A DNA stretch of 57,618 bases, filler included, from an uncultured virus (IMG/VR IMGVR_UViG_2061766007_001532) (lineage: Duplodnaviria > Heunggongvirae > Uroviricota > Caudoviricetes). It is 6 parts of one record of this genome, joined end to end, with 100 filler letters (N's around TTAATTAATTAA, not from the genome) between each part and the next. Parts side by side here need not be neighbours in the genome. Positions count along the whole stretch, not along the records: positions 50,408 to 54,023 come from IMGVR_UViG_2061766007_001532; 5 more parts are not named here. One strand, given 5' to 3'. How positions within the stretch are numbered: the first letter of the stretch is position 1; the number at the start of each line of letters is the position of its first letter. Shown here piece by piece: positions 1 through 57,618 of this stretch. A model generated the notes under the pieces. It was not told where the DNA came from. It saw only the letters and a list, made by a program, of their open reading frames with translations, and ran no database searches. Made by a program: the position numbers and the translations under genes.

Positions 1-32
1 GTCGTTAGCCTTGTCCTGCTCTTGTGGATCAT

Positions 33-230
33 TTAATCACCCTCGCTTTCATCATCATTAGAGTAATCGGCAATCAGAACACAAGGAATATCCGCACCAA
101 AAAATGCGTATGTATCTAAATGCAAACCGAATACGCACCCGACAGTTCCGAAAATCTCCGTTTTCTTTGTCATTACCTCTAAATCATCAGGAAACTCGGC
201 TAACTTCTCTCTCAACTCCTTGACTGTCAT
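33..230 (-). CDS. small hypothetical phage protein (MTVKELREKL...)
   Basis: ATG at 230 directly after the upstream ORF stop; MTVKELxEKL start is common in small phage ORFs. Confidence 0.55.
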   Translation of the reverse strand: MTVKELREKLAEFPDDLEVMTKKTEIFGTVGCVFGLHLDTYAFFGADIPCVLIADYSNDDESEGD

Positions 231-231
231 A

Positions 232-543
232 TCACGCCTCGCTTTCGTAGGGTTTCGGTAAGGGTCTCCAAGCATAGACTTTATATGCCTTGTTAAATCC
301 GTTGTTGTGGTTTTCGTAATTATGTGCCCTGTTAAAGTTACCCTCAAACCTTGCCAAATCGACAACCATTTCCCAATGTGGTGCTCCGTCGGTGTCAAAT
401 GTACGATATTCAGAACTGCTTGGAATATACTCCTCTCGTGTAACTAAATACTGCCCATCATCTTCTGGCAACCTCTCCGATACTGGAATCCACCTGTCTG
501 NNNNNNNNNNTTTACAATGGGCGATAGCCTCGTCTAATGTCAT
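232..543 (-). CDS. DUF551-like phage protein (gapped)
   Basis: WIPVSERLPE...YLVT...AWRPLPKPY signature; RBS GAGGT upstream; N gap inside. Confidence 0.7.
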   Translation of the reverse strand: MTLDEAIAHCKXXXXDRWIPVSERLPEDDGQYLVTREEYIPSSSEYRTFDTDGAPHWEMVVDLARFEGNFNRAHNYENHNNGFNKAYKVYAWRPLPKPYESEA

Positions 544-911
544 AACTTACCTCACTCTCTAAACTTCCAATCAAGGTCTTGCTTTTCTTCTTCGGTGTGA
601 ACCGTTTTCGGCTGATTCTGAACCGTCCTAAACAGTTCGTCGAGCACATCGTCAACTCCGTCGGGTTCGGGTTCTTTGCCATTAGCAATAATCAAAGCAG
701 CNNNNNNNNNNGTGGCAGTGTTTAATAGCCTCGTCTAATGTCATATTTACCTCACTCTCTAAACTTCCAATCAAGGTCTTTCTTTTCTTCTTCATCGTGA
801 ACCGTTTTCGGCTGATTCTGAACTGTCTTGAACAGTTCTTCGAGCACATCATCAACTCCGTCGGGTTCGGGTTCTTTGCCATTAGCAATAATCAAAGCAG
901 CNNNNNNNNNN

Positions 912-1401
912 TTCTGCCGTTTCTGTCGGTTCGCCCTGCTCTGCCGTGGGCGTTGCCTGGGGTGTCGATTCTGCCTTACTGCCCGATGTGAAATATGTCT
1001 TGCTGATGTTTACGAGCGTTGCCTTACGCTTTTCGCCTCTGTCCTCGATTGAGCGTGTTTGAAGCTCGCCGGAAATGATAATCTCGCTACCCTTATGAAA
1101 ATACTTTGCGATATGCTCGGCTACCTTTTCCGAAGCGATACAGTCGATAAAATCTGCGTCATACTTGCCCTGCTGATTNNNNNNNNNNCTCACTTCCCTT
1201 GTGGAAGAACTTTGAGATATGCTCGGCTATCTTCTCCGAAGCGATACAATCAATAAAATCTGCGTCGTACTTGCCCTGCTGATTCTTGTAGTTTCTCTGT
1301 ACTGCGATTGAAAAGATCGTGTATGTCTTGCCGTTGCTTGCGGTCTTTAACTCAATATCCTTTGTGAGTTTGCCCTGTACTGTGATGTAATTTAATGCCA
1401 T
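912..1401 (-). CDS. ssb: single-stranded DNA-binding protein (two allelic fragments; acidic tail probably at 553-901)
   Basis: LNYITVQGKLTKDIELKT...FSIAVQRNY...ADFIDC...AEHI.K.FHKGSEIIISGELQTRS, a typical SSB OB-fold. Confidence 0.9.
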
Positions 1402-1535
1402 TGTGTTATTCTCCTTATACTTCGTAAGGCATTGTGCCTGTTCCTAACGCTTGCTTGTCGCCTGGTGTGTCAGGCAAAGCCAAAAACTTGCTTACCTTCT
1501 TCTCTGCACTCTTCCACAANNNNNNNNNNAATTTA

Positions 1536-1913
1536 TTAAACTTCGTAAGGTAAAAAGCCTTGTGGTATCTGTACGCTATCATCGGGTTCATATCCGAAGC
1601 CTATCCAATGGCAAAACTTATCAAGGTTTTCGTCCATTTCAGGGTTCTTGCCTGATTCAAGCGCATTTGGGATATACGGTTGATAAACAATCTCGGCTCT
1701 GACGATGTTATCCCTAATATCTGACGGTGCAGGAAAGAACTTGTTTGTTTCCAAGTGAAGCCTCGCCGCCTTATATACCGCGTCTGCCGAAAAATCGCCT
1801 AAAGTCATTTCCCAAGCCGCTACCATAGATTCAGGATCAGTAATCTTGCTCATAGTGTTTGGATATGAAGCCGCCAGGACTTTCAGTAGCTTTGCCGTTT
1901 CTTCTCTTGTCAT
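1536..1913 (-). CDS. replicative helicase loader/inhibitor, SPP1 G39P-like
   Basis: MTREETAKLLKVLAASYPN...W...L.D...HLETNKFFPAPSDIR pattern, directly downstream of the replication initiator. Confidence 0.7.
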   Translation of the reverse strand: MTREETAKLLKVLAASYPNTMSKITDPESMVAAWEMTLGDFSADAVYKAARLHLETNKFFPAPSDIRDNIVRAEIVYQPYIPNALESGKNPEMDENLDKFCHWIGFGYEPDDSVQIPQGFLPYEV

Positions 1914-1925
1914 ACTGATTACTCC

Positions 1926-2714
1926 TTATATGAAACTGTCAAAAGGATTGCCGGACGATAAGGTATTAGTGATCTGCCTCGGCGTTTCTTTCTGCTTACC
2001 TTCCCAAGTCCTGACCGCCGCTTTCCAATCTTTCATTTTGTTTTTCCCGATGTACCAACCTTTTGCTTCATAGAAACTTACGAACTTCTCTGCGTCTATT
2101 CCGTTGTTTCTTTCAAAACAATAGGTGGCAACTTCATCAACGGTAGGGGGTATAAAGTGAGATTGAGTTTTCTCTTTTACATTTCTCTTTATATCTATAT
2201 CTAACTCTTTCTCTATCTCTAACTCTTTCTCTATCTCTTGTCGGACATTGTCCGCTTTTGCGAGGACATTGTGAGGACACTTTGAGGACACTTCGAGGAC
2301 ATTGTCCTTATTTTGTCCTTCTTTTGTCTTTTCTTTGTCCTCTTTTTGTCCTTTTCTCTCCCGATATTCTTTCTTCTTTTTCGCCCACTCCGTTTCAAAC
2401 CCCGTCATAGATTTAACCTTGTCAATAAGAATCGTTCCGTCCTGGGTTATCTCTAAAAGTTTGAGGTCTTGCAGCCGTTTGAGCGAACTATTTACAACCT
2501 CAATATCCGTATCGGTAATCACGGATAACATTTCGGGTGAGTACGGCACTTCGTCAGAAAATCGCAACGCTCCTTCGTGATCTATACTTTCAAGCATAAG
2601 TTTGAGATAGAAAAGAACAGATAAATGACCGTCCGGCATAGCTTCAAGTATTTTTATGTCGTGCCGCTTGAAAAAGTCCTTTTTCAATTTCAGCCAAAAA
2701 TATTTTTTGCTCAT
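1926..2714 (-). CDS. phage replisome organizer / replication initiator
   Basis: YFWLKLKKDFF...IKILEAMPDG...LFYLKL...IPY-like N-terminus (Phage_rep_org_N); C-terminal FIPPTVDEV...GW.IGKNKMKDWKAAVRTWE; internal iterons. Confidence 0.85.
   Translation of the reverse strand: MSKKYFWLKLKKDFFKRHDIKILEAMPDGHLSVLFYLKLMLESIDHEGALRFSDEVPYSPEMLSVITDTDIEVVNSSLKRLQDLKLLEITQDGTILIDKVKSMTGFETEWAKKKKEYRERKGQKEDKEKTKEGQNKDNVLEVSSKCPHNVLAKADNVRQEIEKELEIEKELDIDIKRNVKEKTQSHFIPPTVDEVATYCFERNNGIDAEKFVSFYEAKGWYIGKNKMKDWKAAVRTWEGKQKETPRQITNTLSSGNPFDSFI
2242..2351. repeat. iteron array, putative replication origin inside the initiator gene
   Basis: GAGGACA at 2262, 2273, 2284, 2295 and inverted TGTC(C/T) at 2303, 2314, 2325, 2336, 2347 (11-bp period); palindrome CGGACATTGTCCG at 2242-2254. 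Confidence 0.75.
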
Positions 2715-2767
2715 ATCTTTCTCCTATCTAACCGTTGCCGTGTTACCGACAACGGCTACGATCATTC

Positions 2768-3626
2768 TCAAATCTCAAAAGGCGGTTCGTTTGCTTCATC
2801 AATCAAACTTGCAGCCTGACTACCAAACATAATATTGTCGGTGTTTCCCTTTGCAGCCTGATTGCCAAACATAATATCGTCGATACTGTTCTGACCGTCA
2901 NNNNNNNNNNGTGATTACCTTTTCCGCTACAACGCTCTGTACGGGCGTTTCTACGGCGTTCTGCGTAGGGGTATCTTCTTCGGGCATAGGTATAGGTGTT
3001 TCGTCAAGCACGATTTCCTTACCTGTTGTATCGGCAATCGTCTTATCCATTTCGCTTGCGTCATACATAGCCGTTGTTTCTTCGGGGAAAGCCTCTCTCA
3101 ACGCCTGGGCAACGGCGACCTTACGAATCATCGTTGCAGGTTTGGAAAGCCAATTTGACTTACCTGTTGAGTATTCTTTCATAGAAACCGATGTGTAAAC
3201 GGGGTTGATGTAGTTGTTGACAAAGACCTTTGCCCAACCGCCTACGAGCGTTTCGTTATCGAGAACGAATGTACCCTCTCTTTCGATTAATTTACCGTCT
3301 GCACCAACAACGATAACGCCTGCTTGTATACCCTCATATTTGGGTGAACGCATAGCTCTTTTCAAGAGAACGTCCTTGCCTACTACCATTGTTGCCGGAG
3401 AACTGCCGTACTTAATAAGATAAACCTCACGGAGAAACGGGTTAAGTTTCTGATACTTGCAAAGCGACAAGAACATTGTCAACTCCTGATCCGTGATAGC
3501 TCCGTTGCCGTTTACGAGCGTGTTTCTGACGGTGGACGGCTTCAAGATAACCTCGCCGTTAGGTGTGTCGTACTTCACCTTGATTTCGGTATTCTGTACT
3601 TTTGCTAATGAATTGTTTACTGCCAT
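2768..3626 (-). CDS. recT: RecT/Redbeta single-strand annealing recombinase
   Basis: FLSLCKYQKLNPFLREVYLIKY...GGWAKV...W.SKPATMIRKVAVAQALREAFP; the frame continues past the N gap to ...EPPFEI stop at 2768; allelic fragment at 3661-3819. Confidence 0.85.
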
Positions 3627-3639
3627 TTTCTTTTTCTCC

Positions 3640-4413
3640 TTATATTCTTANNNNNNNNNNACACAAGGAAAGAAACATTGTTACTTCCTGATTAGTGATC
3701 GCACCGTTGCCGTTTACGAGCATTGTCTTGACCGTTGACGGCTTCAAGATAACCATTTCGCCTGACGGTGTTTCGTACTTGATTTCGGGTTCTGCGGTAG
3801 TCTTTGCTAATGAATTGTTNNNNNNNNNNNNNNNNNNNNNNNNNNNNNNNNNNNNNNNNNNNNNNNNNNNNNNNNNNNNNNNNNNNNNNNNNNNNNNNNN
3901 NNNNNNNNNNNNNNNNNNNNNNNNNNNNNNNNNNNNNNNNNNNNNNNNNNNNNNNNNNNNNNNNNNNNNNNNNNNNNNNNNNNNNNNNNNNNNNNNNNNN
4001 NNNNNNNNNNNNNNNNNNNNNNNNNNNNNNNNNNNNNNNNNNNNNNNNNNNNNNNNNNNNNNNNNNNNNNNNNNNNNNNNNNNNNNNNNNNNNNNNNNNN
4101 NNNNNNNNNNNNNNNNNNNNNNNNNNNNNNNNNNNNNNNNNNNNNNNNNNNNNNNNNNNNNNNNNNNNNNNNNNNNNNNNNNNNNNNNNNNNNNNNNNNN
4201 NNNNNNNNNNNNNNNNNNNNNNNNNNNNNNNNNNNNNNNNNNNNNNNNNNNNNNNNNNNNNNNNNNNNNNNNNNNNNNNNNNNNNNNNNNNNNNNNNNNN
4301 NNNNNNNNNNNNNNNNNNNNNNNNNNNNNNNNNNNNNNNNNNNNNNNNNNNNNNNNNNNNNNNNNNNNNNNNNNNNNNNNTTTAGGTGCGTTGACCTTCA
4401 ATTCGAGATTCAT
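3640..4413 (-). CDS. probable DUF1351-like protein, almost entirely within an N gap
   Basis: Only MNLELKVNAPK and an RBS are visible; position between yqaJ and recT is typical. Confidence 0.3.
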   Translation of the reverse strand: MNLELKVNAPKXXXXXXXXXXXXXXXXXXXXXXXXXXXXXXXXXXXXXXXXXXXXXXXXXXXXXXXXXXXXXXXXXXXXXXXXXXXXXXXXXXXXXXXXXXXXXXXXXXXXXXXXXXXXXXXXXXXXXXXXXXXXXXXXXXXXXXXXXXXXXXXXXXXXXXXXXXXXXXXXXXXXXXXXXXXXXXXXXXXXXXXXXXXNNSLAKTTAEPEIKYETPSGEMVILKPSTVKTMLVNGNGAITNQEVTMFLSLCXXXXRI

Positions 4414-4432
4414 TTTTTGGTTATTTCTCCCT

Positions 4433-5421
4433 TCATAAAGTTAAGATTCTCGGCGGTTCTTGTTTCTTCTTTAATCTGTCATAGNNNNNNNNNNCTCTTG
4501 TTTCTTCTTCAATCTGTCATAGAACTTTGCCGCCGCTTCCATAACGATTGGTATATCTTCTTCACATTCAGAACGCTCGATATGGTAATCACGTTCTATG
4601 AAAAACTTGTTGCCTGGGTACTCGTATCTCAACCTTGCTCGCAAGTCCACATAGTCCCATTCGGTAATTCCGAGATAGTAAACAACTTGACAATAATAGT
4701 TATCAGGTATTCTGCCGTCCCACTTCTCGGCTTGTGCTTTGCTCGTAATAATCGCCGTCTTGATTTCGAGTATACCCTTACGGTCTGTTTCCTTTTCTCT
4801 GCTCCAACCGTCTANNNNNNNNNNCTCCGAGATAATAAACCACTTGGCAATAGTAGTTATCAGGAATACGATTATTCCACTTCTCGGCTTGTGCTTTGCT
4901 TGTAATGATCGCCGTCTTGCTTTCAAACACGCCCTTGCGGTCTGTTTCCTTTTCCCTACTCCAACCGTCGAGGCTTGCCGCCGCAAACGGATATTTCGAG
5001 TTGTGCCAAGAGTTGTTTTCGACATAGGACACTTCGAGTTCGGGGTGGTCGAGGGCGAACAATGCCCTGATGTGCTCTTCGGCTTTCGTACCGTAAGCAA
5101 CCGCTTCGTTGCCCGATAAGTCGGGNNNNNNNNNNTTGAGTTATGCCAGGAATTGTATTCGACATAGGACACTTCAAGTTCGGGGTGGTCGAGTGTAAAC
5201 AACGCTCTGATGTGTTCTTCGGCTTTCGTGCCGTACTCAACCGCTTCGTTGCCTGATAAGTCAGGTGCTTCGACAAGTCCTATCTTCTCTCTGTAAAGTT
5301 CGATATTTGACTTCCATGCGTTTAAACCCAATATGCAAGCCACATCACTACCGCCTATGAATTTCGCTCGATTTTTCAGCCAAGAATTACGGTTCTTGCA
5401 TTTCTTCATTTCAACCGACAT
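4433..5421 (-). CDS. YqaJ-like viral recombinase exonuclease (overlapping allelic fragments)
   Basis: WLKNRAKFIGGSDVACILGLN.WKS...YG.KAE...ASLDG...ILEIKT...IPDNYYCQV..YL; stop after PPRILTL at 4433. Confidence 0.85.
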
Positions 5422-5653
5422 TGTAAACCTCTTTCTTCGGACACTTTACAATCGAATATCTCTTGACATAGCTTGTTGTGCCGTCAGCGTTCTCAACCTT
5501 GATGTACTCGTCGATGATAACGAAACCCATTTCTGTCATATCGTAGATACGGCTTGCAAGGCGGTAGATACCCAACTTATAAGCGTCCCTCTGCGTTATC
5601 CAAGTGTGAACCTTGCAGAAATCAACGATCTTCTGAACCTGTGTAATCTTCAT
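5411..5653 (-). CDS. winged helix-turn-helix protein
   Basis: TQVQKIVDF...ITQRDA..LGIYRLASRIYDM...GFVI pattern; RBS AAGGAG before ATG at 5653. Confidence 0.65.
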   Translation of the reverse strand: MKITQVQKIVDFCKVHTWITQRDAYKLGIYRLASRIYDMTEMGFVIIDEYIKVENADGTTSYVKRYSIVKCPKKEVYNVG

Positions 5654-5904
5654 ACGCTTACTATCTCCTTTGGTTCTAAATGAGGTCTTAAAATCGTGTA
5701 GCCTTTGGGAAGTCCTGTTATGGTCTGCTTGATATACAGGTGGCAAGGCTTACCCTTGAACTTCAAGCCTTTTTCGTTGATGTATTCCCTCATAATTTTC
5801 GTAGCCTTGTCGAAGTAAACTCCGTAATCGAGAATGACAGGTCTGAAAGCTCCCTCTTTTCTCGGCTCGATAACGATGTAATAAAGAATCTCGTACTCGT
5901 ACAT
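5650..5904 (-). CDS. hypothetical protein
   Basis: AAGGAG RBS before ATG 5904; tightly packed in the early operon. Confidence 0.5.
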   Translation of the reverse strand: MYEYEILYYIVIEPRKEGAFRPVILDYGVYFDKATKIMREYINEKGLKFKGKPCHLYIKQTITGLPKGYTILRPHLEPKEIVSV

Positions 5905-5915
5905 TTCAAATCTCC

Positions 5916-6179
5916 TTAAAAATCTATCCATTGGTCTGCGTACTCTTTGTCTGTCCTTAACTTCTCTTGCCGGACACGTTCCATACAGTCGATAATTTCT
6001 TCGGGATCAACGATTGATTTGAGCCAACTGTCGTTTGTAAGGAAGTTCCGCAGGAAGTTTTGAAAACTGACTAAATCGGTCTTGCTATGCCTGGATATGT
6101 ACTCTCTCGTCATATCTTCCATACACTTCACGCCTAACCGAATAACGCCCTCGTCGTTGTAATCTTCGGGTTTCGTCAT
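5916..6179 (-). CDS. hypothetical protein
   Basis: ATGA overlap with the upstream ORF and an RBS. Confidence 0.55.
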   Translation of the reverse strand: MTKPEDYNDEGVIRLGVKCMEDMTREYISRHSKTDLVSFQNFLRNFLTNDSWLKSIVDPEEIIDCMERVRQEKLRTDKEYADQWIDF

Positions 6180-6361
6180 ATAACGTCCCCCTTTTCATTC
6201 AAAACAACATCGGTAATCATTCGCTTGCCGCAATAAGGGCAAAATGTGAACTTGTGGTATTTATTGGTCTTATGACAATGAGTGCAGGTGTAGTGATAAT
6301 GCGTTTTGTCTTTCTGCGTTCTTATCCAATACGCAGGTTCACCCTTGATTTCCATACGCAT
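6176..6361 (-). CDS. small zinc-ribbon protein
   Basis: W...YTCTHC...FCPYCGKRM. Confidence 0.65.
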   Translation of the reverse strand: MRMEIKGEPAYWIRTQKDKTHYHYTCTHCHKTNKYHKFTFCPYCGKRMITDVVLNEKGDVI

Positions 6362-6582
6362 TACCCAACTTTCTTCACGGGTGGAAAATCAATGTCGAGC
6401 GTTTCCTTATTGGGTGTCGCATACTCGGTAACGTGGTAGTGTCTGTTGACCTTGATGTTTGCAGGACGGATAACTCTCGCTGATAACTTCTCTTTTTCCT
6501 TGTCCTCTGCGTAGCACTTACCTGCCCAAAAGCAAAGAACTCCAACCGCTACATAAGAAATGACTACTAAAGTTTCTAACAT
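6361..6582 (-). CDS. small membrane-anchored hypothetical protein
   Basis: N-terminal hydrophobic helix LVVISYVAVGVLCFWAG. Confidence 0.5.
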   Translation of the reverse strand: MLETLVVISYVAVGVLCFWAGKCYAEDKEKEKLSARVIRPANIKVNRHYHVTEYATPNKETLDIDFPPVKKVG

Positions 6583-6788
6583 TCGCTTACTCTCCTTTTC
6601 AGTAAAAACTCTCTCGAAAGTCCTGTGTAGTTCTCCAACCTCTTAATCTCGTACTCGCTGAATGGTCTTTTACCCGATAACGACCTTGTTACGGTCTGAT
6701 GTGAGCAGAAAAGCACCTTTGCGAGTTCGTCCCTATTCCGAAACTGTTTAGCGAGATTGGGAAAGTTATATGTCCTTGAATTTTTCAC
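6576..6788 (-). CDS. HTH DNA-binding protein (Cro/Xis-like)
   Basis: FPNL...RDELAKVLFCSHQTVTRSLSGKRPFSEYEI...LSREFL. Confidence 0.7.
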   Translation of the reverse strand: MKNSRTYNFPNLAKQFRNRDELAKVLFCSHQTVTRSLSGKRPFSEYEIKRLENYTGLSREFLLKRRVSEC

Positions 6789-6823
6789 TCGCTTATCTCC
6801 TTTAGTTCACAAACGGTGTACTC

Positions 6824-7024
6824 TTATGTTAAAAAAATTTCCACCTTTTCCTGATCTGTAAGTCCTGCAATTTCCGAGAACTTCTGTGCTTCATCAACCG
6901 TTATCGGTGCCTTGCCGTTTAACTTGTTCGCTACGGTCTGCTTGGTCTTACCCCAAATCGCACCCAACTCTTTTCGGTTGATATTCTTCTCTGCGAGCTT
7001 GCCTTTGAACTTTGCCAAATTCAT
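6824..7024 (-). CDS. Cro-like XRE repressor
   Basis: KFKGKLAEKNINRKELGAIWGKTKQTVANKLNGK...IF; RBS GGAGG before ATG 7024; divergent from the CI-like gene. Confidence 0.8.
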   Translation of the reverse strand: MNLAKFKGKLAEKNINRKELGAIWGKTKQTVANKLNGKAPITVDEAQKFSEIAGLTDQEKVEIFLT

Positions 7025-7060
7025 TTGTCGGTGTGCCTCCTTCCTTGTTGTGATAGCACA

Positions 7061-7145
7061 AGTGTATTCTATTTGTGTACCTCTGTCAAGTAGTTTTTCC
7101 CTCGAATACAAAAAATTTGCATTTAATTTGTGGACACCTTATTAT
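7061..7145. promoter_or_regulatory. divergent lytic/lysogenic promoters with 17-bp operators
   Basis: Leftward TTGACA(7089-7084)-17-TACACT(7066-7061); rightward TTGCAT(7117)-17-TATTAT(7140); operator-like 17-mers at 7064-7080 and 7119-7135. Confidence 0.7.
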
Positions 7146-7171
7146 ATTAGTAAGGAAATGGGGGTGATAAT

Positions 7172-7516
7172 ATGTTATCAACACAAGAACAAAGAGAGAT
7201 TTTAGGCAGAAAAGTTGAAGCACTACGCAAGGCAAAAGGAATGACGCAAGGGGAATTAGCCAAGCTCGCAGGCTTTAGCGGTAGAGCCGCAATCAATAAC
7301 ATCGAGAAAGCGCATAGCGGTATAAACGTCGGAAGATTGCCCGATTTAGCAAGGGCATTGGGCGTTGATCCTCTCGTATTATTCGACAATGACAAACAAC
7401 CCGACTTCACTCTCGACGGTGTTCTTATCGAGAAAATGAAAAGGCTCGACGATAAGGAAAGAAAACAGATTGAGGCTATGATTGATGTTCTTCTCCAAAA
7501 TAGAGAAAACCCCTGA
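7172..7516 (+). CDS. CI-like XRE-family repressor (no peptidase domain)
   Basis: LGRKVEALRKAKGMTQGELAKLAGFSGRAAINNIEK...LARALGVDPL. Confidence 0.85.
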   Translation: MLSTQEQREILGRKVEALRKAKGMTQGELAKLAGFSGRAAINNIEKAHSGINVGRLPDLARALGVDPLVLFDNDKQPDFTLDGVLIEKMKRLDDKERKQIEAMIDVLLQNRENP

Positions 7517-7531
7517 TAATGTCAGGGGTTT
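7507..7531. terminator. hairpin at the CI stop codon, likely terminator (T-tract on the minus strand)
   Basis: AAACCCCTGA-TAATG-TCAGGGGTTT perfect stem. Confidence 0.65.
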
Positions 7532-7609
7532 CCATAGGAGATTTGCGTAATGATTCGGAACATATACGCCTATTGAGTAAGCACCTTTATTATACCAAAA
7601 GGGGATAAA

Positions 7610-8685
7610 ATGATTCAACCCAAGTGGTCGCCGTCGCTTCAAAAGTGGCATATAGATTTATACTCCGGCACGAAGCGTGTCAAAACATTCTGGTCTTGCA
7701 AAAAGGGTAAGCAAGGTCGTGATGAAGTGCTGCGGAAATACGAGGCATACATAGGCGGTGCAGATTCAGATATAACCGTTGAGGGCGAGTTTTTGCGTTT
7801 TCTCGAAGATTACAAAGCGAGAGTGTTGCCCGAAACCTACGATGATGTTAAACGCAGGGCGAATACTTATATACTCCCCAAGATAGGCGCAAGGCGGCTG
7901 CGAACTACCCGCATAACCGATTTTCAGAATGTAATCAACTCCGCAACGAAAAAGGACGGCTCGCCTCTTTCCAAGAAAAGTTTAATGAATATCCGAGGCG
8001 TTTTGGTTCAATTTTTGAAGTTCGCAAGTAATGACGGTNNNNNNNNNNNNNNNNNNNNNNNGTCCCTGCAAGCTCGCAAACTGTCGGAAAGCAAATTATC
8101 CCTCTTGAAGCGGTAAAGCGTCTAATGGACGATAAAGAGGCAAATACGGGTATATGCTATTTCGTGCATTATTTCAGATTTCTCTTGCTCACGGGTGTAC
8201 GCCCTGGCGAGGCATTAGCGTTGAGGTATTCGGATATTGACGAGAACAACTTTGTTACGATCACAACGAGCATAAATACACACTATCGGATAACAAGCGG
8301 TAAGAATAAGAACGCAAGGCGAAGATTCAAGTTGCCTCAAAAGGCATTAGAGGTTATCGAGCAACAAAAGGCATTTACAGGGTGGCTTGAAAGCGAATAT
8401 ATCTTCTGCGGTTATGACGGCGAGCCTGCACATCAGAATACGGTGTATAAGGCGTGGCGAAAACTCGCAAAGAAGATAGGTGCTGACGGCACATCGTTGT
8501 ACTCATTCAGACACAGTTTCGTTTCGTATTATGGCGGTGCGTTGCCGTTGCCTTATTTGAAAACCATTGTCGGGCATAGCGTCAATATGAATACTTATCA
8601 CTACTACCACGAAAACGACAAGCAATCTGAACAGGCTGCGTCGATTTTGGATAATGTAAACATTAGCGGTTTTATTAGCGGTTAA
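7610..8685 (+). CDS. int: tyrosine integrase (one gene spanning an N gap)
   Basis: SAM-like core-binding domain, then TGVRPGEALAL...K..R...YSFRHSF...VGHS...TYHYYH catalytic motifs. Confidence 0.9.
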
Positions 8686-8880
8686 GGTATCAAAACCCGT
8701 GTTCCATAGTCCCAAGCGTCAAGTAGAAATGCACTATTTTCAAGGGTTTTGGGGGTTATGAGGTTTGTGTGAAACTTTAGGCAAGTAGTTCAAGTCCCGT
8801 ATGCTCCACCAAAAAGAATACAGTATTTGCAAGGAATACGGCATTTGCTACCGCCAATCATTAGCGGTTGATTAGCGGTT
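8662..8880 (+). mobile_element. attP site: tRNA-Ala/tmRNA-like 3' core with arm-type repeats
   Basis: GTTCAAGTCCCGTATGCTCCACCA at 8788-8811; ATTAGCGGTT at 8662, 8674, 8860, 8871 plus a degenerate inverted copy at 8849-8858. Confidence 0.8.
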
Positions 8881-8941
8881 AGGTTCGTGCTATATTGAAA
8901 GTGCCTACCTCTATCAGACACAAATATTCAATCAGGCATTA

Positions 8942-8974
8942 GAAAAGGACACCCGATATTCGAGTGTCCTTTTC
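8942..8974. terminator. bidirectional intrinsic terminator
   Basis: GAAAAGGACAC...GTGTCCTTTTC, between the attP region and the convergent lysin. Confidence 0.8.
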
Positions 8975-9012
8975 CATTGGAGAAATAGGGTATATATGGG
9001 ATAGTTATACCT

Positions 9013-9807
9013 TTACGCTTTCTTGATCCTCGTTGCGGTGCAATATCCTGTCTTGCCCTTGTATGTCGCATACGCCCATTTCTTTGAGCCGTAAACAAGC
9101 TGACCTGTAACGAACCCCTTGACTGTAATAGTAGCGTTCTGCGGCATACTGATAATCGCCTTTGATGATGTACTTGCCGAAGCTCTTAATGTCAACGGCT
9201 GACCTGTTATTGTCTTTACACGGTAAATCTCAACAACAGGTGTTGCAGGCGTAACGGTTGTAGGCGTAGATACAACAGGTGTTTCTTCCTTGTCGTACTT
9301 TTCCCAGGGCAAATGACATACGCCATAGATTGATGATGATGTTTTGAGATACTTGCCCTCGGAAACACGGTTGTTCTTGTTGCCCTCGATAGTATAGTAA
9401 TACTTATCGTCAACACTCCTGATTGCTCCAACGTGAGCACACTTGCCGAGGCTTGTGTTGAAAAAGATAAGGTCGCCCTTGATACCTTTTGTCTTATCGA
9501 CCTTATATCCTTTTGCTACGAGATAGTTCCAAAACTGCGGACACCCTGCGGCTGCGTTGTTCTTCGGTGCAGGCAAACCAAGAAACTTCATAGATTCTGC
9601 TTTACCCAAAATCTCGTTCTGTGCAACACCCCAAATTGCAAATTCGGCACACCAACCGCAAGCTCCGTTCTTTTTGGTGTTGAAGTATTGCCACGCTTCA
9701 ACATCAAACCAACGCCCATATTTCGTTTTGTTCGAGCCTAACGGGTTTTCGGGATAGCCAATCTGCCTTACAAGAAGATTGACATACTTATCACGCATAG
9801 AGGTCAT
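9013..9807 (-). CDS. endolysin, CHAP catalytic domain plus SH3b cell-wall-binding domain
   Basis: QIGYPENP.GSNKTKYG...WCAEF...GDLIFF...HVG.I...TIEGN; Thr/Pro linker; LTLRASAS...W.Y..YKGKTGY. Confidence 0.88.
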   Translation of the reverse strand: MTSMRDKYVNLLVRQIGYPENPLGSNKTKYGRWFDVEAWQYFNTKKNGACGWCAEFAIWGVAQNEILGKAESMKFLGLPAPKNNAAAGCPQFWNYLVAKGYKVDKTKGIKGDLIFFNTSLGKCAHVGAIRSVDDKYYYTIEGNKNNRVSEGKYLKTSSSIYGVCHLPWEKYDKEETPVVSTPTTVTPATPVVEIYRVKTITGQPLTLRASASTSSKAIISMPQNATITVKGFVTGQLVYGSKKWAYATYKGKTGYCTATRIKKA

Positions 9808-9810
9808 AGC

Positions 9811-10071
9811 TTACCCCTCGCTTTCTACTTCTGAATCGTCCTCGACAATCTCGACAGGGAGAGCATTGTTTACCCATTTGTATTTCAAGCCGGACACACC
9901 GATAAGAATACCGATAAACACTCCGATAACAGAAATTGTCTTGCCGATTTCGGTTGCATAAGGGAAACCCCAAATGCCTGCAAGCTCTACCCAAAGATAG
10001 TTAAGAGCATAGCAACCGACAAGGGCGATCCACTTCAAAATGTCGTAAACTTTACCATTCTTGAAAATCAT
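9811..10071 (-). CDS. holin, Dp-1-like family
   Basis: KVYDILKWIAL...LAGIWGFPYATEI.KTIS.IGVFIGILIGVS; adjacent to the lysin. Confidence 0.85.
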   Translation of the reverse strand: MIFKNGKVYDILKWIALVGCYALNYLWVELAGIWGFPYATEIGKTISVIGVFIGILIGVSGLKYKWVNNALPVEIVEDDSEVESEG

Positions 10072-10098
10072 ACTTTCTTTCTCCTTTTCTGTTTTGAT

Positions 10099-10458
10099 TT
10101 ATTGTTTAACCGCCTTTGCGGTCAAATAATCGTCGAGCTTTTTTTCTGCGTCCTGCAAATCTTTCAAATCTCCCCCTAAAGAGTGTTTCAATAACGCTCG
10201 CAGGGTTTCGAGGGTGATCTTTGTGCTTTCCTCTATCCTGTCAAAGCGTGTTTCCCCTTCATCGAGCCTCTTTTCGAGTTCGGCATACTTCTTTTCGAGT
10301 TTTTCTATTCTTGTGTTCTGTTCCTGTTCGGGTGCTTTAAGTCGCTTGATGATAGCGACGATAAAACCTGTGATTGTTGCCAAGCCTGCACATACGCCTG
10401 CTATCGAGCCTATAAATGCGACTAATTGAGCAGGGGTAAAACTGATAACTGTTTCCAT
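10099..10458 (-). CDS. membrane/coiled-coil lysis-associated protein
   Basis: N-terminal TM helix followed by coiled coil (RIEKLEKK...); typical gene upstream of a holin. Confidence 0.6.
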   Translation of the reverse strand: METVISFTPAQLVAFIGSIAGVCAGLATITGFIVAIIKRLKAPEQEQNTRIEKLEKKYAELEKRLDEGETRFDRIEESTKITLETLRALLKHSLGGDLKDLQDAEKKLDDYLTAKAVKQ

Positions 10459-11878
10459 ACGCTTTATATCACCTTTCATAGCTTGTATATCATCAGAATA
10501 CTTGTGTAAACTATTTTTGGCAAGCGAATTTCTTTTTGTACGAAAAAGGCGGTAAGAATACCGCCTATCCTCTTTTTCAGTTCTTCTATTTCCTCTTTAC
10601 GGCTCTTGTTTTCTTCTTCAAGAGCCTTAATGCGGTTGTTCTGCTCCACTTCTGGTGCTTTCAATCGCATTACTACCTTGCAGATAACACCAACTATCGT
10701 GGCTATACCTGCACACACGCCTGCGATAGTTCCGATAAAAGCNNNNNNNNNNNNNNNNNNNNNNNNNNNNNNNNNNNNNNNNACTGTAACCAAAACACGA
10801 TAGGTTCTATCGTTTGTGTCAGGTATCGTTATCTCGAACCTGTTGTGTGCCGTACTCCAAACGCAAGTGTAAGAATTTCCGTTTGTGTCAACACACTTTA
10901 TATCAGGGTTAAGCATATTCATTTTGATAGGTTGTATTCCGTCAATAACGTCTGTAAGATAACTGTCGGTAATACGAACATCAGATACATAAATTCGCAA
11001 GCCTGATACTGATACAGTTGCCGTAAATCGATTTGAGGCAAACAGGTTTTCAAACGTGGGTGTTCCGCTTGTCATTTTTACTGCAAAACGCTGGCTNNNN
11101 NNNNNNNNNNNNNNNNNNNNNNNNNNNNNNNNNNNNNNNNNNNNNNNNNNNNNNNNNNNNNNNNNNNNNNNNNNNNNNNNNNNNNNNNNNNNNNNNNNNN
11201 NNNNNNNNNNNNNNNNNNNNNNNNNNNNNNNNNNNNNNNNNNNNNNNNNNNNNNNNNNNNNNNNNNNNNNNNNNNNNNNNNNNNNNNNNNNNNNNNNNNN
11301 NNNNNNNNNNNNNNNNNNNNNNNNNNNNNNNNNNNNNNNNNNNNNNNNNNNNNNNNNNNNNNNNNNNNNNNNNNNNNNNNNNNNNNNNNNNNNNNNNNNN
11401 NNNNNNNNNNNNNNNNNNNNNNNNNNNNNNNNNNNNNNNNNNNNNNNNNNNNNNNNNNNNNNNNNNNNNNNNNNNNNNNNNNNNNNNNNNNNNNNNNNNN
11501 NNNNNNNNNNNNNNNNNNNNNNNNNNNNNNNNNNNNNNNNNNNNNNNNNNNNNNNNNNNNNNNNNNNNNNNNNNNNNNNNNNNNNNNNNNNNNNNNNNNN
11601 NNNNNNNNNNNNNNNNNNNNNNNNNNNNNNNNNNNNNNNNNNNNNNNNNNNNNNNNNNNNNNNNNNNNNNNNNNNNNNNNNNNNNNNNNNNNNNNNNNNN
11701 NNNNNNNNNNNNNNNNNNNNNNNNNNNNNNNNNNNNNNNNNNNNNNNNNNNNNNNNNNNNNNNNNNNNNNNNNNNNNNNNNNNNNNNNNNNNNNNNNNNN
11801 NNNNNNNNNNNNNNNNNNNNNNNNNNNNNNNNNNNNNNNNNNNNNNNNNNNNNNNNNNNNNNNNNNNNNNNNNNNNNN

Positions 11879-12645
11879 CCAATTCAGATTGCCATTTACA
11901 ATGGTTTGTCAAAGAATCGCCAAATGACATAAGGTTTATGCTTGCTGATGTGACCGCCTTTGCTCGTAAGGTTGTTCTCAATGTCTTGGCGAGCGACATA
12001 TCAGGATTATAAATGTCACAAGTTATTTCCGTGTCACCTGTGGTTTGAACATTAAACCTGACTCTGTCGCCATAGTTAGTTCCAAATGACCATTTGAAGG
12101 TGTAGTTTTCGGCATTGGGGACAATCTGATTGTGATAAATCTCATAGTCCTTGTTCGTTACTATGTTGATGTAATTAGGCAAATATGCTTCGTTATCAGA
12201 CAAAAAGTGCCTTGCCTTTGTGTCAACAACTTGCAAAGACGCTTCAAAAATCTTCATATCTGCAAGCATATCGTCGCCCGTTACGGTTGCCGAATCTGAA
12301 CCAACACAAACAAGCAACAACAAAGCACCGTCACCCGTTACAAACTCCGCAATGTTATCACTTGCGGACTTTTCAACATATCCATATACGGGTTGTTCGA
12401 CACCCGTAACAGGCACGCTTTTAACATAAGCAATTCTAAACTCTTTGGGTGTAAGCGTCTTGGTGATTGTGTACTTGAGGTTTGGTCTGCAAGGGCAATA
12501 AATTATCTTTTTTGCTCCCCTTTGCCAATATGTCAAAGTGGTTTCGGTAAAAGCACCGTTTACTAACTGTATTGACATTTTTGTGTCAACGGTTAAAACG
12601 TCGTTAATGTCGCTTACATCAGATTGTAACACGTCAACATCTTCG
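11879..12645 (-). CDS. tail fibre/receptor-binding protein fragment with start of an SGNH/GDSL hydrolase domain
   Basis: beta-rich domains followed by INLMSFGDSLT (GDS block I); truncated by gaps. Confidence 0.6.
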
Positions 12646-12656
12646 NNNNNNNNNNT

Positions 12657-14266
12657 TCTCAACTTTGATAACACAGTTGCGCCCGAGGTAAAGCCGAAGG
12701 ACGCGACTAATGTGTATAACTATGCCGTGTTAGGCGACGAGGGTAATGTTGACGATCCTACACGCATTTGTGCGCCTGATAAATCATCGGGCACATTTGC
12801 TACGCCTAACCATTCCGTACCTTATGGAATGACGGCAGAAACGGCGGCTAATATCGCTTGCGTTATCGGAAATTCGACAACCTATTTCAACTTTACGGAT
12901 ATTACTTCGCCTATCACATTTTCATTCGTCGGTGCTCACAAGCCTACTAAGGTTGAGATTGAGTATTACGACGACAATAACGGTTGGCAGTTGGAAAAGG
13001 TATATCTCGCAGGTGTCGGAAGATATTTNNNNNNNNNNGCCGCTTGCGTTATCGGAAATTCAATAACTTCTTTCAACTTCACGGACATTACTTCGCCTAT
13101 CACATTTTCATTCGTCGGTGCTCACAAACCTACTAAACTTGAGGTTGAGTATTACGACGACAACAACGGTTGGCAGTTGGAAAAGATATATCTCGCAGGT
13201 GTCGGTAGATATTTGGACGAAGTTACATTCGAGCCTGATAACTACGACACGGCAAACAAATATAGGCGTATCAAGGTCTATAACAACGAGGGTTCGGGAC
13301 GTTTCCAATTATCTTGGGTAAGAGCCGATAAATCTGTTGTTGACGGTCATAATGCAGTTTCGTTCAGCAAGGGTTTGGTATCGAAAGCAGAGATCAACAA
13401 CAATACAGACCTGACTTCACAGAGCTTGCCGAGTTACGAAATGACCGTAACGTGCCTTGACGCAAACGGCGAGTACACACCCGATTCAGACTATTGGGAT
13501 AATCAGTTTAAGGACGGCTCGCCTTGTTATCTAAAGGCGGCGTATAGGATAAACGGCGTAAACGAGTTCGTGCCTATGTTCTTTGGCAGATTATCCGAAA
13601 AGCCTAACTACGAGCAGGGCAAGATTACGTTCAAGGTTGCCGTTGATTGGCGTATCGGTTGGACTTATAACATCAACCCGAGGTTTGATGATACTTTGTC
13701 TGTTGGTGATGAAGTGTCTGGCGAACAGTTCTTTGCAATTATGTTTAACGGCAAAATGTTCGATTCTTACGACGTTTTCAACGACGGCGACGATAGGGCA
13801 TATTCCGTTTGTTCGTATAGCGGTGAGGTAGATTCTAAAGAGGCAAGACAGNNNNNNNNNNAGTTGGACTTATAATATCTATCCTATGTTTAACGATACA
13901 TTGTCGGTTGGCGACGGAGTGCCTGGCAATCAGTTCTTTATGATTATGTTCAACGGCAAAATGTTTGATTCTTACGACGTTTTCAACGACGGCGACGACA
14001 TAACAAATTCCGTTTGTTCGTATAGCGGTGAGGTAGATTCTAAAGAGGCAAGACAGTTAGTTGCAAACGCTCTCGGTTGCTTTATGAGAGCAGACTTTAA
14101 CAAGGTCGATTTGCTCAACGCTAATTTTATTCAGTACAAGCCTTTTGACGACTATCTTACACGCTACGATCAGGTCAAGTACGCTTTGGAAAGCAAGCCG
14201 AAAGTAGGTAGGATAAGCGTATCGAGAACTGATAATACCGTGTCAAGTGAGTATGTCGAGGCTACG
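12657..14266 (+). CDS. minor tail/baseplate protein, divergent allele of 20465-23214 (inverted in scaffold)
   Basis: Shares DL.SQSLP..EMTV..LD.N.EYTPDS.YW..QFK and GRL...PNYEQGKITF with 21787-23214. Confidence 0.7.
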
Positions 14267-14792
14267 NNNNNNNNNNNNNNNNNNNNNNNNNNNNNNNNNN
14301 NNNNNNNNNNNNNNNNNNNNNNNNNNNNNNNNNNNNNNNNNNNNNNNNNNNNNNNNNNNNNNNNNNNNNNNNNNNNNNNNNNNNNNNNNNNNNNNNNNNN
14401 NNNNNNNNNNNNNNNNNNNNNNNNNNNNNNNNNNNNNNNNNNNNNNNNNNNNNNNNNNNNNNNNNNNNNNNNNNNNNNNNNNNNNNNNNNNNNNNNNNNN
14501 NNNNNNNNNNNNNNNNNNNNNNNNNNNNNNNNNNNNNNNNNNNNNNNNNNNNNNNNNNNNNNNNNNNNNNNNNNNNNNNNNNNNNNNNNNNNNNNNNNNN
14601 NNNNNNNNNNNNNNNNNNNNNNNNNNNNNNNNNNNNNNNNNNNNNNNNNNNNNNNNNNNNNNNNNNNNNNNNNNNNNNNNNNNNNNNNNNNNNNNNNNNN
14701 NNNNNNNNNNNNNNNNNNNNNNNNNNNNNNNNNNNNNNNNNNNNNNNNNNNNNNNNNNNNNNNNNNNNNNNNNNNNNNNNNNNNNNNNNNNN

Positions 14793-15950
14793 ACCCTCAA
14801 CGGAATACATACCTGCTTCACCGAAAGCGGTTGACGGTGAATGAATACCCAAGTATTCTTTCAATCTTCTCAATGCCGCCTTACCGATTGTTTCGCCGCT
14901 TGATGTAGCCGCTTTTTTGTTCTTGTTTACGCCTGCGACGTAGCCCTGTCCCGAGCTATCACCTGCTTTTATCCAATCGTTTATCCACCAACGAGCACCC
15001 TTATCGCCCTGATAGGATAAAGCCGAACCGCTATCAAAAGCGTCGTTCTTTGCTTTTGGCGAAGATATACCCATAGCAAACTTGTAGGCTTCATTTGCGG
15101 CGGTGTTATAAAACATTTGACCGCCCTTGCCGTCCGCACCTACACCGTTCAAAGCACTATTGAAAGCCTTATCACCTGCCGCCTTGATTACACCGCTTTG
15201 ATTAGCGAATGTATCGGCGTAAGCCTTTGCGTCAGCCTCGGCTTGCTTTCTGTATGCGTCGGATAAACCTGACGGCAACGCTACGGGTGAGTTAGCCGTA
15301 GCATAATTGTAACCGCCAACTGACGCACTCGGCTTTGCAGTCTGTTTCGGTTGCAGATTCTTCTCGATTGTAGCAATATCTTTTTCGAGATTTCTGCCCC
15401 ACATTTTTTCATATAAAAAACCGAAAACAGGGTTATTTATAGCCTTTAGTCCGGCAAGTGTCAACTCCGCAAAGAACTGTTTACCTACGTCGTTGCCTGC
15501 TTGCGCCGCCCTTGCTCCAAGTGCATTAGGATCACCGAAGAGCACTTCCATTATGCTTTCGCTTCTGCTCTCAAAAGCGTCGTAGAACGAAACGCAGAAC
15601 TGCTCACCGTAAGTAAACCCGTTCTTGTCTGCCTCTAAAGCGAACTCTTCGGGAGATTTGCCAAGTATTAGCTCCCAAATCTTTGAACCGAGTTCTTCCG
15701 CACCGCCACCGAGAACTTCTATCCATACCTGTAAAGGCTTTTCCTTTAAGTCCTTGCGTAGCAAGTCGATGTCTGCCTTTGCCTGCTTGACACGGCTCTC
15801 TATCGCTTTCGATAAAAAGTCATATCCAGGTGTGAGCAAGTTGTTGAGGTTAGAGTTCTCACCGCTAACTCCACCGCCGCCTGAACCTGCGCCCGTGTTG
15901 GGGTTAAAGACGTTCAACTCGTCTATGCCAAGCATATAGTCTTTGAGCTT
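14793..15950 (-). CDS. tape measure protein, C-terminal allele fragment
   Basis: KLKDYMLGIDELNVF...LGIHSPS..FGEAGMYSVEG; Ala/Gly rich. Confidence 0.8.
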
Positions 15951-15960
15951 NNNNNNNNNN

Positions 15961-16842
15961 GATTTTGTCAACCCAAATAGCCGAATAAGCAATACGCAAA
16001 AACTCATTCTGAAATCTTGACCACCACGGAAGTTTAGGAATAAGTGATAACTCTGCCCTTGCAGTCTTATCAATAGCCGTAAGAGGTGTTGCGTCAGGTG
16101 ATACATACGGAGTTGCCTCTGTTCCCTTTTCAACCTGTACTTGTTTAACTTCCCAAGTGTTTGTTGTTCCACCACTTGCATAGGTAAACTTAAATCCTAC
16201 AACTTCTTTTCCCTCATCACTTGTTAGAGTGAATTTTGTGAACGAGGTCGTGCTATTGGGGATATAAGTTGACATATATGTTCCGTCAGAATATAAGAAG
16301 CGAATTATCAGTCCGTTTCCTGTTGTTACTGAACCAGATACGAGCCTTGTTGTAATCTGTGCCGTATAACGAGTATTTTCTTCAAACACATTTTCGAGTG
16401 TAGGTGCTCCCATAAAAGCATTAGCCAAACCACTAAAAACACCATTGTTATAAGAAATTCCTGTTGCGTTTTTTAACAAACTCTCGTTATAGATATTCCT
16501 TGAAGCACCGCCCTCTGTAACCTCTCCGAGCGTAGTATTGATAGCCGTAACTTCGCTCTTATCAGCCTTTAATGCCAAAGCCTGATCTACTTCCGTTGCG
16601 TCAGCCTTGCCCTCAACCGCATCTGCCACTTCTTCAAGTGCCGTTTTGGTAGCAAAGGTCTCGTCTGTTTCCTCTTTTGTATAAGCGTCAACGCTCGGAA
16701 TGTTCTCAATCTTGGTATNNNNNNNNNNGAGGTTTTCCACAAGATTTGCTCTGAACTCTCTGCCTACATCATACTGCGAGGCGTTGAAGATAGGGGTTTT
16801 CTTGTTATTGCCGGGGTTAATATCAACTGTAATCTGCTGCAT
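15961..16842 (-). CDS. BppU-like baseplate/receptor-binding protein (N-terminus plus allele body)
   Basis: TPIFNASQYDVGREFRANL is a BppU N-terminal motif; followed by a coiled stalk and a CBM-like beta domain (RNIYN...QVEKGTEATPYV). Confidence 0.7.
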
Positions 16843-16872
16843 TTTCTTAATCTCCTTTGCTTATGTATGAAC

Positions 16873-17530
16873 CTATGCGGTGCGTTTCCAAAAATATACG
16901 CACACAAAAGGCGGCATATTGTTATGAGGTTGATCGTTACCCTCATATCCTCTTGTGTCGTATTCTGATCCTGAACCCGTACCGTTAGAACCATAAACCG
17001 CATTTGCACCCGTGTTAGTGCTCCAACGAGGCTTCAATATGTCGTGATTGTGTTTCGGCATTTCATCAATAGTGAGTGTGTGCGTTTTTTCACCGCCCGT
17101 TTTTTCACTTGCGTTGAAGTCAGAATCGTTGCTATCAACACCAACAAGGGTTTTTCCTTGCCCGAAAGCAACCCAAGTACCGCCGAAGATAGTTCCAGGG
17201 TTAGCATTGCTTACCGAAGTGTAAATCGTGCCAATGGGATATACTGCGTTGAAGATAGCGGACATAACGGGGATAACAGGTAAATCTTCCAAGTCGTTGT
17301 AAGAGATATGCAAATCAGCCGTAGCCTTATTGCCGGACAATGTTACGCCGTTTATCTGCGGTCTGTTATACAAGTCCTCGTAGTCGCCCGANNNNNNNNN
17401 NACTCATAGTAGGTATGACAGGCTTATTGGTTAAATCATTGTAAGAGATACCCAAATCGCCCGTAGTCTTGTTGCCCGTGAGCGTTACGCCGTTTATCTG
17501 CGGTCTGTTATACAAGTCCTCATAGTCGCC
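16873..17530 (-). CDS. baseplate/short tail fibre protein with T4 gp10-C-like domain
   Basis: AVYPIGTIYTS...NPGTIFGGTW...GKTLVGVD...KTGGEKTHTLT.DEMPKHNH...HNNMPPF.CVYFWKRTA. Confidence 0.8.
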
Positions 17531-17540
17531 NNNNNNNNNN

Positions 17541-17960
17541 CTGTTCTGTCCCACTTGTTTCAATTGCCTCGTTTCCATTGAAAGCCGTAACAAATCTGAA
17601 ATACTCGTTTGTGTTAAGAATATCTCCTGCCTTTACTTCAATTTTGTTAGAGTAACGAAGTGAAGTAACACTGCTATCGACAATGCCTTTTTTTGTCATA
17701 TAACCGACGTTGAAAGTCAGTTCACCGTAAATATGGTCTGTTCTCGAATCGACTATTGCCACAGCATTCTGGAGTGCGTCAAAGTTTTCCTTATCAGCCT
17801 TTAATGCAAGAGCCGAATTTACATCGTTTGTGTTCGCCTTGCCCTCAACCGCATTTGCAACTGTCTGTAATGCCGTTTTGGTAGCAAACTTCTCGTTTGC
17901 TTCCTCTTTTGTATAAGCGTCAACACTCGGAATGTTCTCAATCTTGGTATTTACTTCGTC
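17541..17960 (-). CDS. receptor-binding protein allele fragment
   Basis: Same stalk (TKIENIPSVDAYTKEE...FATKTAL) as 15961-16718 and 40980-41792 but an unrelated downstream sequence. Confidence 0.6.
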
Positions 17961-18225
17961 NNNNNNNNNNNNNNNNNNNNNNNNNNNNNTGCATTGTGAA
18001 CCTGTCTTTTGAGGTTGTTTATCTCGGACTGCGAGGTTATACCGCCCTCGTCGGGAGCACCCTCGACCTGCAAATAGAAATTGAGGCTTGAAATCTGTGT
18101 GCCGTTCTTCTCAATGGTTATTTCGCCATAGTTNNNNNNNNNNTGTTATTCAGGACTTACGATATGAGGTAGGCGACATTATCAGGCTCGAAACGGAGAA
18201 GAATGTTTATGTAACNNNNNNNNNN

Positions 18226-18964
18226 GGTAGATAGCAACGAGTTCGACGAAACGGAAACTATCACGGACGCTAACGAGGGTGAGGTTTACTCTAATAGCAA
18301 TATCCTTGTTACGAACAGTTATATTGCAAACAAGGTTAAGCAGGTAGCTCACCTTGTAAGCGACATATCCTATCTCTATGAGGTCGATGTTGTTCAGGAC
18401 TTGCGATACGAGGTAGGCGACATTATCAGGCTCGAAACGGAGAAGAATGTTTATGTAACCTGCGTTATCACGGGTATTAAATATAATCTCCCAGGTAGCA
18501 ACGGACATATCACTTGCCGTAAGGTGTTCTCATACGAGGATAGCGACAATGTGATTCTTGATCCCGTCGGCTTGTCGGTTACATTCGGCGTAACAGAGAT
18601 TGAGGTTACGAAAGCGAGCGACAGAGCCTCATTCGTGGGCGTTATGAACACGGAGAACGATACATATATCTACGTTGCGAATGTCGAAGAATACGATAAG
18701 GACGTTAGCGGTACGGTTACGAGCGAAACGTACAACGCAACCCTGACAGACCTTAACGGTCATATTTGGCAATTTGCGTTTTATAGCGTTCCGTCCGGCA
18801 CAAGCGTTTCGACGGGTGCGCCTATCGTGAATATACCCGAATATGACGTAAGCACGGGTGCTACGGCGGCGGCTTACGGCGCAATCGCATTACTGAAAAC
18901 TATTTACGGCAAGCAAGGTATGACCGCCCCCGTAGATTGGGCGTGTGAATGGGAAGAACTATAA
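18226..18964 (+). CDS. minor tail protein C-terminal allele (inverted scaffold piece)
   Basis: QDLRYEVGDIIRLET.KNVY.TCVITG.K.NLPG.NGHITCRK shared with 20465-21364. Confidence 0.7.
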
Positions 18965-18978
18965 GGAGTAAGTGAGTT

Positions 18979-19386
18979 ATGGCTTGGACTACACCAAAAA
19001 CGAACTGGAATAGTACAGACAGATTCTATGCAAGCGATTGGAAAAGGATCGTAGGCAACCTCGAAGTCATTACAACGGCTTTGAGTATTGCCTACACGCC
19101 TAAAGACACGGTATCGGACGGCGACGTTATCACTTCTGCTGACAGAAACGTGGTTACAGACTTGATTGAAACAATCTACGTTGCTATGTCCTCTACTTGG
19201 AATAGGGACGTAGTAAAATCTCGCGTCGATTACGGATCAACTTGGGGTAGCAAGGAACTGAACATCATCGAGAACACTATTGCTAACTTCAAGGCTCAAA
19301 TCGACGGCAATATAACCGAAAATTGCGACAGATATACGGGCGGCGAACTGATATGCGGTGATAGATTATCCGTTGGCTTGCTTTAA
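18979..19386 (+). CDS. small baseplate/tail protein
   Basis: MAWTTPKTNW...D..RI..NLE...DLN.IE motif common in siphophage tail modules; allele at 20053-20463. Confidence 0.75.
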   Translation: MAWTTPKTNWNSTDRFYASDWKRIVGNLEVITTALSIAYTPKDTVSDGDVITSADRNVVTDLIETIYVAMSSTWNRDVVKSRVDYGSTWGSKELNIIENTIANFKAQIDGNITENCDRYTGGELICGDRLSVGLL

Positions 19387-19431
19387 TTTAAAGTTGAAGT
19401 ACACTAAAGATATACAAAGGAGAATACAAAA

Positions 19432-19838
19432 ATGTCGTTTGTTAAGAAAACTTGGGTTGACAGAGTAAGTCAATATCCTAACCGCCGTACAATAAACGAC
19501 GGCTATACAACTAAGGTTGTTACGGTAGGACGCGACGAGGGTACGGTTAGTGTTGAGGGCGACGCTTTCAACGCTGACAACATGAACGACCTCGAAAACC
19601 GTATTCTTGCTGCTTGCAACGGTGGCGGCGGTGGCGGTGGTTTCTCGGGCGACTATGACGATTTGTATAACCGCCCGAAGATAAACGGCGTAACGCTCAC
19701 GGGCAATAAGACCACAAGCGACTTGGGCATTTCCTATGACGACTTAACCGATAAGCCGAGTATTCCTACTTTGAGTGCTATCTTCAACGCGGTATATCCC
19801 GTAGGTTCAATCTATACCTCGACAAGCAACGCTAACCC
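19432..19838 (+). CDS. N-terminus of the gp10-C-like tail fibre protein
   Basis: MSFVKKTWVDR..QYPNRR...FNA.NMNDLE.RI...INGVTLTGNKT...AVYPVGSIY; allele at 19849-20007 on the minus strand. Confidence 0.75.
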
Positions 19839-20052
19839 NNNNNNNNNNATCATTCATATTTGCGGCGTTGAAAGCGTCGCCTGCCTCGGTAATAGTTCCC
19901 TCGTCCCTACCAACAGTAACGACCTTTGTTGTGTAGCCGTCGTTTATGGTTCGACGATTAGGGTATTGAACAACCCTGTCTTTCCAAGTTTTCTTGACAA
20001 AAGCCATTTGTTAGTGTACCTCCGTATATTATTAGAATACAAAATTTGCAAA

Positions 20053-20463
20053 TTAAAGCAAGCCGATAGTGAATGTGTCGCCACAAGCGATTTCGCCGCC
20101 GTATCTCTCTACATCACCCGATAAAGTGCCGTCTAATTGTTCTTTGAATTTCAGAAGCGTACTCTCGATGATGTTCAAGTCCTTGCTTGTCCAAGTCTGA
20201 CCGTAATCAACTCTCCGCTTTACGACCTCTCTACTCCAAGAAGCACCAAGCGTTACATAGATTTCCTCGATAAGATCAGTAACAACATTTCTGTCAGCCG
20301 AAGTCAGCAAAGTATCGCCGTCTGTAACGCTCGTATAGGGCGTGTAGGCGATAGATAATGCGTCCGTGATATATTCGAGGTTTCCTACTATGCGAAGCCA
20401 ATCAGCCGCATAGAAATAGTCGCTCGGTTGCCAATTAGTTTTCGGTGTAGTCCAAGTAGGCAT
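20053..20463 (-). CDS. small baseplate/tail protein (allele of 18979-19386)
   Basis: WTTPKTNW...RIVGNLE...DLNIIE. Confidence 0.75.
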   Translation of the reverse strand: MPTWTTPKTNWQPSDYFYAADWLRIVGNLEYITDALSIAYTPYTSVTDGDTLLTSADRNVVTDLIEEIYVTLGASWSREVVKRRVDYGQTWTSKDLNIIESTLLKFKEQLDGTLSGDVERYGGEIACGDTFTIGLL

Positions 20464-20464
20464 A

Positions 20465-23214
20465 TCAGATTATCTCCCATTCATTTGAATAGTCAGCAGG
20501 CGCGTTCATTCCTTGCTCGTTATAAAGAGCTTTGAGCAAAGCAACCGCACCGTAGCAAGCCTGCGTTGCACCCGAACTCGGATCATATTCAGGAATATAT
20601 ACGATAGGTGCGCCCGTGTTGATTACAACGCCGGACGGAACGGAATAATGAGCAAACTTCCAAATATGACCGTTGTTATCCGTGAGCGTTGCGTTATATG
20701 TTTTATTTGTTATCGTGCCGCTTATATCTTCCTTGTAGTTCTCGACACCAAGCACATAGATATATCTCGTAGTCTGCGTGTTCATAATGCCTACGATACA
20801 ACCTGCCTCGTTTGCAGATTCTACCTCGATACTTGTTACGCCGAATGAAAGAGATAAGCCTTTCGGTTCATCAACGACAAAATCGCCGTCAAGCAAAGAG
20901 AATATCTTTCTGCAAGTGATATGACCGTTGCAACCAGGGAGATTGAATTTCAAACCCGTGATTACACAAGTCTTGTAAACATTCTTTCTCGTTTCGAGCC
21001 TGATAATGTCGCCGACCTCATAACGCAGGTCTTGAACAACATCAACCTCATACTGATTACTAATATCGCTTACAAGGTGTGCTACTCGCTTTACCTTGTT
21101 TGCGATATAGGAATTGGTAACGAGCTTGTTATCATTCTCGTAAACCTCGCCTGCTTCACTATCAAGGGTTTCTGTATCGGTGTGCTCTGTGCTTTCCGTC
21201 TTATAGAATCTGACGATAGGCTTTATCGTTGTGTATTCGTCAGCCGTGAACGGTATAGAAGCCTTAAAATTGCCGTTATCGAGCGATACAACATCAGAAT
21301 CGGAATACTGACTAACCGTGATACCTGCCTCGGACGATTGAGCGTCTATAAGCTCAAATTTGCCNNNNNNNNNNTGGTATAGAAGCCTTAAAATTGCCGT
21401 TATCAAGCGATACAACATCAGAATCGGAATACTGACTTACCGTGATACCTGCCTCGGACGATTGAGCGTCTATAAGCTCAAATTTGCCCGTAGCAAAGAA
21501 CGGCAATTCAAAGTCAAATGAAGCATACGGATAACTCATAGAACCTACTGCTTTTCTGTCGGGACATTCGACCTCGACATAATCAGCAGCAACGGTATTG
21601 TTTACCCTCAANNNNNNNNNNGAGGACGATCCCGAAGCTGACGAGCTTGTGTAGTTTCCTACAACTTGCCAATTACCCGTGTTTGGGTTATACCACTCTA
21701 CTTTGAGGTTATTCGGGTAATGACCGCCCGTGAAGTAAAGCCCGATTCTTGACTTGATGTTATTAAAATTCAAGCCAGGAATGGGACTACCGATGATNNN
21801 NNNNNNNCAAAGCATATGGATAACTCATAGAACCTACCGCTTTTCTATCAGGACATTCGACCTCGACATAATCAGCAGCAACGGTATTGTTTACCCTCAA
21901 AACATTTATCTTTCCAACTTTAGCCTTGCTTTCAAGATTGCTCTTAACCTGACTATATCGGGTAAGCCAATCGTCAATCGGCTTGTACTGAATGTTATTC
22001 GCATTTTCAAGGCTGATAGTGTTTATCCCTGACTTGATGTAGCAACCCAAAGCGTTTGCTATCAACTGCCTTGCGTCTTGTGAATCAATATTCTCGCCCG
22101 AATTACAGTATGAGTTTTGTCTGTCGATAACATCAACAAAAGCGTCTGAATAATCATCAAAGAGCTTGTTGTTGAATATGATCTCGGAAAACAACTGTCC
22201 AGGTATGCTATCGCCAACCGCCAACGAACTTACAAGCGGCGGTGCAAGGTTTATGTCCCATTCCTTACGAAGCTCAACCGCAATATTAAATGTGATCTTA
22301 CCTTGTTCATAATTAGGCTCTTTCGTAAGTCTGCCGATGAAAAGGTCGATGTACTCATTATAGCCGTTTGCCTCATTTACAACCGTGAACAAAACGGGTG
22401 AGCGTTCTTTGAACTGCTTACTCCAATATTCGCTATCAGGTGTGTATTCTTCGTTTATATCAAGAACCTCTACCGTCATTTCGTTTGTAGGCAAGCTCTG
22501 TGAAGATAAGTCTGTTTCCTGCGTTATTGACGCTTTGGAGATTTGAGTTTTGTTGAAGATAACGGTGTGAGCGTCGTTTTCTATACTCCACTCGTCCATA
22601 ACGAAAGATAATTGGTATCTTCCGGCAACATCAGAACTGACCTTAAAGCGTGTGTACCAATTTTCGGGGTTGTTGCCGAAGTTGTTATATCTAAACCACC
22701 AATAGCTTGATCCTGACGGGGACGAACTTGTGTAAGTTCCTACCGCCTGCCAATTACCCGTGTTTGGGTTATACCACTCGACTACAAGTTTCTTTGGATA
22801 ATGCCCACCTGTGAACTGCAAGCCAACCCTTGACTTGATGTTATTAAAATTCAAGCCAGGAATGGGACTACCGATGATAACTTCCTCATTGGCATTAGCA
22901 TAAGCGGTAACGCCGTAAGGCACTATGAGATTAGGCTTTGCAAAATTGCCGTTTACCTTTTCGGGTGCGCAAATTCGCCAAGAGTTATCAACTCCCCAGG
23001 GCATACCCAAAACTGCATAGCCTCTTACATCACGACAATACGCAGGCGGTACTACGGGTGCAACATTAGTGTCGAAGTCCAAAGTGTTGTACTCACCGCC
23101 TACGGCATTATGAGGATAGCAATTATCAGTATTGACATAGAGATACATATTCTTGTACGGCGGTCTGATAATTTCTTCCTGCGTTTCAACAAATGTATTG
23201 CTCGCATATCTCAT
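20465..23214 (-). CDS. large minor tail/baseplate hub protein (gapped, with duplicated allele pieces)
   Basis: ORF pieces 21787-23214, 21354-21815 and 20465-21418 overlap in sequence; sits after the Dit-like gene. Confidence 0.7.
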
Positions 23215-23878
23215 ACTGATTCACCTATACCTATGATGTTAGCCTGACAATCTATGTAGTATGTCGGTATGCCCGTTACATCGTCCACGATAAAGGGCAT
23301 AGCCGACCTATCACCGACATAGAACTTCTTTGTAACAAACGTGTTTGTTTCCATATCGAGGTATGTAGCGTCAAAGAAAAAATGATTGTTAAAGAATGTG
23401 CAAATCTGCGCCCATACCGTAGGCGATAACACTTTCCATTTCAATTCGAGCTTGCTCGCTTTAGCGATAACCGAACCTCTTACGATGCCGTCAGCCGTTC
23501 TNNNNNNNNNNTATCTGCGCCCATACCGCAGGCGATAACACTTTCCATTTCAATTCGAGTTTGCTCGCTTTAGCGATAACCGAACCTCTTACGATACCGT
23601 CAGCCGTTCTCGCCTGATCTACAACAGTTGCTACTATCTGTTTGCCGCTTTCATAAGCAACAAATGGTAATTGCAGGGTATCGTCGCCTGCGGTTAGTGT
23701 GATAAACATTCCATATCTTTCAACTGTCATTTACGATACCCCCCTTTATGTTGCAAATGCACCGTTAGAGATAGCAACGNNNNNNNNNNCTTGCCGCTTT
23801 CGTAGGCGACAAAAGGTAATTGAAGCGTATCGTCGCCTGCCGAAAGTGTGATAAATTGTCCGTATCTTTCTACCGCCA
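23211..23878 (-). CDS. distal tail-like protein (overlapping allelic fragments)
   Basis: VVDQARTADGIVRGSVIA...LKWKVLS...FYVGDRSA...DCQANII; immediately after the TMP. Confidence 0.65.
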
Positions 23879-23898
23879 TTTGCGATACCCCCTTGTCT

Positions 23899-26321
23899 TT
23901 ATACGAAAGCACCGTTGCCTATTGCAACACCGCTATCTCTTGCCTGCTTCTGAACAACCTTGAATACTTCCTTGCCGTCTATCATAACTATTGTATCGCC
24001 CTTTGCGTTGATACCTGTCATAGCACTTGCAAAAGCGTTATACATATTGCTCATAAAGTCAGCCATAGCACCCTGATTTGAAGCGGCAATACCGTAACCT
24101 GCATTGCTTCTTGTGTATGCGTTTGCCGTTTCAACTGCTTTGAGCGAGCTTTGAGCCATATCTTTAGCGGCGTTCTCTGCGAGGTATGTGTACCTCTCCA
24201 TATATTGAGCATAACCCATTACGGAAAACATACCTGCTTCTCCGAACTCTTTTGACGGGGACGCGATACCTAATACTCGTTTGAGTGTTTTAAGNNNNNN
24301 NNNNATTTCCTTGCCGTCAATCGTTACGATCACATCGCCGTTGCCTGTGTTTATGCCTGCCATACCGTTCACCACGGCATTGTAGATATTGCTTGCAAGG
24401 TTCATCATCGAGCCTTGATTTGAAGCACCGATACCATAACCGACATTAGTTGATGTATAAGCACCTGTGTTCATCGTAGCCTGTAATGCCGATGTAGCCA
24501 TATTTTGAGCTGCATTTGTAGCAAGGTATGTGTACTTCTTCATATATTCAGCGTAACCCTCAACTGAATACATACCTGCTTCACCAAAAGCTCTCGACGG
24601 AGAGTGAATACCCAAGACCTCTTTCAACTTCTTCAAAGCGTTAGAGGCGATTGTAGCACCTGCCTCTCTTGCCTTTTGGAGATTGGTTTTGTTGTTTACT
24701 CCACCGACGTAGCCTGCGCCACTCTGTTCGCCTGCCGTCTTGAAACCGCTTGTGTATGTTTTCGAACCTGCCGAAGCCTGCGAAGCGATACTCTGACCTG
24801 CGTTATAAGCACTTGCTTTAGTCTTTGTGCTTGCGAGGTTGGAAGTGAACGCATAGGCTTGATTCTGTGCAACATACTTATAACCGCTTACGGCGTTACC
24901 GTTGTTGTTAGCACCGTTTTTACCGCTATTGTAAAGCGTAGTGCCTGCACTCTGAACTTCTCCGTTTTGGCTCTTTAAACCCTCTGCGTATGCCTTTGCG
25001 TATGCTTCACCGAGCTTGCGAGCTTCGTCTGCTGCGGTATTACCCAAAGACGGCTTGANNNNNNNNNNTGATATTTATTGATACCGCCGACATAACCCTG
25101 ACCTGACATTTGACCTGCATAATTGAAGCCGACACGACTATCATTAGCAAGTGATTTTGCACCGTTTGTACCTTGTGCGGCAAGTGTTTTACCGCCCAAG
25201 TTAGCTTCTGACTTTGCTTTTGGAGAAGTCAAACCCATAGCGAACTTATAGGCTTCATTGGCGGCGGTGTTATAGAACANNNNNNNNNNNNNNNNNATCA
25301 GCACCGTTCTTACCACTTGTGTAGAGATTAGAGCCTGCGGTATATACTGATCCTGAACCCGACTTTAAACCCTCGGCGTAGGCTTTAGCGTATGCTTCGC
25401 CCTGCTTTCTTGNNNNNNNNNNNNNNNNNNNNNNNNNNNNNNNNNNNNNNNTACGAACACCGCCGCTTGCACTTCCACCGCCGGACGAATGTACTTTCTG
25501 ACCGTTTGCAACTCTTGTAAAGGCGGCAAGTTCTTTCTCAATATCTTTGCCCGTACCGATCTTATACAATTCCTTGAATACGGGATTGCTATTGACAAAC
25601 TCCGCTAATGCCTTGCCGATTTCTGCGGCGAACTGAACGCCTACCTCGTTACCTGCTTCTGCGGCTCTCCTACCCAAATCTTCGGGAGAACCAAAGAAGT
25701 ATTCCATAATGTTTTCGCTACGGTTCGTAAACGATTCATAGAAAGCAACGCAGAACTGTTCGCCAACCGTCCTTCCATTAGCGGCGGCTTCGATACCCAA
25801 TTCTTCGNNNNNNNNNNNNNNNNNNNNNNNNNNNNNNNGCACCAAGATACAAGATTTTAAGTGATACCTCTAACGGGTGCTTTTTAAGTCTATCTCTTAA
25901 AAGTTCAATGTCTTTTCTTGCTTCTTCAATTCTGTTCTTAATCGCACTTGTTAAGAAGTCATATCCAGGCGTGAGAAGATTTTTGAGGTTAGAGTTTTCA
26001 CCGCTAACTCCGCCGCCGCCTGCACCTGCGCCCGTGTTAGGGTTAAATACATTCAACTCGTCTATGCCAAGCATATAGTCTTTGAGCTTCTTTGCGTTNN
26101 NNNNNNNNTTCGGCGACACTCGATATATCCATTCTGTCGGACATATCGGGCAATTCAAAGCCAAAGAGTGAAGCAAGTGCTCTAAATGCCTCGCCTGCTA
26201 ACTGCGTAAATGCGGTGAGATAAGGCAGTACCTGATTGAGAGCAGGAATGAATACATTACCCAACTCTCTTGAAGTCATAGATAACTGCTCTTTAAACAC
26301 CTTCATTTGGTTAGCAGGATC
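23899..26321 (-). CDS. tape measure protein, central/C-terminal allele fragments
   Basis: DPANQMKVFKEQL...LGIDELNV...LGIHSPSRAFGEAG...IDGKEVFKVVQKQ. Confidence 0.85.
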
Positions 26322-26365
26322 NNNNNNNNNNNNNNNNNNNNNNNNNNNNNNNNNNNNNNNNNNNN

Positions 26366-26377
26366 TTAATTAATTAA
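26366..26377. other. artificial scaffold linker TTAATTAATTAA (also 40743, 43650, 50352, 54068)
   Basis: Identical all-frame-stop 12-mer flanked by N runs at five places. Confidence 0.95.
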
Positions 26378-26420
26378 NNNNNNNNNNNNNNNNNNNNNNN
26401 NNNNNNNNNNNNNNNNNNNN

Positions 26421-26751
26421 NGTTAAGTGCGTAAAGCCTGCCGCTTATAACCGCCATAATGTCCTCGGCTTGCTTTTTCTTACCGTTCACGGTATTCGTA
26501 TAAACATCAACAGTAGCCGTAATATCGTTGAACTTGTCAATATTCGAGCTATCTCTTGTGTTCTGCGTATTGCCGTCGCCGGACATTACGATTGNNNNNN
26601 NNNNAAGAACCGTGTCGGAAACATCGGTGTAAATCTCACTCTGAATCTGAAAAATGTTTTTAGGATCATNNNNNNNNNNGAGCACCGTGTCAGCAACATC
26701 GGTGTAAATCTCACTCTGAATCTGAAAAATGTTTTTAGGATCATTACTCAT
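26421..26751 (-). CDS. tail terminator/completion protein (gapped)
   Basis: DN...DSSNIDKF..IT.TVDVYTN..GKKKQAEDIM..I; located after the HK97 gp10-like gene. Confidence 0.6.
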
Positions 26752-27344
26752 ACAAATACCTGCCTAACAATTGTCGGAATTTCGGGTTGGATAGCCAATA
26801 TCGCTCTGTAAATAGGCATATACATCGGCGTACCCTTCGATATTAGGTTATGCGCTACAAACCAATACTGATTCAAGCCTTGCCCTTTTCCGTAACTTCC
26901 TATGTCGGTGTTAAATGCCACCGCCTCGGATAATGGGTTTTCACTTCCGTTGCTATTGTGATAAGCACCTGCACCGAACTCAACGAAAACTACGTCTTTG
27001 CCTCTAACGGTTATTGTCCAACCGTTCTTTGACGGCTTCAAGTCCCAAGCTCTGATAAGGTCTTTTTTAGATTCTACCGTGTGCGTTTTAAGGTTGATAA
27101 GTTCATCGGTATAAGGCAATTCGCTACAATAAATGTTTATCAAACCACCTAATTGCCCTGCAACCTCTTTCGCCACAAGATTTGCCTTGTTCTTCCAATC
27201 ACGCTCAACTTCTCGAAGCTCGGCAACCGCGCTTTTGATTGAATCGCTATCGAGTAANNNNNNNNNNGACTTAACTTCTCGAAGCTCGGCAACTGCGCTT
27301 TTGACTGAATCGCTATCGAGTAAGTTAATATGAATGGTTTTCAC
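26748..27344 (-). CDS. HK97 gp10-like tail component
   Basis: KDVVFVEFGAG...W....ISKGTP..MPIYRA; allele at 32370-32990. Confidence 0.7.
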   Translation of the reverse strand: MKTIHINLLDSDSVKSAVAELREVKXXXXLLDSDSIKSAVAELREVERDWKNKANLVAKEVAGQLGGLINIYCSELPYTDELINLKTHTVESKKDLIRAWDLKPSKNGWTITVRGKDVVFVEFGAGAYHNSNGSENPLSEAVAFNTDIGSYGKGQGLNQYWFVAHNLISKGTPMYMPIYRAILAIQPEIPTIVRQVFV

Positions 27345-27539
27345 GATACATCAACCTTTCTGATCGCAACCTGAACGAAGTTTTGAGAATCAGCAACCTT
27401 TTTAACAACATAGTTGTATGGGGTTGTGAGATTTCCGTTTGTGTCCGTCTTTAAGTGTCCGTCGCTATCAAGCTCTACGGGTGAGTTTATCCAAAGCACC
27501 GAGCCTACGGCAAGGTAGTTCTCGCCCTTNNNNNNNNNN

Positions 27540-30500
27540 CAACCGTATCGCCCTTTGCATTTGTACCCGTCATAGCGGTTGCGATAGCGGTATAGATATT
27601 GCTCATAAAGTCAGCCATAGCACCCTGATTAGATGCGGCGATACCGTAGCCTGCGTTAGAGGTTGTATAAGCGTTAGCCGTTTCAACTGCATTNNNNNNN
27701 NNNGCAAATGCACCGTTGCCGATAGCAATACCGCTATTACGCTCTTGCCTCTGTACGGCTCTGAATACTTCCTTGCCGTCTATCATTACTATTGTGTCGC
27801 CCTTTGCATTGATACCCGTCATAGCACTTGCAAAAGCGTTATACATATTGCTCATAAAGTCAGCCATAGCACCCTGATTTGAAGCACCGATACCATAACC
27901 CGCGTTGCTTCTTGTGTATGCGTTAGCCGTTTCAACCGCGTTGAGAGAACTTTGAGCCATATCCCTTGCGGCGTTCTCTGCAAGGTATGAATACTTCTCC
28001 ATATTGTTTGCATAACCCATTACAGACCAGTACGCTTGCTCGCCATAAGCGGTTGACGGAGAGTGAATACCCAAAACCTTTTTGAGCGTGTTGAGTGCCG
28101 CNNNNNNNNNNCTCTGCAAGATAGGAATATCTTTCCATGTTCTTTGCATAACCCATTACAGACCAATAAGCCTGTTCGCCGTATGCGGTTGACGGAGAGT
28201 GAATACCCAAAACACGTTTGAGTTCGCTCAACGCCGCTTTTGCAATTACGGCGCCGCTTGCCTTTGCGCTATTCTTATACTTTTCAACGCCTGCGACATA
28301 TCCCTGACCTGACATACGACCTGCATAGTTAAAGCCAACATTACTATCGTTAGCAAGCGATTTTGCACCGTTTGTACCTTGTGCCGCAAGCNNNNNNNNN
28401 NTTGCTCTTGTATTTTTCGAGACCACCTATGTAGCCTTTGCCTGACATTTGACCTGCGTAATTAAAGCCAACACTACTATCGTTAGCAAGCGATTTTGCA
28501 CCGTTTGTACCTTGTGCCGCAAGCGATTTACCGCCAAGCGTAGCTTCGGCTTTTGCTTTTGGTGCGGTCAAACCCATAGCAAACTTGTAAGCCTCGTTAG
28601 CCGAAGTGTTATAGAACATTTGNNNNNNNNNNCGATGTAAGTCCCATAGCGAATTTGTAAGCCTCGTTAGCCGAAGTGTTATAGAACATTTGACCGCCCT
28701 GACCGTTATAGTCAGCACCGTTCTTACCACTTAAATAGAGATTAGAACCTGCGGTATAAACTGATCCCGTTCCCGTCTTTAAACCCTCGGCGTAGGCTTT
28801 AGCGTATGCTTCGCCCTGCTTTCTTGNNNNNNNNNNTGAACCGCTATTCAAACCGTCAGCATATGCTTTGGCAACTCTCTCGCCTTGTTTTCTTGCTTCA
28901 TCAGCCGCCGTGTTGCCAAGTGAAGTAACGGGCGAAACGATTGCCATTTGCAGATTGGTATTTGAAACCGTTGCCGAACCCGTACCCGTTGCGTAGCCTT
29001 TTCCTCTACCAGAACCGTTGCCTCTTGACGAATGAGAACTTGACGAGCCGTGTGCAGACGAATAGTTGCCTACCATACTTTCGGCTATCTTTGACGTTAC
29101 ACCGTAAAGGGTATATCTATCAAAGAATGATTTTATAAAGGCTTCTTCTACGCTCTGCCCTGCTCTTTCTGCGTTTCTCTGCATTTCTTCGGGTGATCCA
29201 AGCAAGACTTCCCAAAACTTCGAGCCTACGCCTGCGAGAGCTTCAACAAACGAGGCAACAAATTCCTCGCCTATCGTTCTGCCGTGAGCCTGTGCGTCAA
29301 GTGCTAACTGTTCGGGCGATTTTCCAAGTATCTTTTCCCAAATCTTTGAACCGAGTTCTGCCGCACCGCCAAAAACAATATCAACNNNNNNNNNNAGGCA
29401 ACTCAAAGCCAAAGAACCTTGCGAGAGAACGGAACGCCTCGCCTGCTAACTGCGTAAATGCGGTCAAGTAAGGCAATACCTGATTCAGTGCAGGTATAAA
29501 GACATTACCTAACTCTCTTGAAGTCATTGATAATTGTTCTTTAAATATTTTGAGCTGATTGTTAGGATCAGAAAGCGTTTTGGCAAAATTGCCCTGCACT
29601 TGTGTTTCTTGCGTCATTAACGCAATATAACGCAACTGAACTTTCTCCTGTTGCGTCAACTGATTAAAGTTTACTATCTTATGCTGTGTGTTATCATCAA
29701 CGGCGGTTGTGTTTGCCTCGATAGCACCTGTCTGTTCGTTGATAGCGAATGTCTGCTGACCGTANNNNNNNNNNAGGTAATGCCTGATTGATTGCAGGTA
29801 TGAATACATTACCTAACTCTCTCGAAGTCATAGATAACTGCTCTTTAAACACCTTCATTTGATTAGCAGGATCATTTAACGCTTTCGCATACGCACCCTG
29901 AACCTGCGTAACCTGTGTCATAAGAGCAATATAACGAAGCTGGACCTTCTCCTGCTGCGTCAACTGATTAAAGTTTACGATCTTGTGTTGTGTATTATCA
30001 TCAACGGCGACGGTATTNNNNNNNNNNAAGTTTGCTCTGCGATAAGTCGTAACCTATTCCACGGATAGGTTCTAATCGTCCGGCAATTGCAGATTTAATC
30101 TTGTTTGCAGCTTCTTCGGTTGTAAGGTCGTGGAACGACGCAATATCATAAGATAACTGCGTCAAATTCTGCGACATATAAGCCGCCTGGTCGCCACCTA
30201 CTCCAAATCCTGTAATGAGAGTTTGGAAAATACCTTGTGTTTTCTGCCAACCTGCTATATCTATGCCTAAAGCGTCCCTGACCGTTTCGCCNNNNNNNNN
30301 NTGACGCAATATCGTAAGATAACTGTGTCAAATTCTGCGACATATAAGCCGCCTGGTCGCCCGTTACACCGAAACCCGTAACGAGCGTTTGGAAAATACC
30401 TTGTGCTTTCTGCCAACCTGCTATGTCGATACCTAAAGCGTCCCTGACAGTTTCACCGTACTTTGTGGCGTTATTTGCATACTCGCCCAAAGATACGGTA

Positions 30501-30814
30501 AACATATTCAAGGTCTTGTTGTATGTAAGAGATTCAGAAACACAATCGGAAATGGTGCCTGCCGCCTTGNNNNNNNNNNACAAAGCAATAACGGCGGCGA
30601 ACTTGACGGATTTCGATAAGAATTTCTCTACACCGTTTGCCGCCTCATTAGCACCGTCGCCAACTTCCTTGATTGCCGCTTTAGGCTTTGTCTGTTTTAC
30701 CTTATCAACTTCTTTGCCTAACTTCTTTAAAGATTCGATAAGTTTATCAAGGTTTTCTACCGATAATTTTGATTCAATATTCAGTTCAAGAGCGTCAATC
30801 TTTTCGGCAGCCAT
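27540..30814 (-). CDS. tape measure protein, N-terminus and further allele fragments
   Basis: MAAEKIDALELNIES...MSQNLTQLSYDIASF...GRLEPIR..G.DLSQ...QQEKVQLRYIALM. Confidence 0.85.
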
Positions 30815-30935
30815 AGTGTTTTACTCCTTCAAACCAAACTTTTTATTNNNNNNNNNNTCCTTGATTGCCGCTTTCGGCTTTGTCTGTTTTACCTTATCAA
30901 CCTCTTTGCCTAACTTACGCAACGANNNNNNNNNN

Positions 30936-31213
30936 TCTGTAAGAGACTTGATAGGCTCGTAGTAGAGGTCGAGCAAAGCGTCCAAAATGCCCCTTGTGTC
31001 GATCTTTTCAAGAAGTCCGTCCACGAAGTCCGTAGTGAGTGTTGCGTGATGTGCAAGGAAAGCACCTCTCCACAAGGTTGTAAGCATATCAATCGGTCTT
31101 GTAGCAATAGAATCGTAGTTGAAACCTGCTCTTTCGGTTGCGATAACCGTATTCCTTGTGTATTCAAGTGTGTAGTCCTTGTCCTCGATTGTGAAATTGA
31201 TTGTCTTTCCCAT
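30936..31213 (-). CDS. tail assembly chaperone (DUF5055-like)
   Basis: INFTIEDKDYTLEYTRNTV...ERAGF...LW.GAF.AHH; between the major tail gene and the TMP. Confidence 0.7.
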
Positions 31214-31261
31214 AAGTAAATACCGTCCTCAAATTAGTATTTTAAAGTGCCTTAACTTTCA

Positions 31262-31554
31262 TCAGGAAGCTGCGAATGTGATACCCGTTGTAGGTACGAT
31301 ACCTACGGTCATTTCACGAACTTCGTCAACGCCCTTGCCAGAGAGCTTCGCATAAGGATAACCCTTGAAAGAGAACTTTCCCAGGTGTCCGTCAGGTGTG
31401 CCTGCGTTGTCGCCGAACCANNNNNNNNNNNNNNNNNNNNNNNNNNNNNNNNNNNNNNNNNNNNNNNNNNNNNNNNNNNNNNNNNNNNNNNNNNNNNNNN
31501 NNNAGTGAAGTTGAGCATACCTGCGTTGTCCTGAACACCAGGAACGTACCAATG
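31262..31554 (-). CDS. major tail tube protein, fragment
   Basis: WFG...PDG..GKFSFKG......G.GVDEVREMT..I.P C-terminus; position upstream of the chaperone. Confidence 0.7.
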
Positions 31555-32369
31555 NNNNNNNNNNNNNNNNNNNNNNNNNNNNNNNNNNNNNNNNNNNNNN
31601 NNNNNNNNNNNNNNNNNNNNNNNNNNNNNNNNNNNNNNNNNNNNNNNNNNNNNNNNNNNNNNNNNNNNNNNNNNNNNNNNNNNNNNNNNNNNNNNNNNNN
31701 NNNNNNNNNNNNNNNNNNNNNNNNNNNNNNNNNNNNNNNNNNNNNNNNNNNNNNNNNNNNNNNNNNNNNNNNNNNNNNNNNNNNNNNNNNNNNNNNNNNN
31801 NNNNNNNNNNNNNNNNNNNNNNNNNNNNNNNNNNNNNNNNNNNNNNNNNNNNNNNNNNNNNNNNNNNNNNNNNNNNNNNNNNNNNNNNNNNNNNNNNNNN
31901 NNNNNNNNNNNNNNNNNNNNNNNNNNNNNNNNNNNNNNNNNNNNNNNNNNNNNNNNNNNNNNNNNNNNNNNNNNNNNNNNNNNNNNNNNNNNNNNNNNNN
32001 NNNNNNNNNNNNNNNNNNNNNNNNNNNNNNNNNNNNNNNNNNNNNNNNNNNNNNNNNNNNNNNNNNNNNNNNNNNNNNNNNNNNNNNNNNNNNNNNNNNN
32101 NNNNNNNNNNNNNNNNNNNNNNNNNNNNNNNNNNNNNNNNNNNNNNNNNNNNNNNNNNNNNNNNNNNNNNNNNNNNNNNNNNNNNNNNNNNNNNNNNNNN
32201 NNNNNNNNNNNNNNNNNNNNNNNNNNNNNNNNNNNNNNNNNNNNNNNNNNNNNNNNNNNNNNNNNNNNNNNNNNNNNNNNNNNNNNNNNNNNNNNNNNNN
32301 NNNNNNNNNNNNNNNNNNNNNNNNNNNNNNNNNNNNNNNNNNNNNNNNNNNNNNNNNNNNNNNNNNNNN

Positions 32370-32990
32370 GAATACCTTTCTTACTATCGTCGGGACTTCG
32401 GGTTTGATAGCCAATATCGCTCTATATATAGGCATATACATTGGCGTACCTTTCGATATTAGGTTGTGTGCCACAAACCAATAATCGTTCAAGCCTTGTC
32501 CCTTGCCGTAACTTCCTATCTCTGTGCTGAACGATACACTCTCGGATAACGGGTTTTCACCGCCGTGATTGTAGTGAGCACCTGCGCCGAACTCGACAAA
32601 AACAATGTCCTTNNNNNNNNNNAAACTTCCTATCTCTGTGCTAAACGATACACTCTCGGACAACGGGTTTTCGCCACCGTGATTGTAGTGAGCACCTGCG
32701 CCGAACTCGACAAAAACAATGTCCTTGCCGCCTACGGTAATAGTGCCGCCGTTCTGCGTTTCGGTTATGCTCCAACCCCCTACGTCTTGAAGCTCTTTCT
32801 CTCGTATGACTTCGTGAGTTTTCACGTTTATCATATCGTCCGTATAGGGGATATACTCGAAGTTAGCTCGTATCTGATCTGCGAGTTCTCGGCAAACTTC
32901 CAATGCCGCCTCTTTCGCTTTTCTCTCCCAATCAGTCCTGACTTCTCGAAGCTCGGCAACCGCGCTTTTGATTGAATCGCTATCGAGTAA
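32370..32990 (-). CDS. HK97 gp10-like tail component allele
   Basis: KDIVFVEFGAG...ISKGTPMYMPIYRA. Confidence 0.65.
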
Positions 32991-33048
32991 NNNNNNNNNN
33001 CGACTAACGAGGCATAATAGAATGTCTGCTTGTTCTTTCGCATACTTC

Positions 33049-33552
33049 TCATTTGCCGAAACCCCCAACAAACGGCGTGATCCTTGCTCTTAAAGAACCA
33101 GGAATATCGCCCGATTCGTAGTGTCTGTGAGTGCCACCTTCGATGTGCTCTGTTTCACCTTCCGCACCCATTTTGTTGATGAAATAAGCCGCAATCTCAA
33201 TCTGCTCGTATTCGTACTTTTCAGGCATTATTTCTGTGCCGTTGCCAAAAGGAAATGCGAGATTGATTACGGCTTTTTCAGCCAATTCAAGGTAAGTGTC
33301 GGCGATNNNNNNNNNNAGTTCTCATTCGCCGAAACCCCCGACTTTAGGTGTTATTCTCGCTCTTAATGCAACGGGAATATCAGCCGATTCGTATGTTCTT
33401 GTAGTGCCGCCCTCTGTGTGAGTGATTTCACCCTCTGCACCCATTTTGTTGATGAAGTAAGCCGCTATCTCGATCTGCTCGTATTCATACTTTTCGGGCA
33501 TTACTTCGTCGCCCTTGCCGTATGGAAAAGCGAGATTGATTACGGCTTTTTC
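33049..33552 (-). CDS. head-tail connector, two allele fragments
   Basis: AEKAVINLAFPFG...MPEKYEYEQIEIA.Y.INKMGAEGE..H.EGG..R.YES.DIP..L...ITP. Confidence 0.75.
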
Positions 33553-33800
33553 NNNNNNNNNNGCGAATACGAGAATAACGCTTGCCTTTGTGTATGTAGA
33601 AGCCGCAATATCAGCTCCAGGTACGAGGTCTGTGTAAGAAGATACCGCAGTACCCCAAGTAGGTGTNNNNNNNNNNTGCGGCTTTAAGGAAAGTGTTAGC
33701 GGTATTGGTGCTAACATTATCATCAAGCATTTCCATAAGAATATTCAACTTTTCTGAATCTGTCATAGCCATATCGCTAACCCTTTCTTTCCTTAATTCA

Positions 33801-34274
33801 TCAAGCCTTCTTAACGAGTGTTACGTTAGCGTAGTCAATCGGCTTATTGTCAGCCTTGAATACGAGAATAACGCTTGCCTTTGTGTTTGTAGAAGCCGCA
33901 ATATCCTCACCAGGTACGAGGTCTGTGTAAGAAGATACCGCAGTACCCCAAGTAGGTGTAACGTCAGCAGAACCGAGCTTGTAAACCCACTTGCAGTTTG
34001 CAGGTGCAGGATAAGGTACGTCGAGCTTCGTATCGCCGGAAGCCGTACCTGCAATGGAAGTAACGCCTGTAACTTCCTTAACGGAAGTTCTCTTTGTGAT
34101 CTTGATAACCTTGCTCTCGTCCTGGAGATAAGGAACATAGAGCTTTGAAGCGTAGTAGTTAGTTGTCTGTGTGTCTGCGTCACGCTTCTCTTCAACGAAG
34201 AGACCACGCTGATTGATGATACGAAGAGCACCAGGCTTAACGATGTAGGAATCAGCACTTGAAGCAAGTCTGTT
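33801..34274 (-). CDS. major capsid protein C-terminal allele
   Basis: YIVKPGALRII..RGLFVEEKRDA..QTT.YYASKLY.PYL.DESKVIKI plus C-terminal extension. Confidence 0.75.
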   Translation of the reverse strand, partial: NRLASSADSYIVKPGALRIINQRGLFVEEKRDADTQTTNYYASKLYVPYLQDESKVIKITKRTSVKEVTGVTSIAGTASGDTKLDVPYPAPANCKWVYKLGSADVTPTWGTAVSSYTDLVPGEDIAASTNTKASVILVFKADNKPIDYANVTLVKKA

Positions 34275-34301
34275 NNNNNNNNNNGTCAATATGAATGGTT
34301 T

Positions 34302-34951
34302 TCACGATACAGTAACCTTCCTTATCGCCACCTGGACGAAGTTTAGAGAATCAGCAACCTTTGTAACAACATAGTTGTATGGGGTTAAGAGCTTTCCGTT
34401 GCTATCAACGGCTAAATCGCCGTTTGTGTCAAGCGTAACATCAGAATCTATCCAAAGCACCGAGCCTACGGCAAGGTACTTCTCGCCCTTATCAAGCGTG
34501 ATTACCTTGTCATAGACTTCGTTAGCACCAAATAACTGCAATTCTGCTTCGCCACTCGCAGGGGATATAACGGCTCTGCTCTCGATAGGTATTGANNNNN
34601 NNNNNACCCTTATCGAGCGTGATAACCTTGTCGTAAACTTCGTTAGCACCAAATAACTGCAATTCGGCTTCGCCACTCGCAGGGGATATAACGGCTCTGC
34701 TCTCGATAGGTATTGANNNNNNNNNNTTTCTCGCCCTTATCGAGCGTGATAACCTTGTCGTAAACTTCGTTTGCACCAAATAACTGCAATTCTGCTTCGC
34801 CACTTGCAGGGGATATAACGGCTCTGCTCTCGATAGGTATTGAGTACGAATTGATAGGCTCTGTATAGTTGTTATCACTATCTTTACCCATTGTCGTACT
34901 GACTAACGAGGCATAAAAGAATGTCTGCTTGTTCTTTCGCATACTTCTCAT
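34302..34951 (-). CDS. head closure/head-tail adaptor protein (triplicated fragments)
   Basis: MRSMRKNKQTFFYA...ISPASGEAE.QLFG...YDKVI...SVLWID...NYVV.KVA.SLN...AIRKV. Confidence 0.75.
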
Positions 34952-35238
34952 TCGCCAAAACCCCCAACGCGAGGCGTGATCCTTGCTCTTAAAGAACTCG
35001 GAATATCGCCTGATTCGTAGTGTCTGTGTGTGCCACCTTCGATGTGCTCTGTTTCGCCTTCCGCACCCATTTTGTTGATGAAATAAGCCGCAATCTCAAT
35101 CTGCTCNNNNNNNNNNNNNNNNNNNNNNNNNNNNNNNNNNNNNNNNNNNNNNNNNNNNNNNNNNNNNNNNNNNNNTTCAACCGAAACGTCGCCGTCAAGC
35201 ATTGTCATAAGTTTGTTACGCTTTTCGCTTGTGCTCAT
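34948..35238 (-). CDS. head-tail connector allele (gapped)
   Basis: Same motifs as 33049-33552. Confidence 0.7.
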   Translation of the reverse strand: MSTSEKRNKLMTMLDGDVSVEXXXXXXXXXXXXXXXXXXXXXXXEQIEIAAYFINKMGAEGETEHIEGGTHRHYESGDIPSSLRARITPRVGGFGE

Positions 35239-35468
35239 AGTCTTATCGCCAACCTTCCTTGTCTTAATTCATCAAGCCTTCTTAACGAGTGTTACGTTAG
35301 CGTAGTCAATCGGCTTATTGTCTGCCTTGAATACGAGAACAACACTTGCCTTTGTGTTTGTGGAAGCTGCAATATCAGCNNNNNNNNNNNNNNNNNNNNN
35401 NNNNNNCAACTTCTGTGTTGGTTGAGTTTGTTTTAAGTTAGTTCTCTCTAACTTTTATAGTTATCGGC

Positions 35469-36137
35469 TTACTTGCCGTCGCTATCTTTTATCGGTATAA
35501 GCCAACAACGACAGTTGTAATGTGCTTTGCCGGGGTATTCGCTCAACAGATAAATCTTGCCGTCGCGAGCCTTACATTCCTCACACACCTTTTCGTCATT
35601 CTCAGCTTTCCACATAACACGCTTGATACCGTTCTTCTTGAATGTATCAATACGAGCTTTGTCAACCATTGTTTCGCCGTATTGCTTTGTCTGTGTATGC
35701 CACAAATCAGCAAAGCGGTGTAACTGCTTATGGTAATCGCTTCTTGAAGCAATCAACAAAGCGGTTATGAGAGCTTCGGCTAACCTCGCCCTCTTTCTGT
35801 CTGCCTCGGCTTTGTAGAGATAACCCGTAACGGGGTTGTATTCTCTCAATATGCCGTCAACATACTTTCCGTCAGGTGCTGTCGGTGATACCTCTAACCC
35901 CAACTCTTTTAAGTCCTCGGCGGCTTCATCAGCCGCACCTTGCGCTATCTTGATGAACTCTCGCCTATTTGATTTCAGCAATCGTTCTATCATTTCTTTT
36001 GTAAGTGATGTTATTCGGGGTGCGTTCAGTTCGTTAAACCCTATAACATCAAGGCGGTTGACCTCTTTCCTTAACTCCGTCGTCAGGATAGCCAACAGTA
36101 AATCAGTCAGTCCGTACCTCGTCGTCCGTTTCTTCAT
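35469..36137 (-). CDS. minor head morphogenesis protein (SPP1 gp7/Mu gpF-like)
   Basis: GIKRVMW.AE.DEKVCEECKARDGKIY....P...HYNCRCW. Confidence 0.85.
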   Translation of the reverse strand: MKKRTTRYGLTDLLLAILTTELRKEVNRLDVIGFNELNAPRITSLTKEMIERLLKSNRREFIKIAQGAADEAAEDLKELGLEVSPTAPDGKYVDGILREYNPVTGYLYKAEADRKRARLAEALITALLIASRSDYHKQLHRFADLWHTQTKQYGETMVDKARIDTFKKNGIKRVMWKAENDEKVCEECKARDGKIYLLSEYPGKAHYNCRCWLIPIKDSDGK

Positions 36138-36349
36138 TGTCGTTTACCCCGTCCTCATTAGGTACGTTTTTCGGCTGCCACTTCTCCAACTGTTCGTTGT
36201 AGTAAATCTCGGAAATGATATAAGCATTTTCGGGATCACTAAACAGACCGCAAGCCTCAAATGCCAATTTCGGGTGTACCTTCTGTGTGTTGAGCATTTC
36301 GCAAAGTGCCTGTGTCTTGACCTGCAAATTCTCGTTATTNNNNNNNNNN

Positions 36350-36553
36350 TTTACTTATCAGATATGCCGCTATTTCAATCTGCACTTCCTCGTACTTTTC
36401 CGGAATTACTTCCGTGCCGTCGCCAAAAGGAAATGCGAGATTGATTACGGCTTTCTCTGCGGCTTTAAGGAATGTGTTAGCAGCATTGGTACTAACATCA
36501 TCATCAAGCATAGTCATTAACTTATTTAACTTTTCTGCGTCTGTCATAGCCAT
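36350..36553 (-). CDS. head-tail connector N-terminal allele
   Basis: MTDAEKL.KL..ML...FLKAAEKAVINLAFPFG; directly after the capsid gene. Confidence 0.7.
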
Positions 36554-36582
36554 AGTGTTGCTAACCTTTCCTTATCGTCTTA

Positions 36583-37762
36583 TCAAGCCTTCTTGACGAG
36601 TGTTACGTTCTGATAGTCAACAGGCTTATCATCAGCCTTGAATACGAGAACGACGCTTGCCTTTGTGTTTGTGGAAGCTGCAATATCAGCACCGCTTGTG
36701 AGGTCTGTGTAAGAAGTAACCGCAGTTCCCCAAGTAGGTGTAACGTCAGTTGTACCGAGCTTGTAAACCCACTTGCANNNNNNNNNNAAGGTCTGTGTAA
36801 GAAGCAACCGCAGTACCCCAAGTAGGTGTAACGTCAGTTGTACCGAGCTTGTAAACCCACTTGCAGTTGATAGGTGCTGCCGGAACTGTAAGGATCGTAC
36901 CGCCAGAAGTTTCACCTGCAACGGAAGTAGCAACGTCAACCGCCTTAACACCGCTTCTCTTTTCGATCTTAACAACTCTGTCCTCTCTCTTGAGGTAAGG
37001 AACTGCGAGGCGTGAAGCATACCAATCTGTTGTTCTTGTGTTAGCGTGTCTTTCGGGTTCAACGAGTACGTTGTCCTCAACTACGTCAACAAGAGCACCA
37101 GGCTTGATGATGTAAGCGTCGCCGCTTGCCGTAAGACGGTTTGTAGGGATAATCTGACAACCCCAAATCTCGCCCGTAGCACCCTTGATTACCTGCTCTG
37201 AACCAATGTCAGAAGCCTTGATGTAATCGTCGTCCTTACGGAGAGCACCGAGATCAGAAGGGGAAACTGTAAGAGCCTTAACGCCCTGCTCGTCCTCACC
37301 GAATACTGTGAGAGCGTCAACGATAAGGTCGGAAGAAAGATCAGAAGTAGAGATATACTTTCTTACATAGGAAATGCCGGAAAGCTCTGTAAGGAAATCT
37401 GCGTCTGTCTTATCGTCGATAGCCTTTGCGAGCTGTGTAGCTGCTTCCTCTGCACAATCAGAATGAGCAGAAAGCAAAGCCTCGTCTGTGATAGCAACGC
37501 CCTTACCGATCTTCTTGACGGTCTTTGTGACCTTGCCCTCGGAAAGATTTGTTGTGCCAATGTCAGCACCCTCGGCTACGTCGCCTGCTGCTCCGATGTA
37601 TGCGAACTTTGTTACTGTGATCGTATCGCCCTCGCCCTTTGCTTCAAGGGTATTGTCAACCTCTGCGAGAGGTGCGAATACTGAATTGTTTGTGAGCTTA
37701 TCCTTGATAGCACCTGCGAGCACTTCGGGGATAATTACATTTGCTTTCATTGTAGTTGCCAT
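36583..37762 (-). CDS. major capsid protein (HK97 fold) with C-terminal extension domain
   Basis: ANVIIPEVLA...FAPLAEVDNTL...GDTIT..KFAYIG.AGDVAEG...KKIGKGV.ITDEA...GEIWGCQI. Confidence 0.9.
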
Positions 37763-37788
37763 AACTCTTTACTCCTTTTGTAAAAGTT

Positions 37789-38055
37789 TTATTTCGAGAG
37801 TTCTTCGTATAACTCCCTGTTGGTTTGATAAAGTTCAGTTCTTTCAGCCATATTCATAGCCTTAAACTGCTCTTTTGTGACGGTCTTTGCTCCTTCATCA
37901 GCCTTTCCGGCAGGTGTCGGAACTGAGGCAGCCGCCTCGCCTTTAGCAATCTTCTTGACATTTTCGATTACGGCTTTCTGATTCTTAAAGACCGTAGCGT
38001 AGTCACCCTTTTCGAGTGCTTCTGCCGTTTCCTGTGCGAGTGCTTCGTCGTAGCC
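37789..38055 (-). CDS. capsid scaffolding protein, C-terminal fragment
   Basis: GYDEALAQETAEAL...TPAGKA...VTKEQFKAM..AER.ELY..N.ELYEEL; immediately upstream of the capsid gene. Confidence 0.8.
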   Translation of the reverse strand, partial: GYDEALAQETAEALEKGDYATVFKNQKAVIENVKKIAKGEAAASVPTPAGKADEGAKTVTKEQFKAMNMAERTELYQTNRELYEELSK

Positions 38056-38428
38056 NNNNNNNNNNAGCGTGTTCTCTCACGACTTAATTTTGCGTTTTTA
38101 ACGAAGTTCTCTCTTCGTGTTTGTGATTTAAGGCTTCTCTGCCTATAATCTCGGCTTATTTGCCGTTATTACCTTTTTCTAACAAGGGTTCTATCCAACA
38201 ACGGCAATTATAGTGAGGCTTTACGGGGATAGCGTTTATCGGGTATATCTTGCCGTCCCTTTCCTTGCACTCGCTACAAGTCTTGTTGTCCTCTTCGGCT
38301 TTCCACATCACACGGNNNNNNNNNNTGTAGTCAGGATCAGCGATTGTGTACTTCTCCAACGCCTCTACTTTCTGTTCGGGTGTCATTTCTGCGTAACCTT
38401 CGATTTTTGATGTGTCAATCTGTGCCAT

Positions 38429-38539
38429 AATTACTCCTTGCGTTTTATTAGCGTGTTCTCTCACGACTGAATTTTGCGTTTTTAACGAAGTTCTCTCTTC
38501 GTGTTTGTGGTTAAAGGCTTCTCTGCCTATAATCTCGGC
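38429..38539 (-). ncRNA. putative cis-regulatory RNA: three AGAGAA-loop hairpins in the scaffold leader
   Basis: AGGC-AGAGAA-GCCT, ACGAAG-AGAGAA-CTTCGT, CGTG-AGAGAA-CACG, then AAGGAG and ATG; other alleles at 35407-35468, 38066-38155, 45074-45180, 50673-50758, 51710-51828. Confidence 0.7.
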
Positions 38540-38834
38540 TTATTTGCCGTTATTACCGTTTTCTTTTAAAGGCTCTATCCAACAACGGCAACGATAATGT
38601 GGCTTTACGGGGATAGCGTTTATCGGGTAAACCTTGCCGTCCCGTTCCTTACATTCTTCACACACTCGGTTATCGTGCTCCGATACCCATTTGACACGCT
38701 TAATGCCGTTCTTCTTGAATGTGTCAAGCCTTGCCTTATCTACCATTGTTTCGCCGTATTGCAGCGTTTGCGTATGCCACAAGTTAGCGAACTTCCGCAG
38801 TTCTTCGTGATAATCGCTCCTACTNNNNNNNNNN

Positions 38835-39886
38835 CTTTAACCCTAATACGGGCGCAGGTGCAGGCGGCGGTGGAGTTAGCGGCGAGAACTCTAACCTCAA
38901 CAACTTGCTCACACCTGGATATGACTTTTTGAGCAAAGCGGTTAGCAGTAGGGTTGAGCAGGCAAAGAAAGACCTCGAATTATTGCGTAAAGACTTCAAG
39001 AAAAACCCCTTAAAGGTTGCCGTTGATATTGTTTTTGGCGGNNNNNNNNNNTAACACGGGTGCAGGCGCAGGCGGCGGTGGAGTTAGCGGTGAAAACTCT
39101 AACCTCAAAAATCTTCTCACGCCTGGATATGACTTCTTATCGAAAGCCGTCAGCAGTAGAGTTGAGCAAGCAAAGAAAGACCTCGAACTATTACGCAAGG
39201 ACTTCAAAGAACACCCGTTACAAGTGTCTTGGGAAATCTTCAAAGAGGGTGCAGGCGAATTAGGTTCGGGTGTTTGGGAGGCAATACTCGGTATGTCCCC
39301 CGAAGAACTTGCTTTGCAAGCGCAGAAAAACGGTTCTACCGTCGGTCAGGAGTTTGCAAGGGCGTTCTTTGACAAACTTGCTTCAACAAATATTGCACAA
39401 GCACAAATCCCAATTTGGGAGGCTATTTTTGGCGACGCTACTTCTCTTGGTGTTAGAGCCGCACAGTCAGGCAAGGACGTAGGCGATCAGTTCTTTGGCG
39501 AATTGGTGCTTGCCGGACTAAAGGCTATAAATAACCCTGTTTTCAAGTTTCTCTACAATCAGTCAGGCAGAAACCTTGACAAAGATATTGTAACAATCGA
39601 GAAGAATCTGCAACCGAAAGAGGCGACTAAACCGAGTGCACCCGTTGGCGGTTATAACTACGCTTCGGCAAATGCACCTATATCTTTGCCGTCGAGCGTA
39701 ACTACCGCATATCAAGAAATGGGTGCGGCTAACTCTAAAGCCTATGCCGACGGTTTCAAGAGCAACTACGATTATGTAAAGACAGAAACGGATAAGGTGT
39801 TTAAGGCAGCTCTTAACGGCGCAAATGCTGACGGCAAGGGCGGTCAAATGTTCTATAACACTTCGGCTAACGAGGCTTACAAGTTT
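38835..39886 (+). CDS. tape measure protein allele fragment (inverted)
   Basis: NTGAGAGGGGVSGENSNL...QMFYNTSANEAYKF shared with other TMP pieces. Confidence 0.75.
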
Positions 39887-39896
39887 NNNNNNNNNN

Positions 39897-40286
39897 GCTG
39901 ATCCACAAAAGTTTCTTTTTGCCGTAACGCTTGCAAATGTCAGCACACAACAGAATGAGCTTTTGATATACCGCCGTTTTGAACGCATACGGAGATTTTG
40001 TATCGGAAGCACATTCAATCGTGATCGCACGATTATCGTTATCCCTGCTTGATGAAGTCCAAGCTCGATATTCTTCACGGACACAACCGCCAACCCTACC
40101 GTCAGAACCTATGATGTAGTTAGAGGACACCTGCCTTGATGTAGTTGCGAAGTAATCAAGTCCGTTCTCGATACTGACTTGCCCTACCCAACAATGGGGC
40201 GTGATCCTCGTAACACTATACTTACGATTGCCGGAATTGTCTTTGCTTTCCCTAACCTTGTTTGTGAGGGGCGACCATGTAGCCAT
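39897..40286 (-). CDS. endolysin, N-acetylmuramoyl-L-alanine amidase (Amidase_2), truncated by gap
   Basis: RITPHC.VGQ.S...SSNY.IG.DGRVG..V.E..RAW.SSS..NDNRAITIECASD. Confidence 0.85.
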
Positions 40287-40288
40287 AA

Positions 40289-40642
40289 TCAACCCTCTCT
40301 TTCTTCATTATCATTTTCGTCATCAGGGTTAGCTTCGCCGTTTACAGTAAAGGCTTCAAAAGTGAGTTTCTTACCTTTAGTGAACTGCTTGTATATCTGA
40401 TTTACGCCGACTGCGAAAAGTCCCGAACCGATACCGAGATAAAGAGCGAGAAGCCAATTATCGACAGGCAAGAACCCTGGAATTGTCTTGAAAGCGACTA
40501 CGCCAAGAGCACCGCCCGAAAGACCGCAAAGGAACGGGATAAACCTGTCAAGTTTCTCGTTGCCGATAGCCTTTAACCCTGCTCCAATCAGATAAATAAT
40601 TCCTGCAATCGGAACAAATACCCAAAATGTTAAATCTGTCAT
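40289..40642 (-). CDS. holin of a second family
   Basis: Three TM segments, IPFLCGLSGGALG...GIGSGL.AVGVNQIYKQ; adjacent to the amidase. Confidence 0.8.
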   Translation of the reverse strand: MTDLTFWVFVPIAGIIYLIGAGLKAIGNEKLDRFIPFLCGLSGGALGVVAFKTIPGFLPVDNWLLALYLGIGSGLFAVGVNQIYKQFTKGKKLTFEAFTVNGEANPDDENDNEEREG

Positions 40643-40798
40643 TTTCTTATTTCTCCTTTCATTGTTTGTTTTATTCCGTTTGTTTATTTCTAAACAACNN
40701 NNNNNNNNNNNNNNNNNNNNNNNNNNNNNNNNNNNNNNNNNNTTAATTAATTAANNNNNNNNNNNNNNNNNNNNNNNNNNNNNNNNNNNNNNNNNNNN

Positions 40799-41792
40799 TA
40801 TAAAGATTTCTTCAAGAACAGTTCCGTTCTCAATAAAGGCAGGGTGAACATTCATACCGCTTTCAGATATGACACGATATTCATATCCGTCTTTGAAATA
40901 ACGCTCATAATAGAACTTTGGTATGCGAACAAACACATCACCATNNNNNNNNNNNNNNNNNNNNNNNNNNNNNNNNNNNATTTTTCTTGATGTTACACCT
41001 TTTCATTTCCGACCACGGATAGATATTATCAAAGTCAGAACTGCCGTTTGTTGCACCTACTCCGATTGTGGCACTTAAACCTACTGCGTCAAAGCACCTT
41101 GCACCCAGATCATCAGGGTTGTTTAAATTCCACTTAACACCGTAATACAGATTAAGACTATCCGAACCTTTCTGCACATATCTGTTATCGCTCTCTGTCT
41201 TATCGTATGCCTTAAAAGCAAGTGTTGTTGTCTGCTTTGCAAGTGCGGGAGCATTTGAATTTGTGGACTGTACGGCAATCCAAGAACAACCACTCGGAAT
41301 CGTGAAAACGTAATCTGTAACTGTTTCGTTTGTGCCTGTGCCGTTGAGGTCTTTGCCGATAAGCTCGTCATTTGCATTAAAGTACATAATGCCTGATATA
41401 GCGACACTCCTTAAATAAGTGCTTACTTTGTATGTATCGCCCTCTGTAACACCCTCTACTTTTGCGGACTGTCTACCAAGCTCATCAACCCAAACACCCG
41501 TTACGGAATAATAATATCCCGATTTGCAAGTAAGAGGTACAGTTTCCCACGAATCAGGTACTTCGTCCGTTGTTAAATCTTCGAGCGTATCAACCGAGCC
41601 TGACAATGTTGTTACTTCGCTTGCACTTGCCTTACCCTCAACCGCATTTGCCACTTCTTCAAGTGCCGTTTTGGTAGCAAACTTATCGTCAGACTGTTCT
41701 TTTGTGTAAGCGTCAACGCTCGGAATGTTCTCAATCTTGGTGTTTACTTCGTCAATAGCGTCCTGCACGTTAGTTGCTTCAAGACCGCTTTC
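40799..41792 (-). CDS. receptor-binding protein allele with an FGE-sulfatase/C-type-lectin-associated tail region
   Basis: Shared stalk, then YYGVKW...R..DAVGL...SSDFDNIYPWSEMKRCN...VFVRIPKFYY...VHPAF. Confidence 0.65.
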
Positions 41793-41802
41793 NNNNNNNN
41801 NN

Positions 41803-42295
41803 TCCAAAAGTAAACGCACACAAAAGGTGGGAGATTGTTATGCGGCTGACCGCCGCCCGTTTCTATAATCGTTGAATAATCAGGATCATCATCGCGGGCA
41901 TTTGTCGCCCAACCGCCCGTGTTGCTTGCGCCCAAGAGCTTTTGGTGGTTGTTTGAGTTATTCGACAAAGCTGAACCATACGCAGGCATTACTTCGTGCT
42001 TATGGGACGGCATTTCATTAACAGTAAGCGTGTGCGCCTTTTCACCGCCCGTTTTCTCACTTGCGTTGAAGTCTGAATCGCCACTATCTACGCCTACGAG
42101 CGTTTTACCGCTACCGAAAGCAACCCAAGTACCGCCGAAAATAGTCGAGGGGTTAGCGTTGCTTGTCGAGGTATAGATTGAACCTACGGGATATACCGCA
42201 TTAAAGATTGCACTCAAAGTAGGAATACTCGGCTTATCGGTTAAATCGTCATAGGAAATGCCCAAGTCGCTTGTGGTCTTATTGCCCGTGAGCGT
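41803..42295 (-). CDS. gp10-C-like tail fibre allele
   Basis: AVYPVGSIY...GGEKAHTLTVNEMPSHKH...PHNNLPPFVCVYFW. Confidence 0.75.
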
Positions 42296-42305
42296 NNNNN
42301 NNNNN

Positions 42306-42692
42306 TCGGAAGAAGAAATCAGACAGAAGGAAGCCGAGACAGAACTCAACAAGTATAAGGAAGAGGCTTTGGCTTTGCGGAAGGAGAAGAATATCGCTAC
42401 AAACAAGGCACAGTTCATAGCGGCAGGCTACGACGAAGCACTCGCTACGGAGAGTGCCGAGGCTTTGGAAAAAGGCGACTTCGCTACGGTTTTCAAGAAT
42501 CAGACCGCCGTAATTGAGCGTGTCAAGAAAGACGCTTTGGGACAGGCAAAGGCTTCAACGCCGCCCCCTGCCGGAAAAGCTACCGACGGAGATAAGACCG
42601 TCACAAGAGAGCAGTTTAACGCTATGTCATTAGCAGAACGTCAGGCTCTTTACGAATCTAATCGTGAACTCTATGACGAGTACACAAAATAA
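42306..42692 (+). CDS. capsid scaffolding protein allele
   Basis: Same motifs as 37789-38055, followed by a capsid start at 42720. Confidence 0.75.
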   Translation, partial: SEEEIRQKEAETELNKYKEEALALRKEKNIATNKAQFIAAGYDEALATESAEALEKGDFATVFKNQTAVIERVKKDALGQAKASTPPPAGKATDGDKTVTREQFNAMSLAERQALYESNRELYDEYTK

Positions 42693-42719
42693 AACTATTC
42701 TTGGAAGGAGAATAAAACA

Positions 42720-43445
42720 ATGGCAGTTACTTACAAATCAAATGTAATCATTCCCGAAGTATTGGCTGATTACGTACAGAGCAAGCTCACNNNNNNNNNN
42801 AAAAGCCGAGCACGACGCAGAGCTTGCGGAGTACAAGACAAAGTACGAAGAGTTGCAGAAGGAAAAGAATATTGCCAAGAACAGAGCAGAGTTCATTTCC
42901 GCAGGCTACGACGAGGCACTTGCACAGGAAACGGCAGAAGCACTNNNNNNNNNNTTCTGAACTCGCACAGACCAAAAAGGACTTAAAGGCGAGAATGACG
43001 GAAGAAGAGAGAGCGAAAGCCGAGCACGACGCAGAACTCGCAGAGTACAAGACAAAGTACGAAGANNNNNNNNNNCGACAAGTCAGTTTTCGCACCTATT
43101 GCTGAAATCGACAATACACTCGAAAACAGAGGCGAGGGCGATTCTATCAAGTTCCCGAAGTACGCTTACATCGGTTCTGCCGCAGGCGTNNNNNNNNNNA
43201 GACAAGTCGGTTTTCGCACCTATTGCCGAAATCGACAATACACTCGAAAACAGAGGCGAAGGTGATTCTATCAAGTTCCCGAAGTACGCTTACATCGGTG
43301 CAGCCGTAGGCGTAAACGAGGGTGCTTCAATCGGCGTTACAAACCTCTCCACAACTTCCGTAACAAAGACAGTCTCCAAGATCGCTAAGGGCGTGGGACT
43401 TACAGACGAGGCAAGGCTTTCCGCTTATGGCAATCCCGTTGAGGA
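42720..43445 (+). CDS. major capsid N-terminal allele fragments interleaved with scaffold fragments
   Basis: MAVTYKSNVIIPEVLA...FAPIAEIDNTLE..GEGDSIKFPKYAYIG. Confidence 0.7.
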
Positions 43446-43705
43446 NNNNNNNNNNTACGCCTGCCGGAAAAGCTACTGACGGTAGCAAAACTATTACAAA
43501 AGAGCAGTTCAACGCTATGTCCTTATCAGAGCGTCAGGCTCTTTTTGAATCAAACCGTGAACTCTATGACGAGTTTACAAAATAAAACTATTCTTGGAAG
43601 GAGAANNNNNNNNNNNNNNNNNNNNNNNNNNNNNNNNNNNNNNNNNNNNTTAATTAATTAANNNNNNNNNNNNNNNNNNNNNNNNNNNNNNNNNNNNNNN
43701 NNNNN

Positions 43706-45009
43706 AAAGTTAGGCAAAGAGGTTGATAAGGTAAAACAGACAAAGCCTAAAGAGGCAATCAAGGGAGTTGGCGACGGTGCTAACGAGGCGGCTACGGGTT
43801 TAGATAATTTTTTAGNNNNNNNNNNGCGAGGGTTGCACCCTTGCTCGTACCGTTTGCAAAACACCCGAAAGCCGAGCCGTATCTTGATAAACCTATTCCG
43901 CTTACCGAAGAAGAAGCCGAGAAGGGAAGCAAGCAAGCCGTTGAGAATAAGGGTATCGCTTATATGAAAGCGAAAATGATAGAGATTAANNNNNNNNNNT
44001 GGCGTAACGGGCGACCAAGCGGCTTATATGTCGCAGAATTTGACACAGTTATCTTATGATATTGCGTCGTTCTATAACATCACAAACGAAGAAGCACAGA
44101 ACAAACTCAAATCTGCGATTGCCGGACGATTAGAGCCTATCCGTAAGCTCGGNNNNNNNNNNATAACAGGTTTTGGTGTTGGTGGCGACCAGGCGGCTTA
44201 TATGTCGCAGAACTTGACGCAGTTATCCTATGATATTGCGTCATTCTATAACATCACAAACGAAGAAGCACAGAATAAGATTAAGTCTGCTATTTCCGGC
44301 AGACTTGAACCTATCCGCAAGCTCGGTTGGGACCTATCACAGAGCAAGCTCGTAGATATTGCTAAAAACCCGAAGTATTACGGTCAGCAGACATTCGCTA
44401 TTAACGAACAGACGGGTGCTATCGAGGCGAATACCGTCGCCGTTGATGATAATACACAACACAAGATCGTAAACTTTAANNNNNNNNNNCGCTAAAAACC
44501 CGAAGTATTACGGTCAACAGACATTCGCTATCAACGAACAGACGGGTGCTATTGAGGCTAATACCGTTGCCGTTGATGATAATACACAACACAAGATCGT
44601 AAACTTTAANNNNNNNNNNCTGGGTAATGTATTCATACCTGCAATCAATCAGGTATTGCCTTACTTAACCGCACTTGCACAGTTAGCAGGCGAGGCTTTC
44701 CGTTCACTTGCTTCACTCTTTGGCTTTGAATTGCCCGATATGTCCGACAGAATGNNNNNNNNNNACTCAATCAGGTATTGCCTTACTTGACCGCACTTAC
44801 GCAGTTAGCAGGTGAGGCTTTCCGTTCACTTGCTTCACTCTTTGGCTTTGAGTTGCCTGATATGTCCGACAGAATGGATATATCACCCNNNNNNNNNNAA
44901 AGTTCTTTGGCTTTGAGTTGCCTGATATGTCCGACAGAATGGATATATCACCCGTAGCCGAGCCTTACAACGATGTTGTTCAGGCAACGGGCAGAGCCGC
45001 AGGCAACGC
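43706..45009 (+). CDS. tape measure allele fragments and second tail chaperone piece (43826-43989)
   Basis: MSQNLTQLSYDIASFYNIT...; PFAKHPKAEPYLDKPIPLT. Confidence 0.65.
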
Positions 45010-45161
45010 NNNNNNNNNNCTCGGGTGTCATGTTCTCGTAACCTTCGATCTTTGATGTGTCAATCTGTGCCATAAATTACTCCTTGCGTTTTGTTTGCGT
45101 GTTCTCTCACGACTGAATTTTGTCTTTTAACGACTTCTGTGTCGGTTGAGTTTATTTTGTG

Positions 45162-45710
45162 TTAGTTCTCTCTAACAATATCTTGATTGGCATAACGCCA
45201 TAGATACCCATAAGCCGTGTGGCGATTGCCACGACATACTTCTGTAATACTCCAATCGCTCATTCCCGTTTCGAGAAAAATCGTTCTTGTATTTTCCCAC
45301 TTCTTAATGACGTTCCCGTCCTTATCGAGTTGAATAACCGCAAGCAAATGATTTTTGCCGTTTCCTTTTCTTTCGGGGTGGCGTTCCCTCGAATAACGGG
45401 CATTATAAGAAGCGTCGCACCACTCCAAGTTGTCAACATCGTTGTTTAAGGGGTTTTCGTCTTTGTGGTTTATAAGGTTTAACCCCTCAACCTTTTCGAT
45501 AAAGGCTTCGGCAACAAGGCGGTGAATAAGTTTCTGTTCCTTTATGCCGTTTTTCCTTAACTCAACCCAAGCGTAGCCCTTGTTGTTGACTTTCCAAGTG
45601 AGCATTTTGGCAAAACCCGTTTTATTATAATTAAGGCTGATTACATCACCGCTACTACTAATTAAGTAGCGTCCTTCGTAACCCTTAATTTCCTTCCAAG
45701 CCTTACTCAT
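45162..45710 (-). CDS. NUMOD4/HNH homing endonuclease with NUMOD1-like C-terminus
   Basis: WKEIKGYEGRYLISSSG...HRLVAEAF...INHKDENPLNNDVDNLEWC...I.EVCRG.R.TAYGY.WRY. Confidence 0.9.
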   Translation of the reverse strand: MSKAWKEIKGYEGRYLISSSGDVISLNYNKTGFAKMLTWKVNNKGYAWVELRKNGIKEQKLIHRLVAEAFIEKVEGLNLINHKDENPLNNDVDNLEWCDASYNARYSRERHPERKGNGKNHLLAVIQLDKDGNVIKKWENTRTIFLETGMSDWSITEVCRGNRHTAYGYLWRYANQDIVREN

Positions 45711-46227
45711 TTGCTCTCCTTTCCGTTACTATCTTTTTCAAGCATAGGTTCTATCCAGCAACGGCAATTATAGTGAGGCTTTACGGGGATAGCGTTNNNN
45801 NNNNNNCGTATGCCGTTCTTCTTGAATGTGTCAACTCTTGCCTTATCTACCATTGTTTCGCCGTATTGCAGCGTTTGTGTATGCCACAAATCGGCGAACT
45901 TCCGCAGTTCTTTGTGATAGTCCGCTCTTGACTTAATCAGTAAGGCGGTTATCAACGCTTCTGCGAGCCTCGCCCTCTTTCTGTCGGCTTCGGCATTATA
46001 GAGATAACCCGTAACGGGGTTGTACTCTTTCAACACCTTGTCAACAAACTTTCCGTCGGCACTTATCATCGTAGCCGTAGCCACTCCGAGTGCTTCCAAG
46101 TCCTCGGTTGCTTCTTTAGTCGCTTCCTGGACTATCTTTATGTATTCCCGCTTGTTCGATTTGAGCAAGCGGTCAATCATTTCTCTCGTAAGTCTCGTTA
46201 TTCGGCTTCCCGACAATTCATCGAAGC
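45707..46227 (-). CDS. minor head protein allele
   Basis: EYNPVTGYLY.AEADRKRARLAEAL...HYNCRCW. Confidence 0.75.
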
Positions 46228-46237
46228 NNNNNNNNNN

Positions 46238-48339
46238 GCAGATAAGCCTTATCGTCCTGTAAATATCCTCTTTCGTGATATTTGAGCCGTCGAATGAGTA
46301 TTCTGTTCTTACGGCTTCAACGTCAGCCTTATTATCGTTAGTTGACTTGATCTTGATAGCACCGTACTGACGCAGATTTTCCAATTCTTTATCGTCAAGC
46401 TCGCAGTTGATAAACTTTAAGAATGTCTGAATTGCCTGCTCGATACCGTCAACGTCGTTTGATGTGATTCGGTTATATGCGTCGAGAAGAGGCATTACCG
46501 TTTCAAAAGCTCCGAGCCTTGCGTTGTTTGCCGGGTATTCAAAAATCGGTATCTCGCCTAACGGGTTATTCTTCTCAACGAAGCCTGATAATTTTTCCTT
46601 CTTCTCGTCGCCTAAATTCTCTACTCCGAAAGAGAAAATCTTTGAAGGTGTATATACAACAAAGTTGATGATCGTGCCCGTTGTCTCGCTCTGCGTATAT
46701 GTAACCGCCGCAAGCCTCTTCTTCTTAAAGGTTGAAGAGTAGCCTACAAATGTAGTGCGAGGATCAAGAGTATATAAGTCGTAAGGTGCGTCACCCTTGC
46801 CTACGATTTTAGGATCAAGTGCCTGGACGTATCTGTATGCCGTGCCGCAGATGTGATTCCACTCGATAAGCTCACGATCTAACGCTTCCTTGCCGACCTG
46901 ATTCATGTAGTCGTTGAGGATNNNNNNNNNNTTCACGGTCTAAAGCTTCCTTGCCGACCTGATTCATGTAGTCGTTGAGGATNNNNNNNNNNCGCCAACT
47001 TCGGGTGTACCCTCTGTGTATTGAGCATTTCGCAAAGTGCCTGTGTCTTGACCTGCAAATTCTCGTTATTCGTTCTCTCTGTCTTGACAGTAATATCCGA
47101 TGAACGAATGTCGAGCTTTTCGCCTATCGTTTCCACGATCTTCAAAACGAGTTTGAGCATAAGGCGTTCAGAAGCCTCGAACATCGTTTCGCTTGCTCTC
47201 GCCTTGCTCTCTGTCTTGCTATATCCCGATGAAATCAACATAGCACCGTTATTGGCACTAATTGACTTGCCGTTGCCAGGGACGGGCATACCGCAGATTA
47301 AAAGAATATTTCTGTAAATATCCTCTTTCGTGAGGTTCGCACCGTCAAATGAGTAATCTGTCTTTACCGTATCAACATCGGCAGGTGCGTCTTTGTCAGA
47401 CTTTATCTTGATAGCACCGTACTGTTTCAAGTTTTCCAGAGCGTCGTTATCAAGCTCGCAATTCACGAACTTCAAGAACGACTGAATAATCTGCTCAACT
47501 CCGTCAACATCGTTTGATGTGATTCGGTTAAGAGCGTCGAGTAAGGGCAATACGGTTTCAAAAGCTCCGAGCCTTGCGTTGTTTGCCGGATATTCAAAAA
47601 TCGGTATCTCACCCAAAGCGTTATCGCTCTCAACAAAACCGTCCTTGCTATTGGAGAAGTTTTCGAGAGTATCGAACTTGTTTTGAGCCTTGAATGTAAA
47701 AATCTTTGTCGGGGTATATACGACAAAGCGGATAACCTTACCGTCGGTATCGCTGATAGTGTATGTAACGCCTGCGAGCCTCTTTTTCTTAAAGGTAGAG
47801 GAATAAATTACGAATGTCGTGCGAGGATCAAGTGTATCGAGGTCAAAAGGTGCGTCGCCCTTTTCAACCGTTTTAGGCTCTAATGCCTGCACATAGCGGT
47901 AAGCCGTACCGCAAATGTGATTCCACTCAACGAGGTCTTTATCAAGTCCCTTTTTGCCGACCTGATTCATATATCCGTTAAGGACATTCACGGGGTTAGC
48001 CTTTTCGCCAACCGCAACATAAGTAAAAGGCGTACCCAGGAGATAGGACACCTTAAAATCGACTATATCGTATGCGAGGTTGACTACGACCTTATTGCAG
48101 ATTTCAGGGCGAATCTCTTTCACACGCTCTAAAATAGGCTGCTTGCCTCTGTAATAGTCGTAGAGATAGTTTATGTCGCACCTGTTAGCGATATGTTTAG
48201 GCATAGCGTCGTAGAGAACGCCCATAATGTTTTCGGGTTTAATCTCGTCAACATCGGAATAAATGACACGCCTGCCGAAAAGAGCCTTGCCGTAACCCTT
48301 ATTCGTTGTATCTTTCTTCTCGTTCTCGCCGTCAGCCAT
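46238..48339 (-). CDS. portal protein, SPP1 gp6-like (main allele 46992-48339; second allele 46238-46921; C-termini at 36103-36339 and 50979-51031)
   Basis: YLYDYYRGKQPIL.R.K..RPEICNKVV.NLA..IVDFK.SYL.G.P...GEIPIFEYPANNARLGAFE. Confidence 0.9.
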
Positions 48340-48394
48340 ATCAATACCTCGATTGTAAAGTAAAAAATCGGATAGGTTTACAATTCTCTTATTT

Positions 48395-48448
48395 TCAAAA
48401 TATCAAAATCTTGTGTTTTGTCAACATACGGAATACAAGATGTGGAAT
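48395..48448 (-). promoter_or_regulatory. portal-operon promoter overlapped by tandem NrdR-box-like sites
   Basis: Minus strand TTGACA(48424-48419)-16-TATTTT with an extended TG; 16-mers at 48401-48416 and 48433-48448, 32 bp apart. Confidence 0.55.
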
Positions 48449-48463
48449 TTTCAAATGAAAATA

Positions 48464-48502
48464 CCCTCTACGGAAAAGAACTGACAAAAGAACCGTAGAG
48501 GG
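48464..48502 (-). terminator. hairpin/terminator after terL
   Basis: CCCTCTACGG...CCGTAGAGGG 10-bp stem followed by TATTTTCATTT on the minus strand. Confidence 0.6.
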
Positions 48503-48553
48503 CATTGGTCGGGAATGTGGAGGATAACCCGATGTATTTAGTCTGTTTACACC

Positions 48554-50218
48554 TTACCACGGACGCTTGAATACTTCAACCTTTGCCGAACCGCCACGCT
48601 CGATGAAGTCTGCGACCATAGCAAGGCTATCGGGTGCGTCATCGTGCTTGTTATGTCCCGTAACTCTGAAAGAATAGACATTACACATAAAAGTAATATA
48701 AGGCTTCGACCTTTTGCCCTCGTCCAAGAAGTAAAACTGCCTTATCGTCGGAGCTTTGTCGAATATCCTCATTTCCTTTGCCTGATTATTCGGTGCGGCT
48801 TTGGTGATTATATTTATCTTATGGTTCTTCTTCTCTAAAGCTCGCTCGATTTCCTCGGCATAAGATTTAGTCATTTTATTACATTCTATACGAAGTGCCG
48901 ATACGCCGTGTTCTATGACCTTATCGACTATCAATTTCTGCGTTACGTCCTTTTCGCCGTTATCATAGACCACATCAACGATGTAGATTGAGCCGTCGGT
49001 GTACTGATAACAGACGGGAGCAGCAACGAAGTCGCCACCGCCAAACGCAGGATCGCAGACCATAAACTTACGAACCAACATACTATCATCAGGCAGACCG
49101 CCGTTGTAATAGTTCATATCGGCTGATTCAAATACAGTTCCCTCTCTCTCGATAGGCGAACCCTGATACTGTGCGTTCCAAGAGGCAATATCCTGGTTAT
49201 GGTCAAATGAGGCTCTACGGGAAAGATAGTAAGCGGTATCGAACCCCACGCCGTAATCGTAGTCAAAATTGCTCTCGTCATTCTCGTTTAAGGCAGGGAT
49301 ATTGATTATCTTTCTTCTTATACGCTTATTTTCTTCTCTTTCAAGAACCTCTAACCTCAACCCGATAGGATCGGAATTAGACCACCTTGTACCTTCCCAA
49401 ATGAATTTCGTCTTGCCCTTGCCTCTCGTAACAAGGTTGTTATCTACTATCTGCCAAAGCGAAACCAATCTGTCCTTGTTTATAGCTTCATCAATGCCGG
49501 ACACAAGATCATCAGATATTATCCAACCCGTAGCGTCGCAAGCACCGTTCAAAGTTCCGTGAACAGACCTTGCCGTAACTGACGGATAGTGTTTCTTTCT
49601 TCCTATATCAAATGTCAAGTCCTTACCATTGGTTTTAGGCTCGTCAAAGCCTCTGAATATCTCATTCCAACGGTATGTAACCCTATCGGTTATAACCTCT
49701 AAACAACCGTTATAAAACGCAGTCGTAATCTTGTCGGAATAAGCCGAATACAGATTGCTCATTTCACTATCCTTGCCTGCTTTCCAGGTCATAGCGAAGA
49801 TCATAAGGGTAGATTTGCCTGTTCTCGGCGGTTGGGACAAGAATAATTCGTCTAATTCGTCGTTTTCGAGGCTTTGTATAGCGTCCACAGCGACCTTTAA
49901 GACTTTTCTTCTCGGCAGATAGAACCTCTGTTCGGGTTTTCTGTTCCATTCCAAAGCGATAAGGTAAGAATCGAAGTCAAAAAGAGCCAAAGCGGTAAAA
50001 ATATCCCTGCGAAGCTCGTAAAAATCGCTTGAAATGTCGATATTTCCCTTGACATAAGCCTTGTTTTGTGCCTTTAGACACTCTTTTTCGAGCCATTTAA
50101 GGCTATCGGCATTAGTTTTGGTGTCTTGCAGGCATACATTGTAATAATCTCTGTAATATTTGAACTTATCAGGCTCTTTCTTTATCGCAGAAGCGATCAT
50201 CGGCAGCATATCAGACAT
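48554..50218 (-). CDS. terL: terminase large subunit
   Basis: Walker A SQPPRTGKS, Walker B IISDD, GTRW..DPIG, YQG.P, nuclease CDPAFGGGD...HDDAPDSL. Confidence 0.93.
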   Translation of the reverse strand: MSDMLPMIASAIKKEPDKFKYYRDYYNVCLQDTKTNADSLKWLEKECLKAQNKAYVKGNIDISSDFYELRRDIFTALALFDFDSYLIALEWNRKPEQRFYLPRRKVLKVAVDAIQSLENDELDELFLSQPPRTGKSTLMIFAMTWKAGKDSEMSNLYSAYSDKITTAFYNGCLEVITDRVTYRWNEIFRGFDEPKTNGKDLTFDIGRKKHYPSVTARSVHGTLNGACDATGWIISDDLVSGIDEAINKDRLVSLWQIVDNNLVTRGKGKTKFIWEGTRWSNSDPIGLRLEVLEREENKRIRRKIINIPALNENDESNFDYDYGVGFDTAYYLSRRASFDHNQDIASWNAQYQGSPIEREGTVFESADMNYYNGGLPDDSMLVRKFMVCDPAFGGGDFVAAPVCYQYTDGSIYIVDVVYDNGEKDVTQKLIVDKVIEHGVSALRIECNKMTKSYAEEIERALEKKNHKINIITKAAPNNQAKEMRIFDKAPTIRQFYFLDEGKRSKPYITFMCNVYSFRVTGHNKHDDAPDSLAMVADFIERGGSAKVEVFKRPW

Positions 50219-50221
50219 TAC

Positions 50222-50307
50222 TTACCACCTTCTTCGGCGAATTTGGCGTATTCTGCCCTCAAAGCGTCCTCGTCTATTTCGGGTGCCTGTTCCTGCGTAG
50301 CGGCTTC
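50222..50307 (-). CDS. probable terminase small subunit C-terminus (N-terminus probably 52228-52323)
   Basis: Open frame EAATQEQAPEIDEDALRAEYAKFAEEGGK ending just before terL; position only. Confidence 0.5.
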
Positions 50308-51034
50308 NNNNNNNNNNNNNNNNNNNNNNNNNNNNNNNNNNNNNNNNNNNNTTAATTAATTAANNNNNNNNNNNNNNNNNNNNNNNNNNNNNNNNNNNNN
50401 NNNNNNNGTCCTGTCCGTCCGTGCGGTTAGCCTCTGCTAATTCGGTATAATTTATATTATGGTGAATACAATTTAATGAGATAAAGAGCCTGCAAATGCA
50501 ATAAAATCAAGGGTTTTGGGGTTTTTAAGGGATATAATGCTATTCGGTATAATTCCACTATGAATAATTNNNNNNNNNNGGTTTTTAAGGTAAATAATGC
50601 TATTCGGTATAATTCCACTATGAATAATTATGCGGTCTTTATGNNNNNNNNNNNNNNNNNNNNNNNNNNNNNCAAAACAAACTCACCCGACACAGAAGTC
50701 GTTAAAAGTCAAAATCTGAACCGACACAGAAGTCGTTAAAAGGCAAGGAGAAAAACTTATGGCAAACATCGACACATCAACAATCGAAGGTTACGAGAGT
50801 ATGACCGCCGAGGAAAAGGTCAAGGCACTTGAATCATTCAATATGCCTGATCCTGACTATTCGGGTTACATCAAAAAGGACACATTCGATAAGACCGCTT
50901 CTGAACTCGCACAGGTCAAAAAGGACTTAAAAGCGAGAATGTCAGAGGAAGAAGTCAAAGAGAAAGAGNNNNNNNNNNGCAGTTGGAAAAGTGGGAAGTG
51001 AAAGACAACCCCGAAGAAGATAAGGCGGTAAACA

Positions 51035-51709
51035 ATGGCGAGGAAAACGGAGAAGTACGAACTGACGGACATAATAATCGCCCTGTTACTGAATGAACTT
51101 CGCAGGGAGATAAACCGCCTCGATGTTATGGGGTTCGATATGCTGAACGCACCTAACATCACCAAATACACTAAAGAGCTTGTATCAAGGCTTTTGAAGT
51201 CTAACAAGAGAGAGTATTTGAAGATTGCTAAAGAGGCAACCGACGAGGCGAAAGAGGATATTGAGGCTTTGGGCGTGGCGGCAACGCCTTTAGTCATAGA
51301 CGGGAAGTATGTTGATGAAGTTCTTGGGGAATACAACCCCGTAACGAACTATCTGTACTATCCCGAAGCGGAAAGAAAAAGGTCAAGGCTCGCAGAGGCT
51401 TTGATTACGGCGATGGTAGTAAGCAGCCGAGCAGACTATCACAAACAGTTAAGAAAGTTTGCTGATTTGTGGCATACACAGACAAAGCAATACGGCGAAA
51501 AAATGGTTGACAAGACACGCATAAATACTTTCAAGAAGAACGGTATCAAGCGTGTCAAGTGGGTTACAAAAGAGGACGAAAAGGTATGTAAAGAGTGTGC
51601 CGAGAGGGACGGAAAGATTTACCCAATCGACAAGATACCTGATAAACCGCATTACAACTGTCGTTGTTGGATAGTGCCTCTTTTAGAAAAAGGTAATAAC
51701 GGCAAATAA
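51035..51709 (+). CDS. minor head morphogenesis protein allele
   Basis: GIKRVKWVT..DEKVCKECAERDGKIYP...PHYNCRCW. Confidence 0.85.
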   Translation: MARKTEKYELTDIIIALLLNELRREINRLDVMGFDMLNAPNITKYTKELVSRLLKSNKREYLKIAKEATDEAKEDIEALGVAATPLVIDGKYVDEVLGEYNPVTNYLYYPEAERKRSRLAEALITAMVVSSRADYHKQLRKFADLWHTQTKQYGEKMVDKTRINTFKKNGIKRVKWVTKEDEKVCKECAERDGKIYPIDKIPDKPHYNCRCWIVPLLEKGNNGK

Positions 51710-51828
51710 GCCGAGATTATACGTTAGAGAGAACTAACGATAAATAAACCCAAACGGAGAGAGAACTTCGCAACAAACCCAAAATTTTAGTGTGAGAGAA
51801 CACGATAAAACCCAAAGGAGAAAACATT
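51710..51828 (+). ncRNA. putative cis-regulatory RNA, three AGAGAA-loop hairpins (complete allele)
   Basis: CGTTAG-AGAGAA-CTAACG (51722-39), CGGAG-AGAGAA-CTTCG (51755-70), TGTG-AGAGAA-CACG (51791-804), RBS at 51815. Confidence 0.7.
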
Positions 51829-52217
51829 ATGGCAAACATCGACACATCAACAATCGAAGGTTACGCAGAAATGACCGCCGAGCAGAAAGTAGAGGCTCTG
51901 GAAAAGTACGCTTTCGCTGATCCCGATTATTCGGGTTATGTAAAGAAAGAAGTATTTGACAAAAAGGCTTCGGAGGCTGCAAAGCTCGAAAAGGACTTAA
52001 AAGCGAGAATGTCAGAGGAAGAAGTCAAAGAGAAAGAGAGAGCCGAGGAATTGGAAAAGTACAAGACCGAGGCAGAATCTTTACGCAGAGAGAAGAATAT
52101 CGCTAACAACAAGGCACAGTTCATTACCGCAGGCTTTGATGAAGCACTTGCACAGGAAACGGCAGAGGCACTTGAAAAAGGCGATTTCGCTACGGTCTTT
52201 AAGAATCAGAAAACCGT
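51829..52217 (+). CDS. capsid scaffolding protein (N-terminal part; allele at 50759-50968)
   Basis: IDTS.IEGYAEMTAEQKVEALE....DPDYSGYVKKE.FDKKASE. Confidence 0.8.
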
Positions 52218-52324
52218 NNNNNNNNNNAGCCTGCTTATCTATCATCAGCAGGGCAGCCATATTATCAGACCTGATCTTAGGGTTCTCCCTGCCTTTATTT
52301 CCCTTTATACCGCCTTTTGGCATA

Positions 52325-52705
52325 TTACTTACCTACTTTCACTAACTTTTTCTTATATTTCTTCGGCACACGATAGACCTTACCCGTATATTCGTCCCTA
52401 CGGAGCTTATGTATGCCCTTAAATTCTCTCGGAAGTATCTCGCCCTTATTAGTTCCGACAAGGTAAATGCTCTGCATACCTTTAGGCGGTTTAGGGTTAT
52501 ACACGATCACCTGATAGCCAAACGCTTTAGCCACCCTATACAGTAACCCTACGCCTACGTCCCTACGCTTCATCACCCTTGCGGTATCAAGCGTGTATGT
52601 CAGCCCGATACGAGCCGAAAATTCCTCGCAACTCTCGTATTCGGGACGCTGATTGATGAAGTTTGCCACTATGTATTGTGCTCTTACGCCTTTTCCTCTT
52701 GCCAT
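52325..52705 (-). CDS. basic HTH-like protein upstream of the terminase genes
   Basis: SCEEFSARIG...RRDVGVGLLYRVAKAFGYQVIV resembles an XRE fold. Confidence 0.5.
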   Translation of the reverse strand: MARGKGVRAQYIVANFINQRPEYESCEEFSARIGLTYTLDTARVMKRRDVGVGLLYRVAKAFGYQVIVYNPKPPKGMQSIYLVGTNKGEILPREFKGIHKLRRDEYTGKVYRVPKKYKKKLVKVGK

Positions 52706-52728
52706 AGTCTTGTACCGTCCTTACCCTA

Positions 52729-52757
52729 AAAGTATCTTGTTTGCATACGTCTGTCAA
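52729..52757 (-). promoter_or_regulatory. sigmaA-type promoter for the HTH-terS-terL operon
   Basis: TTGACA(52757-52752)-17 bp-TACTTT(52734-52729). Confidence 0.6.
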
Positions 52758-54122
52758 ATTCTGCACACTTCCCGTTTTCCGTTCATTACTCACGGGCGTA
52801 TGTATATAATTCTTGTAATGNNNNNNNNNNCGAGGTTTACAATGTGATCCTGGCACCTGCAATTCGGTATAATTTTAATTANNNNNNNNNNCACAACTGT
52901 CAAATTCTGCACACTCCCCGTTTTCCGTTCATTACTCACGGGCGTATGTATATAATTCTTGTAATGCTTTCAAAGTTAGTAACAAGCAAAAACAGGCTAA
53001 ATTTCCATGCCGCAAACAGGTGATCGCCTTTTTATTNNNNNNNNNNCCCCGTTTTCTACCCATTACTCACGGGCGTATGTATATAATTCTTGTAATACTT
53101 TCAAAGTTAGTAACAAACAAAAACAGGCTAAATTTCCATGCCGCAAACAGGTGATCGCCTTTTTATTTTTAAAAAAATTTTTCAGAATCGCCTTTTGGGG
53201 ATATAGATATATAGTTCTTATGGTTAAGTATATCTATACTTGGGTTAAGTATTTGTAAGGTATATAAACCGATATGGTTTAGTTAGATATATCGCCTTTT
53301 ATAGTATGAGAGTAAGTGCCTTTTAGTATAAAAAGTAGTCAGAGATATATAGAGAACGCCTTTTTATTCTAAAAGTGGTAAGATAGCCTCCCCTGCCACC
53401 CTGGCGTTTTCCTACTTTCCCCGTGGGTATATGGGTTTAATGNNNNNNNNNNTGCAATAAAATCAAGGGTTTTGAGGTTTTCAAGGGATATAATGCAATT
53501 CGGTATAATTCAATTCTGAATAAATATGCAGCAATAACGGGAGATTATGCAATCATTCAAGACAAATGAAAATCATTTCACTTTCATATGAAAATTGAAC
53601 TCGGTGATTAGATTGTAAAGTGTTCGTGCGTTTTGGTTTACAATCAAGTTCAATCGGGAGACTTTTCGCCAATAATCCACGCCTATAATATTTTTATGCT
53701 GATTTATAGCGATTATNNNNNNNNNNAATAAAGAGCCTGCAAATGCAATAAATAAAGGCATTTCAAGGCATTTCAAGGGATANNNNNNNNNNGCCAATAA
53801 AATAAGGCATTTCAAGGGATTTCAAGGGATACAATGCTATTCGGTATAATTCCACTATGAATAATTATGCGGTCTTTATGCTGATTTTATGCAGTTTGTT
53901 CACTCGAATTTGATAATCATTCTCAATTTTCCGCGGTGATCNNNNNNNNNNAACTGTATAATTATGCGGTCTTTATGCTGATTTTATACAGTTTATTCAC
54001 TCGAATTTGATAATCATTCTCAANNNNNNNNNNNNNNNNNNNNNNNNNNNNNNNNNNNNNNNNNNNNTTAATTAATTAANNNNNNNNNNNNNNNNNNNNN
54101 NNNNNNNNNNNNNNNNNNNNNN

Positions 54123-54930
54123 NATAATAATCTAAATAATCACGCCTAAAACGGATATATATACCTCTTTGATTTCTATCTGCTTTGTTCTGTACTGCTT
54201 TTGCGGTTTTCAAGGCTGCTGCTATTGCCTTTTTATCTTTAATTGTTGCGACGTTTGACACCTTGTAATTGTTTACAAAAATTGCGTCCATATTTACATA
54301 TTGACCTGCTAACTTCCTAACAAACATTGTTAGTCCGCTTTCGTCCTCTAACCTCAAATAATTATTGCCTGCGTATATTTCCACGTTGCCCTTAAAACCG
54401 TATGCGGCGACGGCTGCCGACAATAACAAGCCGTTGACCTTTTCAAAGTCGTTCAAAGCGTCCTCATTTAACATCGGGATTCTTTTGCGGTATGCCCTGA
54501 AGCCGTCGCAGCTTTCGAGCTTGCCGCCTGGCGTCAAGTGTAAACCTGTTAAAACTGCGCGGCTGCCGTCCTTGCTTGCGGTGTATGCTGCCGCTTTGAG
54601 ATCGTCGGCAGGTATTTCACAAACTTTTGTAAAGTCCTCAACGGGTAAATTATAAAAGTCCTGGCAATTTTCGGGTAATTCGCTGCCGCCTTTAAAAATG
54701 CCCGTGTCGGCTGCAAGTGTCAAGGCGTCCTTTGTATAGACTTTGTTCTGTGCCTCTAATGCCTCAACGATTCCGGCAACAAAAATATAAATATCGGCGT
54801 TGTGATCCATAGAACGTGCAATCAAATTGCCGTTATTGTCGGCGTATGCCCTTTCAAATGCCGAAAAGCTGCTCTTGTTTGCAAGTGCCTTCTTAACCTG
54901 GTTAATAAGATTCTTTACTGTGTTCTTCAT
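54123..54930 (-). CDS. divergent DNA polymerase III beta-clamp-like protein (truncated by scaffold end)
   Basis: ASKDGSRAVLTGLHL...LESCDGFR and MFVRKLAGQYVNMDAIF resemble DnaN S.DE.RP.LTG...ATDG.RL and RL.EG.FP.Y motifs. Confidence 0.6.
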
Positions 54931-55203
54931 GGTTTTTATCCTCTTTTCTTTTGTTTTGATTTGATGTGATTAAATTGCCTTGTATCCGTCCTGGATTGCC
55001 TTTTCTTTAAGGTCTCTTATTTCCTTGCGGCTTATCTCTATGCCTTGCGGTATGAATGACGGCATATCGGTATAGGCTTTTGCTTCCGTGTCAATCTTTA
55101 ANNNNNNNNNNTTGTGTTTTCTGTTTCGGGTGCTTGCTCGTAGAATTTCAAAAGATCGGCATACACCTGATATACTTCCGTGGGGTTATAAATTACGCCT
55201 GCC

Positions 55204-56239
55204 TTATGCGTCCCTCCAATAAGTCCAAGAATGAACCTTTGACAATCCGTAACGCTTCAAATAACTATTTACTTTCTTTTCGTGCTCGGCGCGTGCTTGC
55301 TTGTATGCGTCAAGAATGATGTTTAACTCGTCAATAGTTGCGATTCTTACAAGCTGCCCTCTGTATGTGATTTCCTTTCCTGGCATTTCCGCAACCTTGC
55401 ACGCCTGTCCAGCTGCCTCTAATGCGTCGATTACTTCCCACCACTTTATAAAACTAACATACGCAAGTTTGCACGTTTCGGGCTGCTTGTAATAATTCTT
55501 TAAGCCTATAATTACGGCATACTTTCNNNNNNNNNNGGTTGCAATTCTTACAAGCTGCCCTCTATATGTGAGTTGCTTTCCTGGCATTTCCGCAACCTTG
55601 CACGCCTGTCCGGCTGCCTCTAATGCGTCGATTACTTCCCACCACTTTATAAAACTAACATATGCAAGTTTGCACGCTTCGGGCTGCTTGTAATAATTCT
55701 TTAAGCCTATAATTACGGCATACTTTCCGAGATTGTCGGCGGCTGCGTCCGAGATTGCTTCCTGGAGATCGTCGCACCAACGATTGAACGATTCCATATT
55801 CTTTGTTTTGAAGTATTCCTCACTTTTGCGGGCGTGTGCTGCTGCTGCTTGTGCGTCGTCGTAGTCGTATCCGCTTTCGCCAAAACAAAAACGTGTTTCG
55901 ATTCCTTGCTTGTCAATAGTAATGATTTTGCCGTCCGGCAGCGTTGCAAAAGTTGATGTCTTACCGACGCAATAAGAAGTCATTTTGCTATCTTTGCCCC
56001 ATACCTGCGAAAATTCAGCGGTCAAAAGATCCTTTTCGATTTTNNNNNNNNNNATATCCGCTTTCACCAAAGCAAAAATGCGTTTCGATTCCCTGCTTGT
56101 CAATAGTAATGATTCTACCGTCCGGCAACGTCGCATAATTTGAAGTCTTACCGACGCAATAAGAAGTCATTTTATTATCCTTGCCCCATACCTGCGAAAA
56201 TTCAGCGGTCAAAAGATCCTTTTCGATTTTATTTAACAT
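55204..56239 (-). CDS. hypothetical protein (allelic fragments)
   Basis: RBS GGAGG, conserved between alleles; K..IET.FCFGESGYD...YLKRYGLSKVHSWTYWRDA. Confidence 0.65.
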
Positions 56240-56243
56240 AGCC

Positions 56244-56841
56244 TTATACCTCCCTTGTCAACTCGTACTGATTTATAATGTGGTCGATGTACTTCTGTTT
56301 TTCCTGCTCAAAGATTTTGAGTGCTTCCGCTTCCGCTTTCTTGCCCTTTCTTGATACCTCAAGAAGTAAAACCTTAAAACCTGAAAACATTGTGTATGAT
56401 TCAGTAGTAAAACCGCTGCCGCTTGTGCCTCTCCATACGGGCGTAAAATACGCGTAATATCCGCGCTTTTCCATATTGTAATTAAAATAGTTAATGCCTC
56501 CGAGTGAATAATCAAATTTAACTTTNNNNNNNNNNGATGTGGTCGATGTACTTCTGTTTTTCCTGCTCAAAGATTTTGAGTGCTTCTGCTTCCGCTTTCT
56601 TGCCTTTTCTTGATACCTCAAGAAGTAAAACCTTAAAACCCGAAAACATTGTGTATGATTCAGTAGTAAAGCCGCTGCCGCTTGTGTCCCTCCATACGGG
56701 CGTAAAATACGCATAATATCCGCGCTTTTCCATTTTGTAATTAAAATAGTTAATGCCTCCGAGTGAATAATCAAACTTAACTTTGATATTGTTTACCTTC
56801 GAGCCTTCTGCCGTTCCTGCTACCTTAATGTACTCTGTCAT
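56244..56841 (-). CDS. hypothetical protein (two near-identical alleles)
   Basis: MTEYIKV...YSLGGINYF...KRGYY...LLEVSRKGKKAE. Confidence 0.6.
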
Positions 56842-56895
56842 TTTATTTCTCCATTTCTCCGCCGCTTTGATCGGCGCGGCGGCTGNNNNNNNNNN

Positions 56896-57066
56896 GAACC
56901 TGCCGCCGTCGTCCTTAAAGAACTTGTTACCGATTTCAAGCTCTTTTTTGTAGTGATCCCAAGCTGCCGGGGTTAATTCCCTTTTAAGGAATTTGCAAGC
57001 CTTAACCTCAACGCCGTTAATATACTCGTTGAGATTTCCTATGCCTGTAATTCTTTTAGCTAACAT
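56896..57066 (-). CDS. hypothetical protein N-terminus
   Basis: MLAKRITGIGNL... after AAGGTGG; upstream promoter TTGAAT-17-TATAGT near 57113-57141. Confidence 0.5.
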
Positions 57067-57618
57067 ATTTTGCCACCTTTCCACGGCTGCCGCCGTTCTT
57101 GTTTACGCCTTAACTATAAACCGCCACGGTCAACAATTCAAACCGAAAAACCACCAAAACAATCAAGCCGTTTTTGTGCAATATTCACAACCGCAAAGGG
57201 TGNNNNNNNNNNNNNNNNNCTTGATAGGAAATGACCAAAATCCTCGGTGGAAGTTCCGGCAGCGAAAACCCTGGCTCGATCCGAGATCAGGGGAAAATTT
57301 TTGAGTACGTTCCCGTCCTATATATTATACTACACCGCAGCAGTCGAGAGTCGATTGTCGAAAACAGTCGAATGTCCTTTTGTTTATTGGCTTTCTGCAT
57401 TTTTTACCAAATATAAACTGTCAGAAGTCGGCTTATTCCTACTAACTTGGTATGGAAGTCGAATGTCCCTCTGTTATATCTTTATAGTCTTGGTCGGACG
57501 GTCGCCTGTCCCCAAGCAGTTTTCGGTCGTTTGTCAAAATAGCCAACCGCAGAGGAATTACCTTTGTGTATTCTGCATAATTGCCAATCGAACCGCAAGG
57601 GTTTACTATTAGGCTATC

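Follow-up and report, generated by a model that had tools for sequence, protein, structure and literature searches.

In a large clade of siphovirus-like viruses that infect Clostridia or reside in them as prophages, the leader of the head scaffolding gene carries a row of short hairpins, in which the loop and the 3' flank are fixed and the stems differ freely while remaining paired. The evidence strongly supports that this array is a real, uncatalogued RNA motif family at the scaffold leader, and in the whole phage and host genomes examined the motif is restricted to that place. We hold the chances to be about even that it is a cis-acting operator in the mRNA leader, read by a sequence-specific factor and setting the translation and stability of the scaffold-capsid message.

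The array was examined in a 57.6-kb stretch of viral DNA (the window), composed of 120 fragments with runs of N between them. The window contains the head module of one phage type, many of the fragments being divergent versions of it: 29 of the 120 match a related phage record at 66-89% identity, and the same 6 kb of a 34-kb IMG/VR record (G001) is the target of many. Since so many fragments map to the same 6 kb, the six leader "alleles" described in the initial annotation are strain or species variants that were assembled side by side. A scan of the window located the annotated hairpins in all six leader copies, three in each of four copies and two in each of the two copies that are cut by N-gaps (Table 1), and rechecking showed the stem sequences quoted for all six to be exact. 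In the copy that had been flagged, the loops lie 32 and 35 nt apart, about 10 nt separate the end of the last stem from the AAGGAG, and the ATG begins at 51829. The upstream neighbour of the copy at 45071-45187 is an HNH endonuclease gene, the end of which overlaps hairpin 1. The scaffold protein of the window has its nearest relative in locus L001 (70% identity), which matches the head scaffolding protein family phrog_172 (E 2.1e-6), and in relatives the scaffold gene precedes the major head protein gene.

The hexamer A[GC]AGAA occurs 106 times on the two strands of the window (29 plus, 77 minus), and at 20 of these sites it is flanked by at least 4 complementary bases. Sixteen of the 20 fall within the six leaders and three are copies of an unrelated 11-bp hairpin; the one isolated site, inside the terminase gene (48827-48840, minus), is a chance site. 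Folding of the sense strand of 51700-51835 gave a z-score of -3.78, with 0 of 200 shuffles as good, and folding of the antisense strand gave -2.11.

Table 1. Positions of head-module genes and leader elements in the window, and of tRNA or tRNA-like genes preceding the array in two related loci. SD, Shine-Dalgarno; R1 and R2, unit model and full-leader covariance model.
Feature	Position	Strand	Details
Large terminase gene	48554-50218	minus	
Portal gene	46933-48339	minus	
HNH endonuclease gene	45162-45710	minus	
Minor head protein gene, Mu F-like C-terminal domain	51035-51709	plus	Pfam PF04233 E 1.1e-7; PHROG minor head/head morphogenesis families
Minor head protein gene with Mu F-like end	35469-36137	minus	
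Major head protein gene	36788-37762	minus	
Hairpin 0, flagged copy	51700-51713	plus	CGGC-AAATAA-GCCG, 4-bp stem, across stop codon of minor head gene
Hairpin 0, further copies	38536-38549, 38152-38165, 35465-35478	minus	
A/U-rich spacer	51714-51721	plus	AGATTATA, ahead of hairpin 1
Hairpin 1, flagged copy	51722-51739	plus	CGTTAG-AGAGAA-CTAACG; R1 E 0.3; R2
Hairpin 2, flagged copy	51755-51770	plus	CGGAG-AGAGAA-CTTCG, one G-U pair; R1 E 0.007
Hairpin 3, flagged copy	51791-51804	plus	TGTG-AGAGAA-CACG, one U-G pair, then ATAAAACCCA and SD; R1 E 2.5e-4
SD and scaffold start	51815-51831	plus	AAGGAG; ATG 51829-51831
Scaffold protein gene, 5' part	51829-52217	plus	ends at N-gap 52218
Second plus leader copy	50673-50761	plus	5' side lost to N-gap; R2 E 3.3e-8
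Hairpins of second plus copy	50688-50701, 50722-50735	plus	CGAC-ACAGAA-GTCG; SD and ATG 50745-50761
Leader copy, three hairpins	45071-45187	minus	hairpins 45160-45177, 45131-45144, 45098-45111; R2 E 1.4e-12
SD and ATG of the 45071-45187 copy	45071-45085	minus	
Leader copy, hairpin 0 and three hairpins	38426-38549	minus	hairpins 38515-38528, 38485-38502, 38452-38465; R2 E 2.2e-15
SD and ATG of the 38426-38549 copy	38426-38439	minus	
Leader copy, hairpin 0 and three hairpins	38066-38165	minus	hairpins 38131-38144, 38101-38118, 38068-38081; R2 E 4e-10; stops short of SD at N-gap 38056-38065
Leader copy, hairpin 0 and two hairpins	35407-35478	minus	hairpins 35435-35454, 35407-35420; R2 E 3.7e-4; ended by N-gap 35380-35406
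tRNA-Met gene before hairpin 1, locus L031	237-311		
tRNA or tRNA-like gene before hairpin 1, locus L145	1346-1420		

We examined covariation in 150 of the 186 distinct AGAGAA leader sites, taken regardless of whether their flanks pair. The inner four pairs are standard in 143, 141, 142 and 123 of the 150 sites, with changes on both sides in 52, 86, 37 and 79 cases, respectively. Positions 5 and 6 are paired in 51 and 56 of the 150, which is about the level of controls with slid partners (28-38% of cells). The covariation score was 0.712, compared with 0.182 in shuffles (0 of 500 reached the observed value) and at most 0.158 with slid partners. Likewise, RNAalifold applied to a MAFFT alignment of 67 diverse leaders returned the three hairpins and nothing else, with compensatory changes at all 11 pairs. 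The counts come from related phages, and many of the changes are not independent events, though the stems are widely different. The initial observation that the stems vary and still pair is thus upheld by strong covariation in a larger, pairing-blind sample. Because the loop and the 3' flank are fixed while the stems covary freely, the alignments support selection for the fold of a single strand rather than for a site in duplex DNA.

Selection on RNA structure had been argued from compensatory and G-U changes alike. The first part of that argument stands; the second does not, as G-U pairs (15, against 10 A-C, among 600 inner-pair cells) settle neither RNA versus DNA nor the strand. Since G-U barely exceeds A-C, the strand assignment rests on orientation and on register with the gene. 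Pairing of variable sequence is equally possible in single-stranded DNA, and A/T-rich TATA-like boxes flank hairpin 0, so that one might think of hairpins or cruciforms extruded from DNA to serve a phage promoter, replication or packaging. We consider this extremely unlikely. The array is always sense to the gene and keeps a fixed register with the Shine-Dalgarno sequence (SD) and start codon, the neighbouring hairpins have the GNRA and UUCG-type loops typical of RNA, and the stems are too short for stable cruciforms. Furthermore, a simple sigma-70 scan of the sense strand found no promoter between the upstream terminator and the array.

The anatomy of the unit was tallied from 353 hairpins in 129 distinct leaders. 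Each unit is built of a stem of 4 bp, a loop of six bases, AGAGAA in most cases, and a 3' flank in which a run of A is followed by CGCA. AGAGAA accounts for 249 of the 353 loops, followed by ACAGAA (29), AGTGAA (23), GGAGAT (18), AGACAA (10), AGGGAA (10), GGAGAA (6), AGAAAA (6) and others (2). When every six-base loop on a stem of 4 bp or more was counted without bias over the 180 nt ahead of the start codon in 126 distinct leaders, AGAGAA came first (212), then ACAGAA (24), AGTGAA (21) and GGAGAT (18); the fifth-ranked loop, AACAGG (12), is the first that is not a variant of the motif. There are 126 distinct stems among the 353 hairpins, most of them four pairs long (3 bp, 41; 4 bp, 217; 5 bp, 71; 6 bp, 21; longer, 3), and the closing pair is C-G in 216, G-C in 94 and U-A in 37. 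The four-pair hairpins are weak (median -2.6 kcal/mol, n=161); stem length is fixed, not maximised. The tail 3' of the stem reads (U/A)(A/U)AA(A/U) and then CGCA(A), with A at 84-86% at flank positions 3-4.

At least two hairpins are present in 125 of 128 distinct leaders (three in 88, two in 34, four in 3), the other three leaders having one, and the loop-to-loop distance is mostly 25-35 nt. In 89 of the 128 leaders, 9-12 nt separate the end of the last stem from the first SD-like tetramer, and the commonest distance from that end to the ATG is 23-24 nt. Read by sequence, 312 of the 353 loops conform to N-GNRA-N (AGAGAA, AGTGAA, AGGGAA, AGAAAA, GGAGAT, GGAGAA) and 41 do not (ACAGAA, AGACAA and others).

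The tail is coupled to the type of loop. AGAGAA occurs with CNCA in 210 of 296 units, ACAGAA with GNCA in 18 of 18, and AGACAA or AGAAAA with CAGA or CGGA in 15 of 15. The coupled swaps are complementary in parallel register, loop base 2 with tail base 1 and, for G/C, loop base 4 with tail base 3. A standard H-type pseudoknot between the loop and the CGCA tail does not account for them, as the coupled changes fit the parallel register only and not an antiparallel helix. The coupling may reflect shared descent of whole units, with few independent events. An interaction in which the loop would pair with the 16S rRNA 3' tail was also dropped, since the loop variants ACAGAA and AGTGAA would break it.

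The array is widely distributed. A search with the scaffold protein fragment of the window led to 14 IMG/VR loci, and alignment A1 of eight scaffold proteins led to 58 loci in bacterial genomes and 80 further viral loci. The bacterial carriers are mostly Clostridia, many of them metagenome-assembled, and include Oscillospiraceae, Acutalibacteraceae, Lachnospiraceae, Faecalibacterium, Ruminococcus, Dorea and Flavonifractor. In the cultured-phage collection the sole relative of the scaffold protein is MT835537, which is distant (40% identity) and unannotated. The array persists ahead of homologous scaffold genes whose proteins share as little as about 30% identity with the query. Of 291 AGAGAA sites in leaders, 234 are enclosed by a stem of at least 4 bp; outside the leaders this is true of 3 of 281 sense-strand and 2 of 126 antisense-strand sites. 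A count over 139 non-identical loci (679 kb) placed 311 hairpins in the 200 nt ahead of the scaffold ATG, compared with 19 further ones on the same strand and 7 on the opposite strand. In this large group of gut and rumen phages of Clostridia the array that precedes the scaffold gene nearly always, as tallied above, has two hairpins or more.

Models built from other phages gave the same picture. The unit model R1 was made from 150 of 244 distinct units, none of them from the window, and all ten of its window matches at E < 0.01 fall in leaders; a site at 54197-54233 (E 0.11) has no loop motif. In five phage records of 34-55 kb, 11 of the 13 matches at E <= 1 are in the scaffold leader, and of the two that are not, one was inspected and is false. 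G001:C1:25973 is a weak non-leader match (E 0.69), and the model matches G008:C1:441742 and G002:C1:6340 proved on inspection to contain no hairpin arrays. In five host genomes the significant R1 matches are prophage leaders only; the one host of the five without a significant match carries a prophage leader with AGGGAA and AAGGAA loops. The full-leader covariance model R2, built from 67 leaders of other phages only, finds exactly the six window copies at E 2e-15 to 4e-4, the next match having E 0.66, so a model from outside leaders recovers all six and no other.

The positional link to scaffold genes is tight and is also seen in searches that are blind to protein. A pattern of three CAGAGAAG words, 17-27 nt apart, gave at least 150 matches in at least 119 IMG/VR loci. 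Among the matches listed, 75 of 150 have at least two loops on stems of at least 4 bp, and the other 75 are mostly stemless tandem repeats, apparently coding. All 33 distinct downstream ORFs of at least 150 aa behind the listed arrays form one BLASTP cluster. Of 16 members of the scaffold family tested, 12 of them from pattern-found ORFs, 8 match the head scaffolding PHROGs 172 and/or 2932; the N-termini of the scaffold proteins behind the array differ widely. With a looser pattern (AGAGAA three times), 5 among the loci listed, at least 118, have at least two stemmed loops. In a relative that is complete at 44.5 kb and has terminal repeats, the elements run in the order terminase, portal, leader, scaffold, major head protein, adaptor.

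The initial annotation could assign the array to no known RNA family, and this holds against Rfam 15 (4227 models), which gave 0 matches at the gathering threshold over the whole window. At 51600-51900 there is a chance match to BtsR1 only, antisense, at 13.3 bits against a threshold of 66 (E 4.5), and eight diverse related loci searched at E <= 1 gave nothing but a tRNA. The loops of the PyrR binding site resemble those of the array; its model (RF00515) has no match at E <= 10 in the window leader or at E <= 1 in the eight related loci. Full-text literature searches found no description of the motif, and the motif terms were not found in the main texts of the 104-motif and 224-motif surveys. 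For Pseudomonas phage YuA, PMC10914365 reports a candidate ncRNA that derives from the 5'UTR, is conserved and precedes the major head gene; that candidate and the array both lie just before head gene(s).

Hairpin 1 is preceded by one of three contexts. In the first, a minor head, portal or HNH gene ends there, accompanied by a small G+C-rich hairpin and an A/T-rich spacer. In relatives this hairpin usually lies 6-9 nt before hairpin 1 and has a GNRA loop in 30 of 112 cases and TTCG in 5 of 112, while the TTGATATA-like spacers show A or T at a frequency of 84-89% from position -8 to -2 relative to hairpin 1. In the second, there is a T-run terminator of one of two conserved kinds, which abuts hairpin 1 in several relatives. 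In the third, 2-5 nt lie between hairpin 1 and the end of a tRNA or tRNA-like gene (L031 and L145, Table 1). These contexts suggest that the working message starts just before hairpin 1, through initiation or cleavage. Terminator calling over 51000-52217 yielded none on the sense strand. Four bovine-gut RNA libraries contain contigs that extend over the leader and into the first part of the gene, which attests presence in the libraries and is not proof of transcription. One such contig is identical over 51711-51875, and most of the upstream gene (51105-51608) has no cover. Two contigs from two studies start at 51705 and 51711; at a depth of 2-5 and 6 nt apart, no 5' end is drawn from them.

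Such an arrangement might also be explained by an mRNA processing site with a 5' stabiliser and no dedicated reader, which we regard as a possible but doubtful account of the whole array. The late message would be cut in the A/U-rich spacer before hairpin 1, or freed by tRNA processing, and the newly exposed 5' end, with its hairpins and an A-rich leader that lacks structure, would prolong the life of the scaffold-capsid segment and leave its ribosome-binding site open. The structured element (G+C-rich hairpin or T-run terminator) and A/T-rich spacer ahead of hairpin 1, or alternatively the tRNA end, agree with this account, and so does the finding that the longest stem tends to be that of hairpin 1. 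With 43.5% A and 15.5% U, the leader offers the purine-rich SD no pairing partner. In Bacillus the cggR-gapA message is processed by RNase Y, and 5' stabiliser stem-loops are found in Firmicute operons; the array resembles cggR-gapA in having a structured element, an A/U-rich spacer and a hairpin at the start of highly expressed distal genes. However, elements of the cggR-gapA type need no fixed loop, fixed tail or repeated units, and the array has all three. Stability alone fails to explain a loop of one hexamer, a fixed 3' tail and a stem of exactly four pairs, and stems of about -2.6 kcal/mol are poor roadblocks. A processing or stabilising role may well be true alongside the operator role.

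Antitermination, which the initial annotation had offered as another function, fits poorly. The array would then consist of nut/boxB-like or put-like sites that equip RNA polymerase with a phage antiterminator, or act on it themselves, so as to carry it past terminators of the long structural operon. The nut sites of lambda and P22 comprise boxA and a boxB hairpin read by N, and boxB loops fold as a GNRA-type turn. The array is similar in its free stems and fixed, purine-rich loop, which may be GNRA-like, most loops being readable as such a turn inside the hexaloop (312 of 353, as above), and it heads the structural operon, often directly after a terminator. Unlike nut, its loop is a hexaloop in 2-4 copies, and its conserved linear part lies 3' of the hairpin, whereas the boxA of nut lies 5'. 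In the 14 positions 5' of the stem no base exceeds 63%, and no boxA-like element was found there. Moreover, nut stands just after an early promoter and ahead of terminators, whereas the array stands in the late head module between the portal/minor head and scaffold genes, 9-12 nt before the SD, and this fixed distance points to translation. The gaps between the scaffold, capsid and adaptor genes are 14-16 nt in the complete relative, leaving no room for a terminator, and the terminators observed are all upstream of the array, beyond its action. An intrinsic terminator or attenuator U-run was not found after the array hairpins, the flank being A-rich with U at no more than 8% at positions 3-4. 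Taken together, these features make antitermination improbable.

Leaders bound by CsrA or RsmA carry several short hairpins with the same loop, the last site lying beside or over the SD, and the array is like them in its 2-4 hairpins per leader (125 of 128 leaders) and in a last tail that runs into the SD. A general host chaperone or regulator, such as CsrA or Hfq, could in principle dock on such loops. Nevertheless, we judge this very unlikely. The defining GGA of CsrA sites is absent from 318 of the 353 loops and present in 35 (AGGGAA 10, GGAGAT 18, GGAGAA 6, AGGAAA 1), and the five host genomes hold no further strong copies of the unit, so that no host regulon is visible. For Hfq, the argument is that AGAGAA, the loop of most units, is an AG-repeat, and PMC3287200 reports (AG)3A as the RNA that is selected and bound by the distal face of Hfq from Bacillus subtilis. 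Yet Hfq (PF17209) is present in 2 of the 5 host genomes with an array-bearing prophage, genomes of unstated completeness, and was not found in the 2.7-Mb genome of an isolate host. Hfq is thus unlikely to be the reader.

We favour the reading of the array as a leader operator. Each unit would be a docking site for one sequence-specific RNA-binding factor, since loop and tail are fixed, the stem is fixed in length and free in sequence, and stability is marginal; the regular pitch, the register of the last unit with the SD and the presence of one site per genome point the same way. Occupancy of the row of hairpins, and of the last site above all, would determine how frequently ribosomes start on the scaffold gene, and also the lifetime of the scaffold-capsid message. 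In this manner the pair of head proteins made in greatest amount could be controlled separately from the upstream portal and minor head genes, whose products are needed in few copies. That the array binds a protein, does so at several sites and sets the ratio of scaffold to capsid, as the initial annotation proposed, we infer from anatomy; binding might either repress or activate.

The reading factor is most likely phage-encoded, and the scaffold or the capsid protein is possibly the reader of its own message. Given the very different N-termini of the scaffold proteins, if scaffold is the reader its shared core alone could do the reading. Among the 62 ORFs of the complete 44.5-kb relative there is no recognisable RNA-binding protein, and 25 of the 62 have no family. 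The ORF at 52325-52705, which had been named as a candidate partner, has no family either; it lies on a different assembly fragment, and that fragment maps elsewhere on the related phage.

The array has a feature of autogenous operators, in that it is placed at a fixed distance from the SD of the scaffold gene, at one site per genome. T4 gp43, T4 RegA and the MS2-type coat protein hairpins are examples of autogenous phage translational operators. As in phage translational operators, small hairpins with a specific loop adjoin the ribosome-binding site of a phage structural or replication gene; unlike them, the array is a row of 2-4 like units with a fixed single-stranded tail. The scaffolding protein of P22 reportedly limits its own synthesis post-transcriptionally, and the scaffold gene as the controlled gene is common to both systems. 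We know of no RNA target for the autoregulation of P22, which leaves no P22 sequence with which the array could be compared. We suggest tentatively that the array could be an operator for self-throttling of scaffold and capsid synthesis, the counterpart of the missing target in P22 and one case of a general rule of tailed phages, by which head-gene messages bear rows of hairpins whose fixed, lineage-specific loop is recognised by a head protein that evolves with it. The coupling of loop bases 2 and 4 to two tail bases would then indicate that each unit adopts a small tertiary fold or is contacted in two parts.

Each particle requires hundreds of copies of the scaffold and major capsid proteins and few of the portal, terminase and minor head proteins. 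The means by which tailed phages achieve this ratio from a single late transcript are, to our knowledge, poorly understood. The array is a defined and easily mutated RNA signal that lies once per genome at the boundary between the abundant and the low-copy head genes, and it is kept across phages whose scaffold proteins share about 30% identity and in prophages of cultured gut Clostridia. Because it is defined, conserved, single in each genome and present in prophages of cultured hosts, the question of the head-protein ratio becomes directly testable. The array would be a new family for RNA catalogues and, if it is part of a general rule, may point toward a common principle of head-gene control in tailed phages.

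The window has a patchwork composition, with N runs between its 120 fragments. Twenty-nine of the 120 match a related phage record, and many of these matches fall, in both orientations, on the same 6 kb of the 34-kb IMG/VR record G001, indicating that a single head module is present in one record as several divergent alleles side by side. A stretch of ~50 nt (GGTTTTTAAGG...ATGAATAATT) is present twice, flanking an N-gap. The copies show two or three differences and probably represent a single intergenic piece in two allelic versions. In one allele only, an HNH/NUMOD4 homing-endonuclease gene is inserted upstream of the leader, and its last codons overlap hairpin 1, the most 5' unit of the leader array. 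Three copies of a hairpin whose 11-bp stem pairs perfectly around an ACAGAA loop have no relation to this array. Near-identical sequence flanks all three copies, which probably represent one gene segment carried by three allelic fragments.

Features of the window and of loci (L numbers) of related phages and prophages
Feature	Position	Strand
Head-module patchwork, examples	35407-38549; 45020-50307; 50673-52217	
Duplicated ~50-nt stretch	50520-50643 (N-gap 50570-50579)	
HNH/NUMOD4 gene, between portal region and leader	45162-45710	-
11-bp ACAGAA-loop hairpin	44858-44885; 44923-44950	+
11-bp ACAGAA-loop hairpin	26121-26148	-
Loop-tail coupling, window example	50688-50716 vs 51791-51819	
tRNA or tRNA-like sequence just before hairpin 1	L031:237-311; L033:3-77; L145:1346-1420; also L026, L049, L116	
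Terminator-like structure before array	L046:2335-2378, L051, L119 and others; L025, L028, L040, L068 and others	
Retroelement of G005 (Avd-like protein and reverse transcriptase)	L393:802-2687	

Comparison of the units of all leaders shows that the loop variant is coupled to the variant of the 3' tail. AGAGAA loops occur with CNCA tails, ACAGAA with GNCA, and AGACAA or AGAAAA with C(A/G)GA. The coupled loop and tail changes are complementary, but in parallel register.

Sequences preceding the array were also observed in the relatives. At some loci the end of a gene for tRNA-Met, of an odd tRNA-like gene or of a T-arm-like sequence lies 2-5 nt before hairpin 1; ARAGORN made no tRNA call for the T-arm-like sequences at this position. 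Elsewhere in the relatives, the complete 44.5-kb G005 carries a diversity-generating retroelement 3' of the tail genes. In many relatives the array is preceded, within 40-75 nt before hairpin 1, by a terminator-like structure of one of two conserved kinds. In the first, GGGCTATGAG...CTTGTAGCCC forms a long stem; in the second the stem is nested, AACGCCA...CCGAG-loop-CTCGG...TGGCGTT; both have a T-run. The sequence of both kinds is kept across distant phages, which is unusual for plain terminators.
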